In this document: positions 1 to 64,000 of the stretch, piece after piece
Numbering within the stretch: the first letter of the stretch is position 1
Layout of the letters: every line of letters begins with the position of its first letter
NCBI GenBank assembly: GCA_027492205.1
Contig: JAOZFN010000006.1
Coordinates: forward strand, 7,369-71,368
Direction: 5' to 3'
From: Thermoproteota archaeon
Lineage (GTDB): Archaea > Korarchaeota > Korarchaeia > Korarchaeales > Korarchaeaceae
Length of the DNA stretch: 64,000 nucleotides
Notes under the pieces: model-generated
Database searches by the model: none
What the model was told of the DNA's origin: nothing
The model's input: only the letters and a program-made list of their open reading frames with translations
Translations under genes and position numbers: made by a program

Positions 1-959
1 CCCATCTTCGCCAGCTCGGCGCAGAGCCGCATGCCGGCGGCGGTCCTTCTCCCGCCCCATCCCCTCACCCCTATCACGTTGAGCCTGCTGAGGCGCCTGG
101 CCACCGACCGGGGATCTCCTCCGACGTTGTAGAGCCCGTCGGTGATCAGGACGTACCTCTTGTCTGGCCTCTTGATAAGGGCGCCCTGCTTCAGGGCCAC
201 CTCTAGGGCCCCCCTCATGTTGGTGTAGCCAAGCGGGGCCAAATCCATTATCTCCTCGATCACCCTCTCAATGGGGGTCTTGTCCCTCACCCCCTTTAAG
301 ACGAAGGGCTCCGTGTTGAACGCGACGATCGCGTACTCGTCCGCCCTCATGAGGTGAGCTGCGACGGCCGCGGAGAGCGCCGCGGCCGCGATCTTGCCCC
401 CCGTCATCGAGCCGCTTGCGTCCAATATTATGACGGCCCCGCGGCTCCGCTCCACCCTCCTCACCCCGACGACGTCCTCGTAGGTGAGTTCCTTCAGGCT
501 CTTTCCGCTGGAGATCAGCCTCTGTATGGTCTCCTCGACGTCGAAGTCCATGCCCGGCTCGTACCTCGTCAGAACGCGCATTGACCTGCCGGACGCGAGC
601 GAGGCGATCCTCACCCCGCTCCTCAGCGCGACCTTGCTGAGGAGGGACCTGAACCTCCTCCTGAGCTCGGGGTTGAGGTGCCACCTTATCTGTCGGTAAA
701 GCCTCATGCCGGCCGCCGGGTTCCTCTCCAAGGACCTGAGGAAGGTTCCCTCCAGCCCACCCTCTGAGATCGCCCTGGCGACGGCCACGCTGCTCAGGGC
801 TGCCAGAGAGATGAGCTCACCCAGAGAGCCCGACGACGCCGCCGAGGCGGCCCTGGCGTACAGGGACTCGTAGTCCAGCTCAATCTCTCGCCACTCGCCC
901 GGCCTGGGCTCAGGCTCGCTAGGGACTCCGGAGGTGCTCGGAGGCGGGCTGAGCGTCAT
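1..959 (-). CDS. von Willebrand factor A (VWA) domain protein, partner of the adjacent MoxR ATPase; runs off the window edge
   Basis: Manual translation from ATG at 959 is open to the window edge. It has the MIDAS motif IILDASGSM, then GYTN and YVLITDG. It lies directly downstream of a MoxR gene. Not in the ORF track because it is truncated. Confidence 0.85.
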   Translation of the reverse strand, partial: MTLSPPPSTSGVPSEPEPRPGEWREIELDYESLYARAASAASSGSLGELISLAALSSVAVARAISEGGLEGTFLRSLERNPAAGMRLYRQIRWHLNPELRRRFRSLLSKVALRSGVRIASLASGRSMRVLTRYEPGMDFDVEETIQRLISSGKSLKELTYEDVVGVRRVERSRGAVIILDASGSMTGGKIAAAALSAAVAAHLMRADEYAIVAFNTEPFVLKGVRDKTPIERVIEEIMDLAPLGYTNMRGALEVALKQGALIKRPDKRYVLITDGLYNVGGDPRSVARRLSRLNVIGVRGWGGRRTAAGMRLCAELAKM

Positions 960-979
960 CGGGGCGTCGGTCCGCCCCT

Positions 980-1873
980 CTACTCCCGAAAATCCTCGGC
1001 CGCCCCCCGTAACGCCCTGAGAACTAGGTCCCTGATCACGGACTCGACGTCGTCGGTCACGCCGTCGCGGAGTTCAACCCTGGGGCTGAGGACCATGATC
1101 GCGGCGGTGATCCAGTCCCCCTCCGTCGGGTCCTCACAGATCTGCCTCACGACCGATGCGAGGTCTATGGCAGACCTGACGGAGGCGCCCCTCCTTATGG
1201 AGGGGTCGCTCCTGGTCTCCCGAACTATCCTGACGGCCGTGCTGACGATCCTCGAATCCTCGACTCCGCTCCTCAGCCTCACAATCTCCCGCTCCTCCTC
1301 CTCTGACTGGTACTCCAGCCTCACGAGGACGAACCTATCCCTGAGCGCCTCCGAGAGCCTGGTCACGCCGATGCTCTCCTCCGGGTTCTGGGTTGCCACT
1401 ATCAGAAAGCCCTCCCTCGCCCTGAACTCGCCCAGGTGTGGAACCGTGATTATGCCCTCATCCATCACCGGGAGGAGGGCGTTCTGAGCAGACTCCGGGA
1501 GCCTGTTCAGCTCGTTGATGAACAGGACTCCCCCGCTCAGCGCGGCCCTGGTCAGGGGGCCCTCGACGAAGGCCTCCCGCACGTACCCCCTGCTGAGGAC
1601 CATCGGGGGATCCCAGTATCCAATCAGCCTGGCCTCGGTTAGCCTCTCGTCTCCGTCTACCCTAATGAATTCCCTGCCCAGGTGCGAGGCCACCACCTTG
1701 GCCAGGAAGGTCTTCCCCACCCCCACAGGTCCCTCGAGGAGTATGTGCTTTCCGGCCCTGGCGGCGGCCAGTATCCTCCGCAGCTCTTCCCTCCGGCCGA
1801 CCACCTGATAGCGCTGCCTTATCTCCTCGACCTCTGCCACGAGCCCCTCCCTCGCTCCCAAGTCCAACCTCAC
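980..1873 (-). CDS. MoxR-family AAA+ ATPase
   Basis: Walker A GPVGVGKT, Walker B-like LFINELNR, ATQNP and LSEALRDRF motifs. Confidence 0.9.
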   Translation of the reverse strand: MRLDLGAREGLVAEVEEIRQRYQVVGRREELRRILAAARAGKHILLEGPVGVGKTFLAKVVASHLGREFIRVDGDERLTEARLIGYWDPPMVLSRGYVREAFVEGPLTRAALSGGVLFINELNRLPESAQNALLPVMDEGIITVPHLGEFRAREGFLIVATQNPEESIGVTRLSEALRDRFVLVRLEYQSEEEEREIVRLRSGVEDSRIVSTAVRIVRETRSDPSIRRGASVRSAIDLASVVRQICEDPTEGDWITAAIMVLSPRVELRDGVTDDVESVIRDLVLRALRGAAEDFRE

Positions 1874-1925
1874 CCGCGCCGCCGCGCGCCCTCAGTTCCC
1901 TACTGCAGGGGCGGGTTAATTACGG

Positions 1926-2609
1926 TTACTCGGGCGCCCCCTCCGCTATCTTAACGCCTGAGCTGGTCCCTATCCTGTTTGCGCCAGCCTCTATCATGGC
2001 AACGGCCTGCTCATAGGTCCTTATTCCACCGGCGGCCTTAACCCCGAGCCTATCGCCCACCAGGTTCCTCAGGAGCCTCACGTCCTCGACCGTTGCGCCT
2101 CTCGGCCCAAAACCGGTGGACGTCTTGACGAAGTCCGCGCCAGCCTCCTCCACCAAGGCGCATGCCGCCTCGATCTCCTCTCGGTTCAGCAGCCCCGTCT
2201 CCAGTATGACCTTCACGACCCCCCCGGGTACCACCTCCCTGAAGGCCCTGACGACCCCCCTCACGTCCTCGAGGACGATGTCGTCCAGGCCGCTCCTCAG
2301 GGCGCCCACGTTGATCACCATGTCCACCTCCGAGGCGCCCTGCCTGCCCACCAGCTCGGCCTCACGCGCCTTGACCTCGGGCAGGTTGGCGCCGAGCGGG
2401 AAGCCCACGACGGAGCAGACCTTCAGGCTTGAACCCCTCGCCAGCCTCGCGGCCAGGGGAACGTAGTACGGGTTCACCACCACCGAGTGGAACCCATACT
2501 TCAGACCCTCTTCCACGAGCCCGGCCACGTCGGACTCGGTGGCCTGAGGCTTGAGGAGCGTGTGGTCGATCATCTTGACGAGCTCACTCCTCCTTATCAT
2601 TGAGATCAC
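1926..2609 (-). CDS. deoC: Deoxyribose-phosphate aldolase
   Basis: IDHTLLKP, VVGFPLG, EVDMVIN, KVILET, FVKTSTGF, VKAAGGIR and RIGTS motifs. The start may be the ATG at 2600. Confidence 0.95.
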   Translation of the reverse strand: MISMIRRSELVKMIDHTLLKPQATESDVAGLVEEGLKYGFHSVVVNPYYVPLAARLARGSSLKVCSVVGFPLGANLPEVKAREAELVGRQGASEVDMVINVGALRSGLDDIVLEDVRGVVRAFREVVPGGVVKVILETGLLNREEIEAACALVEEAGADFVKTSTGFGPRGATVEDVRLLRNLVGDRLGVKAAGGIRTYEQAVAMIEAGANRIGTSSGVKIAEGAPE

Positions 2610-3186
2610 CCCTCCCGAGCCTGACGTTAAACCAGTAGTCGATGAACCTCCTGACCACGTCGAAGGTCTCGTCCGCGGACAGCCTGGTGGTGTCGAGAAC
2701 TAGGTTGAATGGGCTCAGGTCCTCCCCGAGCCTGAACCCGTAGAGGGAGAGGTAGAGCTTCTTGGTCTCTGCGTCCTTCCTGAGAATGGCCACCTTGGCC
2801 TCCTCAACGCTCGTCCCATCCCTCTTGGCCACCCTCTCGGCCCTGACTCCGAGGTCAGCCTTGAGGAAGATCGCTACCTTGTCGTCGGCCTCGAGCAGGT
2901 AGGCCATGGTCCACGAGTCCAGCACCACGTCCCCCCTCTCCATCGCGAGCCTGATGAGTTCCTCGTCCACCCTCCTGTCGAAGCTCGGGTCCTGCTTCCT
3001 GAGCTCCATTGCGCGCTTACCACCCTCCCTCTCCCACCATCCAGGGTCGCTGAGAGCCTCTTCACCGCCAATGAGCTTTTTGAGGACGTTTCCGCCGGAG
3101 ACGTAGTCCAGCCCGTAGTGGGCGGCGAGCCTCCTTGCCAGGGTGCTCTTACCAGTTCCGGTGAAGCCTGTGAGGCATATCTTCAA
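2584..3186 (-). CDS. cmk: Cytidylate kinase, archaeal type
   Basis: P-loop GFTGTGKST near the N-terminus, FDRRVD, RAERVAKRD and LYG..D.S.FNLVLDT. Start placed at TTG 3186; the ORF track extends to 3258. Confidence 0.88.
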   Translation of the reverse strand: MKICLTGFTGTGKSTLARRLAAHYGLDYVSGGNVLKKLIGGEEALSDPGWWEREGGKRAMELRKQDPSFDRRVDEELIRLAMERGDVVLDSWTMAYLLEADDKVAIFLKADLGVRAERVAKRDGTSVEEAKVAILRKDAETKKLYLSLYGFRLGEDLSPFNLVLDTTRLSADETFDVVRRFIDYWFNVRLGRGDLNDKEE

Positions 3187-3203
3187 GGCTCGGGCACCCG
3201 GAG

Positions 3204-4214
3204 CTAGGAACGATCCCTCAGTATTAAGCGCAACTCCTCGGGCCCTAAGAGCTTCCACTCGACCTCGTCAGGCCTCCACCTCGGCTTGATCGCGCTATCC
3301 TCCACTCCGAGGGGACCGAACTGGGCGTAGGCCAGAAGGGCCGTCCAGGCGATCATGGCCCCGTTATCCCTGAGGTACTCTGGCGGGGGCACCAGCATCC
3401 TGGCGCCCCTGGCCTCGCACATGGTCCTGATCTTCTCCTGGAGCCTGGGCGAGGCGGCTACCCCCCCCACAATCAGGACCTCGTCCCGACCCGTTGCCGC
3501 GAGGGCCCTCTCGGTCACCTCTGCTAGCATGGAGAAGGCGACCTCCACGAAGCTCCAGGCCACGTCGTCCCTGTCAGCTCCCTCCCTGAGCCTCCTCTCG
3601 ACCTCCGTGACGATGCCGCTGAACGAGAGGTCCATGCCCTTCACGGTGTAAGGCAGGTCGACCCAGCCTCCCTCCACGCGATCCAGGTGGGGGCCTGCCG
3701 GAAAGGGGAAGCCCAGAAGTCGGCCCACCTTCTCCTGAGCGTTGCCCAGGCCTATGTCTAGGGTCTCACCGATGATCCTGAATCCCTTCTCGCGGTGAAC
3801 CATGATCTGCGTGTTTCCGCCCGAGACGTAGACCACCAGGGGATCTCTAGCCCCTGTAACCAGCCTCCCGATCTCTATGTGGGCTATCGGGTGGTTCACC
3901 CCAACTAGGGGGACGCCCAGGCGGAGCGCAAGCGTCCTGGCTGCCACGGCGCCCACCTGGAGCGGCTGGCCCAGGCCGGGCCCCTGGGCGAAGCCGACGA
4001 GGTCAACGTCACCCAGCGAGATGTCAGCCCCCCTCAGGGCGGTCTCGATGACGGACCTGGCATTCCTCGCGTGGTGCTCCGCAGCCTCACCCGGCTTGAG
4101 CCCGCCTTCGGGGGACTTGAGGACGGACCTGGCGTTGGCCAGTATCTCACCCTCTGAGGTCGCCAGGCCCACGCCGAAGGTGTGGGCGGTGGACTCAATC
4201 CCCAGGGCGATCAA
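3204..4214 (-). CDS. kae1: tRNA N6-threonylcarbamoyltransferase Kae1/TsaD (KEOPS)
   Basis: LGIESTAHT, GPGLG, VNHPIAHIE, VSGGNTQ, GETLDIGLGN and DNGAMIA motifs. Confidence 0.96.
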   Translation of the reverse strand: MIALGIESTAHTFGVGLATSEGEILANARSVLKSPEGGLKPGEAAEHHARNARSVIETALRGADISLGDVDLVGFAQGPGLGQPLQVGAVAARTLALRLGVPLVGVNHPIAHIEIGRLVTGARDPLVVYVSGGNTQIMVHREKGFRIIGETLDIGLGNAQEKVGRLLGFPFPAGPHLDRVEGGWVDLPYTVKGMDLSFSGIVTEVERRLREGADRDDVAWSFVEVAFSMLAEVTERALAATGRDEVLIVGGVAASPRLQEKIRTMCEARGARMLVPPPEYLRDNGAMIAWTALLAYAQFGPLGVEDSAIKPRWRPDEVEWKLLGPEELRLILRDRS

Positions 4215-4873
4215 GCGCCCCCAACCACCTCCTGGAACTTCTTCAGGATCTCCTCGAAGGGGACGGGCCCCTGCCTCACGAGCTCCGGCCTGCCGGAGGT
4301 GAGGTCCACGACCGTGGAGGCCGGCCTCCTGGGGAGGGGGCCGGCGTCTATTATAAGGTCGGCATCGGGGAGGGCCATCATAGCCTCTTCCGGCGTGTAG
4401 GCGGGGGGCCTTCCGCTGATGTTGGCGCTGGTGGCGGTTATGGCCCTCCCGAACCTCTGAACCAGCTCGATGGCTATGGGGTTGTTTGGGATCCTCATGC
4501 CTATCGCCCTGGGGTTCACCTCATCCGGGACCTTCTCGGTCTTCGGCAGAATGAACGTGACGGCCCCGGGCAGGAACTCCCTCATGAAGCTCTCGAGCCT
4601 CTCATCAAAGACCGCGTAGCGGGCCATCATCTCGAAGTCGCCTACCGCGATCGTGAGCGGGTTGCTCCTCGGCCTCACCTTGACCCTGTAGACCTTCAGC
4701 ACGGCCTCCCTGTTCTCCGCGTCGGCTGCCAACCCGTAGGTGGTGTCTGTAGGGTAGATAACGAGGCCGCCCCTCTCCAAGACCTCTACCGCGATCCTGA
4801 ATCCCTCCTCGCTGCACCCAGATCTCGCTATGATCCTGCGCAACTGCGCCCTCCCGGCTTTCGAGCACTCCAT
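4211..4873 (-). CDS. tsaC: L-threonylcarbamoyladenylate synthase, single-domain TsaC/YrdC type
   Basis: YPTDTTYGL, K.RP..NPL, TSANISG and STVVDL..R.G motifs; no C-terminal SUA5 domain. Confidence 0.92.
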   Translation of the reverse strand: MECSKAGRAQLRRIIARSGCSEEGFRIAVEVLERGGLVIYPTDTTYGLAADAENREAVLKVYRVKVRPRSNPLTIAVGDFEMMARYAVFDERLESFMREFLPGAVTFILPKTEKVPDEVNPRAIGMRIPNNPIAIELVQRFGRAITATSANISGRPPAYTPEEAMMALPDADLIIDAGPLPRRPASTVVDLTSGRPELVRQGPVPFEEILKKFQEVVGGA

Positions 4874-4910
4874 GTTAAATTAATCATCGCCGCAACTCGG
4901 AAGCCGAAAG

Positions 4911-5816
4911 ATGGGGTTCGACCTCCCGCCAGAGTACGTAGAGTTGGGCAGGTTCGTGGGCTCTCTCCTCGACAGGGTCGTTCGAGAGATCAGGCCAGGG
5001 GTCAAGCTCCTGGAGGTCGCAGAGTCGATTGAGTCGGAGATAAGGGAGGCGGGCTACGAGCCTGCCTTTCCCGTCAACCTCTCAATCAACGAGGTTGCGG
5101 CGCACTACACCCCGCCGCCAGAGGACGATGCCGTCGTCCCCGAGGGCGCCCTCCTGAAGGTCGACGTGGGCGCCCGACTCGGCGGCCTCATCGTAGACGC
5201 CGCCAGGACGGTCGACCTCAGCGGGAGCTACGGCTCGCTTGTGGAGGCGGCGCGTGCTGCCCTCGAGGCCGCGGGCAGGACGATGGCCCCGGGAGTCCCG
5301 GTAAAGGCGGTCAGCAGGGCCATCTACGATGAGATCAGGTCAAGGGGACTTCAGCCGATCGTAAACCTCGCCGGGCACAAGATATCCGAGTACAAGCTGC
5401 ACGCTGGCGTCGACGTTCCGAACGTCCCCCAGAGGCTCAGCCTCTACAAGTTCAGGGTGGGCGACGTATTCGCCGTGGAGCCGTTCGTGACTACCCCCGA
5501 GGGCTCGGGCTTCGTGTTGGAGGCGCACCCTGGGCACATATTCTCGTATGCCAAGAACGTCCGAACCTCGGACGTCGCCGAGAGGAGGGTCATGGCCGCC
5601 GCCAGAGACACTTTCAAGAGGCTGCCGTTCTGCGAGAGGTGGCTTATTCCGATCACGGGCATGAGGGTGGAGTACGCCATCAGGAGGCTCGTGAAGAAGA
5701 GGGGGCTGCGGGAGTACCCGCCGCTCGTCGAGTCTAGAGGGGGGCCGGTGGCCCAGTGGGAGGACACGTACGTGGTCACGGAGTCCGGGGCGCTGCCCCT
5801 CACGAGGGGGGGATAG
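4911..5816 (+). CDS. map: Methionine aminopeptidase type II
   Basis: AFPVNLSINEVAAHYTP, KVDVG, D.A.T, GH.I..Y.LHAG, AVEPF, YPPLVE and AQWEDT motifs. Confidence 0.95.
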   Translation: MGFDLPPEYVELGRFVGSLLDRVVREIRPGVKLLEVAESIESEIREAGYEPAFPVNLSINEVAAHYTPPPEDDAVVPEGALLKVDVGARLGGLIVDAARTVDLSGSYGSLVEAARAALEAAGRTMAPGVPVKAVSRAIYDEIRSRGLQPIVNLAGHKISEYKLHAGVDVPNVPQRLSLYKFRVGDVFAVEPFVTTPEGSGFVLEAHPGHIFSYAKNVRTSDVAERRVMAAARDTFKRLPFCERWLIPITGMRVEYAIRRLVKKRGLREYPPLVESRGGPVAQWEDTYVVTESGALPLTRGG

Positions 5817-5818
5817 CA

Positions 5819-6238
5819 ATGCCCCGACGGGGGTCCCAGGCCGAGAGAGACCTGGTCAGGCTCTTCTGGAGGCAAGGGATCGGCGCGGTCAGGGTGGCCG
5901 GGAGCGGCTCGACGGGCCTCCCCTCCGCCGACGTAGTGGCGGGTGGGCCCGGAGGCCTCGCCGTGATAGAGGTGAAGACCACCTCGTCGGACAGGGCCTA
6001 CGTGCCCATAGGCGAGATAGAGTCCCTCGAGAAGCTGTCTCGAGCCCTCGGAGCATCTGCCTGGGTCGTCGTGAAGTTCAAGAAGCTTAAGAGAGGGGTT
6101 TTCTTCGCCCTCCCGCTGGAGGAACTCGAGGTGTCGGGGGCGGGAGCACAGGTGACCCTGGAGTTGGCGGAGAGGAAGGGAATAAGAGCAGAACTCTTGG
6201 CCCAGAAGCTGTCAGGCAGAATATCCGAGCTTGAGTGA
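5819..6238 (+). CDS. hjc: Archaeal Holliday junction resolvase
   Basis: GSQAERDL, R..GSG, DVVAG and IEVK nuclease motifs; ATG at 5819 just after the map stop codon. Confidence 0.9.
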   Translation: MPRRGSQAERDLVRLFWRQGIGAVRVAGSGSTGLPSADVVAGGPGGLAVIEVKTTSSDRAYVPIGEIESLEKLSRALGASAWVVVKFKKLKRGVFFALPLEELEVSGAGAQVTLELAERKGIRAELLAQKLSGRISELE

Positions 6239-6247
6239 CCTTGGCGG

Positions 6248-7348
6248 TCAGGGCTTGTACCACTCGAGCTTGTAGCTCAGAATCGAATCCCCTGCGACCA
6301 CAGATACGACCAGGGACTTCCTCACGCTTGTGGCGATCCTGCCAGCCCTTATCAGCTCTACGGGAGTTATTTTGGACTCCGCTCGTCCCACGAGGCACAG
6401 GTAGGGGGCGTGATCTATTCCGGGCCCCCTCTCATACACCATGAAGTCAGATCCGTACTTGGAGGCCGGCTTGGCGACGTAACCCAGGTCCCTCCACCTC
6501 TTGAACACCAGATACCTGGCCTCCGCGTCCCTTCTAACCTCTGACAGGATTCTCCTCAGGTCGTCGGCCGACAGGCTCCCGTTAGGAGACTCTACGTCGA
6601 GAACCCCCGCCTCGACGAGGTAGAGCGCCTCGAACAGGGACATCTGAAGCGGAAGTCGGTAGGGGGTTTTCGGCCTCGGCTTCTCGACCCCTATGTGGTG
6701 CCCCCAGAATCCGCCCGCGTAGAGGGCGTCGGCCTTCTCGGGGTCCCAGACTATCACCCTGTCGTGGGTGAGCCTGCCGGTCACCCTCAGGCCCTCTGGG
6801 ATCCGGGGGGGGCCTATCGGCTGCGGGAGGAAGCCGGTGGCCTCGTAGTACGTGACGTTCATCTCGTCGTCTACGACGGCCATCACGAGGCTCTTCCTCA
6901 GCCTCCCAGCGTACTTGACGTAGTCTAGAAGCTCGGAGTGGGTGATCGGCTCGTCCTCTGAAAGGGGGAGAACCAGGGACTTGGCAACGGATCTCCCTAT
7001 TCGCCCACCGCGCGGGTAGAGGCGCAGGAAAGGTGTGGCCGGCTCGACCCGGAGCACCCTCCCGTGCTTCCTGAGGTCGCTGTAGACGAGGAACCTCAGG
7101 AAGTCCTCGGGGTTGGACCTCGCGATGAGCTCGATAAGCTCCGGGGTCTCGACCGATTTCCCGCGATCCACGACCTTCAGCACTCCCTGACGGGCCAGCT
7201 CGGCTGCCTCTATCAGGGTCAGCCGGAGGGCGCCCTCCTCGAGCGAGCCGTACCCCTTCTCCGCCAGCTCCGCCAGCTCAGAGAGCTCTCCGGTGACGAC
7301 CACCCGCTCGTCCCCGAGCGATCCCTGCAGGGTTCCCAAGGGGATCAC
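6248..7348 (-). CDS. endA: tRNA splicing endonuclease, two-unit (alpha2-type)
   Basis: Two tandem EndA repeats. The C-terminal unit has the catalytic Tyr/His/Lys in KYGSDFMVYE.GPG.DHAPY...SVRK. Confidence 0.92.
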   Translation of the reverse strand: MIPLGTLQGSLGDERVVVTGELSELAELAEKGYGSLEEGALRLTLIEAAELARQGVLKVVDRGKSVETPELIELIARSNPEDFLRFLVYSDLRKHGRVLRVEPATPFLRLYPRGGRIGRSVAKSLVLPLSEDEPITHSELLDYVKYAGRLRKSLVMAVVDDEMNVTYYEATGFLPQPIGPPRIPEGLRVTGRLTHDRVIVWDPEKADALYAGGFWGHHIGVEKPRPKTPYRLPLQMSLFEALYLVEAGVLDVESPNGSLSADDLRRILSEVRRDAEARYLVFKRWRDLGYVAKPASKYGSDFMVYERGPGIDHAPYLCLVGRAESKITPVELIRAGRIATSVRKSLVVSVVAGDSILSYKLEWYKP

Positions 7349-8262
7349 CTCCCCGAGAGAACCAGCGAGAGGACCCTCTCCACCGCGTCTAGGTTGAGGT
7401 CGGGCTCCCTTCCCTCCCTGACGTGCTGAACGAAGTACGCCAGCTCCTCGGCTAATGGCTCAGACCACCTGGTTCGGAGGATTGAGGACCTGTCTGACCT
7501 GTCCAGAATCACAGTCTGCCTCAGATAATCCAGCTCGGCGCTCCCCCTCGACCCGGAAACGCGGACCGCGCGGTAGCTTATGGGAGTGAGCCAGTTCGCC
7601 TCTATGACCCCAACCACGCCGCTGGGATACTCCATGATGTACAGCGCCACATCTTCAGCCTCGTTCCCAAGTACGGAGCGCCGGAAGGCCCAAACACTCT
7701 CTGGATCCTCGTTTAGCAGGTCGAGTTGAACGTAGGCCTCGTGCACGCCCAGGTCCAGCGAGACCCCGATCTGCCACTTCACCTGCCTCTTGGGGGACCT
7801 TCCTATCCTCTTCCCGGAGACCACGTACAGGTCCCCAAGCTCCCCCCCTTGGACGAGCTTCTTGAGGAGCCTGTAGCCCGGATTGAACAGCTCTATGAAG
7901 CCGGGTACCACCAGTGCCCCGGCCTTGGAGGCTGCGGATCGGAGGGCCTCGAGCTCGCTCAGCGAGGTGGCCACGGGCTTCTCCACGAGAGCGTGCGCCC
8001 CGGCCTCCAACACCTCGGTGGCCGCCTCCACAAGCTTCTGGGGGGTGACCACAACGCTCACCGCGTCCAAGTCGGCGCGCTCCACCATCTCCCTGGCGGA
8101 CCCATACGCCTCTATCCCGTATCCCTCCGCGACGGATCTCGCGAGCTGCAGGTCGATGTCGGAGACCGCGACGAGTTCAACCCCCGCAAGGGTCCGGTAT
8201 ACGCGGGCGTGGGCTCGGCCAAACCAGCCGCATCCAACAACGCCCACCCTCACCTTCCGCAT
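7345..8262 (-). CDS. Gfo/Idh/MocA-family NAD(P)-dependent oxidoreductase, possibly acting on a sugar nucleotide
   Basis: VGVVGCGWFG Rossmann motif, LVEKP and DLGVH; ATG at 8262 lies just beyond a TATA box. Confidence 0.88.
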   Translation of the reverse strand: MRKVRVGVVGCGWFGRAHARVYRTLAGVELVAVSDIDLQLARSVAEGYGIEAYGSAREMVERADLDAVSVVVTPQKLVEAATEVLEAGAHALVEKPVATSLSELEALRSAASKAGALVVPGFIELFNPGYRLLKKLVQGGELGDLYVVSGKRIGRSPKRQVKWQIGVSLDLGVHEAYVQLDLLNEDPESVWAFRRSVLGNEAEDVALYIMEYPSGVVGVIEANWLTPISYRAVRVSGSRGSAELDYLRQTVILDRSDRSSILRTRWSEPLAEELAYFVQHVREGREPDLNLDAVERVLSLVLSGR

Positions 8263-8283
8263 CTCGGCGAGCGTCCCCTCAGG

Positions 8284-8293
8284 CAATATAAAG
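8284..8293. promoter_or_regulatory. Probable bidirectional TATA box
   Basis: caatataaag centred in the 52-bp gap between two divergent starts (8262 minus, 8315 plus). Confidence 0.55.
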
Positions 8294-8314
8294 TGGCGGA
8301 GCCGACTGGGTCCG

Positions 8315-9163
8315 ATGCGAATCGCGCGAAGGGTAGCGGGTTTCCTCAGGCTGCTTCGCCCCAAGAACGCAGTCATGGCCGCGATAGGTCCGATCGTGGG
8401 GTGGACGACCGTCCGGGCGGACATTTCGCGCGACCTGCTCCTGGCGGCGATAGTCCCCCCTCTCGTGCTCATGGCCGGCAATGCGGTGAACGACTACTTT
8501 GACGTGGAGATTGACAGGATCAACAAGCCGTGGAGGCCGATACCCAGCGGAGTCGTCAGCAGGGCAGAGGCGATACTGACCTACGCCTCCCTCTCGCTCA
8601 TGGCTACCGCAATCGCGTTCCTGCAGGGGCTCGCCCTGGGCCTAATGGCGGCGGCCTTCTCGGCGGCGTACCTCCTGTACGCCGCCAGGGTAAAGGCCAC
8701 GGGCCTACCTGGAAACCTCCTGGTCAGTCTGGGCGTGGCGTGCACCCTGATCTACGGAGCGCTGGCCGCCGGCGACCTGCCGGTGAAAGTCATCCTCTTC
8801 TCTCTGATCGCGTTCACCTCAAACACGGCGAGAGAGCTTGTTAAGGGGGTGGAAGACTTACCCGGAGACAGCGCGCTGGGTCTCAAGACGTTTCCCATAG
8901 CGGCCGGGGTAGAGGCAACGCGGCGCGTGATAATAGGCCTAACCCTGACCACGATTGCCCTGACGGCCGCACCCATAGCGATGGGCATCACCGGCAAGAT
9001 CTACGCCGTGGGATCCACTCTGGCGGGCGCGCTCCTCCTCGAGGCCGCCAGGAGATCAGCCGGAATCGCGCCAGAGAGTGCGGGGGCGGTGAGCGGAATC
9101 CTCAAGTCCGCCATGATGGTCGGTCTGCTCTCCATGCTCCTGGACAACCTGGTCGTGCTGTGA
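8315..9163 (+). CDS. UbiA-family prenyltransferase, likely digeranylgeranylglyceryl phosphate synthase
   Basis: LLRPKN, NDYFDVEIDRINKP.RPIPSG and RELVKGVEDLPGD motifs; multiple transmembrane segments. Confidence 0.9.
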   Translation: MRIARRVAGFLRLLRPKNAVMAAIGPIVGWTTVRADISRDLLLAAIVPPLVLMAGNAVNDYFDVEIDRINKPWRPIPSGVVSRAEAILTYASLSLMATAIAFLQGLALGLMAAAFSAAYLLYAARVKATGLPGNLLVSLGVACTLIYGALAAGDLPVKVILFSLIAFTSNTARELVKGVEDLPGDSALGLKTFPIAAGVEATRRVIIGLTLTTIALTAAPIAMGITGKIYAVGSTLAGALLLEAARRSAGIAPESAGAVSGILKSAMMVGLLSMLLDNLVVL

Positions 9164-9180
9164 GCGATCCCCAGCCAGGG

Positions 9181-9984
9181 TCAGATCAAGTCCAGCAGGG
9201 TCTTCCTGACGATCACCCCAGCCAGGGAGAGGTCTCTCTCCACGACCGGGACGGCCGGAATACCGTGCCCTGAGAGAACCTCGGCGGCCCGCCCCGCGCG
9301 ATCGGTCGGGCTCAGTGTTGGGGGGCTCTCCATCATCACGTCTTCGATGAGAATCCTTCTCACGGCCGCATCCATCCTCTTGGGGTCGATCTTCTCCCTG
9401 ACCTCCATGAACGCCTTCGCTAGCATGAAGTCGGTCACGAGTCCGACGACGGTCCCCTGGTCAACCACGGGGAGAACCCTGGCCCCCGTCTCCAGCATCT
9501 TCGATCTTGCGTGCACTATGCGGTCGATCGGGAGGGTCCTGGGGTAATTGACGGTCATGAGCTCGCTCACAGGTGGATCGGACCTGTCTGAGAGGAGTCC
9601 CATGAGGTCGGTCTCCGTGAGGGTCCCGAGGAGATTCCCGTCTCCGTCCACCACGGGGAGGAAGCTTATGTCTCGGTCCTTGAAGAGCGAGATGGCTCTG
9701 CCGAGGGTGTCCCTTGGGCTCACCGTTATCGCGGGCTCCGTCATGAGCGAGCTCACGTATACCCTCCGGGAGACGACTCTCTGGAGCCTGGCAGACCCCA
9801 GTCCCTCCATGAGATCCCAGGCGGCTATTACGCCCACCACCCTCGACCCGGAGAGGACGGGCAGGTGGGTGATGCCCCTCCTCTCCATTATCTCCAGGGC
9901 CACCCCGATCTGCTCGTCCTTGCTCACGGAGATGGGGTCTCGATTCATGAAGTCCTCGACGGGCTTACTCCGCAGGCGACCCAA
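9181..9984 (-). CDS. CBS-domain protein (four CBS repeats)
   Basis: Repeated M...P..V, LPVVD and G.LTETDL CBS signatures. Confidence 0.9.
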   Translation of the reverse strand: MGRLRSKPVEDFMNRDPISVSKDEQIGVALEIMERRGITHLPVLSGSRVVGVIAAWDLMEGLGSARLQRVVSRRVYVSSLMTEPAITVSPRDTLGRAISLFKDRDISFLPVVDGDGNLLGTLTETDLMGLLSDRSDPPVSELMTVNYPRTLPIDRIVHARSKMLETGARVLPVVDQGTVVGLVTDFMLAKAFMEVREKIDPKRMDAAVRRILIEDVMMESPPTLSPTDRAGRAAEVLSGHGIPAVPVVERDLSLAGVIVRKTLLDLI

Positions 9985-10804
9985 TGACGATCCCCCTGAT
10001 GATGTCGGTCTTCGTGATAATACCCACGAGGGTCTCCCCGTCTGGAGAGACCGGGAGCCCGCTTATCCTCCAATCCAGCATAACTCTGGCAGCCTTGGAG
10101 GCGTCCGCGTCCGGCCTAACAGTCACAACCGGGTTGCTCATCAGCTCCCCAACTGATCCGAGCTTCACCTCTCGGCTGGATCTCCCCACTCCGGTGTCGA
10201 TGACGATGAACTTCCCAGTCCTCTCGGGGGCGACGAACGCTATGTCCGTCTCGGTGAGTATTCCCCTGATCCGCCCGTCTGGACCGATCACGACCAGCCT
10301 GCTTATCCCCCTCTCCTTCATGAGCATGGCGGCCTTCTTCACGCTGTCCGTCTCTCGGACGGTGACGACGTCCCTCGTCATGAGATCCTGCACCTTGAAT
10401 CTGCCCTTCAGCTCCCTGGCGAAGTACCTGAGCAGGTCGGTCTTCGTTATGATCCCAACGACGCGGTCCCCCTCGACGACGGGCAGGCCGCTTATCCCCT
10501 TCTCCAGCATCAGCCTTGCCGCCTCCACTATTGACGAGTGGGGAGATATGGTCACGAGGTCCCTGGTCATGTACCTGCTGACGCTGGCGTTCTCCGGGCT
10601 CCTCCACCTCCAGGGAGGACCCCTCTTGGCCCACGCCTTGGCGAGGTCGTCAACGGTCACTATCCCCACGGGCCTCTCGCCGTCGACTACGAGGACCCTC
10701 TTGACCTTCCTCCCCAGCATTACGTTCTTCACGGCTCCCAGGGTGTCTTGTGGGGTGACGGCGGCCACCTCGGTGGTCATGTAGTCACCGACCTTAGCCA
10801 CCAA
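9965..10804 (-). CDS. CBS-domain protein (four CBS repeats)
   Basis: ISGLPVV and VGIITKTD repeated. Confidence 0.9.
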   Translation of the reverse strand: MVAKVGDYMTTEVAAVTPQDTLGAVKNVMLGRKVKRVLVVDGERPVGIVTVDDLAKAWAKRGPPWRWRSPENASVSRYMTRDLVTISPHSSIVEAARLMLEKGISGLPVVEGDRVVGIITKTDLLRYFARELKGRFKVQDLMTRDVVTVRETDSVKKAAMLMKERGISRLVVIGPDGRIRGILTETDIAFVAPERTGKFIVIDTGVGRSSREVKLGSVGELMSNPVVTVRPDADASKAARVMLDWRISGLPVSPDGETLVGIITKTDIIRGIVIGSPAE

Positions 10805-10821
10805 CTCGACTCACCCCTCAA

Positions 10822-11316
10822 TCAGACGGGGAATGTGCCTCTCCAAGAATTAGCGAGCCTCAGTCTCTCCCTCAGGATGAACACGACGTGGGGGGCCACT
10901 CTAACGACGTCCCTGGCCGAGATGACCCCAGCAACTTTACCCGCCTTGTTCACCACTATGAGCCGCCTGACGTTCTTCTCGGACATGATCCGGGCCGCCT
11001 CGATCAGATCCTCGTTCTCGTTGATGAGTATCGGGTTCTTCGTCATTATCTCCCTGACCTTCACATCTTCGGGCCTCCTACCGTCCTCCTTGGCCACGAA
11101 GCGGGTGATTATGTCCCGCTCCGTGAGGATGCCCACGAGCTTGTCACCCTCCATGACCACGACGGATCCGATGTCGTGCTCCTTCATGAGCCTGGCGGCC
11201 TCAGCCACGCTGTCGTCCGGCGCGACCGCGATGACCTTCGGCGTCATGACCTCGCTAACCTTGAGTCCCTCCTCGGAAGCGTCTTCCTCGGGGGGCGGTA
11301 CCAGCGCCCACCTCAA
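10822..11316 (-). CDS. CBS-domain protein (one CBS pair)
   Basis: KVSEVMT, IGSVVV, GILTERD and GVISARD. Confidence 0.9.
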   Translation of the reverse strand: MRWALVPPPEEDASEEGLKVSEVMTPKVIAVAPDDSVAEAARLMKEHDIGSVVVMEGDKLVGILTERDIITRFVAKEDGRRPEDVKVREIMTKNPILINENEDLIEAARIMSEKNVRRLIVVNKAGKVAGVISARDVVRVAPHVVFILRERLRLANSWRGTFPV

Positions 11317-11332
11317 CTCTCAAACCCCCACA

Positions 11333-13225
11333 TCAACTGATCGGGGCCGCGATCCGGACCCCGCCAGAGGGCAGTAGCCTCTGGAGATCCTCCACCTCGA
11401 TCTCTGCGGGCACTCCCCTCTTCCTTGCGGCATCCCTGAGGCTCTCGATTAAAACTGTTGTGGCCCTCTCCTTTGGGAGATCGCCGGGCGCGATCTCGTA
11501 TCCAACCACCAGGTTTCCTCCGGCGCCAGGAGGCCTTGAGATTAGCTTGTATTCCCCCTTTCTCTCCATTAGACCTATCTCAAGCCTGAGCTCACCTCTC
11601 AAGTATCCTCTCTTCCCCACTATGTAGAAGGAACCCTTTGGCAGGAACATGCCCGGAGGCGCGTGGATGGAGACCTGCTCGCCGCGGACGTAGAACACGT
11701 CGGCCTGCGACAGCCCCTCTCTCCAGGCTCGCGAGTATGAGGCCGCGTAGCAGGCCGCCTCCCTCAGCGTGACCTCGTCAACCTCGGCTCCTCCAGTCTT
11801 CACTATCACGACCGCGCCTCCAGGCATATCCACGTGGAAGAACAGATCTGAAGGATCCATGTAGCGCCTCACGAGTTCCCTGTTGGTCGACGCGTCTAAC
11901 CCGGCCACCACAAGCATCCCACCAGACGAGAGGAACCACCTGAACCTCTCGTACCAAGCCCTCCTCTTCCGCCTCCTGACTTGGACCTCATACTCCGGTT
12001 CCGGTCGGGTGAGCCGACTCTCGAGGTCCTTCAAGATCTCCTCAATCCTGGCGGCCTTCTGCTCCAGCTTCTTTGCCTTTGCGTACATTCTGGAGGCATT
12101 CTCCGCCGCGGACAACCTGAGGTCAAGCTCTGCCTCGCCTGCGGATAGCCTGAGGATGACTACGCCCCTCCCCCTGTCCAGCCTGATCCCCTCGGCGAAC
12201 CGACCCTTCCTGGCCTCCTGGAGTACGGACTCGACCTCCGCCAGTTTGGTGAAGATTTCATCCGCCATCGCCCTCAGTTGGGCCGCCTCCTCCTCGTACT
12301 CGGTCTTCAGCTCCATCTGCTTCCTCAGGCCCTCTGGGGGGGTGGCGGGCCCCCGCTCCTTCGCGACCTCCTCGACTATCCTCGATGTGAGGTACGCGTC
12401 GAGCGCGGCATTCAGCCAGCCACCGACCCTCTCAGCCTCGTATCTCTCCGCCAGAACTCGGAGCGGGAAGGCGGAGAAGTCTACGTAGACTTCTCCCTCC
12501 TTGTACAGGGTGGGCTCCGCGGGCCCGCTCAACCTGGCCATCAAGTCCGTGGAGGCCCGGGCGATTCGCTCCCAGAGGTCCTCTTGTTCGCCCAACTTTG
12601 ATCTCAGGTCGGCGCCGGCCGCGAATGCCACTTCCTCAGCGTAGGGGGGGCCGATCCCGATCCTGAAGGTCAGGAACCTCCACAGCTCTGAGTCGCGGTG
12701 CGCCGCCATCTCACTCATCAGGGCGCCCACGTCAACCCCACTAGGGTTCACCGAGTCGCTCGGGGGATACTCGTACCTGACCCCCCTCTTGAGTTCCCTG
12801 GCCCTGACCTTTAGGGGCCTGGCCAGCTGAACTATGACCCCCTCCTCGTCGGTGAGCACCAGGTTGCCCCTGCCAAACAGCTCGACATGCACCCAGCCGG
12901 AGTAGTCTCCCTCGTACCGCAGGCTGGCAACCCTCTCCAGCTTCAGCTGCTCTACCTCCACTATCCTGGCGCCCTTCAGCCTCTTACGGAGCCCCATCGC
13001 GAGGGGGGTGGGGGTCTTGGGCTTGACCCAGTCGTACCCGCTCAGGTACAGGGCGCCGCCGAGCCACGTTATGAGTTCGCCCCTCCTGGCCCCTCCACCG
13101 AGCTTGAATGAGAACAGGGAGTCCGCCATCTGGTAGACCTTCTCCACCCTCAGCGGGAGGAGCTCCTCGAGTTCTCGCAGTACGAATCTGAGCTCTATTC
13201 CGGCCATCTTGAGTCTGGCCGACAT
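11333..13225 (-). CDS. rqcH: Rqc2/NEMF (NFACT) ribosome quality-control protein
   Basis: LRKRL.G, ELFGRGNLVL.D, ENA..Y..AKK, WYERFRWF.SS.G, G.DA..N, YSRAW and PKGSFYI.G motifs. Confidence 0.92.
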   Translation of the reverse strand: MSARLKMAGIELRFVLRELEELLPLRVEKVYQMADSLFSFKLGGGARRGELITWLGGALYLSGYDWVKPKTPTPLAMGLRKRLKGARIVEVEQLKLERVASLRYEGDYSGWVHVELFGRGNLVLTDEEGVIVQLARPLKVRARELKRGVRYEYPPSDSVNPSGVDVGALMSEMAAHRDSELWRFLTFRIGIGPPYAEEVAFAAGADLRSKLGEQEDLWERIARASTDLMARLSGPAEPTLYKEGEVYVDFSAFPLRVLAERYEAERVGGWLNAALDAYLTSRIVEEVAKERGPATPPEGLRKQMELKTEYEEEAAQLRAMADEIFTKLAEVESVLQEARKGRFAEGIRLDRGRGVVILRLSAGEAELDLRLSAAENASRMYAKAKKLEQKAARIEEILKDLESRLTRPEPEYEVQVRRRKRRAWYERFRWFLSSGGMLVVAGLDASTNRELVRRYMDPSDLFFHVDMPGGAVVIVKTGGAEVDEVTLREAACYAASYSRAWREGLSQADVFYVRGEQVSIHAPPGMFLPKGSFYIVGKRGYLRGELRLEIGLMERKGEYKLISRPPGAGGNLVVGYEIAPGDLPKERATTVLIESLRDAARKRGVPAEIEVEDLQRLLPSGGVRIAAPIS

Positions 13226-13290
13226 CTTCGCGCGGGCGCCCCGGGTCTACGTCTTTAAAGCGGAGGCGGATCGCGGACGTCCCGATAGGC

Positions 13291-14142
13291 ATGACGCTCA
13301 AGGACTCCCTGTTCTGGCTCAAGCTCTCACTGGCGTCCCTCACGGGCATCATCGCCGGCTTGATAGGCCTATCAGCTACTGAGGGTCTTACGCTCTTCTT
13401 CTTCACGGATGTCTCGGCAGGAACGGCCTTCTTGACCTGGAAGAAGGGGGCCATCTCCGAGGTGGGGATCTACAAGGCGTACAGGGAGTTCTTCATGACG
13501 TCATTCCTCGCGTACTTCCTCTTATGGACCCTGACGCTCAACCTCACAGCGGGCGGCGTGGCCCTGTACCTGGCCGCTCCCACCGCAGGGGTCCAGGAAC
13601 TCAGGCCGATCATCCCATCCGAGAACTTCCCGTACAACGTGCTCTGGATGTTGAACATCACCGACGAGACCTACACGGCGCTCATCGGATCCTGCGCCCC
13701 CCGGTCGGATATGGCTAGGCTGCGGAACCTGACGGCCTCTCTGGGAGGGGGGGGACTAACCCTGAGGACGACGGTCACAGTGCCGCAAGGCAGTTCAGTT
13801 GGTTTAGGCTGGGTGAACGTTACCTACCAGAACGAGACCGTTGCGTTGGACGTGATAGGCCTCGGCAGGCTCACCCTGGGAGTTGGAGAGGAGGTCCCCG
13901 CGGACTTAGGTGGATACCCCCTTGTAGTGGAGTCCCTGAGCGTCGGACTTGGAAGGGTGAACGTCACAATAACCGTTGGGCCGATCCCAGCCGAGACAGC
14001 CAACTTCTCCGCTGAAAAGCTCGGAGCCCTGATCTCCCGCGTCTTAGTGGAGGAAAACAGGTACTGCGTGTTCGAACCCGAGACCAGAACCTTCAAGAGG
14101 ACGCTCAGGATCGGAGACGCGTACGTGGTGGTCAGGGGTTAG
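13291..14142 (+). CDS. Membrane protein: N-terminal EMC6/RAB5IF-like 3-TM domain plus a beta-rich C-terminal ectodomain
   Basis: LFWLKLSLASLTGIIAGLIGL..EG...EFFMTSFLAYFLLWTL resembles the Rab5ip/EMC6 family pattern; many N-x-S/T sequons downstream. Confidence 0.65.
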   Translation: MTLKDSLFWLKLSLASLTGIIAGLIGLSATEGLTLFFFTDVSAGTAFLTWKKGAISEVGIYKAYREFFMTSFLAYFLLWTLTLNLTAGGVALYLAAPTAGVQELRPIIPSENFPYNVLWMLNITDETYTALIGSCAPRSDMARLRNLTASLGGGGLTLRTTVTVPQGSSVGLGWVNVTYQNETVALDVIGLGRLTLGVGEEVPADLGGYPLVVESLSVGLGRVNVTITVGPIPAETANFSAEKLGALISRVLVEENRYCVFEPETRTFKRTLRIGDAYVVVRG

Positions 14143-14191
14143 CCGAGATCAGTTAAATCGCCGATCCCCCCTCGCAGCTCAGGGTGGCCCC

Positions 14192-14620
14192 ATGGGAAAC
14201 TTCAGGTTCCTGGAGCACGGCGCAGACGTGGCCTTCGAGGCCAGGGGAGAGAGCCTTGAAGAGCTGTTCAGGCAGGCCGCCAAGGCCATGTACGCGTCCA
14301 TGCTCAACCTGGAGAGGGTCTCCCCCAGGGAGTTCAGGACGGTGCGAGTCGATGCTCCGGACCTGGTGATACTCCTGCACGACTGGCTGTCAGAGCTGCT
14401 CTTCATAACGGACACGGAAGGGCTTGTCTTCTCCGATTTCGACGTCAAGATATCTCATGACCGCGACGGGGAGTACCTACTCGAGGCTACCGCGCATGGG
14501 GAGCCGGTGGACCCGGAGAGACACGAGGCAGTGACCGAGATCAAGGCGGTCACCTACCACGGCATGGAGGTGTACGAGGAAGGCGGAGAGTGGGTGGCCC
14601 GCGTGATCTTGGATGTCTGA
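14192..14620 (+). CDS. Archease (RtcB cofactor)
   Basis: FLEHGADV.F.A.G.SLEELF, WLSELL, EIKAVTYH and C-terminal DV. Confidence 0.95.
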   Translation: MGNFRFLEHGADVAFEARGESLEELFRQAAKAMYASMLNLERVSPREFRTVRVDAPDLVILLHDWLSELLFITDTEGLVFSDFDVKISHDRDGEYLLEATAHGEPVDPERHEAVTEIKAVTYHGMEVYEEGGEWVARVILDV

Positions 14621-14708
14621 GGGGCCATTCCAAAGTTTATTAACCGGGGCGGGGGTCGCGCCGAGAGTTGTACGGGGTTGGGCCCGTATCAAATGAGGGG
14701 TGCTACAG

Positions 14709-15830
14709 ATGCCTAGGAGGCACGGTTCACTGGCTTTCCGGCCTAGGAAGCGCGCAGCCACTCAGAAGGCCGTCTTCCGCTCCTACCCAGAGATTGAATC
14801 GAGCGGGGTCGTCCTAGCCGGCTTTCCCGGCTACAAAGCTGGCATGACCCACGTCATAATGGTTGAGGATCGACCGGGCAGGCCCACCACCGGTCAGGAG
14901 ATCGCCGTCCCCTCGACGGTCGTTGAGACCCCTCCCGTAAGGGTGATAGGGGTAAGGCCCTACGTGGGAACGCCCTACGGCCTGAAGCCCCTCACCACCT
15001 ACCTGAAGTTCGAGATAACCGGAGAGATTCGGAGGTCGATGACCCTCGGCAAGAGGGAGGGGGTCCTGACCAACGAGGACACCGCCGCCAGGAGAATAGA
15101 GGAGGGCAGGGAGTCGGTCAGGGAGGTCAGGTTGATCGTCGCCACCCAACCGAAGCTCGCCGCCCCGCCGAAGAAGAAGCCAGAAGTCCTCGAGATACCG
15201 CTGAAGGGGTCCACGGTACAGGAGCGGCTGGACAGGGCCATGGAGATGGTCGGCACGGTGGTCAGAATCTCCGACGTCTTCAAGGTGGGTCAGCTGATCG
15301 ACGTCACGGCGGTCACCAAGGGACACGGGTGGCAGGGGGTCGTCCGGAGGTTCGGCGTAGAACTCCTGCGGCACAAGGCCGGCAAGGGCAGGTGGAGGGT
15401 GGGCAGCCTCGGCTCCAGACACCCGCCCTACGTGACGTGGAGGGTGCCTCGCGCCGGCCAGACGGGCTACCACAAGAGGACCGAGTACAACAAGCGCGTC
15501 CTGCTGATGGGGCTGGCGAAGTACTCCGAGGAGGGTGAGCTCGTAGAGGAGGCGTTTCCGGACCTCAACCCACCCAGCGGCGGCTTCAGGGGTTACGGCA
15601 GGGTTAGGAGCGACTACGTTCTGCTCTCGGGGTCCGTGCCGGGGCCCGCCAAGAGGTTCGTCATGATGAGGCACCCGATAAGACCCTACACGAGGGACCT
15701 CCGAGAGCCCCGAATAATCTACGTCTCCGGCGTCGGCTATCTAGAGCAGATACTTAAGGCCAGGGCCGAGGAAGAGCAGGAGAGGGAGCAGGAGGCTCAG
15801 GCCGTGGCTGGGGGAGGTGAAGGCGAGTGA
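14709..15830 (+). CDS. rpl3: 50S ribosomal protein uL3
   Basis: PRRHGSLAFRPRKRA, GYKAGMTH, TKG.GWQGVV.RFG, RAGQ.GYHKRTEYNK and GSVPGP.KR. Confidence 0.97.
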   Translation: MPRRHGSLAFRPRKRAATQKAVFRSYPEIESSGVVLAGFPGYKAGMTHVIMVEDRPGRPTTGQEIAVPSTVVETPPVRVIGVRPYVGTPYGLKPLTTYLKFEITGEIRRSMTLGKREGVLTNEDTAARRIEEGRESVREVRLIVATQPKLAAPPKKKPEVLEIPLKGSTVQERLDRAMEMVGTVVRISDVFKVGQLIDVTAVTKGHGWQGVVRRFGVELLRHKAGKGRWRVGSLGSRHPPYVTWRVPRAGQTGYHKRTEYNKRVLLMGLAKYSEEGELVEEAFPDLNPPSGGFRGYGRVRSDYVLLSGSVPGPAKRFVMMRHPIRPYTRDLREPRIIYVSGVGYLEQILKARAEEEQEREQEAQAVAGGGEGE

Positions 15831-16630
15831 GCGACATTAAGAGGCCCATACTCGACCTGGAGGCCCAGGTCGTTGACGAGCTGGAGCTCCCTGAGGTCTT
15901 CCTGACTCCGGTGAGGCCCGACGTGATCAGAAGGGCCTACCTATCCAGCCTCACGGCCAGGATACAGCCGCAGGGCAGGGACCCGCTCGCGGGGCTCAGG
16001 ACATCGGCCGAGTCGTGGGGCGCAGGTCACGGCGTTGCCAGGGTACCCAGGGTCAAGGGCAGGGGCTACCCAGCCGCATCGAGGGGGGCGAGGGCCGATC
16101 AGGCCGTTGGAGGCGTGAGGATACAGGCCCCGAGGGCCGACAAGGTGGTGTGGGAGAGAATCAACAGGAAGGAGCGGAGGCTGGCCATAAGGTCGGCCAT
16201 CGCGGCGACCGCCTCGCTCGAGTTGGTGTCCGCTCGGCACAGGCTGGGCGAACTCAAGGAAGTCCCAGTGGTAGTGGTAGACGATCTGGCCTCAATCCAG
16301 AAGACTAAGGACTTCCATGAGTTCTTGCTGAGGCTAGGTCTCCAAGGGGAGCTCGAGAGGCTCAAGAGGAGGTTCAGGAAGATAAGGGCTGGGAGGGGCA
16401 AGATGAGGGGCAGGGTCAGGCAGAGGGCCAAGGGACCGCTGGTGGTGTACCACGAGGACGAGGGCATATCGAGGGCGGCCAGGAACGTGCCCGGGGTCGA
16501 CGCCGTCAGCGTGAGGAACGTGGGGGTCATTCACCTTGCTCCGGGAGGGGTCCCGGGCAGGCTGACCATATGGACCGTCGGCGCCATCGAGGCCCTCAGG
16601 GAGGAGCAGGTGCCGCTCCTGAGGAGGTGA
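15827..16630 (+). CDS. rpl4: 50S ribosomal protein uL4
   Basis: TSAESWG.G.GVARVPR, IN.KERRLA.RSA and HLAPGG.PGRLTIWT. Confidence 0.97.
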   Translation: MSDIKRPILDLEAQVVDELELPEVFLTPVRPDVIRRAYLSSLTARIQPQGRDPLAGLRTSAESWGAGHGVARVPRVKGRGYPAASRGARADQAVGGVRIQAPRADKVVWERINRKERRLAIRSAIAATASLELVSARHRLGELKEVPVVVVDDLASIQKTKDFHEFLLRLGLQGELERLKRRFRKIRAGRGKMRGRVRQRAKGPLVVYHEDEGISRAARNVPGVDAVSVRNVGVIHLAPGGVPGRLTIWTVGAIEALREEQVPLLRR

Positions 16631-16637
16631 TTGAGAG

Positions 16638-16904
16638 GTGGAGTTCGACCCCTTCAAGGTGCTCATAAGGCCCGTGGCAACGGAGAAGGCCGTTCAGCTC
16701 CTCGACACCCAGAACAAGCTCGTCTTCATAGTCGACAGGAGGGCCAACAGGCTGATGATCAAGAGGGCCGTCGAGGAGGCCTTCGACGTGAAGGTGGCAA
16801 AGGTCAACGTCCTGATAACAGCCAAGGGAGAGAAGAAGGCCTACGTCAGGCTCGCCCCCGAGTACAGCGCCAGAGACGTGGCCTCTCAGCTCGGAATACT
16901 GTGA
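16638..16904 (+). CDS. rpl23: 50S ribosomal protein uL23
   Basis: P.ATEKA, NKLVFIV, KVN.LIT and KKAYVRL. Confidence 0.97.
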
Positions 16905-16915
16905 GGTGGTGATCG

Positions 16916-17647
16916 ATGGGTAAGAGGATCCTGGTCCAGAGGAAGGGGAGGGGCGGTATACAGTTCAGGTCTCGCGCTCACCTGAAGATAGGCCCAGCCA
17001 GGTACCCCCAGGTGGGGCTGAAGGAGAAGGTGAAGGGGAGGATCGTTGAGTTCCTCCACGAGCCCGCCAGGTGGACCCCTCTCGCCAGAGTCGTCTTGGA
17101 GACCGGCGAGGAGATAACCTACATCCCACCCGAGGGGGCCTACGTCGGCCAAGAGATCGAGATAGGCCCGAGGGCCGAACCCGTCACCGGCAACGTTCTC
17201 CCCCTGGCGGACATACCGGACGGAACGCTGGTCTGCAACGTTGAGATCAGGCCCGGGGACGGCGGGAAGATAGCCAGGAGGAGCGGGACCTACGCGCTGG
17301 TGTTCTCTCACGACGGAGACCGCGTGATCCTGAGGCTCCCCTCTGGGAAAGATAAGATAGTCTCCGCCAAGGCCAGGGCCACCATAGGCGTGGTCGCCGG
17401 CGGCGGGAGGACGGAGAAGCCCCTCCTGAAGGCGGGCAACGCGTACTATCGCGAGAGGGTTCACCCCAAGCGCTGGCCAAAGGTCAGGGGCGTCGCCATG
17501 AACGCGGCCAGCCACCCGCACGGCGGAGGATCGCACAAGAGACCTGGAAAGCCCACCACGGTACCGAGAACGGCTCCTCCAGGCCAGAAGGTCGGGCACA
17601 TAGCCGCCAGGAAGACCGGAAGGGCCAAGAAGCGCGCCAAGCTGTAG
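16916..17647 (+). CDS. rpl2: 50S ribosomal protein uL2
   Basis: MGKRILVQRKGRG, PGDGGKIAR, WPKVRGVAMN...HPHGGG and PPGQKVG.IAAR. Confidence 0.98.
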   Translation: MGKRILVQRKGRGGIQFRSRAHLKIGPARYPQVGLKEKVKGRIVEFLHEPARWTPLARVVLETGEEITYIPPEGAYVGQEIEIGPRAEPVTGNVLPLADIPDGTLVCNVEIRPGDGGKIARRSGTYALVFSHDGDRVILRLPSGKDKIVSAKARATIGVVAGGGRTEKPLLKAGNAYYRERVHPKRWPKVRGVAMNAASHPHGGGSHKRPGKPTTVPRTAPPGQKVGHIAARKTGRAKKRAKL

Positions 17648-17688
17648 AGAACCAAACCTTATATGAGGCAGCGTGATGGGGTTTGAGG

Positions 17689-18084
17689 ATGCCCAAGGAA
17701 TTCACTTACAGGGGGTACACGCTGGAGCAGCTCACCCAGATGACGTTCGATGAGCTGGCGGGGGTCATGCCGGCGAGGATAAGGAGAACCCTCAGGAGGG
17801 GGCTGTCGCCCGAGAACAAGAAGCTGCTGGAGAAGATCAGGAAGTACAAGGTCGCGGGCGTGAACAAAGTGATAAGGACCCACAGGAGGGACATGCCCGT
17901 CCTCCCTGAGATGGTGGGCACGAAGATCGCCGTTCACAACGGGAAGGAGTTTGTGGAGGTCCAGATCACCCCAGAGATGATAGGGCACTACCTCGGCGAG
18001 TTCGCCATGACCAACAGGGTAGTCCAGCACGGCCAGCCTGGCAAGGGAGCCACCAGGTCCAGCAAGTACGTGCCCCTCAAGTGA
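17689..18084 (+). CDS. rps19: 30S ribosomal protein uS19
   Basis: [32 protein letters not shown] and [11 protein letters not shown]. Confidence 0.97.
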
Positions 18085-18180
18085 GGGCTTCAGCCCCTCG
18101 TCACCACCGGCCCGGCCATCCGGGGGCGGGCCCTCACCTACTTCACACACTTTTTATCCGGGGTAAGCAGTATTTGATGG

Positions 18181-18272
18181 GCCGGGGTAGCCTAGCCCGG
18201 ACCAAGGCGCCGGCCTTGAGAGCCGGTGGCCCCTCGGGGGCCGCGTGGGTTCAAATCCCACCCCCGGCGCCA
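18181..18272 (+). tRNA. tRNA-Ser(UGA), long variable arm, encoded CCA, no intron
   Basis: Cloverleaf: acceptor GCCGGGG/CCCCGGC, anticodon arm CCGGC-CTTGAGA-GCCGG, T-loop TTCAAAT, G discriminator plus CCA; TATA-like tttttatc at 18151. Confidence 0.96.
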
Positions 18273-18356
18273 CCCCTCCTTCAGCGACCGCGAAGGTCGA
18301 TGGATGGCGACGGGAGCGGCAAGGAGTGAAAAAGGAGCGATTGACGTGATGCTGGC

Positions 18357-18671
18357 TCACGCCAGCATCACGATGCTGATCTTGACGTCTTCGGGTATGG
18401 AGATACCCATTATCCTCCGGATGAACCTCTCGTCCGGGTTGAGGACGTCTATGATCCTCTTGTGTATCCTCAGTTCAAACCTGTCGTACCTGTTCGTGCC
18501 CTCCCCCGACGGGTTCCGGAGCGTCGTGACCCTCAGCCTCTTAGTGGGCAGGGGGATGGGGCCCCGAATTCTGACGCCCATCTTCTCGGCGACCTCGCGA
18601 AACTCCCTCGCGGTGGACTCCAAGCTGCTCACGTTGGTGCTGACCAGCTCTATCCTCAACCTCTCCACCAT
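18357..18671 (-). CDS. rps10: 30S ribosomal protein uS10
   Basis: RGPIPLPTKRL, P.GEG and FELRIHKRIID. Confidence 0.96.
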   Translation of the reverse strand: MVERLRIELVSTNVSSLESTAREFREVAEKMGVRIRGPIPLPTKRLRVTTLRNPSGEGTNRYDRFELRIHKRIIDVLNPDERFIRRIMGISIPEDVKISIVMLA

Positions 18672-18743
18672 ACTCTATCCCGTCCCTCGCAGGCCCTACT
18701 CATTACTCGCCGCAAATAAAAGGGTGGGGGGAGGATCGACCCC

Positions 18744-20009
18744 TCACTTCTTCCTCTCGAGGGGCTTGACGTCGAGCACTATGCCGGCGGCGACCGTGAT
18801 GCCCATGTCCCTGACGGCGAACCTGCCCAGCTGCGGGAACTCCTGGTACTTCTCGAGGACGAAGGGCTTGATGGGCCTCATCTTGACTATGGCGGCGTCT
18901 CCCTTCTTGATGAAGGACGGGTTCTCCTCGATGACCTGGCCGGTCCTGGGGTCGAGCTTCTTCACGAGTTCGGTGATCCTGGCGGACACGTGGCCGGTGT
19001 GGGCGTGGACCACGGGGGTGTAGCCGGCGGCTATGGCGGTGGGGTGCTGGAGCACCACTATCTGGGCGGTGAACTCCTCCACCACGGTGGGCGGGTTGTT
19101 CGGGTGGCCGATGACGTCGCCCCTCTTTATCTCCTTCCTCTCGACGCCCTTGAGGTTGATGCCTATGTTATCGCCGGGCTCGGCCTTGGGCAGCTTCTCG
19201 TGGTGCATCTCGATGCTCTTGACCTCAGCGGTCTTGTGCAGCGGCTCGATGATCACGGTGTCGCCGGGCTTGATGACACCCGTCTCGACCCTGCCGACGA
19301 CCACAGTGCCGACTCCGGTGATGGAGAAGACGTCCTGCACGGGGATCCTCAGCGGCTTGTCGACGGGCTTCGGCGGGGCCTTGAAGGTGTCCATCACCTC
19401 GAACAGGGTCGGGCCGTCGTACCACGGCATCTTGTCACTCTTCCGATAGACGTTGTCGCCCTCAAGACCGCTGCAGGGGACGAACTGGATCTCATCGGGG
19501 TTGTAGCCGACCTTCCTCAGGAGCTCAGAGACCTGCTCCTTCAGCTCCTCGAACCTCTCCTTGCTGTAGTTGACGGTCGGGTCGTCCATCTTGGAGATGG
19601 CGACGGCCAGCTGGTTCACGCCGAGGGTCTTGATCAGGAAGACGTGCTCGATGGTCTGGGCCTGGACTCCCTCTCCCCTCTTGGCAGAGACCACGAGGAC
19701 CGCGGCGTCGGCCTGGCTGGCGCCGGTGATCATGTTCTTGACGAAGTCCCTGTGGCCCGGGGCGTCGATGATGGTGATCAGCTTGTGGGGGGTCTCGAGC
19801 TTGGTGTGGAACAGGTCGATGGTCATTCCGCGCTCTCTCTCCTCCTTGAGCCTGTCCACGACCCAGGCGAACTTGGCGTCGTGAGCCAGCTCCTCGGGCG
19901 GGAGTTCCTTGATTATACCGGCGTCCCAGTACAGCCTGCCTATCAGGGTGGACTTGCCGTGGTCGACGTGTCCCACGAACACGACGTTCACGTGCTCCTT
20001 CTCGGGCAT
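18744..20009 (-). CDS. tuf: Translation elongation factor EF-1alpha
   Basis: [48 protein letters not shown] and [10 protein letters not shown]. Confidence 0.98.
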
Positions 20010-20105
20010 CTCTCATCACCCTCTACACACGAATGCCGCACTCACGCGGGTCCTTGGGTTTTTTACGTTCGAGTTTTAAAACTTATTTGAGCGAGGCTGG
20101 AGCCG

Positions 20106-20633
20106 ATGTCAACGCCAAAGGCTAGGAGCGCGCCCTTATCGGGTCCAAGGCTTGAGGAGTCTGCTCTACAGAAGCTGGGTCTGGCGACGGCCTGGGCATG
20201 TCTAGGTCCGGCGGGTTCCATGCTCATCGGGGCACTGGCATGCGGACGTATGGGATGCCCCCTCATACCAGGATACGGCCCCCTGAACCTGGCGGCGCTG
20301 ATGGTCGCGATTCTCCTCTTCTTTTACGCCGATAGGGCCGTGAAAGCGATAAGGAAGGGAGATCCCAGGCCCTTCAGCAGAGTCCTGATAATCGGGGGGC
20401 TGGAGATACCTCTGCTCGGGCTCGCGTCGGCCCTGGCTGCGAGGACCGGCGAGACTCTGCTGACCACGCTCGCCTTCTCGGCGCTGGCCTATAGCATACT
20501 GGCCTCCGGCTGGAAGCACCTAACGCTCCTCTCCGAGGGGTCTCTAGAGCCAGAGCAGGAGAGGAGGGGGGAGGCCAGGGAGATCAGGGGCAAGGAGAGA
20601 GGCAAGGCGAAGAAGGCCAAGGGGAGGAGCTGA
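20106..20633 (+). CDS. Hypothetical membrane protein (about 4 TM, charged C-terminal tail)
   Basis: Hydrophobic segments; fills the gap between tuf and gap; TATA-like ttttaaaac at about 20074. Confidence 0.6.
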   Translation: MSTPKARSAPLSGPRLEESALQKLGLATAWACLGPAGSMLIGALACGRMGCPLIPGYGPLNLAALMVAILLFFYADRAVKAIRKGDPRPFSRVLIIGGLEIPLLGLASALAARTGETLLTTLAFSALAYSILASGWKHLTLLSEGSLEPEQERRGEAREIRGKERGKAKKAKGRS

Positions 20634-20639
20634 TGAGCC

Positions 20640-21677
20640 TCAGGGGGGCCTGAAGATCCTACCCGATTTGACTCCCAGCGACGCATCCGTTAGGTCCATG
20701 GACCTCTCCGCAGACAGATCGGTGGCGATGGCCCTTATCGCGTCGATGTTCTCTGGGATCACAATCGCCTCCTGATGTATCGCCTGGAACAGGTAGAGCC
20801 ACCGCCCGTTCACGCTCACCGAGTCGGCCCAGACGACGTTCTCGTAGATGTCAGCCCTGGGCCTGCCGAGTTCCCGTCCAATGTCCAGGACGTCCGCGGT
20901 TGACCTGAATCCGGAGGCCGCCGACACGAGCACGATCCTCCTCTCCGAAGAGAGCATCCCGAGGACCTCCTCCCTGCTGGTCTCCCGGCCCAGCTTGACC
21001 GCCAAGCTGTGCACGTGGCTGTGCGTCGTTGGAGCCTTGACGGCCATGGTGATCACGTTGAGCCCCGGGATCACGGTCTGCAGGTCGGGTCCGTGGTGAG
21101 AAGGGATCCTCGGCGGGTCCGGAACCAGGGCGTCGATGGGGCCCTTCTTGACCTCCTTTGGATCGGCCGCCCTCCTAACGAGCGTCACTATGGCCCTCTC
21201 CACACCGAACTCCCTGTCGAGCGCGTTGAGGAGCCTGGCCAAGCCCGTGGTGTTGCAGGAGACCACCCTCACGAACCGTCTCCCCCTGGCCGCATCGTAG
21301 TTGACCTGGGCGACGAAGCTTACCTCAGCCACATCCGGCGGCTCGCCCCCCTGGAAGACGGCCTTGACACCAGTGGACTCGTACGTGTCCCGCATATCCC
21401 GGCCCTTGCCCCCGGGGGTCGTGTCCACGACGACGTCCACCTCACGCAGGAGATCGTCGAGCGTTCCATGAATCGGCAGCCCCCTCTCTCGCCACGCCCG
21501 TAGGCCGACCTCCGAGGGCGCGAAGAACCTTACCCCCCTCAGGCTGACCGCGATCTCCGCCCTGTAGTCTGGCGTGGGCTTGACCACCCCGACCAGCTTC
21601 ATGTCCGACTGGGACCTGACGGCATCCGCGACCCTCGAGCCTATAGTCCCGTAGCCCACCACGCCCACCCTTATCAT
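20640..21677 (-). CDS. gap: Glyceraldehyde-3-phosphate dehydrogenase, archaeal type II
   Basis: GYGTIG.RVADAV, FQGGE, VVSCNTTGL, PSHHGPD and IHQEAIVIPENIDAIRA. Confidence 0.97.
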   Translation of the reverse strand: MIRVGVVGYGTIGSRVADAVRSQSDMKLVGVVKPTPDYRAEIAVSLRGVRFFAPSEVGLRAWRERGLPIHGTLDDLLREVDVVVDTTPGGKGRDMRDTYESTGVKAVFQGGEPPDVAEVSFVAQVNYDAARGRRFVRVVSCNTTGLARLLNALDREFGVERAIVTLVRRAADPKEVKKGPIDALVPDPPRIPSHHGPDLQTVIPGLNVITMAVKAPTTHSHVHSLAVKLGRETSREEVLGMLSSERRIVLVSAASGFRSTADVLDIGRELGRPRADIYENVVWADSVSVNGRWLYLFQAIHQEAIVIPENIDAIRAIATDLSAERSMDLTDASLGVKSGRIFRPP

Positions 21678-21684
21678 ATGGACC

Positions 21685-22938
21685 TCACCTCCTCAGTAGC
21701 ACGTCGACTGCCGGCAGGGGTAGGCCCGAGAGGGCGTAGAGAATGGCGCCCCCCGCCGTGTATATCCTGCCCTCCTCCAGGCCGACCATCTTGGCGGCCA
21801 CGCTGAGGTGACCTCCGCAGAACACCACCTCCTTCTTTGCCCTCGAGCAGGATCTGACGAAGTCCAGGGTACCCTTCCTAAATCTGGGATCCTCGAACAT
21901 GCCGAACGGCCCGTTCGCCACCACTATGTCTGAGTCGGCCACTGCGTCGGCGTAGATTCCGGTTGTGCCCGGTCCCACGTCCACGATGACCTTGCCCTCT
22001 GGCACGTTGTAGACGGGGGCGTGAGAGATCTCGTCCGTGTCCGGATCCCAGACGACGAAGTCCACTGGGTAGAGTATCTTCCCCTGGAACTCGGTCATTA
22101 GCCTCTTGGCCGCGGGCAAGAGGATCTCCCTCCTCTTGTACGTTGCGGCGGTGCTCGGTATCTTGTTGCCGGCCGCCTCGGCCATCAAGACGCCCAGCAG
22201 ACCACCCGTGATTACTAGGTCGACCAGCCCGCCCCTGAGAGACGCGTCAAGCACCCTTATCTTGTCCTCGAGCTTCGCCCCCCCAAGGGCGAAGACCCTC
22301 CTTCCTTGGACCTTGTGAATCTCCGCCAGCTCTCTGAGCATCGTTACGAGGAGCCTGCCCGCGGCCGAGGGGAGCAAGAGTGGGAAAGCGACCAGAGAGG
22401 GCTGGGAGCGGTGCGCCGCCTGGAATGCGTCGTCAACGTATGCGTCGAAGAGCGGGGCCAGCCTTCTGGCCATGTGCGTCCTCACGAGCTTCTCAGGTTC
22501 GTCCTCGAGGTTCTCCTCCGAGTGGAACCTGAGGTTCTCCAGCATGAGCAGCTCCCCCGGCCTGAGGCCTCGGATCTTCTCCCTCGCGGCGCTTCCAACG
22601 ACGGAGTCGGTCCACTGCACATCCGTCTCGAGGATCTGACTCAGAATCTTGGCGTGGGCCTCCGTGCTAATGAAGTCGGGGCTCCCCGGCCTCCCCTGGT
22701 GGGTGCCGACGACGACCGCGGCTCCGTTATCGAGCAGCTCGCGGAGGGTTTCGGCAGCCTGCTCGATCTTCGTGGCGTCCATGATCACGGGCTCCGGGCC
22801 GTCCCCCTTCTCCACCGGGACGTTCATGTCCACCCTGACAAAGACCTTCTTCCCCTCCACGTTCAGGTCCTCGATCTTGGGGAGGGCCTCGACCTTCGCC
22901 CCCCACGTGAGGTTGATCCTGGTGGCAGTGAGCCTCAA
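21685..22938 (-). CDS. pgk: Phosphoglycerate kinase
   Basis: VRVDMNVP, HQGRPG, LENLRF, DAF.AAHRSQPS, LGGAK, DVGP.T and NGP.G.FE. Confidence 0.95.
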   Translation of the reverse strand: MRLTATRINLTWGAKVEALPKIEDLNVEGKKVFVRVDMNVPVEKGDGPEPVIMDATKIEQAAETLRELLDNGAAVVVGTHQGRPGSPDFISTEAHAKILSQILETDVQWTDSVVGSAAREKIRGLRPGELLMLENLRFHSEENLEDEPEKLVRTHMARRLAPLFDAYVDDAFQAAHRSQPSLVAFPLLLPSAAGRLLVTMLRELAEIHKVQGRRVFALGGAKLEDKIRVLDASLRGGLVDLVITGGLLGVLMAEAAGNKIPSTAATYKRREILLPAAKRLMTEFQGKILYPVDFVVWDPDTDEISHAPVYNVPEGKVIVDVGPGTTGIYADAVADSDIVVANGPFGMFEDPRFRKGTLDFVRSCSRAKKEVVFCGGHLSVAAKMVGLEEGRIYTAGGAILYALSGLPLPAVDVLLRR

Positions 22939-23753
22939 GGCTCCACCACCGCCCCCTCGAGAGCGTCCTTACAGGCGCAGGACCTCTCTTGGGGTATTCT
23001 CTCCACGGCGATCCTGAGCATGGACTTCACGTCCTCTATCCTGCGGGCGAAGACCTCCTTGACCTCGTCGTGGGTGAGCTTGGCCGGGCCGGATACTCCG
23101 GCGGCGTAGTTGGTCACCACGGTCACCGTGGCGTAGCAGGCGGCCACCTCCCTCGCCAGAATGGCCTCGGGGCACCCGGTCATCCCAACGACCGTGCCGC
23201 CCAGCATCCTGAAGGCCCGTATCTCGGCGGGCGTCTCGAACCTATTGCCCTCGGCGCAAACGTACACGCCCCCATCGACCGGATCAAGCCCCAGCTCCCT
23301 TCCGGCCTCCAGGAGGGCGCCCCTCAGCTCCGGGCAGTAGGTGTGCGGAGTCATCGACACGTGGACGACGCCGCCGACGACCCTGTCTCCGATGCGGATT
23401 CTGGTCTTCCCGTCGTAGAAGGTCGTCGGCCGATTCTTGGTGAAGTCGATGAGGTCGTCGGGTATAAGTATCGTGCCCGGGCCATGAGCGGGGTCGAGGG
23501 AGCCCACGGCGTTGGTGGCGAGTATCCTGACGACCCCCAGGGTGCGGAGGGCGAGTATGTTCGCCCTATAGTTGACCATGAAGGGGGGCACCTCGTGCCT
23601 CTCACCATGCCTCGGTATGAACGCGACCTCACTCCCCCCCATCTTGCCGACCGCGACCTTCACCTGACCGAAGGGCGTGTCGACTATCAGCCTCTCAGGA
23701 TCCTCTAGAAGCTCGTAAAACCCGCTGCCGCCTATAATGCCAACTTTGGGCAT
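22935..23753 (-). CDS. MTAP-family purine nucleoside phosphorylase, probably methylthioinosine/6-oxopurine specific
   Basis: GIIGGSG, PRHG..H..PP..VNYRANI.AL, EG.RFETPAE and VGMT..PE..LARE; it has VTNYA where adenine-specific MTAP has VTDYD. Confidence 0.9.
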   Translation of the reverse strand: MPKVGIIGGSGFYELLEDPERLIVDTPFGQVKVAVGKMGGSEVAFIPRHGERHEVPPFMVNYRANILALRTLGVVRILATNAVGSLDPAHGPGTILIPDDLIDFTKNRPTTFYDGKTRIRIGDRVVGGVVHVSMTPHTYCPELRGALLEAGRELGLDPVDGGVYVCAEGNRFETPAEIRAFRMLGGTVVGMTGCPEAILAREVAACYATVTVVTNYAAGVSGPAKLTHDEVKEVFARRIEDVKSMLRIAVERIPQERSCACKDALEGAVVEP

Positions 23754-23880
23754 TTTGGACGCTCACCCTGCTCCCTATCTAGCTGGCAATATTTTAAATA
23801 GCGGAACGGGTCGCGATTCGACGGATCAGGGGACCGCAGCCGAAGGTCCCGATTCAATTGGAACCTGGGAGGTGAACGGA

Positions 23881-25530
23881 TTGGCTCTTGCGACCATAGG
23901 GGGAAGACCCGTCCTCATACTGAAGGAGGGTACCACCCGGACCAGAGGAGAAGAGGCGAGGAGGATCAATATAATGGCGGCTCGGGCCATCTCTGACGCC
24001 ATCAAGACCACCCTCGGCCCCAAGGGAATGGACAAGATGATAGTGGACTCGCTGGGCGACATCACCATCAGCAACGACGGCGCCACGATCTTGGAGGAGA
24101 TGGAGGTCGCGCACCCGGCCGCCAAGATCATGGTCAACCTCGCCAAGGCTCAGGACAAGGAGGTGGGGGACGGCACCACTACCGCGGTCGTCCTAGCTGG
24201 GGAGCTATTGGCCGAGGCGGAGAACCTCCTCAACAAGGATATCCACCCGACAATCATCATAGACGGCTATGAGAGAGCCCTGAGGTTCGTCGAGGGCGAA
24301 CTGGACAAGATCGCCATAGAGGTGGATCCCGACGACTTGGAACTTCTCAAGAAGGTTGCCGAGACCTCTATGAGCAGCAAGCTGGTTAGGGGCGCGAGGA
24401 AGAAGCTGGCCGAAGTCGTTGTCGAGGCCGTCAAGGCCGTTGAGGAGGTGCAGGGCGGAAAGAGGGTCGTGGACGTGGACAACGTGAAGATCATGAAGAA
24501 GAAGGGAGAGAGCCTTGACGAGACCCAGTTCATCAGGGGGGTCGTGCTCGACAAGGAGGTCGTCCACAGGGACATGCCGAAGCTTATCAGGGACGCCAAG
24601 ATTGCCCTCCTGAACCTGTCCCTCGAGGTCAAGAAGCCCGAGATCGACGTTGAGATCCAGATATCCAGCCCAGAGGAGCTGAGGGCCTTCATAGACCAGG
24701 AGACTCAGATCCTCAGGGAGAAGGTGGAGAAGATCGCCGCTACCGGTGCCAACGTGGTCTTCTGCCAGAAGGGCATCGACGAGGTGGCCCAGCACTTCCT
24801 CGCCCAGAAGGGCATAATGGCCGTCCGCAGGGTCAGCGAGAAGGACATGAAGAGGCTCGAGAGAGCCACCGGCGGGAAGATAGTCAACAACCTTGAGGAC
24901 CTCACCGAGGACGAGCTGGGCTACGCGGGACTCGTGGAGGAGAGGAAGATCGGCGAGGATCGCATGGTGTTCGTTGAGGACTGCAAGAACCCCAAGGCCG
25001 TGACCGTCCTCCTGAGGGCCGGCGCGGACACCATCCTCGACGAGGCCGAGAGGGGCCTGAAGGATGCCCTCTACGTGGTTAGGAACGTCGTCGAGGACGG
25101 CAAGGTCTGCTACGGCGGCGGCGCGGTGCAGATCGACCTGGCCAGGAAGCTAAGAGACTACGCCGAGACCGTCGGGGGCAAGGAGCAGCTGGCCATGGAG
25201 GCCTACGCCGCCGCGCTGGAGTCCATCCCGAGGATACTGGCAGAGAACGCTGGCATGGACTCCATAGACGTCCTCGTCAGGCTCAGGCAAGCCCACGCCG
25301 AGGGCAAGGTGTCCTACGGCGTCGACCCCGTCAGGGGAGAGATCGCCGACATGGCCGAGCTGGGCGTCTACGACACCTACAGGGGAGTGAAGAACTCCAT
25401 CTCCTCCGCCACGGAGACAGCGATCCTGATAATCAAGACTGACGACATAATAGCCGCCAAGCCGTACGAGAAGGAAGAGAAGAAGGAGGAGAAGGAGGAG
25501 GAGAAGGAGGAGAGCAAGTTCGAGTTCTGA
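23881..25530 (+). CDS. ths: Thermosome (group II chaperonin) subunit with an acidic C-terminal tail
   Basis: [24 protein letters not shown] and GGGA; TTG start preceded by the SD sequence ggaggtga. Confidence 0.97.
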
Positions 25531-25561
25531 GCTCTCCTCTCTCAAACTCTTTTTCTACCCA

Positions 25562-26956
25562 TCACCCCTTGTCGGAGAGGTTCCTGTCTCCACCCCGGCG
25601 GAGCGCGCCGGACACCAGCAGGGCAAGCGCCGGCGCGAAGAACGAGTAGAGGTAGGGGTGCACGGGGCCTGACTCAATCCAGACGAGGCTGGCGCTGAGG
25701 AGTATTGGGTAGAGCACCTTCGCAGCGGAGTCTCCCGAGCGAGCCAGCTTGAGCACGCCGCCCGCTATGGCGCCGAGCACTAGGGGAACCGCCGCGACTC
25801 CGACGACGCCGAAGTCTATCCAGATGGGCCCCACCATGGAGGTCGTGTAGGCGACCGGCAGGCCCACGACGGCCTCGCCCGTCAGCGCGCCCACGAGAGG
25901 CCTCGGAATTCCAAGCATGGTCAGCAGAGGGTTAATGAACAGGAGAATTCCGTAGGTCATCCCCCAGGGCGGGTAGGTCTTCAGGATCAGCGTCAGGGAA
26001 TACAGGGTGAAGCCGGCTCTGCTAACGAGGACGTAGTAGGCGTCACCAGTGAGGCCGGCCCTCGCCATGAGTATTACCTTCTGAAAGGTGAACATCAGGA
26101 GGCCGGGGACCGCCAGGTACGCGAGGACCTGCCTGACCTTGACTAGTCCACCCAGCCACATGGCAACGATCAGCGTTCCGAGGGCAACCACCACGTCCAG
26201 CCTGAACCCCGACGGGAACGTGAGGGCGAGGGAAATTCCCATTAGGCCGGCGCAGGCAATAAGGGCGTCCTCCCTTCGAATTGATCCCTTCTGGCCAGCC
26301 GCGGAGGACAACCAAGCAACGAGGGCAGACAGGCCAAGGAGGTACGCGTCGTAGCTGATCATCCAGAATGCGTCGTGCCTTCTCAGCTCTGGGTATAGGA
26401 GGGGAATGGCGCCCAGCCGCAGGTAGTTGACCAAGAGCCCCACGCCACCGGCGATGAGCAGGGGCAGGGAGAAGTGAAGGAGACCCTCGCCCCTCAGCCG
26501 TATGACCGCGCGGCCGGGAACCCTGGAGATCGCAGCCCTAGCGCCCAGCGAGTACGCCGCCACGGCTAAGGTCCACAGCGCGATGCCTGCAACCCACAGC
26601 GTGAGGTCCACTATCGGCAGGGGGCTCACAAGCGCCAGCGCCAGGTAGAGCGCGTAGGCCAGTGGGACGGCCAGCACGGGAGAGGCCGCCCCGTATCTCC
26701 CAGAAGCCACCGCAAGTGTTCTGAGAACGAGGCTCGAGGCCGACGCCTCGACGAGGCGATCGGCGAGTTTGTTGACGAAGGAAAAGGCCCTGCGAAGCGT
26801 GCCCGGAATCCGTGAGATTCTGAGACCTTCGTGGACCTCACAGGCGTGGGCTGTGGGCGCCACGGACGCCAGAATCTCCTCGAGGAACCTGCCGACCGCC
26901 ATCTCAAGCTTGATGAGGATCCTAATGGCTCTCCAGGTTAGGCTCATCGAACCCAC
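25562..26956 (-). CDS. Polytopic membrane protein, putative oligosaccharide repeat-unit (Wzy-like) polymerase of the archaeal DUF70 type
   Basis: About 11-12 TM segments; G.IPLL..ELR, GFR, RAGFT..L, P.G.TYG and T.S.VGP.W.DFG..G motifs recalled from this family. Confidence 0.65.
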   Translation of the reverse strand: MGSMSLTWRAIRILIKLEMAVGRFLEEILASVAPTAHACEVHEGLRISRIPGTLRRAFSFVNKLADRLVEASASSLVLRTLAVASGRYGAASPVLAVPLAYALYLALALVSPLPIVDLTLWVAGIALWTLAVAAYSLGARAAISRVPGRAVIRLRGEGLLHFSLPLLIAGGVGLLVNYLRLGAIPLLYPELRRHDAFWMISYDAYLLGLSALVAWLSSAAGQKGSIRREDALIACAGLMGISLALTFPSGFRLDVVVALGTLIVAMWLGGLVKVRQVLAYLAVPGLLMFTFQKVILMARAGLTGDAYYVLVSRAGFTLYSLTLILKTYPPWGMTYGILLFINPLLTMLGIPRPLVGALTGEAVVGLPVAYTTSMVGPIWIDFGVVGVAAVPLVLGAIAGGVLKLARSGDSAAKVLYPILLSASLVWIESGPVHPYLYSFFAPALALLVSGALRRGGDRNLSDKG

Positions 26957-26959
26957 CCC

Positions 26960-27826
26960 CTATCCCTTGAACTCGACCATGAACTTGGCGTAGCGGACCC
27001 CTTCCACGGAGGAGACGGCCCCGTATATGGCGGACTTCTCTCCCGGGCTTGGTGGTCTGTCGAAGACCACCTTGACCCGGATGTCATACGCCAGCATCTT
27101 GCGCGCGTCTGCAGGCAGCCATGCCCTCAGGATGGAGTCGAGCTTGGTGAGGTCCTCCCAGTTCATGTTCTCCACGACCAAGTAGAAGGGGGTCACCGTC
27201 GAGCCTACGAAGAGGAAGAGGCCGGAGCACTCCTCATTGACCTCACTCTGTAGCCAGTATATCGGAACCTCGTTCCCCCTTATGGCCTCAGAGAGGCCCC
27301 CACCGTGCAGCTTGAAGGACACGAACAGCTCGTATCCCACGCCGCCACTCGACACGGCGCCGGCGACCTCCCCCACCCTGGAGATCAGGTCATCCAATCC
27401 GTCGGTCCACAGTGGGTCCAGGCTCACCAGCAGCCTGTCTACGTTCCTGTCTACCTTGAGAGCGAGTCTGAGGGGGTCGACCTCCTGCGGAAGCGGGTCC
27501 CTCACCTTCTGGTCGGAGGAGTAGACCAGGAACACGTCTCCCCCCGCGCTGAAGTATATGGTCGCCCTGGCTGAGTCCAGGACGAATCCCGTGGAGTTTA
27601 TCAGCGTTCCATTGACGTGGACGCCGAGTATTCCGCCTCTCAGCGAGTATCCCCTGGACCGGTAGAAGTTGGCTATGTACGCGGCCGACTGGCCGCTCCT
27701 CACGTCTCCCCGGTAGTATAAGTGAGCGTTCACCTTCATGTAGGCGACTCCCACCGCGGCGGTCACGACGAGAATGTCCAGCGCGACCCCCAGGAGTCTC
27801 AACGCCCTATCCGACTCCACGGCCAC
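26960..27826 (-). CDS. Single-pass membrane protein, paralog of the upstream gene
   Basis: N-terminal TM LGVALDILVVTAAVGVAY, then SRGY; GTG start after a ggggtgag SD-like sequence (ORF track extends to 27865). Confidence 0.75.
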   Translation of the reverse strand: MAVESDRALRLLGVALDILVVTAAVGVAYMKVNAHLYYRGDVRSGQSAAYIANFYRSRGYSLRGGILGVHVNGTLINSTGFVLDSARATIYFSAGGDVFLVYSSDQKVRDPLPQEVDPLRLALKVDRNVDRLLVSLDPLWTDGLDDLISRVGEVAGAVSSGGVGYELFVSFKLHGGGLSEAIRGNEVPIYWLQSEVNEECSGLFLFVGSTVTPFYLVVENMNWEDLTKLDSILRAWLPADARKMLAYDIRVKVVFDRPPSPGEKSAIYGAVSSVEGVRYAKFMVEFKG

Positions 27827-27827
27827 C

Positions 27828-28655
27828 TCACCCCTCGCGCCTAACCCTGATCCCCTCAGCCCCAATCTCCCGCAGAGAACCTCCGACGGCGTCTGCGTCC
27901 ACCCTCACGGGATCTGTGAGTACGGTAAGCTGGATTGGTCCCGAGATTAATCCCTTCACGGCGACCCCCTCTCTCTCGAGTATCTCAATGATCCTTCTGA
28001 GCAGGGTGGAGGAGTCTTCGGCTGGCACGAATCTCATCTTGACGAGGATCTCATTCCCAGCCGTCTCGACTTCTATGACCCCCCCCTGCCCGGCAGCCAC
28101 GTCCTGAATCAGGCTGGCCGGGATCGTCACGTTGGACTCCTCCATCCATACCCCGACCGTAGCCGACACGAGGCAGGCTTCAACGCCCTCGAAGCGCTCG
28201 AGGATCGTGCAGAGCGACTCTAGGGAGTCCGGTCCTATGGTTTCACTCGGGACTATGGCGTCGATCCTGACCACACCGCTGGGCTGCTCTATTCTCATGA
28301 GTATTCTGCTGGGAACTCCGTTGACGTAGGGCCTGTCGAACTCGTCCGACAGCACTAAGACCCCCCTCTGGGGGTCGAAGAGGACCAGCCTCTTGCTGTC
28401 CGCGTACACGACTCTCCCAATCGCTTTGAATGATCCTCCCGCGTACCAGGCCCCCTCGACCTCGAGTTCCACGGCGTACCCGCGAGATGCCGAGCTGTGA
28501 TAAGTGGCGGCTATGCCCACCATGTTGGCGCCCCGGATGTCGAAGTACCTGTCCCTGGGGGTGACGGCCGCGTAGGCCACCCCGACGGCGACGGACAGAA
28601 CCACCATGTCCAGGGCCAGCCCGAGCGCTCGCCTCTTCGCCCCACCCTCAACCAA
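27828..28655 (-). CDS. Single-pass membrane protein, paralog of the downstream gene
   Basis: N-terminal TM LGLALDMVVLSVAVGVAY, then SRGY. Confidence 0.75.
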   Translation of the reverse strand: MVEGGAKRRALGLALDMVVLSVAVGVAYAAVTPRDRYFDIRGANMVGIAATYHSSASRGYAVELEVEGAWYAGGSFKAIGRVVYADSKRLVLFDPQRGVLVLSDEFDRPYVNGVPSRILMRIEQPSGVVRIDAIVPSETIGPDSLESLCTILERFEGVEACLVSATVGVWMEESNVTIPASLIQDVAAGQGGVIEVETAGNEILVKMRFVPAEDSSTLLRRIIEILEREGVAVKGLISGPIQLTVLTDPVRVDADAVGGSLREIGAEGIRVRREG

Positions 28656-28742
28656 CGCCTCAACCCTCCATTCAGTCGAGCCTTCGCCAGCGGTATGCTT
28701 ATTTAACCGAGGGTAGGCTGGGACCGGGGAGGTCGTGGATCA

Positions 28743-29150
28743 GTGCCGCACTACTACCACGGACCCGTGGCCACCCGCGGAAGAACCCCGACGGGAGGGA
28801 AGATCCGGAAGACTCGCAAGAAGAGGAAGAGGGAGATGGGCAGGTTCCCGGCTCTCACGAGGATAGGAGAGAGGAGACTGAAGCTCATCAGGGCGATGGG
28901 AGGGAACTACAAGCTGAGGCTGCTGAGCGACAGCTACGCTAACGTCGTTGTGCCGGGAGAGGGTGCGAAGAGGGTCAGGATCTTGGACGTGGTGGACAAC
29001 CCGGCGAGCAAGGCCTTCAAGAGGTTCAAGATCATAACTCGCGGGGCGATCATCAGGACCGAGCTGGGCCTGGCCAGAGTGACCTCCAGCCCGGGGCAGC
29101 ACGGCGTGATAAACGCCGTCCTGATGGAGGAGGAGCAGTCTGCCTCGTGA
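28743..29150 (+). CDS. rps8e: 30S ribosomal protein eS8
   Basis: [49 protein letters not shown]. Confidence 0.96.
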
Positions 29151-29466
29151 GCGGAGATCACCCCCGCCACCTCTCGACAGGGCCCGCCTGAGGCCCATCG
29201 GGGTCGTCGAGAGGGTCACGAACTCGCGAAACTTCCTTGTTAGGTATGGAGGACCCGTGGAGTATGATCCCAAGGATCTTAAAGTCGTAGACGAGGAACT
29301 CCGGGTGGTCGGCGTGGTTCGAGACGTGATCGGCCCGGTTTCCGCGCCGTTCTTCCTGGTCAAAGTGACGATTCCCATCGATGAGGCCAAGGGCTACGTG
29401 GGCAGGAGGCTCTACCTCTTGGAGCCGCCGAGCATTTTGGCAAGGAAATTAAGGAACAGCGGATAG
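29140..29466 (+). CDS. gar1: H/ACA RNP protein Gar1, with a probable CTG start
   Basis: [25 protein letters not shown]; the frame is open back to TGA at 29122 with no ATG/GTG/TTG before 29257. Confidence 0.8.
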
Positions 29467-29482
29467 GTCACTCTAGGTGAGG

Positions 29483-29659
29483 ATGCCAGCTAAGTCGGAG
29501 CGGGCGGCGAGCGCGGCGAGGTATGAGCAGAGTGCGCTGAAACTGATAGAGAGGCTCTTGAGCCTTCCGTGCACCAAGTGCCCAAATCTAGGAAGGTGTT
29601 ACGACTCAGCTGCGTTGGAGTGTGGGGAGCTAACTACTTACCTCCTACGAGATCCCTGA
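29483..29659 (+). CDS. Small Cys4 protein resembling the isolated Fe-S domain of TFE-beta/RPC34
   Basis: LPCTKCPNLGRC-x7-CGELTTYL; SD sequence aggtgagg before the ATG; located between gar1 and trm1. Confidence 0.65.
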   Translation: MPAKSERAASAARYEQSALKLIERLLSLPCTKCPNLGRCYDSAALECGELTTYLLRDP

Positions 29660-30821
29660 CGACCTCCTCGATCTCGCCGATGGAGGCATCCGTCTTGATC
29701 GACTTTTTCTCGCAGTGAACCAGGCTCGCTCTGAATCCGCGGGATCTCAGTGCTTTCACCGCGGCCCGGGGGCTTGGCGAGGGCAGCTTCCTCCTACTCG
29801 CCAAGAGATCTAGGTCGTAGTAGAGTGGAGGCATCCCGAGTTCCTGCGAGAGGGACTCAACTATCTCTCTAGCCTCCTCTGAGAACCAGACGCTCTCATT
29901 CAGCTTTTTGAGGGTCGGTTTCACTACCCCCTCGTCGAGAATGTTCCCGACCCAAAGGGGCCCCAGCTTTTCGAGCCTCGATCCGCAGTGGGGACAGGAC
30001 TCCTCCTTCGGCGGGTACCTGCCCTGCTGGATCATCCTCCAGCCGCAGCGGGGGCAATAAGACACCCACCCGAGCATCTCCCTCAGGGACTCCGAGGCCT
30101 TCGTGGCCCCCCTCTCCACCCTGAAGTAAACCCTGGCGTAGTGCCGCGTCGCATGCGCCAGAACGGGCCTCACCGCGAGGTCATAGACGGCGGCAACCCT
30201 AGCCGCGTACGCCGCCAAGATCCTGAGGCCCGCCTCCTTGTGAAATTCCACCTTCCTCCCGTGGGCGAAGTAGACCCGGAAAAGCTTGTCGGGATACACC
30301 CCGTACAGCACAGGCGTGTCGGTCGCGGTCACGGCCAGGATACCGCCGATCCTGACCGCCCCCACGGCCGCCCAGAGGAAGAGTGAAGGCGTTCCGAAGG
30401 GGTCCACGTCTAGGTAGTCTACTCCCCCGCTCTCCTTGAGGGAGAGTGAGGCGAGGTTCGCGTCCATCAGCCACGCATCTACTGAGCCCTCAAGCCCATT
30501 TCTCCTTATCCCGAGCCTTATGGCGTGGTACGCCAGGGGGTTCCTGTCGTTCGCAATCACCGCCGCGCCGGCCTCTGCGGCGAGCCTCAGCGCCCTCACG
30601 CCTGATGCGGCCATTATGTCGGCGGCGACGACCTCTTCACCCAGCAGGGAAGCGACGGCAACCGCGATATCCCTGTTGGACCTCATGTCGGGGTTGTAAA
30701 AGACGCGGGCCTTGGTGTAAGCTAGCCCCAGCCTCTCCAGCTCCTCAAGCTCTGAGGCGTAGAACCTCACAGCGCCCTCCTCGTACTCCGCAAGCGAAAC
30801 CGTTATTCTGCCTCGATCCAC
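29634..30821 (-). CDS. trm1: tRNA (guanine26-N2)-dimethyltransferase
   Basis: VFYNP.M..NRD, AASGVRALR, DVDPFGTP, VTATD, E.GLRIL, CxxC..CxxC and GPLW.G. Confidence 0.95.
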   Translation of the reverse strand: MDRGRITVSLAEYEEGAVRFYASELEELERLGLAYTKARVFYNPDMRSNRDIAVAVASLLGEEVVAADIMAASGVRALRLAAEAGAAVIANDRNPLAYHAIRLGIRRNGLEGSVDAWLMDANLASLSLKESGGVDYLDVDPFGTPSLFLWAAVGAVRIGGILAVTATDTPVLYGVYPDKLFRVYFAHGRKVEFHKEAGLRILAAYAARVAAVYDLAVRPVLAHATRHYARVYFRVERGATKASESLREMLGWVSYCPRCGWRMIQQGRYPPKEESCPHCGSRLEKLGPLWVGNILDEGVVKPTLKKLNESVWFSEEAREIVESLSQELGMPPLYYDLDLLASRRKLPSPSPRAAVKALRSRGFRASLVHCEKKSIKTDASIGEIEEVVRDLVGGK

Positions 30822-30838
30822 CAGCCCGCGGGGGCTCG

Positions 30839-31375
30839 TTGGCAGTAAAAAACTTCATTTTGAGGGGCAGACCCGGCTCTGGAAAATCTACTGCCGCCCA
30901 GATCGCGAGGCAAAGGCTGTCAGAGGCCGGACTCAGGGTAGCTGGCATCGTGACCCCCGAGGTTAGGTTGGGCCGCTCGAGGGTGGGCTTTGAGGTGGTG
31001 GACCTTGCGACAGGGAGGAGGGCGACGTTTGCCCACGTTGACATCCCCTCGGAGACAAGGGTCTCCAAGTACGGCATCTCCATCGAGCTCTTCGAGCAGG
31101 TCGCCGTCCCTGCCCTGGAGGCCGCCCTCAAGGCTGACGTGGCGCTCGTCGACGAGATAGGAAAGATGGAGCTGTTCAGCGATCTCTTCAAGTCGCTGGT
31201 GGTGAGGTTACTGGACTCAGACGTCCCGGTAATAGGGACGGCTCCGTTCTACGACCTCCCATTCCTTCGGGATGTGTTGAGGAGAGGAGACGTGAGGGTG
31301 ATTTGGGTTAGGCGCGGAGAGGCTGAGCGGGTGGCGGAGACGCTGACCGGCGAGGTTATGAGGCTTGTGAGGTAG
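30839..31375 (+). CDS. Nucleoside-triphosphatase, THEP1 family
   Basis: GRPGSGKST, G..T.EVR...RVGF, V.KY and VDEIGKMEL.S; TTG start. Confidence 0.9.
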   Translation: MAVKNFILRGRPGSGKSTAAQIARQRLSEAGLRVAGIVTPEVRLGRSRVGFEVVDLATGRRATFAHVDIPSETRVSKYGISIELFEQVAVPALEAALKADVALVDEIGKMELFSDLFKSLVVRLLDSDVPVIGTAPFYDLPFLRDVLRRGDVRVIWVRRGEAERVAETLTGEVMRLVR

Positions 31376-31401
31376 CCTACATCCCGACCGCAGGGCCCGG
31401 T

Positions 31402-32094
31402 TCACTTCTTGGCCACTATCATGGCGTGCTTCGGATCAAAGGGCGCGAGGTCCACCCTCTCCAATACCTTCAACCCCCCGCGCGTTAGCCTGTCCTCCAC
31501 CAGCCTGTAGACTTTCTTGGGCGGCAGCGTCACGTCTATGCTGCTAGCTTTCACGGCGATCACCGCGTAGCCACCCCTTCTCAAGTAGACCTCCGCGTTC
31601 TTGAGCAGGATCTCAGCCTGATCCGGTTGGGCGACATCGACGTACAGGACGTCCACCATCTCGACGACGTGAGCGTATTCCTCCGGCCTCCTGGCCGAGG
31701 CCAGGATCGGGACGATGTTCCGTCTCGCGTCGGCCACAGGGAGGAGTTCTCTGAGCACCCTCTGGGAGATCTCGACGCCGTATATGACGCCCTTCCCCCC
31801 GATTATGTCGCTGAAGTGAGAGGCAGTCGTCCCAGACGCTATTCCCAAGTAGAGTATTCGGCTCCCTGGCCTAATGGGGAAGTTCTTCAGGCCGTTGAGT
31901 ATGGCCGCGGCGGGCTTCGACCTCCTGGGAGGCCAGATCCGATATTCCTTCCCGTTCACGACTACGCTGACTTCGTCATAGCTCCTGAACCCCGGGACTA
32001 GGTTCAGCGTGGCCAGATTCCTCCGCCGGCCGTCTTGGATCCAAAAGACGCCCTTAAAGCTCTTGTGCGGGGAGGCCCTTGGACCCCTGCTCAT
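31402..32094 (-). CDS. flpA: Fibrillarin, rRNA/tRNA 2'-O-methyltransferase
   Basis: YR.W.P.RSK.AAAI, LYLG.ASGTT.SH.SDI, NIVPIL, DVAQPDQA and KASSID. Confidence 0.96.
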   Translation of the reverse strand: MSRGPRASPHKSFKGVFWIQDGRRRNLATLNLVPGFRSYDEVSVVVNGKEYRIWPPRRSKPAAAILNGLKNFPIRPGSRILYLGIASGTTASHFSDIIGGKGVIYGVEISQRVLRELLPVADARRNIVPILASARRPEEYAHVVEMVDVLYVDVAQPDQAEILLKNAEVYLRRGGYAVIAVKASSIDVTLPPKKVYRLVEDRLTRGGLKVLERVDLAPFDPKHAMIVAKK

Positions 32095-33239
32095 CTCTTA
32101 CCACCCCTCAGCTCCGCCAGCCGGCGATCGATCTCGGCCCGCAGCTGGTCTCCCACAAACTTACCCCTTCCGAACGCGTCTACCCTTGCGGCTATGGCTA
32201 TCTTGGAGGCTAACAGCCTGGCAATCTTCCCTCTGAACTTCTTAGGAGCGGTCCTGACTTCTTTGGCCTGGAACAGGACGCCGTGCTTCGGTGGCTTCGT
32301 GCCCCTGGTGAGGTGAAGGAAGATGGCCTTTTGGGCCCCCAGGATTTGGATTGAGCTTGCTGGGAGGGACGCCAGCCTTTTCAATCCACCGGCGATCGCT
32401 ATCAGCCTGGCGGCCACTAGAGGGGACACCACGGCGGAGAGGTTTGGCGCCACCTGGCGCATGAGGTCCTCTATGTACCCCTCGACCTGCTCCCTCGTCT
32501 CGTAGAGCTTCACCCACCTTTTAGCCACCGTCGCTATTGCGTTAAGGTCCTCGGCAGGTAGATCTGCACCGATTGAGTTCTTCGCCGCTTCCTCTACCCT
32601 CTCGGCGAGGGCCTTGTCCACGCCGATCCTCCTGAGCGCCTCCTTGGTGATCCTCTCCCGGGCCGTCAGCTCGGCCGCGATCAGCGCGTAGGTGTAGTGA
32701 TCCTCAACCAGCGAGTCGAGTTCTGGGAAGTATATCGAGTACCATTCCCTGATGGCGGGTATGAGCACGTTTAGGGACTTGTTTAGATGATCCACGTAGT
32801 CTATGGCCCTGATAATCAGGTTGTCCCTCTGGGACAGATCGTCCTTGATTCGCCTTCTGCTGATCTCGATTCCAACCTGAGTGACGTAGTCGTTGTACTC
32901 CCTCCTATCGCCCTGGAAACCCATCTCCTTAGCGATCTGGAGAGCCCTCTCTCGAACGGCCCTAGCGACCGGGGAGTTGAGGTCAACGATCACGCGCCCC
33001 GAGTAGCCCAACGAGGATGCGAGTTCGCGGGATGGAACCACGACCTCTTCTACCTCGCCCCCCATGCTTTCTATGGCCGCCTGGACCTCCTCAACCTGGG
33101 GAAATGACCTCCCCAAGCTAAGGAGGTAGAGCGACTCACCCGCATCTTCGGGGGAGGAGAACACCGAGTAGAAGAGCGCGTTTCCATCTCCGTCAAGGAG
33201 GAGAATTCCAAACGGGTGGGCGACGACGTGAACCCTCAA
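32091..33239 (-). CDS. nop5: C/D box RNP scaffold Nop5 (Nop56/58)
   Basis: REWY..FPEL, APNL, LA.LPAS.IQILGA.KA, PPKHG..FQ and RGKIAR.LA.K.AIAARVD. Confidence 0.95.
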   Translation of the reverse strand: MRVHVVAHPFGILLLDGDGNALFYSVFSSPEDAGESLYLLSLGRSFPQVEEVQAAIESMGGEVEEVVVPSRELASSLGYSGRVIVDLNSPVARAVRERALQIAKEMGFQGDRREYNDYVTQVGIEISRRRIKDDLSQRDNLIIRAIDYVDHLNKSLNVLIPAIREWYSIYFPELDSLVEDHYTYALIAAELTARERITKEALRRIGVDKALAERVEEAAKNSIGADLPAEDLNAIATVAKRWVKLYETREQVEGYIEDLMRQVAPNLSAVVSPLVAARLIAIAGGLKRLASLPASSIQILGAQKAIFLHLTRGTKPPKHGVLFQAKEVRTAPKKFRGKIARLLASKIAIAARVDAFGRGKFVGDQLRAEIDRRLAELRGGKR

Positions 33240-33263
33240 GAGAACCGCCCGGCCCTGGCGAAT

Positions 33264-33431
33264 TCAGAAGGGATTCTGACCGGGCTTTCTCCCTAGGATG
33301 TACCTCTTCCTATAGAGGGACTTTATCCTGACCCTGGGCACAGGGGATCTCCTCGGCCTGGCCTCCACCTTCGGAGTCAGCGATCGAACCTTACCAGCCT
33401 TGTTGAGCGCACCGTGAGTTCCTCTGGGCAT
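33264..33431 (-). CDS. rps30e: 30S ribosomal protein eS30 (55 aa; below the ORF-track size cut-off)
   Basis: Manual translation: MPRGTHGALNKAGKVRSLTPKVEARPRRSPVPRVRIKSLYRKRYILGRKPGQNPF. Confidence 0.93.
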   Translation of the reverse strand: MPRGTHGALNKAGKVRSLTPKVEARPRRSPVPRVRIKSLYRKRYILGRKPGQNPF

Positions 33432-33469
33432 TCACATCCCTCCCGATGAGTTCTCTGGATCATCATATT

Positions 33470-35521
33470 TTAATGTGTCGCGCCCTCCTCATCCAACAGG
33501 CTCCTCCTGTACTCCCAGACTATGCTAAGGATATCTCCTCCGTCTTCTCCCTCTCCAGCCTCGCTTTCCTCCTTAACTGGCTCGGGAGGCCTCCTTCTCG
33601 CGGCGACCCGCAGCAGGAACTCCTCGCGAACGTGCGGGATAGCGCCCTTCCAGCGAATCTCCACCGAGTTGGTGCTGGTCACAAAGATTCCCTCCTCCTC
33701 CAACATGGAGAGCACCTCGGGCGGGGGAGGTGAGCAGGAGTGGACGATGGCCCATACTCCTGCGTCTTTGAGAAGCCTCACTGACCTCGGTCCGGCGGTG
33801 GAGGCGTCTCCGACTAGAACGACGTCTCCTTCCGAGAGAACTCCCCTCACGATCGCCTCCTCCAGTGTAGACCTCGAGAGATTCTCCACGGCCTTTATAG
33901 GTACCCAGCCTGGCCCCAGGTCGCTTCTCGCCACGTCCCTCCTGAGAGATCTGAGCTCGGCCCTCAGCGAATCTATCATCGCGTCCCTCCTCCCAACGTC
34001 CGCCTCTAGCTCGCGAATTCTCTCCCTGAGCTGAGACACCAGTCTGTCCCTCTCTAGCTCTCTCTTCCTCTGATGTCTTATCTTATCTAGTTCCTCCATG
34101 AGCTTTGTGATCTCTCTCTCCAACTCCCTGACCTTCCTCCTGTAGTACTCCAGCTCCTCCTCGAGAGACCTGATCTTCTCGGTCTTGGACCTAAGTATCC
34201 TCCTTAGCTCTATGATCTCCCTCTGTTTGGCCTTGAGCGTCTCAACCTGCTCTTCTCGACCGTCTTTCCCTTCACTCCTTATCCTGGAGCCCTCTATCGC
34301 CTCCACTATAGAGGCCCCCCTCGTCAGGAGTTCATACAACCTGGTCCTGTCAACGAGTCCAAGGCCGCCGTCCATCTCTCTAAGGTGCCCCTCCGCCTTC
34401 TCAAAGAGGGTTCTCATCCTTTGATAGACCTTGATCAGCGGGGCGAGGGCATCCCTTTCGTGGGAAGATCCCACCGAGATTCCTTGCCTCTCCTCGAACT
34501 CTCTTACGATCTTGATCTTGTCCTCTATCTTCATGTGCTCGTTCAACGCGACCAACCTTGCCCCAAAGGCCTGGGCGATCTTAACGACGTTCTTCGGTGG
34601 CGGAGACACGTCGGTCGTTATGAGGACCGGCCTACCGTACTGCGCCAGAGTCTCGATAACCTCTGATCTGGAGGCCCTCCTCAGAGTTTCAAGGCCCAGT
34701 ATGCGACCGTAGAGATCCATCACGGCGATCCCGATGGACATTCCCGGATCTATCCCGACCATTATGGGTCTAGGCCTTCTGCTGAGTTCGGTCCTCGTGA
34801 ACTCTATCCTCTTCCTCCAGGAGGGCTCTATGTGAACCTTGACGGGCCCCCACTCGTGCTCCCTCACGACGGAGAGGATGCTCTCCTTGGGCGCGTAGAC
34901 GATGAACTCGGCCCTCTTCAGCCCTCCAGGCCCCCTCTCCACGTAGAGGTCGTAGTCTATTCCCACCCTGTCGAACTCGGCGGACACGCGATTTGCCTCG
35001 CTGAGGATGGCCGCCTCGATGAACCTCTTCCACCTGGCGCTCCCTGATCCGCCCTGCCTCACGCTCCTGTTCTTCGATATCACGACCCTGTACTCAGGGT
35101 TGAAGGCCACCACCTCGGAGCCGTATCCCAACGCGGCCAGCTCCGCGATGAGTTTGGCGCTCTCAAGAGAGCCAGGCTTCCCATCGTACTCCAGCCCGGC
35201 GTCGCGCGCGAGCTTTCGCAGGGGAACTCCCTCCCCGGGAGGACCGGTCACTTGGATGATCTTGACATCCTCAGGGATCGAAGCCACGAGCCTCTTGAGA
35301 GATCTGGAGTCCTTTGCCAGTTCGAATATGTTGTCGACCGCGAGGTATCCCCTCGACATCTGTCTGACTATTCGAAGGATCTCGGCCAGCGTGATCCCGT
35401 CGAAGAGCTCGGGCTCCCCACTGTCACTCAGTAGGCAAGCGGAGTACTTGGGTGCTGCCTTTCCCCTGGGGGAACCAGCCTTGATGTCAACCCCCAGGAC
35501 GGGAGTCCGCAGGTATCTCAA
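33470..35521 (-). CDS. DUF460-type RNase H-fold protein with a long coiled coil
   Basis: LGVDI, LAVDNIFEL, VGIDPG...GIA..D, TDV.P.P..V.K.A and HERDALA; heptad-rich central region. Confidence 0.85.
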   Translation of the reverse strand: MRYLRTPVLGVDIKAGSPRGKAAPKYSACLLSDSGEPELFDGITLAEILRIVRQMSRGYLAVDNIFELAKDSRSLKRLVASIPEDVKIIQVTGPPGEGVPLRKLARDAGLEYDGKPGSLESAKLIAELAALGYGSEVVAFNPEYRVVISKNRSVRQGGSGSARWKRFIEAAILSEANRVSAEFDRVGIDYDLYVERGPGGLKRAEFIVYAPKESILSVVREHEWGPVKVHIEPSWRKRIEFTRTELSRRPRPIMVGIDPGMSIGIAVMDLYGRILGLETLRRASRSEVIETLAQYGRPVLITTDVSPPPKNVVKIAQAFGARLVALNEHMKIEDKIKIVREFEERQGISVGSSHERDALAPLIKVYQRMRTLFEKAEGHLREMDGGLGLVDRTRLYELLTRGASIVEAIEGSRIRSEGKDGREEQVETLKAKQREIIELRRILRSKTEKIRSLEEELEYYRRKVRELEREITKLMEELDKIRHQRKRELERDRLVSQLRERIRELEADVGRRDAMIDSLRAELRSLRRDVARSDLGPGWVPIKAVENLSRSTLEEAIVRGVLSEGDVVLVGDASTAGPRSVRLLKDAGVWAIVHSCSPPPPEVLSMLEEEGIFVTSTNSVEIRWKGAIPHVREEFLLRVAARRRPPEPVKEESEAGEGEDGGDILSIVWEYRRSLLDEEGATH

Positions 35522-35591
35522 CAGGGGGCGACCCTACCTAGGCGGCCGGCGCCCGGCGTTTTAAAGGTTCGGCGGTGGGAGGAGTAGCGAC

Positions 35592-36887
35592 ATGAAGCAC
35601 GTTCGCGCGGCGCCGATCTTCCTCGTGCTACTGACAACGCTGGCGTCAGCCGGTGCCGCGCAGCAGGTTGGAGTCTCTTTTCAGACAACGATCTCAAGCC
35701 CCTGCTACATAGGGCTACCCTGCAGGGTCAGGGTAAATCTCACAGCGACCCCTCCCGGGGTGGCCATCACAGGCCTGAGGTTATCACTTCCGTGGGGTCT
35801 GGTGAACCTCCTACCCGTTGAGATCTCGCCAAACGTCTTGGAGACGACCTTCACCCCCCCGTTGGAGGCCGAGCCCGGAATCTACTACGCCCTGCCCCAG
35901 CTGGTGGGGAGGGAAGAGGGTAGCGGGAGACTCGTGATAATCAGCGGGTCGCCCACGATGCTCAGGCTCAGCGAGCCCGACCTGGTTGGGAGGCTGACGC
36001 TCCACGTGGATGAGGTCACGTTACCGCCAGGGGGGTCGACGAGGGTTAACGTGACGTACCTGGTTCTCAACTTGCCGCCGGAGGTCTTTCCAAGGCTCGA
36101 CATACTAGTCAACGAGACGGAGGCCTACTCCTCTCCTCTGGCCGAATCTTCTGGCAGCGTGGTTACATCGGTAGTCGCTCCCGAGAACGCGAGATATCTC
36201 CTGATAACTGCCAAGCTTCGTGTGGGACTCTATGTCTTCGAAAACTCGACCCTCATATCTGTCGAGCGAGAGAAACCAGCCGTCAATATCGAGAAGGCGA
36301 TAGTACTCATTGAGGCAGCCAATCAATCCCTAATGCAGGCCCAGCTCCTCTTGGGGAGGGCCGCCTCGCAGGGGGTCCCGGTGTTCGAGGCGGGCGCGGC
36401 AGACCTCCTGGCCTCCGCGGATTACCTCCTGTTCGAGGCCCGCCGCGCGGCGTATCAGGGAAACGGCAGCGCGGCCAGACTCGCGATCCTGGCGTTCAAC
36501 CTAACTCAAGAGGCCTTAGGGAGAATATCGGAGGCGTACCTATCCTCTGCGGAATCTAGGGTGGTCGACCTCAACCTGACCCTCAGGCGGCTGAGGGACT
36601 TAGGGGCGCCTGAGCAACCCCTAGACCTTGCTGAGGAGAGGCTGAGGGAGGCGATCAACCTGACCCAGGAGATGAGGCGGACAGAACCGACCAACTTACC
36701 AGATCTCTATGAGAGGCTCGATGCCGTCCTGCTAGAGGCTTCTTCAGCGCTCGAAGAGGCGGAAAAGTCCAGAGAAGGTCGTGTCTCTCGGCTAATCGCC
36801 ATGACGGTTACCCTCACCGCCCTGATGCCGATACTCTACAGCTACGTGGCGCACAAGGCTTGGAGGCGCTTGCTGCGCCTAGGCTGA
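35592..36887 (+). CDS. Secreted, C-terminally anchored surface protein (beta-rich domains plus helical stalk plus TM)
   Basis: Signal peptide ending near AGAAQ, about 9 N-glycosylation sequons, Ala/Leu-rich helical C-half, terminal TM and basic tail. Confidence 0.75.
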   Translation: MKHVRAAPIFLVLLTTLASAGAAQQVGVSFQTTISSPCYIGLPCRVRVNLTATPPGVAITGLRLSLPWGLVNLLPVEISPNVLETTFTPPLEAEPGIYYALPQLVGREEGSGRLVIISGSPTMLRLSEPDLVGRLTLHVDEVTLPPGGSTRVNVTYLVLNLPPEVFPRLDILVNETEAYSSPLAESSGSVVTSVVAPENARYLLITAKLRVGLYVFENSTLISVEREKPAVNIEKAIVLIEAANQSLMQAQLLLGRAASQGVPVFEAGAADLLASADYLLFEARRAAYQGNGSAARLAILAFNLTQEALGRISEAYLSSAESRVVDLNLTLRRLRDLGAPEQPLDLAEERLREAINLTQEMRRTEPTNLPDLYERLDAVLLEASSALEEAEKSREGRVSRLIAMTVTLTALMPILYSYVAHKAWRRLLRLG

Positions 36888-36900
36888 CCAAGTTGGAGCG

Positions 36901-37140
36901 CTATTCCTCTACAGTGATGAAGAGGACGTTATTTCCCCTTATGAACAGCGTTCCGACGTTCCTCTTGACCTCCTTGCTGTGGGGGTCCCTCTCCTTGGCG
37001 GAGTCGAGCACCAGGTTCATCATGTCGTCAAAGCTGCGGAGTCTACCCGCGATCTCTATTCCGTTCTTCAGGCGAACGACGATCTCGCCGCCATAAGCAG
37101 CCTTGAGGTAGGATAGGGGAGACTGCTGCCCCTTCTGCAT
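36901..37140 (-). CDS. Sm-like (Lsm/SmAP) RNA-binding protein
   Basis: V.LKNG....G.L.SFD..MNLVL and FIRGNNV. Confidence 0.93.
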   Translation of the reverse strand: MQKGQQSPLSYLKAAYGGEIVVRLKNGIEIAGRLRSFDDMMNLVLDSAKERDPHSKEVKRNVGTLFIRGNNVLFITVEE

Positions 37141-37219
37141 TCCATATCACCGCTTCCTCTCACTTCTCCGGTGGGAAAGAAGGTAGCGCCCCGCGAATAA
37201 ATAGGTTCCTACCCCCAGC

Positions 37220-37870
37220 TCACCTGGAGCTGAGGGCGATCCTCTCGACCTCTTCCTTCCTCCTGATGGCGTGGCTCCTGGTCCTGTCGTACTCGGCGGC
37301 CGCTATTATCTCCTCCGCGAGCGCCTCGGCCAGCGACGTGGGGCTTCTGAACGCCCTTATCGCCGCCCCCTGGGCTATGTTCCTCAGGGCGAGGTCCACC
37401 ATCCTCGTCGGCGACGTGTCGACCGCGTGGAAGTAGGTCACTCCACCGTACATGATCCTGGTTACCTCCTCCCTTATGGCGGCGTTTTCTATGGCCCTCA
37501 GGAGGACCTTCACGGGGTTCTCCCCAGTCCTCAGCTCGATTATCTCGAACGCGTACTTGACGGTCCTGAGCGCCTTGAGCTTCTTACCCTGGTTCTTGCT
37601 GTTCACGTGATCCTTCTTGACGCCGGCGTTCTTAGCTTGCATCATCAACCTGTTGACCAGCCTCTCTACTATCATCACTTCGAGCTTGCCGAACGGCTTA
37701 TGCTCGTGCCTCCCGCCAGAGTGCGGCAGGTAGACTGGCTTGACGGAGATGACGCCCCTGAGAGCCGGGTTCTCGACCTCGACGTCGTCGAGGGGCCACC
37801 TGCCGAACAGCTTTATCTGGGGACCTTCCTTGACCTCTTTGACTTCCTCGACCCTGTCTTCCTCGCCCAT
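37220..37870 (-). CDS. rps7: 30S ribosomal protein uS7
   Basis: [38 protein letters not shown] and [11 protein letters not shown]. Confidence 0.97.
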
Positions 37871-37875
37871 GCAAT

Positions 37876-38316
37876 TCACCTCGTTGGCTTCTCCTTCTTA
37901 CCCGTTAAAATCGCCTGGAGGGAGACGTTGTTGACCTTGATGACCTTGTACCTGACTCCCGGTATGTCTCCGTAGCTCCTCCCCCTGGAGCCCCCGATCC
38001 CCTCAATGATCACCTCATCGTGCTCGTCAATCACGTTCAGGGCGCCGTCGCCTGGCGCGAAGGCGGTCACGACTATGCCGTTCTTCGCCAGCTGGACCCT
38101 GACAGCCTTCCTGAGCCCAGAGTGAGGCTGCCTGGCCTCCAGGCCGACCTTCTCTATCACGATTCCCCTGGCCATTGGGGCGCCCTCGAGAGGGTCGAAC
38201 CGCTCCTTGAGCCTGAGGACCCTCCTCCTGTACTTCCAGTCGTGCCACCTCTTCTCCTTGTACTTCTCTCTGAGGGTCCTAGCAGCGTACAGCCCGACCG
38301 GAGATTTCTTTCCCAT
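37876..38316 (-). CDS. rps12: 30S ribosomal protein uS12
   Basis: [32 protein letters not shown] and [10 protein letters not shown]. Confidence 0.97.
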
Positions 38317-38371
38317 CATCAACTCCCCTCTTGAGCCCGCTTATTCTCACTCCTCGGCCAGGGAGTCTCGC

Positions 38372-38836
38372 TCAGGCTATTTTAACGTTATCTATCCCCA
38401 TCCAACGCCTCGCCAGTATCCTCGCGCGCTTTATTCTCCTTCCCCCAGATCCAATGGCCACGCTCTTGTCCTCTTCCGGCACCTTGACTATAGCCACCTT
38501 CGCCCTCCCCCTCTTCACTATCCTGACCGAGCTGACGCGCGCCGGGCTCAGGAGGTTCTTGATGAACCTCACCGGATCGTCGCTGTACTCCACGACCTCA
38601 ATGTCCTTCTTCAGATCTCTCCAGAGCATTCTTCTCATTGCCTTCAGCTTCGATCCGTCTCTGCCCACGGCTACCCCCAGGTTTCCCGCGGACACCACGA
38701 AGATGAGCCTGTTTGCCTCCGGGTCCTCCACCACGTCGATGGCCGGCACCCCGAGCATTGTCTGAAAGAGCTGGAGGTACCTCACCTGCTGCTCGGTGAG
38801 CACTACCTTGCCCGGGGCCGGACCCCTCCCGCTCAA
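38372..38836 (-). CDS. nusA: NusA-like KH-domain transcription factor
   Basis: LIFVV, AVGRDG, IEVVEYSDD...FIKNL..PA and AIG.GG..I..A..L. Confidence 0.92.
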   Translation of the reverse strand: MSGRGPAPGKVVLTEQQVRYLQLFQTMLGVPAIDVVEDPEANRLIFVVSAGNLGVAVGRDGSKLKAMRRMLWRDLKKDIEVVEYSDDPVRFIKNLLSPARVSSVRIVKRGRAKVAIVKVPEEDKSVAIGSGGRRIKRARILARRWMGIDNVKIA

Positions 38837-39141
38837 GTTGAGACCACCTCAAGGATGGAGGACTCGCCCTCTTCCATTATGGCAGCGGCCGAGACGAAGA
38901 ACGGCTTCCTCATCGCCCTTCCCAGGCTGAGGCTCCCACCTTCGTGGAAGATCACAGGAACGCCCGCCATCTGGGCGAGGTACTCTATCTCCTTCCTTAT
39001 GCTCTCGGGCGCGTTCTTCGCCAGCACCACGAGCTTCGGCTTTTCCGTTCCCGTCTTCAGCAGCCTGACGACTTTCCTGGCCCCTATCAAAACCCTACCA
39101 GTAGAGTACGCCAGCCAGATCTCCTTATCGAGGTCCGGCAC
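38833..39141 (-). CDS. rpl30e: 50S ribosomal protein eL30
   Basis: TG.V.IG, KLVV.A.N.P and LG.A..KPF.VS...I.EEGES.I. Confidence 0.94.
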   Translation of the reverse strand: MPDLDKEIWLAYSTGRVLIGARKVVRLLKTGTEKPKLVVLAKNAPESIRKEIEYLAQMAGVPVIFHEGGSLSLGRAMRKPFFVSAAAIMEEGESSILEVVST

Positions 39142-39143
39142 GA

Positions 39144-42100
39144 TCAGATCACCTCCTTGAGCAGCTCTTCAGTCTTGCGCCAGTCCCACCTGACCTCGAC
39201 CCTACCCGTCCCGACGGGTGGGGTCTGGCCCATAATTAAGGCGTCGAGCGGTCCCTTAATGGGGTTGTCCTCGCCCCTCCTGGCCGTGTTGAGGACGACA
39301 TGGTAGACCCACTCGTACGCCATCTTGCTCAGGGGCGTCTTCATCTCGGAGAAGAACCCAGAGGGAACTCCGGAGGCCTGCAGGCTCAGGGGAGTGGGCT
39401 TGCCGGTGTGGGTCATCGCGTCGGCGACCAGCGACACGTACCTCCTGTCCACCTCCAGACCCTGCTCGCTCAGTATCCTGGAGAGTTCGTTGAGTATGCA
39501 CGCCCTGGCCGCCTCCACGCCCAGGACCTCATATATCTCCTTGCAGTCGTTGGTTATCGTCCTGGTCGGGTCGACGAAGTCCAGCTTCACGACTTCCTTA
39601 AGGTTAGACCCCCTGGTCTTTATGACGAACTCTCCCTCCTCCGTGGCCTCCACCCAGACTCTATCAATGCCCCCAATGCCCCTTATCCTCTTCTCCATAA
39701 TCCTCTGCGTCCACTGCCTGAGTGTCAAGTAGGGCTTCTCCCTCCCGGCTGCCTCTACCATGGATATGCTGATGACATCACCCTCAAGTTCGACGGACCC
39801 CTTGATCCCCTTGACGGCCTTCTTGAGGAAGTTGACGAGCTCCTCGTCGTCGACCCCGCTGTCGCGCATCTTCTCGCGGTCGAGCACGAGTTCGAGGCGG
39901 AACGCCAGGTTGTCTATCCTGTACTCCCTGAGGAGGTCCTTGACCCTGATCTCCCTCAGCCTCTTGGCCACCTCCTCGGCCTTCTCCTTGCTCTTGGCGT
40001 ATTCGGGCTTGAGGTATACGGTCATGGTGGGCGTGCTGGTGCTCACGTAAAACACCAGCTCCTTGAACCTCTCCACGCCGTGCGTGACGTCCATGGCGAG
40101 CACTCCCGGGGCGTGGAAGGTCCTAAGAACCATCTGGGTCGCCGGCTCCGCTATGCTCTGGGCGCTGATTACTCCAATGGGGGTCAAGACCTCAACCTTA
40201 GCCTCCTCCAGCCTCCTCTTTACCTCTCTCACGACCTCCCTCGCCTCCTTCTCGCTGGCGTTGGCCTCGTACAGCAGGTCGGCTAGGTGTGAGGGTAGCT
40301 CCGCCTTCTTGACGATCTCCTCCAGCTTCTTCTTTGAGGCCCCCCTCTTCTTCCCCGGCTTCACGATCTCACCGACAACCCTCTTCAGGTTCACGGGCTC
40401 GCCCTTGAACAGCTTGACGGGATCCATCCCGTCTCCGCCGAAGGCGAACTGGATTATCCTGCCCAGGCTGTCCCTCACCGTCTCGTCGTACTCCACGTAT
40501 ATGTCCTTCAGCGAGTTGGCGACCCTCCTGTAGAAGTACCCGCTGTCCTCCGTCCTCCGACCCTTGTCCACCAGGGACTCCCTGCTGGTCATGGCGTGGA
40601 ACACGAACTCCGCCGGGTTGAGGCCGACCATGTAGCCGTTCTTGACGAAGCCCCTGGCTTCGAGCCTAAGGTCGCCCCTCTTGAAGTAGGAGAGGGCCCT
40701 CTCCCTGAACCCCTTCTTTGGCCTCCCGCTGGTGAGCACGAAGCCGACCCTGCTCTTGACGGTCTGCTGGCCGACGAGCCCCATGACCTGGGCCAGGTTC
40801 GCTATGGATCCCCTTGCACCGGTCTTGGCCATTATCATGGCGTGGCTCTCTGGCTTGACGTACTTCGCTATAACCTCGGTGGCCTGGGTCCTGAGGGCGT
40901 CGAGGGATCTGACTATGTCGAACTCAAGCATCTGCTCCTCCAGCGTGGCTCTGAGGAGTTCCTCCTTGGTCATGTACCTCTTGGCGCCCCTGGTCTTCTC
41001 GAACTCGGCTACCTTCCTGTCAACCTCCTCCGCAGCCTTCTTGAATAGCTTCTCAAGCTCCTCCCTGGCCTCGGGAGGAAGGATGAGTTCATTGAGCGTG
41101 ACCGTCACTCCGTAGAGCAGTATGCTCTTGGCGGCGAGCCTCAAGAGCTTGTTGAGGAATTCGGCCGCCCTCTCCTCCCCGTAGTCCCTGATGAGGATGT
41201 CTATGATCGTCTGCCTGCCCTTCACTAGTGTGCCCACGGATCCCTCGTCCAACACGCCCGCGAGGAGCTTTCCGTTGATCACGAGCACGTAGCCCTCGAT
41301 CGGGCTCTCGGGAGACTGGCACAGCTCCTTCTCCTTGCAGAGCTTTGCAGTCGTCTCATACTCAAGGTCTGGAGGTAGGAGCGTGGAGATCAGCTGCTTC
41401 CCGGTCCAAAGCTCGACCGGAGACTGTATCGCGGGCTCTGGGAGTTCCGTTATCCCGACGGTCGCCAGTAGCCTGGATGCCCCCTCCCTGTTGAACACGG
41501 TCCCCTTCTTCGTCAGGAGGTAGAGGGCGGTGATCATGTCCTGCCTGGCGCCGACTATGCTGCCACCAGTCCTAGGGGACAGCATGTTCTTCACGACGCT
41601 CATCAGCTCTCTGGCCTCGATTCTGGCCTCCATCAGCTGTGGGGCGTGAAGGTTCATCTCGTCTCCGTCGAAGTCCGCGTTGTAGGGCAGGCATGTCCCA
41701 GGGTTTAGCCTGAACGTGGAGCCGGGGAGCACCCTCACCCTGTGGCCCATGATGGAGAGCTTGTGCAGGGATGGCTGCCGGTTGAATATCACGTAGTCGC
41801 CGTCCATCAGATGCCTCTCCACCACGTCTCCCGGCTGAAGGCTCTCTGCTATCTCCTCCAGGAGCCCCCTGGCCTTGACGACCTTCAGGCTTATGGGCAT
41901 GCCTCCGCCCTTCCTGACGTAGTTCGCCCCCGGATACTGGTCTGGGCCCCTCATCACCAGCTCCTTGAGCCACTCTATGTTGCCCTCGTTCACGTACTCT
42001 GGTATGGTGAGCGTCATCGCAATCTCGACCGGCACGCCGACTTCGTCGATCCCGATCATGGGGTCTGGCGAGATGACGGTCCGGCTGGAGAAATCGACCC

Positions 42101-43100
42101 TCTTACCCACGAGGTTCTTCCTGAACCTCCCCTCCTTGCCCTCTAGCCTCTGGAACAGCGACTTGAGGGGTCTCCTGGTGCCCCTCTGCATCGCGACGGG
42201 CAGGCCGGCCATGGCGTTCCTGTAGAACACGGCTACCCAGTACTGCAGGAGATCCCACTCGCTCTCAACGACGCTGTTGGGGGCTCCCGAGTTTATCGAG
42301 TCCCTCAGCTTCTTGTTGGCCTTGAGGATCTCCACCAGCATGTGGGTCAGGTCGTCCTCGGACCTCTCACCGGTTTGAAGGAATATGGACGGCCGTACGC
42401 TGGGGGGTGGAACTAGGATAACGGTCAGAACGGCCCACTCTGGCCTAGCCCTCTCGGGGTTGAACCCCAGGACCATCGCGTCCTCATCAGGTATCCTCTC
42501 CAACCAGTCCCTTATCTCGTTGGGCCTGAGCCTCCTCGGGGCCGGGTCCTTGACGATGAACTTCAGCACCTCCTCTAGGTCGACGCTCTCGACCCTCGCC
42601 CCGCAGTGCGGGCAGACATCGTGGTTCCTCAGGTACTTCTTCACCGCCGCCCTGACGGTCCTCGTGAGGCTGTCGTTGATCTTCTCCTCGGGGTGCTCCT
42701 CCCAGTACCTCTTGGCCTCTTCGATGAACTTCTGCCTCTCCTCCTCAGGGAGCAGCAGCTTCCCGCACTTGGAGCAGGTGGCGTTCAGGATGTCCTTGAT
42801 CTTCTTGACGTACCCCACGTGGATTACCGGCCTGGCCAGCTCTATCCTGCCGAAGTGCCCGGGGCACTGATTCTGGAAGTTCCCGCAGGTAGGGCACCTC
42901 TGCCTCGGGTTCATGGTGCCCAGCCTTGGGTCAAGTACACCTCCCGGGACGGGGAGCCCTCCCTCGTCGTAGGCGGTAGGCTCCCTTATCTCGATGAACC
43001 CGATCTTCCTTATCTCGCTCGGCGAGAGGAGCCCGAAGAGCACCTTATCCAGCCTGTGGGGCAGGGCCTCCTGATCCGAGACCGGGCTGGTGAAGCTCAC
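39144..43100 (-). CDS. rpoA: RNA polymerase largest subunit, fused Rpo1 (A'+A'')
   Basis: CPGHFG, GKEGRFR.NL.GKRVDFS.R, FNRQPSLH, catalytic YNADFDGDEMN, trigger-loop EPATQM.LRTFH and LGVEAAR all in one ORF. Confidence 0.97.
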   Translation of the reverse strand: MSFTSPVSDQEALPHRLDKVLFGLLSPSEIRKIGFIEIREPTAYDEGGLPVPGGVLDPRLGTMNPRQRCPTCGNFQNQCPGHFGRIELARPVIHVGYVKKIKDILNATCSKCGKLLLPEEERQKFIEEAKRYWEEHPEEKINDSLTRTVRAAVKKYLRNHDVCPHCGARVESVDLEEVLKFIVKDPAPRRLRPNEIRDWLERIPDEDAMVLGFNPERARPEWAVLTVILVPPPSVRPSIFLQTGERSEDDLTHMLVEILKANKKLRDSINSGAPNSVVESEWDLLQYWVAVFYRNAMAGLPVAMQRGTRRPLKSLFQRLEGKEGRFRKNLVGKRVDFSSRTVISPDPMIGIDEVGVPVEIAMTLTIPEYVNEGNIEWLKELVMRGPDQYPGANYVRKGGGMPISLKVVKARGLLEEIAESLQPGDVVERHLMDGDYVIFNRQPSLHKLSIMGHRVRVLPGSTFRLNPGTCLPYNADFDGDEMNLHAPQLMEARIEARELMSVVKNMLSPRTGGSIVGARQDMITALYLLTKKGTVFNREGASRLLATVGITELPEPAIQSPVELWTGKQLISTLLPPDLEYETTAKLCKEKELCQSPESPIEGYVLVINGKLLAGVLDEGSVGTLVKGRQTIIDILIRDYGEERAAEFLNKLLRLAAKSILLYGVTVTLNELILPPEAREELEKLFKKAAEEVDRKVAEFEKTRGAKRYMTKEELLRATLEEQMLEFDIVRSLDALRTQATEVIAKYVKPESHAMIMAKTGARGSIANLAQVMGLVGQQTVKSRVGFVLTSGRPKKGFRERALSYFKRGDLRLEARGFVKNGYMVGLNPAEFVFHAMTSRESLVDKGRRTEDSGYFYRRVANSLKDIYVEYDETVRDSLGRIIQFAFGGDGMDPVKLFKGEPVNLKRVVGEIVKPGKKRGASKKKLEEIVKKAELPSHLADLLYEANASEKEAREVVREVKRRLEEAKVEVLTPIGVISAQSIAEPATQMVLRTFHAPGVLAMDVTHGVERFKELVFYVSTSTPTMTVYLKPEYAKSKEKAEEVAKRLREIRVKDLLREYRIDNLAFRLELVLDREKMRDSGVDDEELVNFLKKAVKGIKGSVELEGDVISISMVEAAGREKPYLTLRQWTQRIMEKRIRGIGGIDRVWVEATEEGEFVIKTRGSNLKEVVKLDFVDPTRTITNDCKEIYEVLGVEAARACILNELSRILSEQGLEVDRRYVSLVADAMTHTGKPTPLSLQASGVPSGFFSEMKTPLSKMAYEWVYHVVLNTARRGEDNPIKGPLDALIMGQTPPVGTGRVEVRWDWRKTEELLKEVI

Positions 43101-43112
43101 TCAGGCCACCCC

Positions 43113-46100
43113 CTATACCTCCTCCTCCACATCCAGGCGCACGTCTACGAGGCCGGACGTGAGCTCCTGGATCAGCAGCCTCGTGGCGTGAGCCGTTATC
43201 AGAGGCCTGACTTCAACGGCGTCTTGGCACCTGGGGCAGAAGAACTGGCTGGTTATGGCGTTGTAGAACGCCAGAGACCCGCACCTCTTGCAGACGTAGA
43301 CTATCGTCTTGTCAGAGTGCTCGACGTACCTGTCCCTCAGCATAGCCGCGGCGCCGTGGGAGATGAGGACCTCCCCCTCCATCTCGCCCAGTCTGAGCCC
43401 CCCTCCCCTGGCGCGTCCCTCGACCGGCTGCCTCGTGAGTATCTGGACCTGACCCCTCGACCGGGCGTGTATCTTGTCCCTCACCATGTGCTTGAGCCTC
43501 TGGTAGAAGCTCACCCCTATGAACACGGGGGCCCTCAGCATCTTGCCGGTTCTCCCGTCGTACATGATCTCCTCGCCGGTGTACTCGAACCCAAGCCTCT
43601 TCAGCGCCTCCATTAGGTCCCCGACCGGCTCCTTCGCGAACGGCGTTCCGTCTATGAACCTCCCCTCAAGCGCCCCGATCTTGCCCGCCAGGATCTCGAT
43701 CAGCTGGCCGATTGTCATCCTGGACGGTATGGCGTGCGGGTCCAGGACTATGTCCGGGCTTATCCCGTCAGCGGTGAACGGCATGTCCTCCTGCCTGTAG
43801 ACCATTCCGATGACTCCCTTCTGCCCGTGCCTGGTGGCGAACTTGTCTCCCAGCTCTGGTATCCTGGTCTCCCTCACCCTCACCCTCACCATCTTCTCGC
43901 CGCTCTCGGCGGTGGCTAGTATCACGTCGGTCACCACGCCCCTCTCCCATGCCCTCATGTCTATGGAGGTGTCCCTCCTCTCGAAGGTCATGGCGAGCCC
44001 GGCAGCCCCGCCAGCGAGTTCGGGAGAGAACCTGGGCGGGCTGGTTCTGCCGATGAGCACGTCCCCACCCTCGACGTCTGTCTCGGGCTCGACTATCCCG
44101 TCGGCCGCGAGCTTCCGGTAGGCCTCCTCAGCCCTCCTGCCCGTGACCCCCTTGACCTCGTAGGGGTTCTCGAACTTGTCGCCCTCGACTATGGCCTGCC
44201 TCCTGGCCACGGCCTCGTAGGTCCGCAGGAATATGGCTCTGCCCGCGCCCCTGTCTATCGCCCCCTTGTTCATGACGAGCGCGTCGTCCATGTTGTAACC
44301 GTCCATCGGCAGCAGGGCCACCACGAGGTTCTGCCCCGAGGGCCTGAGGTCGTACCCCGTGATCTCACCCGTCCTGGTCCTGACTATAGGCCTCTGCGGG
44401 TAGTAGAACAGGTAGGAGGAGCTGTCCATCCTGAGCCTCCAGTTCGTCGCGTAATAGCCGAGGCCCTGCTTGACCATGTTCCCGCCTATGATGTCCCTCG
44501 GGATCGCGTTGTGCTCCGCGTAGGGGATCTGACCGGCGGCCACCCCCATCATCATGTAGGGGGCGAAGTCCAGGTGGGTGTGCTCGTCCGTGATCTTGTC
44601 GAGGTCGAAGGCCACGAGGGCGTCCTCCTCCTCGTCTGGGTCCAAGAGTTCCACGATGCCCCTCCTCACGAGGTCGCTGAAGGTGACCTTACCCTCCTCA
44701 ATCTCCGGCAGGAGCTTGATGGCCTCCTCGATCTTGTCCACGGGGATCAGCGGGCGCCTCATCCTGCCTGGGTCCGCGTTGATTATGACGACTCGCTCCT
44801 CTTCACGGTAGGCCACGTTGATCTCAGGGCTGATCTCTAGCCTGCGACGCTTGATCTCCTCGGCCACACTCTCAGGATCGTCCGTGAGCCCCACCAGGGC
44901 TCCATTCACGTAGACCTGGGCTAGGGAGCCGACCTCCTCCGGAGTGGCCTCCTCTATCGGCTTCACGCCCAGCTCGGGGAGCATCTCGATGATCGGGGTC
45001 GGGTCTATCCCGAAGGTGACGTCCGCGAAGGTCGCCAGGCTCCTGACCAGCCCCACGTTGGTGCCCTCGGGGGTCTCGAGAGGGCATAGCCTGCCCACGG
45101 ACGTCCCGTGGATCTGCCTCGCCTCGTGGAGCGGAAGTCCCGGCGGCAGCGGCGAGTTGACCCTCCTGAGGTGCTGTAGGGCGGCGATGTAGTTTGTCCT
45201 GTCCAGGTTCTGGCTTATCCCCAGCTCGCCAGTCGGCCACGTACCGGTAGCCAGGGCCCTCAGTATCCTGGGGGTTATCTTGCTCTGCGTGGTCACGATC
45301 CTCCTAACGTCCAGGTCATATACCCCGTGGGTGAGCTGCTCGTTGGCCTTCTCCTCCAGCTCCCTCACCAGGCGGTAGAAGGCGTACCTGAAGGCCTCCT
45401 GCATCAGCTCCCCAACGAGCCTCAGCCTCTTGTTGGAGAAGTGGTCCTTGTCGTCGGGTTCCACCTGGCCCTTGACGACCCTCAGCAGCCTCTCTATCAT
45501 CTTCGCGATGAAGTAGGCTTTCTTGATGTTGTCGGATTCGCTCTGACCCAGGTGTGGAAGGAGGGCCCTCCGGAGGTAATCTCTGGCCGCGTTGATCCTC
45601 TCCTGCTTCGGCGCGCTCTGTATGAGCCTCCTCCCGATGTAATCTAGGGCCTCGTCCTGCGTTATGAACCCACCCTCTTGGTCCTTCTTCCTCACCTCGT
45701 CGAGGCTGTACAGGAACTCGTTCGCTATCTCTGGGTCCGTTGAGATCGCCTGGAGTATCTGCGAGTCGTCCTCCAGGCCGAGCGCCTTGAGGATTATCGC
45801 GACGGGCGCGCCTCTCACGGCCCCGAACGACGCCTTTATGGTGCCGTCCCTCGGGTAGTACTCGAGGAACAGGCGGCTCCTCATTCCGGCCCTGGCGGAG
45901 ATTATGTAGGCGGCGTGTGAGTACGGCTTGCTCCCGGCGGTGGTCTCCTCGACGATAACCTTGTTCCTGGCAAGGTCGTCCCTGATGACGACCACCCTCT
46001 CGCTCCCGTTGATGATGAAGTAGCCGCCGGGGTCTGCGGGGTCCTCCCCCTTGGCTATCAGCTCCTCGTCGGTCAGGCCGTGGAGGACGCACTTCTTGGA

Positions 46101-46484
46101 CCTGACCATGATGGGAATGTAGCCGATCTTGACCCGTTCGGTCTTTAGCTCCATCCCGTGCCCGATAACCTTGATCTCCAGGTACACGGGGCCCCAGTAG
46201 GTGATCTTCCTCAGCCTGCACTCCATGGGAGTCATCGAGGACCTGGCGCCGTCGAACTCCTCAAACTCGGGCGGGCCAACCTCTATCTTGCCGAGCCTCA
46301 GCTTGTAGTTCTCGATCAGCTCTATCTCCCTGAATGAATCTACGACCTCCTGGAGTCCCCGCTCGAGGAAGGTGTTGAACGACTCGATCTGGGCCTCGAC
46401 CAGGCTGTGCTCCCTGAAGAAGGCCTTCACGATCGGGTAGAAGTCGACCTTCCTGGTCTCTAGGACCTGAGAGGGACCGGCCAC
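43113..46484 (-). CDS. rpoB: RNA polymerase subunit B (single-chain Rpo2)
   Basis: DPGGYFIINGSERV, ETPEG.NVGL, GDKFA.RHGQKG, PH..PSRMTIGQ, LKHMV.DKIHAR and GGLR.GEME. Start uncertain; the ORF track extends to 46544. Confidence 0.97.
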   Translation of the reverse strand: MAGPSQVLETRKVDFYPIVKAFFREHSLVEAQIESFNTFLERGLQEVVDSFREIELIENYKLRLGKIEVGPPEFEEFDGARSSMTPMECRLRKITYWGPVYLEIKVIGHGMELKTERVKIGYIPIMVRSKKCVLHGLTDEELIAKGEDPADPGGYFIINGSERVVVIRDDLARNKVIVEETTAGSKPYSHAAYIISARAGMRSRLFLEYYPRDGTIKASFGAVRGAPVAIILKALGLEDDSQILQAISTDPEIANEFLYSLDEVRKKDQEGGFITQDEALDYIGRRLIQSAPKQERINAARDYLRRALLPHLGQSESDNIKKAYFIAKMIERLLRVVKGQVEPDDKDHFSNKRLRLVGELMQEAFRYAFYRLVRELEEKANEQLTHGVYDLDVRRIVTTQSKITPRILRALATGTWPTGELGISQNLDRTNYIAALQHLRRVNSPLPPGLPLHEARQIHGTSVGRLCPLETPEGTNVGLVRSLATFADVTFGIDPTPIIEMLPELGVKPIEEATPEEVGSLAQVYVNGALVGLTDDPESVAEEIKRRRLEISPEINVAYREEERVVIINADPGRMRRPLIPVDKIEEAIKLLPEIEEGKVTFSDLVRRGIVELLDPDEEEDALVAFDLDKITDEHTHLDFAPYMMMGVAAGQIPYAEHNAIPRDIIGGNMVKQGLGYYATNWRLRMDSSSYLFYYPQRPIVRTRTGEITGYDLRPSGQNLVVALLPMDGYNMDDALVMNKGAIDRGAGRAIFLRTYEAVARRQAIVEGDKFENPYEVKGVTGRRAEEAYRKLAADGIVEPETDVEGGDVLIGRTSPPRFSPELAGGAAGLAMTFERRDTSIDMRAWERGVVTDVILATAESGEKMVRVRVRETRIPELGDKFATRHGQKGVIGMVYRQEDMPFTADGISPDIVLDPHAIPSRMTIGQLIEILAGKIGALEGRFIDGTPFAKEPVGDLMEALKRLGFEYTGEEIMYDGRTGKMLRAPVFIGVSFYQRLKHMVRDKIHARSRGQVQILTRQPVEGRARGGGLRLGEMEGEVLISHGAAAMLRDRYVEHSDKTIVYVCKRCGSLAFYNAITSQFFCPRCQDAVEVRPLITAHATRLLIQELTSGLVDVRLDVEEEV

Positions 46485-46566
46485 ACGGTCAGTACCCTTC
46501 CTATTTCGACTCTTATTCCCCAAACGCCAAACCCCCCGACACACACATGGGAGGACGGATCAAGCG

Positions 46567-46923
46567 CTAACCTCCCCTCACCACCACACGGTAGGCGGGG
46601 ACCTTCTCACCAGGTCGCGTGATCTTGATCACGTCCCCAGGCTTGGCCCCCAGCTGCCTGACCACGGGATCCGTGGTCAGAATCTTCGGAAACAGCTTTA
46701 GAGGGCCATACTTCCGAATGAGCTCCTCCCTCTCATCCGGGGGGACGATCTCGTGCCTGGGAACGAGGACATGACTCATCAGGTCAAACCCGCCGGGTTC
46801 GACTGCTGCGGCTTCGGGGGCCCTCCGCGGTTTTATCTTTTTCGACTCTACCCTCTTTTTCGCGGCTGCCCTCCTCCTTGAAGAGGCCCGGCCTGAAGAA
46901 GATCTCTTTGAGCGCGCTGGCAA
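46567..46923 (-). CDS. rpoH: RNA polymerase subunit H (Rpo5) with a basic N-terminal extension
   Basis: H.LVP.HEI, P.I..TDPV...LGAKPGDVIKITR and YRVV. Confidence 0.92.
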   Translation of the reverse strand: MPARSKRSSSGRASSRRRAAAKKRVESKKIKPRRAPEAAAVEPGGFDLMSHVLVPRHEIVPPDEREELIRKYGPLKLFPKILTTDPVVRQLGAKPGDVIKITRPGEKVPAYRVVVRGG

Positions 46924-47005
46924 TCTGAATGCCCCCTCTCCTAACGGGCAGGTGCCCCTGGCCTCGATTTAAAAGGTTTGACCGGCCCCACGGGGGAGAT
47001 CAGAG

Positions 47006-47584
47006 ATGCCCGAGGTGGTCGAGATCCGATGGCACGGTCGAGGTGGCCAGGGGGTGGTTTTGGCCTCCAGACTGCTGGCAAAGGCGGCCTTCTACGAGGG
47101 TAGGTGGAGCCAGGCCTTCCCATTCTTCGGCGCCGAGCGCAGGGGGGCCCCGGTGATGGCATTCACGAGGATCTCGTCAAGGCCGATCAGGCTGCGCAGT
47201 CAGATCTACCACCCCGACGTGCTCGTCCTCGTAGACCCCATGTTCTTGGACAGTTCAGACGTGTTTGAAGGCCTTAAGGCAGGAGCAACCGTCGTCGCGA
47301 ACACCCCGAGGGACCCCGAAGAACTCAGCGTGCCGGAGGAGGTCGGGAGGGTGGCTACGGTGGATGCCACCGGCCTCGCCCTCCGATTGGGCCTGAAGGT
47401 GGCCGGACTTCCCGTGCCAAACACAGCCATGGTCGGGGCCGTCGCTAAGGCCACGGGGCTGGCGGAAATCGGGTCCGTCGAGTCGGCCATCAGGGACACC
47501 CTCTCCGGAAAGGGGGTGGAGGTGAACCTCTCGGCAGCCAGGGAGGGCTTCGACACGGTCAAAGTGTGGGAGCCGGGTAGGTAG
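47006..47584 (+). CDS. porG: 2-oxoacid:ferredoxin oxidoreductase gamma subunit
   Basis: EIRWHGRGGQG, QAFPFFGAERRGAPV.AFTRIS, VDAT..A and PNT.M.GA. Confidence 0.93.
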   Translation: MPEVVEIRWHGRGGQGVVLASRLLAKAAFYEGRWSQAFPFFGAERRGAPVMAFTRISSRPIRLRSQIYHPDVLVLVDPMFLDSSDVFEGLKAGATVVANTPRDPEELSVPEEVGRVATVDATGLALRLGLKVAGLPVPNTAMVGAVAKATGLAEIGSVESAIRDTLSGKGVEVNLSAAREGFDTVKVWEPGR

Positions 47585-47592
47585 GAGCGGCG

Positions 47593-47832
47593 TCACACCT
47601 CGCCGATATACTTGTCGAAGAACTTGGCGTAGGCGTCCACTCGCTCGTCGGTGCTTGAGATCTCGACCGTGTCGGTAAGCTGGCAGTTGAAGCACCTTAT
47701 GAGAGCGAAGCCCCCCTTCCTGTCCAGCTCCACCACGACGGAGTTGTGCTGGCAGCGTGGGCACCTGAAGAATACGGACCTCCTGGCTGGTCTCCTCACC
47801 CGCGTCATGGTCCTCCTCTTTCTCCTACCCAA
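47593..47832 (-). CDS. elf1: Transcription elongation factor Elf1 homolog
   Basis: MGRRKRR, F.CP.C.H, C..C and VDAY.KF.D. Confidence 0.9.
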   Translation of the reverse strand: MGRRKRRTMTRVRRPARRSVFFRCPRCQHNSVVVELDRKGGFALIRCFNCQLTDTVEISSTDERVDAYAKFFDKYIGEV

Positions 47833-47939
47833 CGGGGTTCACCTGCCTCGGTCCTTCGAGACCCATGAGGTCCCCGACCCGACCGGAAAGTGAGCCGCCC
47901 CTCGTTATTAACGTCTCCGCCGGTGGGACACGGGAAGGG

Positions 47940-50900
47940 ATGGACCTGGAGGGGTACTTCGCGGAACTCGAGGCGAAGGTGGAGGAGCTCTACAGGGTGG
48001 CCAAGAGGGCCAGGGCGAAGGGACTGGACCCCTCCACTGAGGTAGAGGTGGCCAGGGGCGACACCCTCGGTCAGAGGCTTGTCGCCCTGTTTGACAGGCC
48101 TGACCTCGCCGACGCCGTCGAGAGGTACCTGAGGCAAGGGTACGGGAAGGTCGAGACGGCCTTCAAGGTCGCCGGCGACATGCTCGAGGCCGGCGGCGCG
48201 GACGAGGAGGAGCTGGCGGAGCTGGCCGTTAGGGTCGGGATGGCCATCATGACCGACGCCACCGTCTCGGCCCCCATTGAGGGCATAAGTTCGGTGAGGA
48301 TCAAGGTGAACCCGCGCGACGGTACGCGGTACCTTGCTGTGTACTACAACGGCCCGATAAGGACGGCGGGCGGCACTGAAGGAGCGCTGAGTGTCGTTTT
48401 GGCGGACTTCGTCAGGCAGAAACTCGGCCTTGGCAGGTACAGGCCGACGGATGCGGAGGTCGAGAGGTACGTAGAAGAGATCGAGCTCTACCGCAGGGCT
48501 GTTCACCTCCAGTACAACTCTACCCCCGACGAGGTCAGGTACGTCGCGAGGCACCTGGTGGTGGAGGTCACGGGCCCGCCAACGGAGGAGGTGGAGGTCT
48601 CCACAAACAGGGACCTGCCCACGGTGGAGACGAACAGAGTGCGGGGAGGGGCTGCGCTCGTCCTTAACGACTGCCTGCTGCAGAAGAGGAAGAAGCTCGC
48701 CAAGACGATACCTAAGCTCAGGGAGGTAGTGGACTTCGACCCGAGCGGATGGGAGTGGGTTAAGGGATCGAGCGGCGCGGAGGACTCCGAGAGGAAGGGG
48801 GAGTCGGCCGGAGGCTGCCCCTACGTCCCGCCGTCCTACAAGTACCTGAGGGACTCGGTCGTCGGCAGGCCCGTCCTGGCACACCCGTCGGCGGTGGGCG
48901 GCTTCAGGCTCCGGTACGGGCACGCTAGGAACACAGGGCTGGCGTCGGTGGGGGTACACCCGGCCACCATGGTGATCCTGGAGAACTTCCTCGCGGTTGG
49001 GACGCAGGTCCGGATCGAGAGACCCGGAAAGAGCGCGATAGTGATGCCTGTGGACTCAATCGAGGGCCCGGTCGTGAGGCTCAAGGACGGCTCTGTGGTG
49101 AGGTTGGAAGATCCAGAGACGGCCAGGGCCCTGCTCCCAGATGTCGACAGGATCCTGTTCTTGGGAGACGTTCTCATTGGCTTCGGAGAGTTTCTAGAGA
49201 ACAACCACGTCCTGTTGCCCTCGGCGTGGGTGGAAGAGTGGTGGCACGAACTGCTGATAACAGAGGCAGAGAGGAGGAATTACCAGCTGCCCGACCCGCT
49301 CAGGGAAGACCCCTTCTCCCACGTCGACTTTGACACCGCCGTAGAGCTAAGCCTCTCGCTGGGAATTCCGCTCCACCCGAGGTGGACCTACTTCTGGCAC
49401 GACCTGACCGTCGACAGCCTGTCCGAGCTCGTCGAGGCCCTCAAAACCTCGACCTTCGACGGGCGCGCGCTTAGGATCCCCCTCACCGATTCGCTCAGGG
49501 AGGCCCTCGAGACCCTCTGCGTCCCGCACAGGGTGGAGGGCGGGACGATAGTGGTCGAGGGAGACGACGCCAAGGCCCTTCAGACGACCCTCCTGTCCAA
49601 CGATGTGGACCTCTCCGCCTACGGCCCCCACGAGGTCATGCGCGCTGTGAACGACCTAGCCCCCTACGAGGTGATGCCAAAGGCCCCCCACTTCGTTGGC
49701 ATGAGGCTGGGTAGGCCGGAGAAGGCCAAGCCCAGGAAGATGAAACCCCCAGTCAACGTGCTCTTTCCCATAGGAAGGCAGAAAGGGATGTCCAGGTCCC
49801 TCAAGAAAGCCCTCCAGAGCGGCCTCGCGGCCGTGGAGGTTGCCCTGAGGAGGTGCCCCAGATGCGGCGCGGAGACGGTGCACTACGCCTGCCCGTCCTG
49901 CGGGGTCAGGACGGAGCCCCAACTCTTCTGCCCCCGCTGCGGCAGGAGGCTCCGAGAGGGGCAGAGGTGCCCCGACCACCCCAGAGAGGACCCGGTGAAC
50001 TACCGCTCAACCGAGCTCAACGTGAGGGCGATCACCTCCGAGGCCGTCGATCACTTGGGAGGTGGGTACCCGCTCGACGGGGTCAAGTGCGTTCAAGGGC
50101 TCACTAGCAAGTCGAAGAGCCCTGAACCCCTCGAGAAGGGAATTTTGAGGGCGTATCGCGACCTGTATGTCTTCAAGGACGGGACGATAAGATTTGACGT
50201 CACAAACGCCTCTCTCACGCACTTCACTCCCGCGGAGGCCGGGGTCTCTCCAGAGAGGCTCAGGGAGTTGGGTTACGAGGAGGACATCCACGGGAGGCCG
50301 CTGGTCTCGGACGACCAGCTCTTGGAGCTGCGGGTACAGGACGTCATCATCCCGAGGAAGGCCGCCGAGTACCTGTACCAGGTCTCGAAGTTCATAGACG
50401 AGCTCCTGACGAAGTTCTACGGCGTCGAGCCGTTCTACAACCTGCAAAGCCCGGAGGATCTCGTGGGGCACATCCTGTTCACGATCTCACCCCACACCTT
50501 CGTGGCGAACGCCGTGAGGGTAGTCGGATTCACCGATGCGGACGTAATCCTCGCCCACCCCTACCTCCACGCCGCCAAGAGGAGGAATGTCGACGGCGAC
50601 GAGGACTCGCTCATCCTCGGCTTAGACTGCCTGCTCAACTTCTCCAAGTCCTACCTCCCGTCCAAGCCCGGAGGGAGGGAGGATGCCCCCCTCATACTGG
50701 TCACGAGGATCGACCTCGAGTACATCGACGACGAGTGCTACAACATCGAGGTGGTCTGGAGATATCCGAGAGAGTTCTTCGAGGCGACTCTCGAGTACAG
50801 GCACCCACAGGAGCTGGAGGGTTCGATTATACAGACCGTGGGGACCGTGTACGCCTCGGGGGACAGGTACCCGAGCATAGGATTCACACACCCCACGTCG

Positions 50901-51494
50901 CACTGCTGGCGTGGGCCGCTGATGACGGCGTACAGAACCCTCAACTCAATGTTGGAGAAGCTGGAGAGGCACATCGCCCTCGAGGAGAAGATCTCCGCCG
51001 TCGACCCTGAAGACGCGATAACCCGTGCGATGTCGGCGCACTTCCTCAGGGACATCGCGGGGAACCTAAGAAAGTATGCGAGCCAGAAGTTCAGGTGCCT
51101 CAAGTGCAACAGGAAGTTCAGGAGGCCTCCGCTCTCCGGCAGGTGCCCCTACTGCGGAGGCAACATAACCCTCACGATCCACCCGAGGTCCACGGTGAAG
51201 TACCTTGAGCCCACGAAGAAGATCTTGGAGGCCTACAACCTGAGGGGATACCTACTGCAGAGGGTGGAGCTGTTGGAGGATGAAGCCAATAGCCTCTTCG
51301 ACCTGACCTCCAGCCTGGCTCAGGGCGAGGGGTCCAGGGCTAGAAGCCTGACCGAGTTCAGCTTCGCCGCCTCGGATGGAGGGGAGACCGCATCGAGCTC
51401 CGAGTCATCTCCCGGAGGGTGGAGTGGTGGGAGGGAGGCGAGCCGGGCCAGGCGTGAGGGCGAGGGGTCAGCGGATCTGTCGGCTTTTCTGTAA
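47940..51494 (+). CDS. polC: DNA polymerase D large subunit (DP2), no intein
   Basis: GPIR.AGGT, TNRVRGG, GGFRLRYG..RN.G, ERPGK, R.GRPEKA, EPLEKG.LRA, FKDGT.RFD and catalytic AKRRNVDGDEDS; ATG follows a TATA-like ttattaa at about 47905. Confidence 0.97.
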   Translation: MDLEGYFAELEAKVEELYRVAKRARAKGLDPSTEVEVARGDTLGQRLVALFDRPDLADAVERYLRQGYGKVETAFKVAGDMLEAGGADEEELAELAVRVGMAIMTDATVSAPIEGISSVRIKVNPRDGTRYLAVYYNGPIRTAGGTEGALSVVLADFVRQKLGLGRYRPTDAEVERYVEEIELYRRAVHLQYNSTPDEVRYVARHLVVEVTGPPTEEVEVSTNRDLPTVETNRVRGGAALVLNDCLLQKRKKLAKTIPKLREVVDFDPSGWEWVKGSSGAEDSERKGESAGGCPYVPPSYKYLRDSVVGRPVLAHPSAVGGFRLRYGHARNTGLASVGVHPATMVILENFLAVGTQVRIERPGKSAIVMPVDSIEGPVVRLKDGSVVRLEDPETARALLPDVDRILFLGDVLIGFGEFLENNHVLLPSAWVEEWWHELLITEAERRNYQLPDPLREDPFSHVDFDTAVELSLSLGIPLHPRWTYFWHDLTVDSLSELVEALKTSTFDGRALRIPLTDSLREALETLCVPHRVEGGTIVVEGDDAKALQTTLLSNDVDLSAYGPHEVMRAVNDLAPYEVMPKAPHFVGMRLGRPEKAKPRKMKPPVNVLFPIGRQKGMSRSLKKALQSGLAAVEVALRRCPRCGAETVHYACPSCGVRTEPQLFCPRCGRRLREGQRCPDHPREDPVNYRSTELNVRAITSEAVDHLGGGYPLDGVKCVQGLTSKSKSPEPLEKGILRAYRDLYVFKDGTIRFDVTNASLTHFTPAEAGVSPERLRELGYEEDIHGRPLVSDDQLLELRVQDVIIPRKAAEYLYQVSKFIDELLTKFYGVEPFYNLQSPEDLVGHILFTISPHTFVANAVRVVGFTDADVILAHPYLHAAKRRNVDGDEDSLILGLDCLLNFSKSYLPSKPGGREDAPLILVTRIDLEYIDDECYNIEVVWRYPREFFEATLEYRHPQELEGSIIQTVGTVYASGDRYPSIGFTHPTSHCWRGPLMTAYRTLNSMLEKLERHIALEEKISAVDPEDAITRAMSAHFLRDIAGNLRKYASQKFRCLKCNRKFRRPPLSGRCPYCGGNITLTIHPRSTVKYLEPTKKILEAYNLRGYLLQRVELLEDEANSLFDLTSSLAQGEGSRARSLTEFSFAASDGGETASSSESSPGGWSGGREASRARREGEGSADLSAFL

Positions 51495-51512
51495 GATGGG
51501 AACGGGAGGGAG

Positions 51513-51839
51513 TTGGAGGTGCGGATCAGGCCGATAAGCCTGTTGAGGGAGGGTGAGCCCGCCGCGGTCGTGGGGGTGATTCTGCAGAGGGTCGAAAACT
51601 ATCTGGTGCTCGACGACGGGACGGGCAGGGCGAGGGTCTACGCGGATCTGGCCGAGGCGTTTTCGCCCGGGGACGTGGTGCTGGCGGTTGGCGTAGTCGC
51701 CGCGGTGGGCCGCTTTGCGGAGATCCAGTCCGAGGCCGTCACGAAGGTGACCGGACTGGATCTGGACCTCCTGAAGGAAACCCTAAAATTGGTGGCGGAG
51801 GTTGAGGGACGAGACGCGATTTCGGGTCGTAGTGGATGA
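51513..51839 (+). CDS. Small OB-fold protein, likely RPA small subunit (Rpa3/RPA14-like)
   Basis: R.I..L, V.G.I, LDDGTG...V and G..V..VG.V; located in the replication operon. Confidence 0.7.
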   Translation: MEVRIRPISLLREGEPAAVVGVILQRVENYLVLDDGTGRARVYADLAEAFSPGDVVLAVGVVAAVGRFAEIQSEAVTKVTGLDLDLLKETLKLVAEVEGRDAISGRSG

Positions 51840-52627
51840 GCGGGAGTTGGATGGATATGGGCGTTGAAGGGGGAGAGGTCGTTCTCGTGTTTGAGGAGGG
51901 GAAGGTCATCCGCAAGATAGTGGAGGCGGTGGAGGCGCTCATCGAGGAGGCGACCTTCAAGGTCAGTCCGGAGGAGGGATTTGTCCTCCAGGCTCTAGAT
52001 CCGGCAAAGATAGCCATGGTCCAAGTCTTCCTCCCGAAGCCCTTCTTCTCCGAGATTCAGGTTGTGGGAGACTCCTTCTTCGGTGTTAACTTCACCGAGC
52101 TCGCCAAGGTGATGAAGAGAGTCAAGTCCGACGATCGGGTGGAGTTCCATCTCACCAGGGACTCCCTCACAGTAGTCCTCAGGGACGGCTTCAAGAGGAC
52201 CCATCGGCTGGCGCTCCTGCCCCCGGAAGAGTTTCAGGTCCGCAGCCTGAAGGTCAACTTCACGGCTGGCATCAGGATGGACAGCAGGAAGATGCCCGAG
52301 ATCATAAAGGAACTCAAGGGGATATCGTCCGAGGTGGAGATAACCATCGACGGGGAGAGGACCGAGTTTGCGGCCCGGAGCGAGAGGCAGGAGTCAAGGA
52401 TAACCATCGAGAAGACCGACCCCATCGTGCTGGACATCTGGGCCCAGGAGCCGGCCAGGGCCGTCTACGGGCTCGGGTACCTGGAGAAGATGGTGAAGCC
52501 AGCGGACATCTCGGCGGAGGTCTCGCTGGAGATCGCGACGGACAAGCCGATGATGATGAAGTACTCCATTGGCGGGTTCGCCGACGCGAGGGTAGTCTAC
52601 TACTTGGCCAACGTGGCGGGGATGTGA
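51836..52627 (+). CDS. pcn: DNA sliding clamp PCNA
   Basis: LIEEA.F, LQALDPAKIAMV, GVNF.EL.KV.KR, Y.L.YL.KM.K, DKPM...Y and YYLA. Confidence 0.92.
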   Translation: MSGSWMDMGVEGGEVVLVFEEGKVIRKIVEAVEALIEEATFKVSPEEGFVLQALDPAKIAMVQVFLPKPFFSEIQVVGDSFFGVNFTELAKVMKRVKSDDRVEFHLTRDSLTVVLRDGFKRTHRLALLPPEEFQVRSLKVNFTAGIRMDSRKMPEIIKELKGISSEVEITIDGERTEFAARSERQESRITIEKTDPIVLDIWAQEPARAVYGLGYLEKMVKPADISAEVSLEIATDKPMMMKYSIGGFADARVVYYLANVAGM

Positions 52628-52637
52628 CGGGCCCCTC

Positions 52638-53603
52638 ATGGAGGAGCTCGATCCGGCGCTGGCCTCTCGATACCCCTTCACATCGCTGGGGGAGCGCCTG
52701 ATAGAGTCGGAGGGCCTCACTGAGGAGGATCTCGCCTATGATCCCCTGCTGGAGCAGAGCAGGCGGCACGCAAGGGGTCGCCTGCTCTCGGCAGTGAGTG
52801 GTGGGCTGTACCTGGACGACCTCTACCTCCCCCCTCTGGACGCCGTAGCAACCTACCTCATCGTCAGACTGGTGAGTTCCTGGATCGGAGACCCCTTCCT
52901 CAACCGGCTTGTCGCGGAGCACGAATCCAAGAGGTTTCACAGGCTTGCGAGGGATGAGCCCATCCACATACTTGCCTGGCTAGGTGGGGAGCTGGGGGCA
53001 GCGATCAGACCCGATGGAGAGAGGGCGTGGATTGACATTTCCAGCTACCTTCGCGCCGCGGCCGGTTTGGGCGGACCTAAGTGGAGACTCGCCAATCGGG
53101 ATGTCCGAAGTGGTCAGGTACTGGTGGGGAGGAGGGAACTTGCCAGGCTCCTGCAGGAACTTCTCAGGGCTCACCTCTTGGAGCCGACTCCTTGCCCCTC
53201 CCTGTCCCCGCCCCTGAGGGCTATAGGAACCGAGGTGATTAGACGCCTTGAGGAGAGGAAGGCATCCATTCAGTCCTCGGGGCCTTCTCGGCAGACCCTG
53301 CCTCCCTGCATAGAGAAGCTTGTCGAGAAGGCGGAGAGGGGGGAGAACATGAGCCACCAGGAGAGATTCACCCTGGCGGCATACCTCCTCAAGGTGGGCT
53401 GGTCCGTCGATCGAGTGGTTGACCTCTTCAGGAGCGCCCCCGACTTCAAGGAGAGGGTGGCGAGATACCAGGTAAGCCACATCGCCAAGAGGGGATACAA
53501 CCCGCCCAACTGCGAGACCCTCAGGAGCTGGGGAATCTGCGTCGAGGACTGCGGGGTCAAGTCTCCACTGTCGTATGGGAGGCGCGGGAGGAGGAGGCGT
53601 TGA
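52638..53603 (+). CDS. priL: DNA primase large subunit
   Basis: RYPF, WRL.NR.V..G.V, PPCI, G.N.SH..RF.L..YL, PDF.E...YQV.HI and Y.PPNC.TL...G.C...C. Confidence 0.92.
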   Translation: MEELDPALASRYPFTSLGERLIESEGLTEEDLAYDPLLEQSRRHARGRLLSAVSGGLYLDDLYLPPLDAVATYLIVRLVSSWIGDPFLNRLVAEHESKRFHRLARDEPIHILAWLGGELGAAIRPDGERAWIDISSYLRAAAGLGGPKWRLANRDVRSGQVLVGRRELARLLQELLRAHLLEPTPCPSLSPPLRAIGTEVIRRLEERKASIQSSGPSRQTLPPCIEKLVEKAERGENMSHQERFTLAAYLLKVGWSVDRVVDLFRSAPDFKERVARYQVSHIAKRGYNPPNCETLRSWGICVEDCGVKSPLSYGRRGRRRR

Positions 53604-54790
53604 ACCCGCTTCGCGCCGCATTCAGAGAGTACTACGCCCTCCGATCTCGCTCGATCTTCGTCCCGCGGATCGACCTTCGCGAGATCATGGTGGTCACCTT
53701 CGACGGAACGGTGATCAGGCATGTCTCCGTCAAGAACCTGGAGTCGCTGAGGGCCATGCTCGCGAGGGAGGCTCCAAGGCACGCTTACTACTCCGTGGGA
53801 CTGTACGAGAGACCGGCGGCCAAGTTCATGGCGGAGAAAGGCCTCAAGGGGGCCGAGGTGCTGTTTGACATAGACGCGGATCACTTGGGCGTGGACGAGT
53901 GCGACTACGGACTCGCCTGGCGGTGCAAGTCGTGTGGGGAGTCCGGAGATGGGGTACCACCCGACGCCTGTCCGAAGTGCGGATCACGGGACCTGGAGAG
54001 GCTGGACTGGCTCTCGGAGGGTTGCTTGGAGGCCGCCAAAAGGGAGGCGATCCGGCTCCTGGAAATCCTCGAGTCGGACCTCGGGGTCTCTGGGGATGAG
54101 CTGATGGTCTACTACACAGGACACAGGGGGTACCATGTGAGGATCCTCTCGGAGCGCTTTCTCGGGCTCGGCAAGGAGGAGAGGAGAGAGCTCGCCTCCC
54201 ACGTGTCCGGCCTGTCGTTCGACCCGGAGGAGGTCTTCTACGTTAAGGGATCGGTTCTCACCACGCCCAGAGTCGACGAGGGGGGTTGGAGGGGTAGGAT
54301 AGCCAAGGAGATGCTTCAACTGCTCGAGGAGTCGGGCGGCGGAAAAACGGCGCTACCGAGCAGCGTGGCTAAGAGGAGGGGGGAGTTGGTAAGGGCGCTC
54401 AAGGAGGGGGTTCCCCTAATCAACCCCACCCGAGCGCTCGTCAGAGACCTGAGGAGGATGGCGGAGGAGATAGTTCAGGCACGCCGAGTGAGGATAGACG
54501 AGATGGTTACGCCTGACACGAGCAGACTCACGAGGATACCCAACAGCCTGCACGGCAAGACGGGTCTGAGGGCCATGGCCCTCTCTCCTGACGAGCTGAG
54601 GGACTTCCAACCCCTGGGGGATGCGGTGGGGCTATCTAACGATCAAATAAGGGTTTTCACCACGGCACCCGTGCCGAGGTTCAGGGTTAAGGGCGAGTAT
54701 TTCGGACCCTATGAACCGGGCGTGGGGGTAGACCTGCCGATGTTCGCGGCCGCCCTGATCCTCCTGAAGGGCAGGGGTGTCATACCTTGA
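53600..54790 (+). CDS. priS: DNA primase small (catalytic) subunit with a Zn-ribbon insertion
   Basis: FDIDADHL, Y.G.RGYHV and IDE.VT.D..RL.RIP.SLHGKTG. Confidence 0.95.
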   Translation: MNPLRAAFREYYALRSRSIFVPRIDLREIMVVTFDGTVIRHVSVKNLESLRAMLAREAPRHAYYSVGLYERPAAKFMAEKGLKGAEVLFDIDADHLGVDECDYGLAWRCKSCGESGDGVPPDACPKCGSRDLERLDWLSEGCLEAAKREAIRLLEILESDLGVSGDELMVYYTGHRGYHVRILSERFLGLGKEERRELASHVSGLSFDPEEVFYVKGSVLTTPRVDEGGWRGRIAKEMLQLLEESGGGKTALPSSVAKRRGELVRALKEGVPLINPTRALVRDLRRMAEEIVQARRVRIDEMVTPDTSRLTRIPNSLHGKTGLRAMALSPDELRDFQPLGDAVGLSNDQIRVFTTAPVPRFRVKGEYFGPYEPGVGVDLPMFAAALILLKGRGVIP

Positions 54791-55317
54791 GCTCTTCAAA
54801 CCCCTACCGAGAGCTGGTCGACGCTCTGGTCAGGGAGCTGACCTCGGATCAGCTAGAGGAGCTCCCTGAGGGCTTGTTCCAGCGGGTAGACGAGTGGATC
54901 CGATCACTCAGGAATTCGGCCACTGGAGAAGAGGCCAGGAGTGTCGTAGAGACTCTCGCCGGGGTTTGCCAAGAGCTGATGACTACGCTCGAGAGGATAC
55001 GCAGGGCCAAATCTGGGATGGCTGGCAAGCTAGGGTCCCAACCCGGCGACTCGCCGACAAGTACTGAGGGCGGGTCAACGGTCGGGGGCGAGTCAGCCCA
55101 GGTGGTTGAACCCCTCAAGCCGCCGAAACTCCCGCGCGGGAAGGTTTTAGTAACGTTTAAAACACCCTTGAGGGAGTTCGTGGCGTCGGACCTGAGGGTT
55201 TACGGGCCCTTCCGGGAGGGCGATGTCTGCCTCCTCCCGGTCGGGGATGCCGCAGCCCTGGAGGCTAGGGGAGTCTTGGAGGTGTTGATTGGGAATGAAG
55301 GTGCCGAACAAGATTAG
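54787..55317 (+). CDS. GINS subunit Gins51 (Gins15)
   Basis: E.....L..LP..LF, R..K and C-terminal FV..D...YGPF..GD...LP...A..L..RG; follows priS. Confidence 0.8.
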   Translation: MSSSNPYRELVDALVRELTSDQLEELPEGLFQRVDEWIRSLRNSATGEEARSVVETLAGVCQELMTTLERIRRAKSGMAGKLGSQPGDSPTSTEGGSTVGGESAQVVEPLKPPKLPRGKVLVTFKTPLREFVASDLRVYGPFREGDVCLLPVGDAAALEARGVLEVLIGNEGAEQD

Positions 55318-55573
55318 GACCTACTGCCCCAAGTGCGGGACCCACACAGAGCACAAGGTCTCCCTTTACAAGGCGGGCAGGCAGAGGACCCTCTCGTGGG
55401 GAGCTAGGCAGCTCGAGAGGAAGAGGAGCGGTTACGGCGGAGAGCCGAGGGGAATGCTGAAGAGGAAGGCCAAGATCAACAAGAAGGCGGTGTTAGTCCT
55501 GACATGCTCTCGGTGCGGCAGGAAGCAGCTGAGGAGTCTGGGCAGGCTCAGCAGGGTCGAGATAGTCAGGTGA
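55295..55573 (+). CDS. rpl44e: 50S ribosomal protein L44e (eL42)
   Basis: MKVP...RTYCPKC..HTEH.V, GYGG and K..KK..L.L.C..CG. Confidence 0.96.
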
Positions 55574-55583
55574 GGTGGTGTTA

Positions 55584-55799
55584 GTGGGCAGGAGCCGGAA
55601 GAAGGCCCCAATCCCCCTACCGCGATCGTACTTCGTCAGGGTTAAGTGTCCCAAATGTGGAAATGAGCAGACGATTTTCTCTCACGCATCTCGCGTGGTC
55701 CGCTGTCTGGTGTGCGACGAGGTACTCGCGGAACCCACCGGGGGCAAGGCAAGGATACACGCCCCCATCATGGCCGTTTACGGAAAGCTCGCGGAGTGA
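55584..55799 (+). CDS. rps27e: 30S ribosomal protein eS27
   Basis: P.PRS.F.RVKC..C.NEQ.IFSH....V.C.VC...LA.PTGGKA. Confidence 0.96.
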
Positions 55800-56618
55800 A
55801 TGAGGATGCCCCGGGACTTTCCCCGCCGAAACGAGCTGGTCGTCGCAACGATCAAGAGGGTCGAGGAGCACGGGGTCATCGCCGAACTAGAGGAGTACGA
55901 CGGCCTGGAGGCGTACATACCCAGAGGTCACGTGGCCTCCGGGAGGGTCAAGGACATACGCGACTTCGTTAAAGAGGGAGATCGCGTGGTCGGCAGGGTA
56001 ATACGGGCGGACAGGGCGAGGCAACAGGTTGACCTCTCCCTCCGATACGTCAGCAGGGATCAGGCGGAACGAAAGCTGAGGGAGTGGAAGGAGAGGTCTA
56101 GGGCCCTCTCGCTGATCCGAGTGGCCGCAATGAGAGCGGGCGTCCAGGATCCGGAGGAGACCGCTAAGAGAATGCTAGCTCAGATTGAGGATGTCTACGA
56201 ATCGGCCCTCGAGGCCTTGGAAGACGCGCTGTGGCATCCGGAGGTATTGGACAAGCTCGGAGTTCCGAGCGACATTGCTAGGCAGCTAGTTCCCCTTATC
56301 AGGGAGCAGCTTAAACCACCCCTCTATATAAAGGAGGTTACTCTCAAGCTGATTTCTCCGTCCCCAAGCGGCGTGGATGTCATCAGAGATGCGCTTCTGA
56401 AGGGGACGTCCGTGCGGTCGGAGAAGGTGTCGATCGAGGCCTTCACGGCAGGGGCTCCGAGATATGTTGTCAGGGTGAGTAGCAGGGACCCCTCTCTAGT
56501 TAGGCGAATGGCCACCACGGCAACGAAGCGGATTCTGGAGGAAGTTAGATCCTCCGGCGGCAAGGCCGAGGTGGTGGCAGAGCGCGAAATCACAAAGCGC
56601 GCGGCAGAAGCACAGTGA
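55800..56618 (+). CDS. Translation initiation factor aIF2 alpha
   Basis: P...ELVVAT, L.EY..EAYI, IRDFVKEG, VDLSLR.V and GAPRY. Confidence 0.93.
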   Translation: MRMPRDFPRRNELVVATIKRVEEHGVIAELEEYDGLEAYIPRGHVASGRVKDIRDFVKEGDRVVGRVIRADRARQQVDLSLRYVSRDQAERKLREWKERSRALSLIRVAAMRAGVQDPEETAKRMLAQIEDVYESALEALEDALWHPEVLDKLGVPSDIARQLVPLIREQLKPPLYIKEVTLKLISPSPSGVDVIRDALLKGTSVRSEKVSIEAFTAGAPRYVVRVSSRDPSLVRRMATTATKRILEEVRSSGGKAEVVAEREITKRAAEAQ

Positions 56619-56632
56619 TGCGGTGATGGCCT

Positions 56633-56761
56633 TTGCGGAGGGCACTTATAAGGAGGTGTAACGCCTGTTACATATACACTCTCAAAGAGAAGTGCCCCAT
56701 GTGCGGTTCGCCAACCTCCCCTCCCGGCCCTCCTCCATATGAGAGATTGAGAGGGAGATGA
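56633..56761 (+). CDS. nop10: H/ACA RNP protein Nop10 (short, 42 aa)
   Basis: Manual translation from TTG: MRRALIRRCNACYIYTLKEKCPMCGSPTSPPGPPPYERLRGR; canonical position after aIF2alpha; ggtga SD sequence upstream. Confidence 0.85.
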   Translation: MRRALIRRCNACYIYTLKEKCPMCGSPTSPPGPPPYERLRGR

Positions 56762-56823
56762 GCTGCCCCAAAGTCAATCCTCATGAGTTGCCTGAAGGCC
56801 CCTTCAGAAGCTTCTTATGGAAG

Positions 56824-56899
56824 TGGAGCCCCGGGCGGGATTCGAACCCGCGACCTGCGGATTACAAGTCCGCCGCTCTGCCAGCTGAGCTACCGGGGC
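56824..56899 (-). tRNA. tRNA-Thr(UGU), encoded CCA, no intron
   Basis: Acceptor GCCCCGG/CCGGGGC, anticodon arm GCGGA-CTTGTAA-TCCGC, T-loop TTCGAAT; 76 nt. Confidence 0.96.
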
Positions 56900-57241
56900 C
56901 CAACAGGCAGATTCATCCACCTTTGGGCGACGAGAATTATAAGCTTCATCCCAGACAAGTGCACGCGACAAAACCGGGGGGCTCATGTAGACTTCATTTA
57001 GTTAGTTGATTGCCTAATAATCGGTCGACATATCCCTACACAGATCTGACTGAAGAACAGCCCTATTCGTCATCCCGGCCGTCGATGAGACTGCCGTCGT
57101 CTCCGCCCTACGATCCCCCTCTGAAACCGTTGTGCAATGATTTGCAACGTTTAAGTGAGAAATCCATTAATAGTCTTCTGACGAGGGTGAAGCCAGCCCC
57201 CCGCTCGACCGCTAGGGGTCACGCGGGGGAGGTGAAGAAGT

Positions 57242-59917
57242 ATGAACTGGAGAAAGGCAGCCTTCGCTGCCCTGCTGGCCGTTCTAGTGGGAGTCTCTGT
57301 GCTCCCGCTGACGGCTTCGCCTCTGATAAGGGAGTTCCCGAAGCCATTCGTGCAGGATGGCACCATAGACTACGATGGAGACGGAGTGCCTGACATAGCC
57401 ATTATAATCGGAGGGCAGAAGCCGGGTCTCGCAGCCGCAGCCGAAGACGTCAGGGGAGCGACCCTGATAGGAACTAAGATAGGTTCCCACCTCTACTACA
57501 CGAAGGCGCCGAACACCAAGGGTACTGACTACTGGATCGAGGAACTCACCGCCGACGTGTGGCACTACACCTACAAGAGGTGGAGCTGGGGCGGCTCCAA
57601 CGCAGACGAGGGGCTGTGGTTCCGCTTTGGCGACGGAGTCACCTACCCACCGTTCAGCAACACCTACCCCAACCAGTTTGCTTATCCGCTTGATACCGAC
57701 ACGTTCGCACCCGACTACCTGCTGGTGGCCACCGAGTACGTGAACGAGACCATTGAGGAGGTTCCTATCTGTCCTGGCTGCCCCAACTTTGGAGTCAACA
57801 AGTGCGAGGCCCCCGTGCTCGTGTACAGCGTTGGATACGCCCTCACCGGTGATGACAAGAAGACTCTCGGCGACAACGTCCTCTTCGCTGACCTCATGGA
57901 GAATGGCGGAGCTACGTGGATAATCACCGGTTACGACCCTGCCGACTATCCTGGCTATGCTGGCCCGCTTGGCGGCGCTGTCTATGTCTACTACAACGAT
58001 GGGTTCAACTCTACTGCGGGTTCGGGGAGCACTATAGGGGCTGAGGACATCTTCAGCGGCAAGACACAGAACTACACGCTTAACAAACCGGGCTTCGCCA
58101 TGCTGTTCAGCACAACTCCCGTGGGCACCGCCATCCTCGAGGAGGGCAAGGAGTACTACGTCCCCTTCCTGGGGTACTGGATAGAGGTGGACGATATAAC
58201 CCCGGAGAACGCTTCATTCATAGTCAGGGAATCTGAGGGCGGGCCAATCAAAACCATGCTCAATCTTGAGTACAGCACAGACTCGGAAGGCAATGTGAAC
58301 AAGCTATTCATATATCTAAATGACCTCGCGGAGAACAGGCTCGAGGGAGCAGGCTACAACATGGTATTCTTCCTCTACATATACAGGATCGACACCGACG
58401 ACGACTACATGGAGGTCATGCTTAGCAGCCCGTGGATCGACAAGCACATCTTCGAGAGGATCGACCTCGACGACGACGGCGTGGTCGACATCACAGACCT
58501 CGAGTACTCATGGCCAGCCGACGCGCCGGTAAGCGCCTTTGACTGGTGGATTGAGGAAGGTTACTTCGTTGGCTACGTCATCATAAACGGCTCCGACATG
58601 GGTCCGTTCTCAGTGAAGATGGATCCGTGGGACAAGCTGCCTTACGATCACATCTATGGCATCGTGAGCTACACCTACCCAGGCGACGACAGCATCTACT
58701 GGTATGTGATACCCGAGAACGGCACTTGGCACCTAGGCGAGAAGAAGACCTACGGCAGCAATGAGTTCATCTTCGATAACAAGGAGGTCTTCGAGGCCTA
58801 TGACGATGGAACCGCCGATTGCGGATCCCCCGACTGCTTGGCGAGGTCCGACTTCGGCGTCTTCCTCTACGATGAGGGCAACGTTGACATAGAGACCGAG
58901 GTCTGCAAGTGGACTGACGCCCTGACCTACCTCATGGTGAACGAGGCCTACGAGATCAATCAGACCCTTGACGACTTCACATACGGCGTCGATTCAGCGG
59001 TGGCCCTCTACGAGCTCCACGAGATATTCCCCATCAACGTGACTGGCGTCTTCGCGGGTGTCTACGATAGGTTCGAGAACATCACCGGCAACTGGACTGG
59101 CACCACCCTCCTCGACGAGTACTATAGAGATATAACGCCCGCCAGCGAGAAGAACCAGATCTTCGAGCTCGAGGATGTCTTCAGCTTCGTTAAGGCGCCT
59201 CTCGTCTGGCTCGACTATCAGTTCCTTGACGAGAACTACCAGTTGGCCGACAAGGCTGAGGAGGCAGGCCTCCCGAACAAGAACCTGATACTTGTAGGTG
59301 GTCCGGTGGTTAACAGAGTCGTTGACTATTTGAACGACAGCGGCTTGCTGTGGATAGTCTACGTCGGTGATAGACTCTACGACACTAGATTCACACTTGT
59401 GACGAGTAAAAATCAGATAAAGAATGGCTCGTTTGGAGACATAGTTGTAGGGGGACAGATCCAGGAGGATGGTTACTTAGACCTTTCCAAGGTAAGTATA
59501 ATGGTAGGTGCACCCACCGCGTCCTTCATTGGCGGCTTAGGAGTCATCCAGTATGCCAAGGATGATCCATGGGGTGAGGAGATGGGATACAAGGAGAATT
59601 ACATTCTCGTCGTAGCTGGTAACAATAGGTATGGTACCTACGCGGCGGCCGTGACTCTAGCCGACCCAACTAAGATAGTCAGGGTGCCGACAGATATCCC
59701 CATGACTTACTACCTCGCAGGGAATGACACTGAGTACAAGGTAGAGCCTAACCAGATCGTAGCTCCAGAGCATCCCCCCGCCGTAATAGTAGTTGCTCTG
59801 CTGCCTGGATACAAGATGGCGATGGGGTACTCTCCGCCTACAAGATACAACATCGTTGAAATCACTTGGCCGACGCCGGTCACTTTCGAGCCTGTTTTCA
59901 CTCCGGCCGGAGGGTGA
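57242..59917 (+). CDS. S-layer glycoprotein with Methanococcus/Thermococcus-type N- and C-terminal domains
   Basis: Signal peptide; FPKPFV..G and I.IG....AAAEDV.GA..IG; acidic, Tyr-rich centre with many sequons; C-terminal NLILVGGPVVN and LVVAG.NRYGT.AAA; strong SD sequence ggaggtga. Confidence 0.85.
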   Translation: MNWRKAAFAALLAVLVGVSVLPLTASPLIREFPKPFVQDGTIDYDGDGVPDIAIIIGGQKPGLAAAAEDVRGATLIGTKIGSHLYYTKAPNTKGTDYWIEELTADVWHYTYKRWSWGGSNADEGLWFRFGDGVTYPPFSNTYPNQFAYPLDTDTFAPDYLLVATEYVNETIEEVPICPGCPNFGVNKCEAPVLVYSVGYALTGDDKKTLGDNVLFADLMENGGATWIITGYDPADYPGYAGPLGGAVYVYYNDGFNSTAGSGSTIGAEDIFSGKTQNYTLNKPGFAMLFSTTPVGTAILEEGKEYYVPFLGYWIEVDDITPENASFIVRESEGGPIKTMLNLEYSTDSEGNVNKLFIYLNDLAENRLEGAGYNMVFFLYIYRIDTDDDYMEVMLSSPWIDKHIFERIDLDDDGVVDITDLEYSWPADAPVSAFDWWIEEGYFVGYVIINGSDMGPFSVKMDPWDKLPYDHIYGIVSYTYPGDDSIYWYVIPENGTWHLGEKKTYGSNEFIFDNKEVFEAYDDGTADCGSPDCLARSDFGVFLYDEGNVDIETEVCKWTDALTYLMVNEAYEINQTLDDFTYGVDSAVALYELHEIFPINVTGVFAGVYDRFENITGNWTGTTLLDEYYRDITPASEKNQIFELEDVFSFVKAPLVWLDYQFLDENYQLADKAEEAGLPNKNLILVGGPVVNRVVDYLNDSGLLWIVYVGDRLYDTRFTLVTSKNQIKNGSFGDIVVGGQIQEDGYLDLSKVSIMVGAPTASFIGGLGVIQYAKDDPWGEEMGYKENYILVVAGNNRYGTYAAAVTLADPTKIVRVPTDIPMTYYLAGNDTEYKVEPNQIVAPEHPPAVIVVALLPGYKMAMGYSPPTRYNIVEITWPTPVTFEPVFTPAGG

Positions 59918-59934
59918 AAAACCCTTACCTCTAC

Positions 59935-59944
59935 CCCTTTTTTT
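59935..59944 (+). terminator. Oligo-T terminator of the S-layer gene
   Basis: cccttttttt about 20 nt after the stop; a TTTTCAC..GTGAAAA hairpin overlaps the stop codon. Confidence 0.5.
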
Positions 59945-60076
59945 AGAAAATTATGCATTACCGTTTTCAGGGCTGCGAATGTCTTATATTCCAGTAGCTC
60001 TTTATTCTTTGACCTAGCTTTTCCCTTACTCTACTTTTAACTGTTCTTTATATTAGATGGATAATTTATTCCTCTT

Positions 60077-60123
60077 TGTTGCCGCATTAATCAAAAAATT
60101 ACACAATTTATACTGCGGCAACA
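60077..60123. repeat. Perfect 10-bp inverted repeat flanking a 27-nt AT-rich spacer
   Basis: TGTTGCCGCA (60077-60086) and TGCGGCAACA (60114-60123). Confidence 0.85.
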
Positions 60124-60195
60124 CGCTTTGACGTCGAAGGCTAGGGTCTACGTCAGTTTTTTAGTCGCGAACGAACTTCCCACCCCAGGTCAAAG

Positions 60196-62652
60196 ATGTG
60201 GGTTGCTTGCCGGCGGATGGCCGTCGGGCGGAAGTTAAGGTCACTCACCCTTGTCCTACTGCTTGTTGTAGGTTCCGTCCCCACCATTTACGCTCAGCAC
60301 GAAGCTTCGGACTCCGTGGAAGAGGCGCTTGAAAAATATCTCACATTTTTAACCGATAAAGTTCCTCTTTCATCCGATAATCCCGGATCTCCCATGGCTT
60401 TTTCGCCCAACGGAATAATTTATGTTGAATACTCCTTATACGGCTGGGAGCCTAACCTGATGGTCAATGCAATGGCTCTAGAGACCTTCAGTCTGTTACT
60501 CCTTTATGCAAAGCCCCTTGGCATGGAGGGCGAGAGTAAAAGGCTTACTAAAGCTGAGAACTTTGGATCGGCCATAGCGGATTTTCTTCTCGGGAGTTCT
60601 GGCAGCTTATGGTCGGGAAGCGAGGGCATAATCGTTGATATAGACGTATCTTCCCGCGTACTGAGAGCTATTTTATGGAGCGTTAGAGCTAGGGTAGTAT
60701 CAACTGACGATAATAGACTTATTTCGAGCATATCATCACTCATAGCCTATCAGAGGCAGGATGGTGGTTGGCCAATTAATCCGGTTAACCCATCTGCTCA
60801 GTCTTATACGGAATCCAACGCTCTAGTGACCGCTCGCACCCTTACTGTGCTGGTCGAGGCTCATTCCTTAGGCCTGGGTGAGAGGATACCTGACTTGTCT
60901 ACGTCTATTGAGAAAGCTATTTCCTACCTAGAGGGAGGCGCCATTAGGTCAGGCGCTGAGGTTTACTGGAATGAGGTGACCTATAGGGGATTCACCAGGG
61001 ATCGCCTGCAAGTCACGGCCGAAGTGTCCGACGCCTTGGCCAAAGCGGCCCTTCAGGGATTTGAGGTGGATCAATCCATCCTGGCTGGCTCGGCCAAGTA
61101 CCTCATGTCCTACATGTCTATGTACCAGCCTGACTGGGACCTCGCAGTCCCGATCCTCCACACTCTGCTGAGGATGAGCAGCCTAGGGGTGGTAGACACG
61201 GAGGAGGTGAAAGTGCATGCGAGGCAGTACGTGGACGTGATCCTCGAGAAGCAGGATGACGAGACCGGGCTATGGTCGCCCCCTGGGTCCTTGGGAGACA
61301 TATTGACTTCTCTAGCGTTTTCCAGCGAGATCGCCAGGTTCCTGCTGGACTGGTCTAAGGTGAGCACGATAGACCTCCGGGTTGCGGCCTCCGGGCTTGG
61401 CTACTTCCCAGAATACGACCCCCCGAGGCTTGTGGAAGGCGGGGAGCTCAGGATATCTCTGGGCGTTGAGAACGGTGCACCCAGGTCCAGGACTTTCATC
61501 GTCGAGGTCAGGCTGCCTCCGGATCTCGAGCTCGTGTCCAACACCTCTAACCCCTTCGTCGTCGGCGCATACGGAAACGGCTCGTTCTCCATCAAGGTCA
61601 GGGCAGCAGGCGCCGTCGAGGGAGTGACGAACACGAGAGTTACGTTCTTACTCGAAGATCAGGCGGGCTACGTGCTTTACACTAGGCACTTCACCTTCGC
61701 GCTGGCCCGAGACGGGATGATAGAGATTCTGTCCAAGACGGTAAACCCTGGGAACGTTTCCCTCGGGGGCGTAGTCACGGTCACGGTGACCATACGGAAT
61801 AGGGGCGACCTACCTATCCAGGGCTGCGTCATAAGAGAGATTCTGGGAGATGGGTTCGAACTCCTGCCTCAGGGGGCCAATTACAGCGAGGTAGCCCAGG
61901 CGGCCACGATCGGCTACCCCTACCTCGGGTTCATCGAACCCGACCAGACCCTCTCCTACACCTACGTTGTGAGGGCGGCGGACGCCCCGCCCGGCACAAT
62001 ACTCCTCTCCAGGACCTCAATCGAGTATTCTGACGCGCTTGGTAACCCGAGGAACGTGACCAGGGAATCCTACGTGACAGTGAGGAGACCGATGGTCTCA
62101 ATGGAGCTGAACGCCACTGAGCTGGCAATAGAGTGGGGGAAGACGAGGGCATTCACCGTCACGCTGACGAACGACGGAAACGCGGAGAGTAAAGAGGTTG
62201 TGGTAGTCGCCACGGGAAACCCCAAGGTCTCCATATCTGTGCTGACCGAGTCCTCCTCTAACGCAACGGTGACGGCCCCGTCCGAGAGGGAGAGGAGAAT
62301 AAAGCTGGGACCACTGGAGCCAGGGGGCTCGTTCACCTTCACGGTGATCGCCAGAGCTGGCTCATTCTATCTATCTCCCAAGCAGGGCGATATCATCTCC
62401 CTGAGCATGAGGTACTCGGACCCGGGCGGGCAGGTCTTCAAAGGGTTCTCGGACGGAGCCGTGGTCGAGGTCACGGTGCTGATGTCCGCTAAGTTCAAGG
62501 TCATCTTTGCAGCCGTCGCCCTGCTGGCGATCACGCTCTTGACGGTGAGGGTGATCAGCTGGAGGCGGGCCAGGGCGCGACATAGGAGGAGACGTTATCC
62601 GACAAGGAGGAGGCCAGCCAGGAGGTCTACCAGGAGGATTCGCAGGATATGA
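60196..62652 (+). CDS. Large membrane-anchored surface protein: alpha/alpha-toroid-like domain with QW motifs, Ig-like (DUF11/CARDB-like) domains, C-terminal TM and Arg-rich tail
   Basis: Signal peptide; YQRQDGGW and KQDDETGLW; IEKAISYL; K.V.P..V..G..VTVTVTI.N.G and FTVTLTN.G. The start may be 60217. Confidence 0.75.
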   Translation: MWVACRRMAVGRKLRSLTLVLLLVVGSVPTIYAQHEASDSVEEALEKYLTFLTDKVPLSSDNPGSPMAFSPNGIIYVEYSLYGWEPNLMVNAMALETFSLLLLYAKPLGMEGESKRLTKAENFGSAIADFLLGSSGSLWSGSEGIIVDIDVSSRVLRAILWSVRARVVSTDDNRLISSISSLIAYQRQDGGWPINPVNPSAQSYTESNALVTARTLTVLVEAHSLGLGERIPDLSTSIEKAISYLEGGAIRSGAEVYWNEVTYRGFTRDRLQVTAEVSDALAKAALQGFEVDQSILAGSAKYLMSYMSMYQPDWDLAVPILHTLLRMSSLGVVDTEEVKVHARQYVDVILEKQDDETGLWSPPGSLGDILTSLAFSSEIARFLLDWSKVSTIDLRVAASGLGYFPEYDPPRLVEGGELRISLGVENGAPRSRTFIVEVRLPPDLELVSNTSNPFVVGAYGNGSFSIKVRAAGAVEGVTNTRVTFLLEDQAGYVLYTRHFTFALARDGMIEILSKTVNPGNVSLGGVVTVTVTIRNRGDLPIQGCVIREILGDGFELLPQGANYSEVAQAATIGYPYLGFIEPDQTLSYTYVVRAADAPPGTILLSRTSIEYSDALGNPRNVTRESYVTVRRPMVSMELNATELAIEWGKTRAFTVTLTNDGNAESKEVVVVATGNPKVSISVLTESSSNATVTAPSERERRIKLGPLEPGGSFTFTVIARAGSFYLSPKQGDIISLSMRYSDPGGQVFKGFSDGAVVEVTVLMSAKFKVIFAAVALLAITLLTVRVISWRRARARHRRRRYPTRRRPARRSTRRIRRI

Positions 62653-62708
62653 GGAGGCGTCTCTTGCAATGGCCCACCGTCGACGTTCTGATTCGGGAGG
62701 TCGTCATG

Positions 62709-63347
62709 ATGTCGAAGAGTCGTTCCAGGTTTGATGCCCGCGTGGGGGCTCTTCTCGCGGCGGTGATACTAGGGGCCGTCGGGGCAACGTACGCCTATTT
62801 GGCCTTCGTCTCCTCGAGGACGAGCGTTCCGTTCTCGATGGTCCTCATATTCGATCCGCAAATAGCGGCCAATCACGTGGAGCTCTACTCTAAGATATCC
62901 TACTCCCTCTCTGTCGTAGCCAACGTCATGACCGCCGGGGCCTTCGGTAACACCTCGCACCTGATCGTACTCGAGCTGAACAGGATGGCCGAAGCCCCAC
63001 GAACCAACTCGTCGTTTCTCGTCGTCAGAGGCCCTGAGGGCTGGCACCTGGAATCTGGCATCTACGTCATTAGAGAGAATTCAACCGTCGTCGTGGCCGG
63101 GAGAAGCGAAGAGGACTTGGCCATGGCGTTTGACAGGCTCCTCCTTTGTCTAACCGGAAAGTACGCGATAGATGTTGACCCCATTGGCCAGTACCTCGTG
63201 GTTGAGGTTCCCGGGAAGGGTCACAAGGTTGGCATACCGTGGTTGAGCGGGCGCCGGATCAACGAGGTACTCGGGGTCCCCGTCTTCGGCGGGACCGAGC
63301 AAGACGCCGCGCGCACCCTCCTGGACGGCCTGGTGGTCAACGGCTGA
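62709..63347 (+). CDS. Hypothetical single-pass membrane protein
   Basis: N-terminal TM, sequons and a VVVAG.S..DL..A.DRL motif; gggaggt SD sequence before the ATG (ORF track starts at 62649). Confidence 0.7.
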   Translation: MSKSRSRFDARVGALLAAVILGAVGATYAYLAFVSSRTSVPFSMVLIFDPQIAANHVELYSKISYSLSVVANVMTAGAFGNTSHLIVLELNRMAEAPRTNSSFLVVRGPEGWHLESGIYVIRENSTVVVAGRSEEDLAMAFDRLLLCLTGKYAIDVDPIGQYLVVEVPGKGHKVGIPWLSGRRINEVLGVPVFGGTEQDAARTLLDGLVVNG

Positions 63348-63425
63348 TGGCGGGCCCGGGGGGACTCGAACCCCCGACCTGCGGCTTAGAAGGCCGCCGC
63401 TCTATCCTTGCTGAGCTACGGGCCC
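63348..63425 (-). tRNA. tRNA-Arg(UCU), encoded CCA, no intron
   Basis: Acceptor GGGCCCG/CGGGCCC, anticodon arm GCGGC-CTTCTAA-GCCGC, T-loop TTCGAGT; 78 nt. Confidence 0.96.
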
Positions 63426-63492
63426 TACGTCTCTGGCCGAAGTCTGGAAATTAATAGTTGACCAAGGCGCAGGGCCGGAGGGTGGCCTCCAT

Positions 63493-64000
63493 ATGGGAAA
63501 TCCTAGAGCTAGTGCGCTTGCGGCGCTAATCGTGTTGACGCTCTTCACGCCTGCACAGGCATTTAGTCCCGTTATGCCCGTCTGCGCGGCCACCAAGACG
63601 TACGACTGGTTGGACATAGAGCTAGCCAACAACAGCGAGATGATGGTTGGACCCTTCAGGATAGTTGCCCACGTCTCGGCTGGCGTCGTCAACATCTACA
63701 TGCTTGAGATCTGGAAGGAACAGGAAGTCTGTGGAATATTTCAAGCCTCAAACCAGCAGGAGGAGGTGAAGGGAGTTGTAAAGGCCTACTGCAGAGGGGG
63801 AGGTCCCGCGGTATTCGAGATCCACCTCTACGGTACGGAGTCCACGACGGCGGAAGGAGGAAAGGTGAAGTTTGATGTAAAGAACAGCGTCTACTCACCA
63901 GAGACGAGGCTCACACTTCACCCAGTCACCCCGACTCAGCTGGTCTTCAACCAGACCTCGACAGTCGTGGACTTGACGGTCACGGTGCTGAATGAGGGGA
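63493..64000 (+). CDS. Secreted beta-rich hypothetical protein; runs off the window edge
   Basis: Manual translation MGNPRASALAALIVLTLFTPAQAF... is open to the end; signal peptide; ends in LTVTVLNEG (Ig/CARDB-like). Confidence 0.7.
   Translation, partial: MGNPRASALAALIVLTLFTPAQAFSPVMPVCAATKTYDWLDIELANNSEMMVGPFRIVAHVSAGVVNIYMLEIWKEQEVCGIFQASNQQEEVKGVVKAYCRGGGPAVFEIHLYGTESTTAEGGKVKFDVKNSVYSPETRLTLHPVTPTQLVFNQTSTVVDLTVTVLNEG

Follow-up and report, generated by a model that had tools for sequence, protein, structure and literature searches.

The main outcome of our analysis is that a gene for a 58-residue protein, located at 29483..29659 (+) in the 64,000-nucleotide stretch of DNA that was analysed (the window), probably encodes a natural TFE-beta devoid of its winged helix (WH), i.e. 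a delta-WH orthologue by descent and position in which about 29 linker residues and the four-Cys domain are left and which works with TFE-alpha. We give this reading a probability of roughly three in four. The open reading frame (ORF) runs from an ATG at 29483 to a TGA at 29657-29659, and its product, as translated from the window, is MPAKSERAASAARYEQSALKLIERLLSLPCTKCPNLGRCYDSAALECGELTTYLLRDP. The original prediction had the protein ending in LPC-x2-CP-x4-C-x7-C-x2-LTTYL, and the sequence reads exactly so, which corresponds to C30-x2-C33-x5-C39-x7-C47. What we call mini-TFE-beta would thus be a linker helix followed by a four-Cys (predicted 4Fe-4S) domain, with no WH, a reading for which the evidence comes from the ORF itself, its conservation and dN/dS, profile alignment with hhalign and a model of its complex with TFE-alpha.

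Taken by itself, the Cys motif is weak evidence for the ORF, the pattern PC-x2-C-x3-5-C-x4-10-C being found once in the window versus a mean of 0.14 times per mononucleotide shuffle (maximum 1, 100 shuffles). What raises the ORF above chance is that it is conserved in relatives and has profile matches. Searches with the 58-aa protein alone produced no relevant match in Pfam, NCBIfam or the PDB (the single Pfam line, an MSC domain, is below cut-off and was discarded as spurious), a word-index homologue search returned one 59-aa relative only, and the monomer AlphaFold model is poor (pLDDT 59.5, pTM 0.26). Over positions 28500-31000, Rfam at E<=1 has nothing at the ORF and two sub-threshold matches elsewhere, and a scan for sigma-70 promoters and terminators, a type of scan ill-suited to archaea, found nothing. 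The start codon had been credited with a good Shine-Dalgarno sequence, which is only partly fair: a Shine-Dalgarno-like AGGTGAGG is present at 29475..29482 (+), where it was read from the sequence and has a putative role, but it abuts the ATG and the spacing is therefore very short. Among related loci, GGTGA is found 4-8 nt 5' of the chosen start in L005, L007, L008, L009 and L010, and GGTGG in L011, while no such motif was found at the start in L003 (genome G003).

The gene sits in a block that opens with rps8e (28743..29150, +), which encodes ribosomal protein S8e (PF01201, E 2e-35) and is present in all 14 related loci. This is followed by gar1 (29257..29466, +), encoding an H/ACA RNP protein, whose match to Pfam Gar1 (E 1.6e-5, 25.0 bits) is under the 29.3 cut-off. 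Only 16 nt separate the gar1 stop (29464-29466) from the ATG of the ORF on the same strand, and the two genes are probably co-transcribed. On the other side is the convergent trm1 (29634..30821, -), encoding the tRNA m2,2G26 methyltransferase (PF02005, E 2.3e-87), whose 3' end overlaps the last 26 nt of the ORF, and past which the window continues with an NTPase_1 gene, fibrillarin and nop5. Coordinates and Pfam assignments therefore bear out the predicted placement of the ORF after gar1 and convergent with trm1. By tblastn, the order rps8e-gar1-[ORF]-trm1 extends across related loci L001-L014: gar1 is 5' of the ORF or of a long homologue in 13 of the 14 (one locus has no gar1 match), and trm1 is convergent with it in 13 as well (L004 stops at a contig edge).

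In Sulfolobus solfataricus, a gar1 homologue is directly upstream of the TFE-beta gene Sso0944 (PMC2770514), and most Crenarchaeota have a TFB paralogue in the neighbourhood. The ORF shows the conserved neighbourhood of the family, gar1 together with rRNA/tRNA-modification genes, and the claim that this is the syntenic locus of TFE-beta has held up, both through the position of gar1 upstream of Sso0944 (PMC2770514) and through korarchaeal proteins with WH and Cys domains that fill the same slot. The cluster in the window contains no tfb, as had been remarked at the outset, and the TFIIB-domain matches of this genome sit on two other contigs.

Conservation is what one would expect of a genuine protein-coding gene. 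In a translated search with the 58-aa protein, 17 of 41 related genomes were matched at E<=10 (G000 included), with identities of 100%, 67% and 52% within the genus and about 38-40% in the other genera of the family. Family f1 (genera g1, g2 and g4) and family f2 (genus g6) have short-form orthologues of 56-61 aa with plausible start codons. Among these, M1, L25, P29, C30, C33, C39, C47 and L50 are invariant (alignment of 10 sequences), and when long forms are aligned as well, all 13 sequences share the four Cys and P29. The Nei-Gojobori method, applied to eight pairs, gave pN values of 0.07-0.36 versus pS of 0.60-0.77, and dN/dS ratios of 0.04-0.25 in seven of them (the eighth, with a pS of 0.77, was not computable), ratios that are rough since dS is saturated (1.2-2.5) although their direction is clear. 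Purifying selection acts on the encoded protein, and with the frame kept in relatives at the same locus, the expectation of a conserved rather than decaying gene was upheld. Neither the exact 58-aa sequence nor a 60-aa one is present among about 15 billion predicted proteins, which means that gene calling passed over the ORF in this genome. Similar proteins of 56-72 aa have been called in other metagenomes. Of 15 sequencing runs that share words with the sequence, all at small shares, none is an RNA run.

Because the 58-aa protein alone matches no family entry (PF05158 gives no match at E<=10), homology to TFE-beta/RPC34 rests on profiles and transitive links. A profile built from the 10 short forms only (A2), which is independent of the long korarchaeal forms, was aligned by hhalign to a profile of eight non-korarchaeal TFE-beta-like proteins (A3) with a probability of 97.9% and an E of 3.2e-13, over 44 columns that span the linker and the Cys domain. 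Searched against the PDB, A2 had one match at E<=10, residues 282-314 of human RPC6, with the four Cys in register and an E of 0.85 that is not significant alone. (No FeS domain of an archaeal TFE-beta came up when the PDB was searched by sequence.) Against 1.84 billion representative proteins, A2 had 21 matches at E<=1e-3, namely seven short proteins, five proteins of 118-203 aa with WH and Cys domains that are matched at their C-terminus, and nine large repetitive proteins (731-2301 aa) that were set aside as repeat noise since they are matched over multiple or very short stretches. Three of the long matches were scanned with PF05158. P0019, a 136-aa protein from a Thermoprotei MAG retrieved by A2 with an E of 2.5e-4, passes the cut-off (36.3 bits vs 28.4), and P0017 (20.0 bits) and P0022 (13.5 bits) match under it. 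Retrieval of a protein that passes PF05158, together with the A2-A3 alignment, substantiates the predicted homology of the ORF to the C-terminus of TFE-beta/RPC34.

Korarchaeal long forms are informative as to what the ORF is. With gar1 (or srp19) on one side and a convergent trm1 on the other, they were found in families f3 (G027 and G028), f4 (G029) and f5 (G031), their sizes being 136, 123 and 118 aa, respectively, and they consist of an N-terminal winged-helix-like region followed by a PC-x2-C-x5-C-xn-C ... L..(Y/W)L domain. The 118-aa syntenic protein of G031 matches the C-terminal 32 residues of human RPC6 (283-314, the Fe-S domain) with an E of 0.0018, and matches PF05158 (RNA_pol_Rpc34) with an E of 1.2e-4 and 22.1 bits, under the cut-off of 28.4. 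The long form P0001 is labelled 'Candidatus Korarchaeota archaeon', as is the cluster to which the trm1 of the window belongs. The Cys of the ORF conform to the published signature of the C-terminal domain of TFE-beta, CxxC-x(3-5)-C-x(4-10)-C (Blombach 2009, PMC2770514), and the first three are spaced as C92, C95 and C101 of the Sulfolobus protein (PMC4495717). Homology of the ORF to the C-terminal Cys domain of TFE-beta/RPC34, and orthology by position, thus have good support.

That the WH is missing, as predicted, is apparent from the locus, which has no space for it after gar1: the 16 nt of intergenic sequence are followed by an ORF in which about 29 residues precede the first Cys, and the extra 60-80 codons of long-form loci sit exactly between gar1 and the part encoding the Cys domain. 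The N-terminal WH that characterises the TFE-beta family is absent from the ORF, which is why we file it as a truncated derivative rather than a canonical TFE-beta. There is apparently no full-length TFE-beta elsewhere either. In the whole genome, which is 96.4% complete, PF05158 has no match at E<=10, and a 122-position profile covering WH and Cys domain matches the ORF alone at E<=0.1. A profile of the WH only (A5) has six weak matches, the best with an E of 0.024. Two of the six were inspected, which we take to be an ArsR-like and a DtxR-like regulator, and the idea of a separate TFE-beta-like WH was not retained, the matches being weak (E>=0.024) and the two inspected resembling generic regulators. 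A separate WH of strongly diverged sequence may nevertheless exist in this genome.

How widespread is this short form? In a set of 43 genomes representing the phylum, where a full-profile match was counted if it covered the Cys domain, 15 have a match. The short form was found in genus g1 (the genome of the window and three of four others, the missing one being 72% complete), in g2 (4/5) and in g4 (1/1), as well as in g6 of family f2 (2/2). The long form was found in g7 of family f3 (2/2), g8 of family f4 (1/1) and g10 of family f5 (1/1). Matches were not found in g3 (0/21), g5 (0/4) and g9 (0/1). G3 is the genus of Korarchaeum cryptofilum, its member G013 being identified by an exact protein match as Candidatus Korarchaeum cryptofilum OPF8. 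In K. cryptofilum the locus consists of rps8e, srp19, gar1 and an inverted NTPase-trm1 block, with no ORF between gar1 and the block, and in g5 gar1 and trm1 are convergent and about 50 nt apart. A moved or diverged copy in these genera was considered, since A2 matches stretches in three of the 21 g3 genomes (E 0.042-0.32) and in one of the four g5 genomes (E 0.32), and was rejected because these stretches are short and marginal and the loci leave no space.

A quick tree of trm1 and rps8e from 18 genomes groups g3 with g5 (SH-aLRT 85), and a single loss of the whole gene is therefore possible. The same two-gene tree joins the short-form family f2 to the long-form family f3 with a support of 95, a join flagged as a possible long-branch artefact and in conflict with rank labels, which put f2 and f1 in one order, and the WH was therefore lost either once or twice. 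As far as profile matches tell, the phylum is in three states (long, mini and absent), and deep-branching Korarchaeota retain a full-length TFE-beta. RPC34/TFE-beta was not found in K. cryptofilum in 2009 (PMC2770514), and a 2018 review has TFE-beta 'missing in Korarchaeota' (PMC7289017). The published absence from Korarchaeum, mentioned in the original prediction, is indeed stated in PMC2770514, and agrees with the 0/21 in g3; judged by the genomes searched here, it is correct for K. cryptofilum and its genus, but wrong for the phylum. In the literature that was covered we found no description of a korarchaeal TFE-beta or of a natural FeS-only form, a claim on which supplements outside that scope (the orthologue list of PMC2770514 and the tables of PMC12787533) may bear, and the main text of a 2026 paper on Korarchaeota genomics makes no mention of RPC34, RNA polymerase or transcription factor.

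The expected partner is available. The genome has a TFE-alpha gene on contig 12 (176-177 aa). Its match to PF02002 scores 41.8 bits when the genome is searched and 40.9 bits when the translated ORF is put through hmmscan. Across the phylum, 39 of 43 genomes have a TFE-alpha match. When the 58-aa protein was modelled with its own TFE-alpha, a 4Fe-4S cluster riding along, the runs scored 0.77, 0.74 and 0.74 (median 0.74) versus 0.01 for the best control. Of 80 solved complexes 58 reach that mark, as do 2 of 110 mismatched pairs, a calibration outside which this model falls as it was run with custom alignments and a ligand, and the score may reflect likeness to, or the model's memory of, solved human RPC3-RPC6 structures. 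The runs agree on at least 91% of contacts, and the pLDDT of the partner is at least 77. In the model, the interface comprises residues 18-55 of beta and residues 1-18, 55, 93-111, 115-124 and 157-174 of alpha, i.e. its WH, the next helix and the tail, which agrees with the biochemical map available for Sulfolobus (PMC4495717).

That map (PMC4495717) is as follows. Dimerisation of alpha with beta depends on the FeS domain of beta and not on the beta WH, since the delta1-73 variant still binds, while alpha needs its WH and C-terminal tail to form the dimer and can do without its zinc ribbon. The complex is abolished when the cluster is lost, as in the C92S, C95S and C112S mutants. Transcription is still stimulated by delta-WH beta, with pre-initiation complexes of lower stability. 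The korarchaeal model suggests likewise that the 58-aa protein binds TFE-alpha through the WH and tail of the latter. The tail of TFE-alpha is kept in genera without beta, so that its presence does not point to a beta partner, and in Korarchaeota TFE-alpha may work alone.

We infer that the 58-aa protein is expressed and has a role in transcription, for which the following scenario can be proposed. The four Cys would hold a cubane 4Fe-4S cluster that folds a module of 30 residues. This module and the helix that precedes it would clamp TFE-alpha, contacting its WH, the helix after the WH and the C-terminal tail. The resulting minimal alpha/beta heterodimer would sit on the clamp of RNA polymerase and aid in the opening of promoter DNA, without the contact with promoter DNA that is normally added by the WH of beta. 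The cluster could also confer redox sensitivity, as has been proposed for Sulfolobus. On the broader notion that the FeS-only TFE-beta is a working subunit within a natural deletion series, which would go from WH+FeS in deep families, to FeS-only proteins of 56-61 aa in several genera, to none in Korarchaeum, we are evenly divided.

Several other explanations deserve to be weighed against this one. The ORF could descend from TFE-beta and have been repurposed, its Cys module now serving with another partner or in another capacity (the RNAP clamp alone, a redox/iron sensor, RNA-modification proteins) and not as a subunit of TFE-alpha, which we consider unlikely. The closest genera lack mini-beta while their TFE-alpha is apparently unchanged, tail included, so that the function of alpha in Korarchaeaceae is independent of mini-beta, and the human Pol III Fe-S domain also contacts the RPC1 clamp and RPC7 (bioRxiv 10.1101/2020.06.29.177642). 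A location amid the rRNA/tRNA-modification genes gar1, trm1, fibrillarin and nop5 could be read in the same sense, but bona fide crenarchaeal TFE-beta has the same neighbourhood (PMC2770514). Also against repurposing is the modelled complex with alpha, which was the only partner modelled, considering its score of 0.74 vs controls at 0.01 or less and an interface as mapped in Sulfolobus.

A different possibility, which concerns the metal rather than the partner, is that this truncated TFE-beta is a small zinc knuckle whose four Cys bind zinc and not 4Fe-4S. The earliest prediction for the Cys domain of TFE-beta was a Zn finger (PMC2770514), and the last Cys spacer of the ORF is x7, shorter than the x10 found in Sulfolobus and, as aligned with A2, in human RPC6, although the published signature permits x4-10 at this position (PMC2770514). 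We hold this for distinctly improbable, given that both family members that have been tested, Sulfolobus TFE-beta and hRPC39, hold a cubane 4Fe-4S cluster (PMC4495717), and that the four Cys and the preceding Pro do not vary among short forms. Hardly credible to us, finally, is that the ORF arose by chance or is a TFE-beta remnant in decay, either unexpressed or non-functional. Such an ORF would explain why its exact sequence is missing from about 15 billion predicted proteins and why the gene is wholly lost in sister genera, but not why an intact frame of constant length occurs in 11 genomes from four genera and two families, with invariant metal ligands and a pN (0.07-0.36) far under pS (0.60-0.77), nor why similar proteins of 56-72 aa are called in other metagenomes.

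If a winged-helix-less TFE-beta is indeed what the ORF encodes, the consequences are several. The record would be corrected, the absence of TFE-beta being limited to the genus Korarchaeum and one sister genus, and the rest of the phylum having either a full TFE-beta or a form without WH that was overlooked by gene callers and Pfam, which for annotation means that a gene of roughly 60 aa in an essential pathway goes systematically unannotated. In Sulfolobus acidocaldarius, tfeB is an essential gene. To our knowledge, the FeS-only form of 56-61 aa would be the smallest subunit of a basal initiation factor. It would also be a natural experiment on the purpose of the beta WH, and on whether the Fe-S module by itself is what selection maintains. 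In the affirmative, the core job of TFE-beta would be an Fe-S-dependent stabilisation (possibly redox gating) of TFE-alpha on the clamp of the polymerase, and the DNA-facing WH would be dispensable in vivo. As regards the evolution of TFIIE/Pol III, mini-form korarchaea would have done the opposite of yeast C34 and haloarchaea, in which the WH was retained and the cluster lost.

How does the mini form compare with known systems? The closest is S. solfataricus TFE-beta (Sso0944), with which the ORF has in common the C-terminal PC-x2-C-x5-C-xn-C domain, followed by an L..(Y/W)L helix, and a gene downstream of gar1 amid rRNA/tRNA-modification genes. Unlike canonical TFE-beta, the mini form lacks the N-terminal WH, half of the canonical architecture, its size is 58 aa (vs 118-136 aa for korarchaeal long forms), its last Cys spacer is x7 and not x10 as in Sulfolobus (C101 to C112), and there is no adjacent tfb paralogue at the korarchaeal ORF, which is different from most Crenarchaeota. 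In size and content, it is roughly comparable to delta1-73, an engineered variant of Sso TFE-beta that retains dimerisation with alpha and supports DNA melting, and of which it would be the natural counterpart. As some 29 residues precede the first Cys, it is approximately equivalent to Sso delta1-62 and includes the linker, which was reported to be necessary for stability (PMC4495717).

In human RPC6 (also known as RPC34 or hRPC39; PDB 7a6h, chain P), the four-Cys domain is at the extreme C-terminus (282-314) and aligns with residues 25-55 or so of the ORF, the direct match being weak (E 0.85). Unlike the ORF, RPC6 is a stable polymerase subunit of 316 aa with several WH domains. Since both Sso TFE-beta and hRPC39 have been reported to hold a cubane 4Fe-4S cluster (PMC4495717; for the human protein, also bioRxiv 10.1101/2020.06.29.177642), the 58-aa protein would, by homology, bind one as well. 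Haloarchaeal TFE-beta and S. cerevisiae C34 are likewise lineage-specific reductions of the TFE-beta/RPC34 architecture, but these proteins keep the WH and have lost the Cys and the cluster (PMC4495717 and PMC5861453), of which the korarchaeal mini form would be the exact reverse.

The genomes sampled here may understate how widely the FeS-only form is distributed. Three more such mini forms of 56-62 aa, matched by the short-form profile, were seen in metagenome assemblies (P0011, P0012 and P0013), and they share with the 58-aa protein of the window the pattern PC-x2-C-x5-C-xn-C...LT.YL. In G015, a genome of the short-form genus g2 that is 75% complete, the profile matched only partially (positions 8-38, E 0.01; G015:C178:1657-1752) over a stretch with two stop codons within; the copy there could be broken, or the assembly could be at fault. 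As for the short-form family f2, it groups with the long-form family f3 in a trm1+rps8e tree of 18 genomes (SH-aLRT 95), a join flagged by the tree tool as possibly due to long branches and contrary to the rank labels, which place f2 and f1 in one order.

Elsewhere in the genome from which the window comes, contig 6 carries a TFB gene with two repeats, and a 333-aa frame on contig 9, which may be a divergent TFB paralogue, matches a single TFIIB cyclin repeat only (33 bits; G000:C9:344880-345080). Within the window, two adjacent, slightly overlapping minus-strand ORFs lie 5' of rps8e, of 301 aa (window 26960-27865) and 275 aa (window 27828-28655), neither of which has a Pfam match at E<=0.001. 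Their N-terminal hydrophobic segments are alike, and the pair, which adjoins a putative O-antigen-polymerase-like membrane protein (window 25562-26956; PF01901, E 7.7e-27), may represent lineage-specific surface or secreted proteins.

Beside trm1, the plus-strand NTPase_1 frame (window 30446-31375) is listed at 309 aa, of which only residues 137-299 match PF03266 (E 4e-42). The gene therefore probably begins inside this frame, around 30830-30850, with its start lying divergently to that of trm1 at 30821.

In the window, rps8e and gar1 are separated by a gap of only 106 nt without srp19. In the genus Korarchaeum (locus L059 of Ca. Korarchaeum cryptofilum, G013) the order is rps8e, srp19, gar1, and srp19 is likewise placed between rps8e and gar1 in G029 (locus L041), a carrier of the long form; in a second carrier, G031 (locus L013), rps8e is followed by an srp19-like ORF, and gar1 was not detected in that locus. 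Korarchaeum also has the NTPase_1-trm1 block in the opposite orientation (L059:419-1494, against window 29150-31375), and it is because of this inversion that its NTPase gene faces gar1, with trm1 and gar1 running in the same direction.
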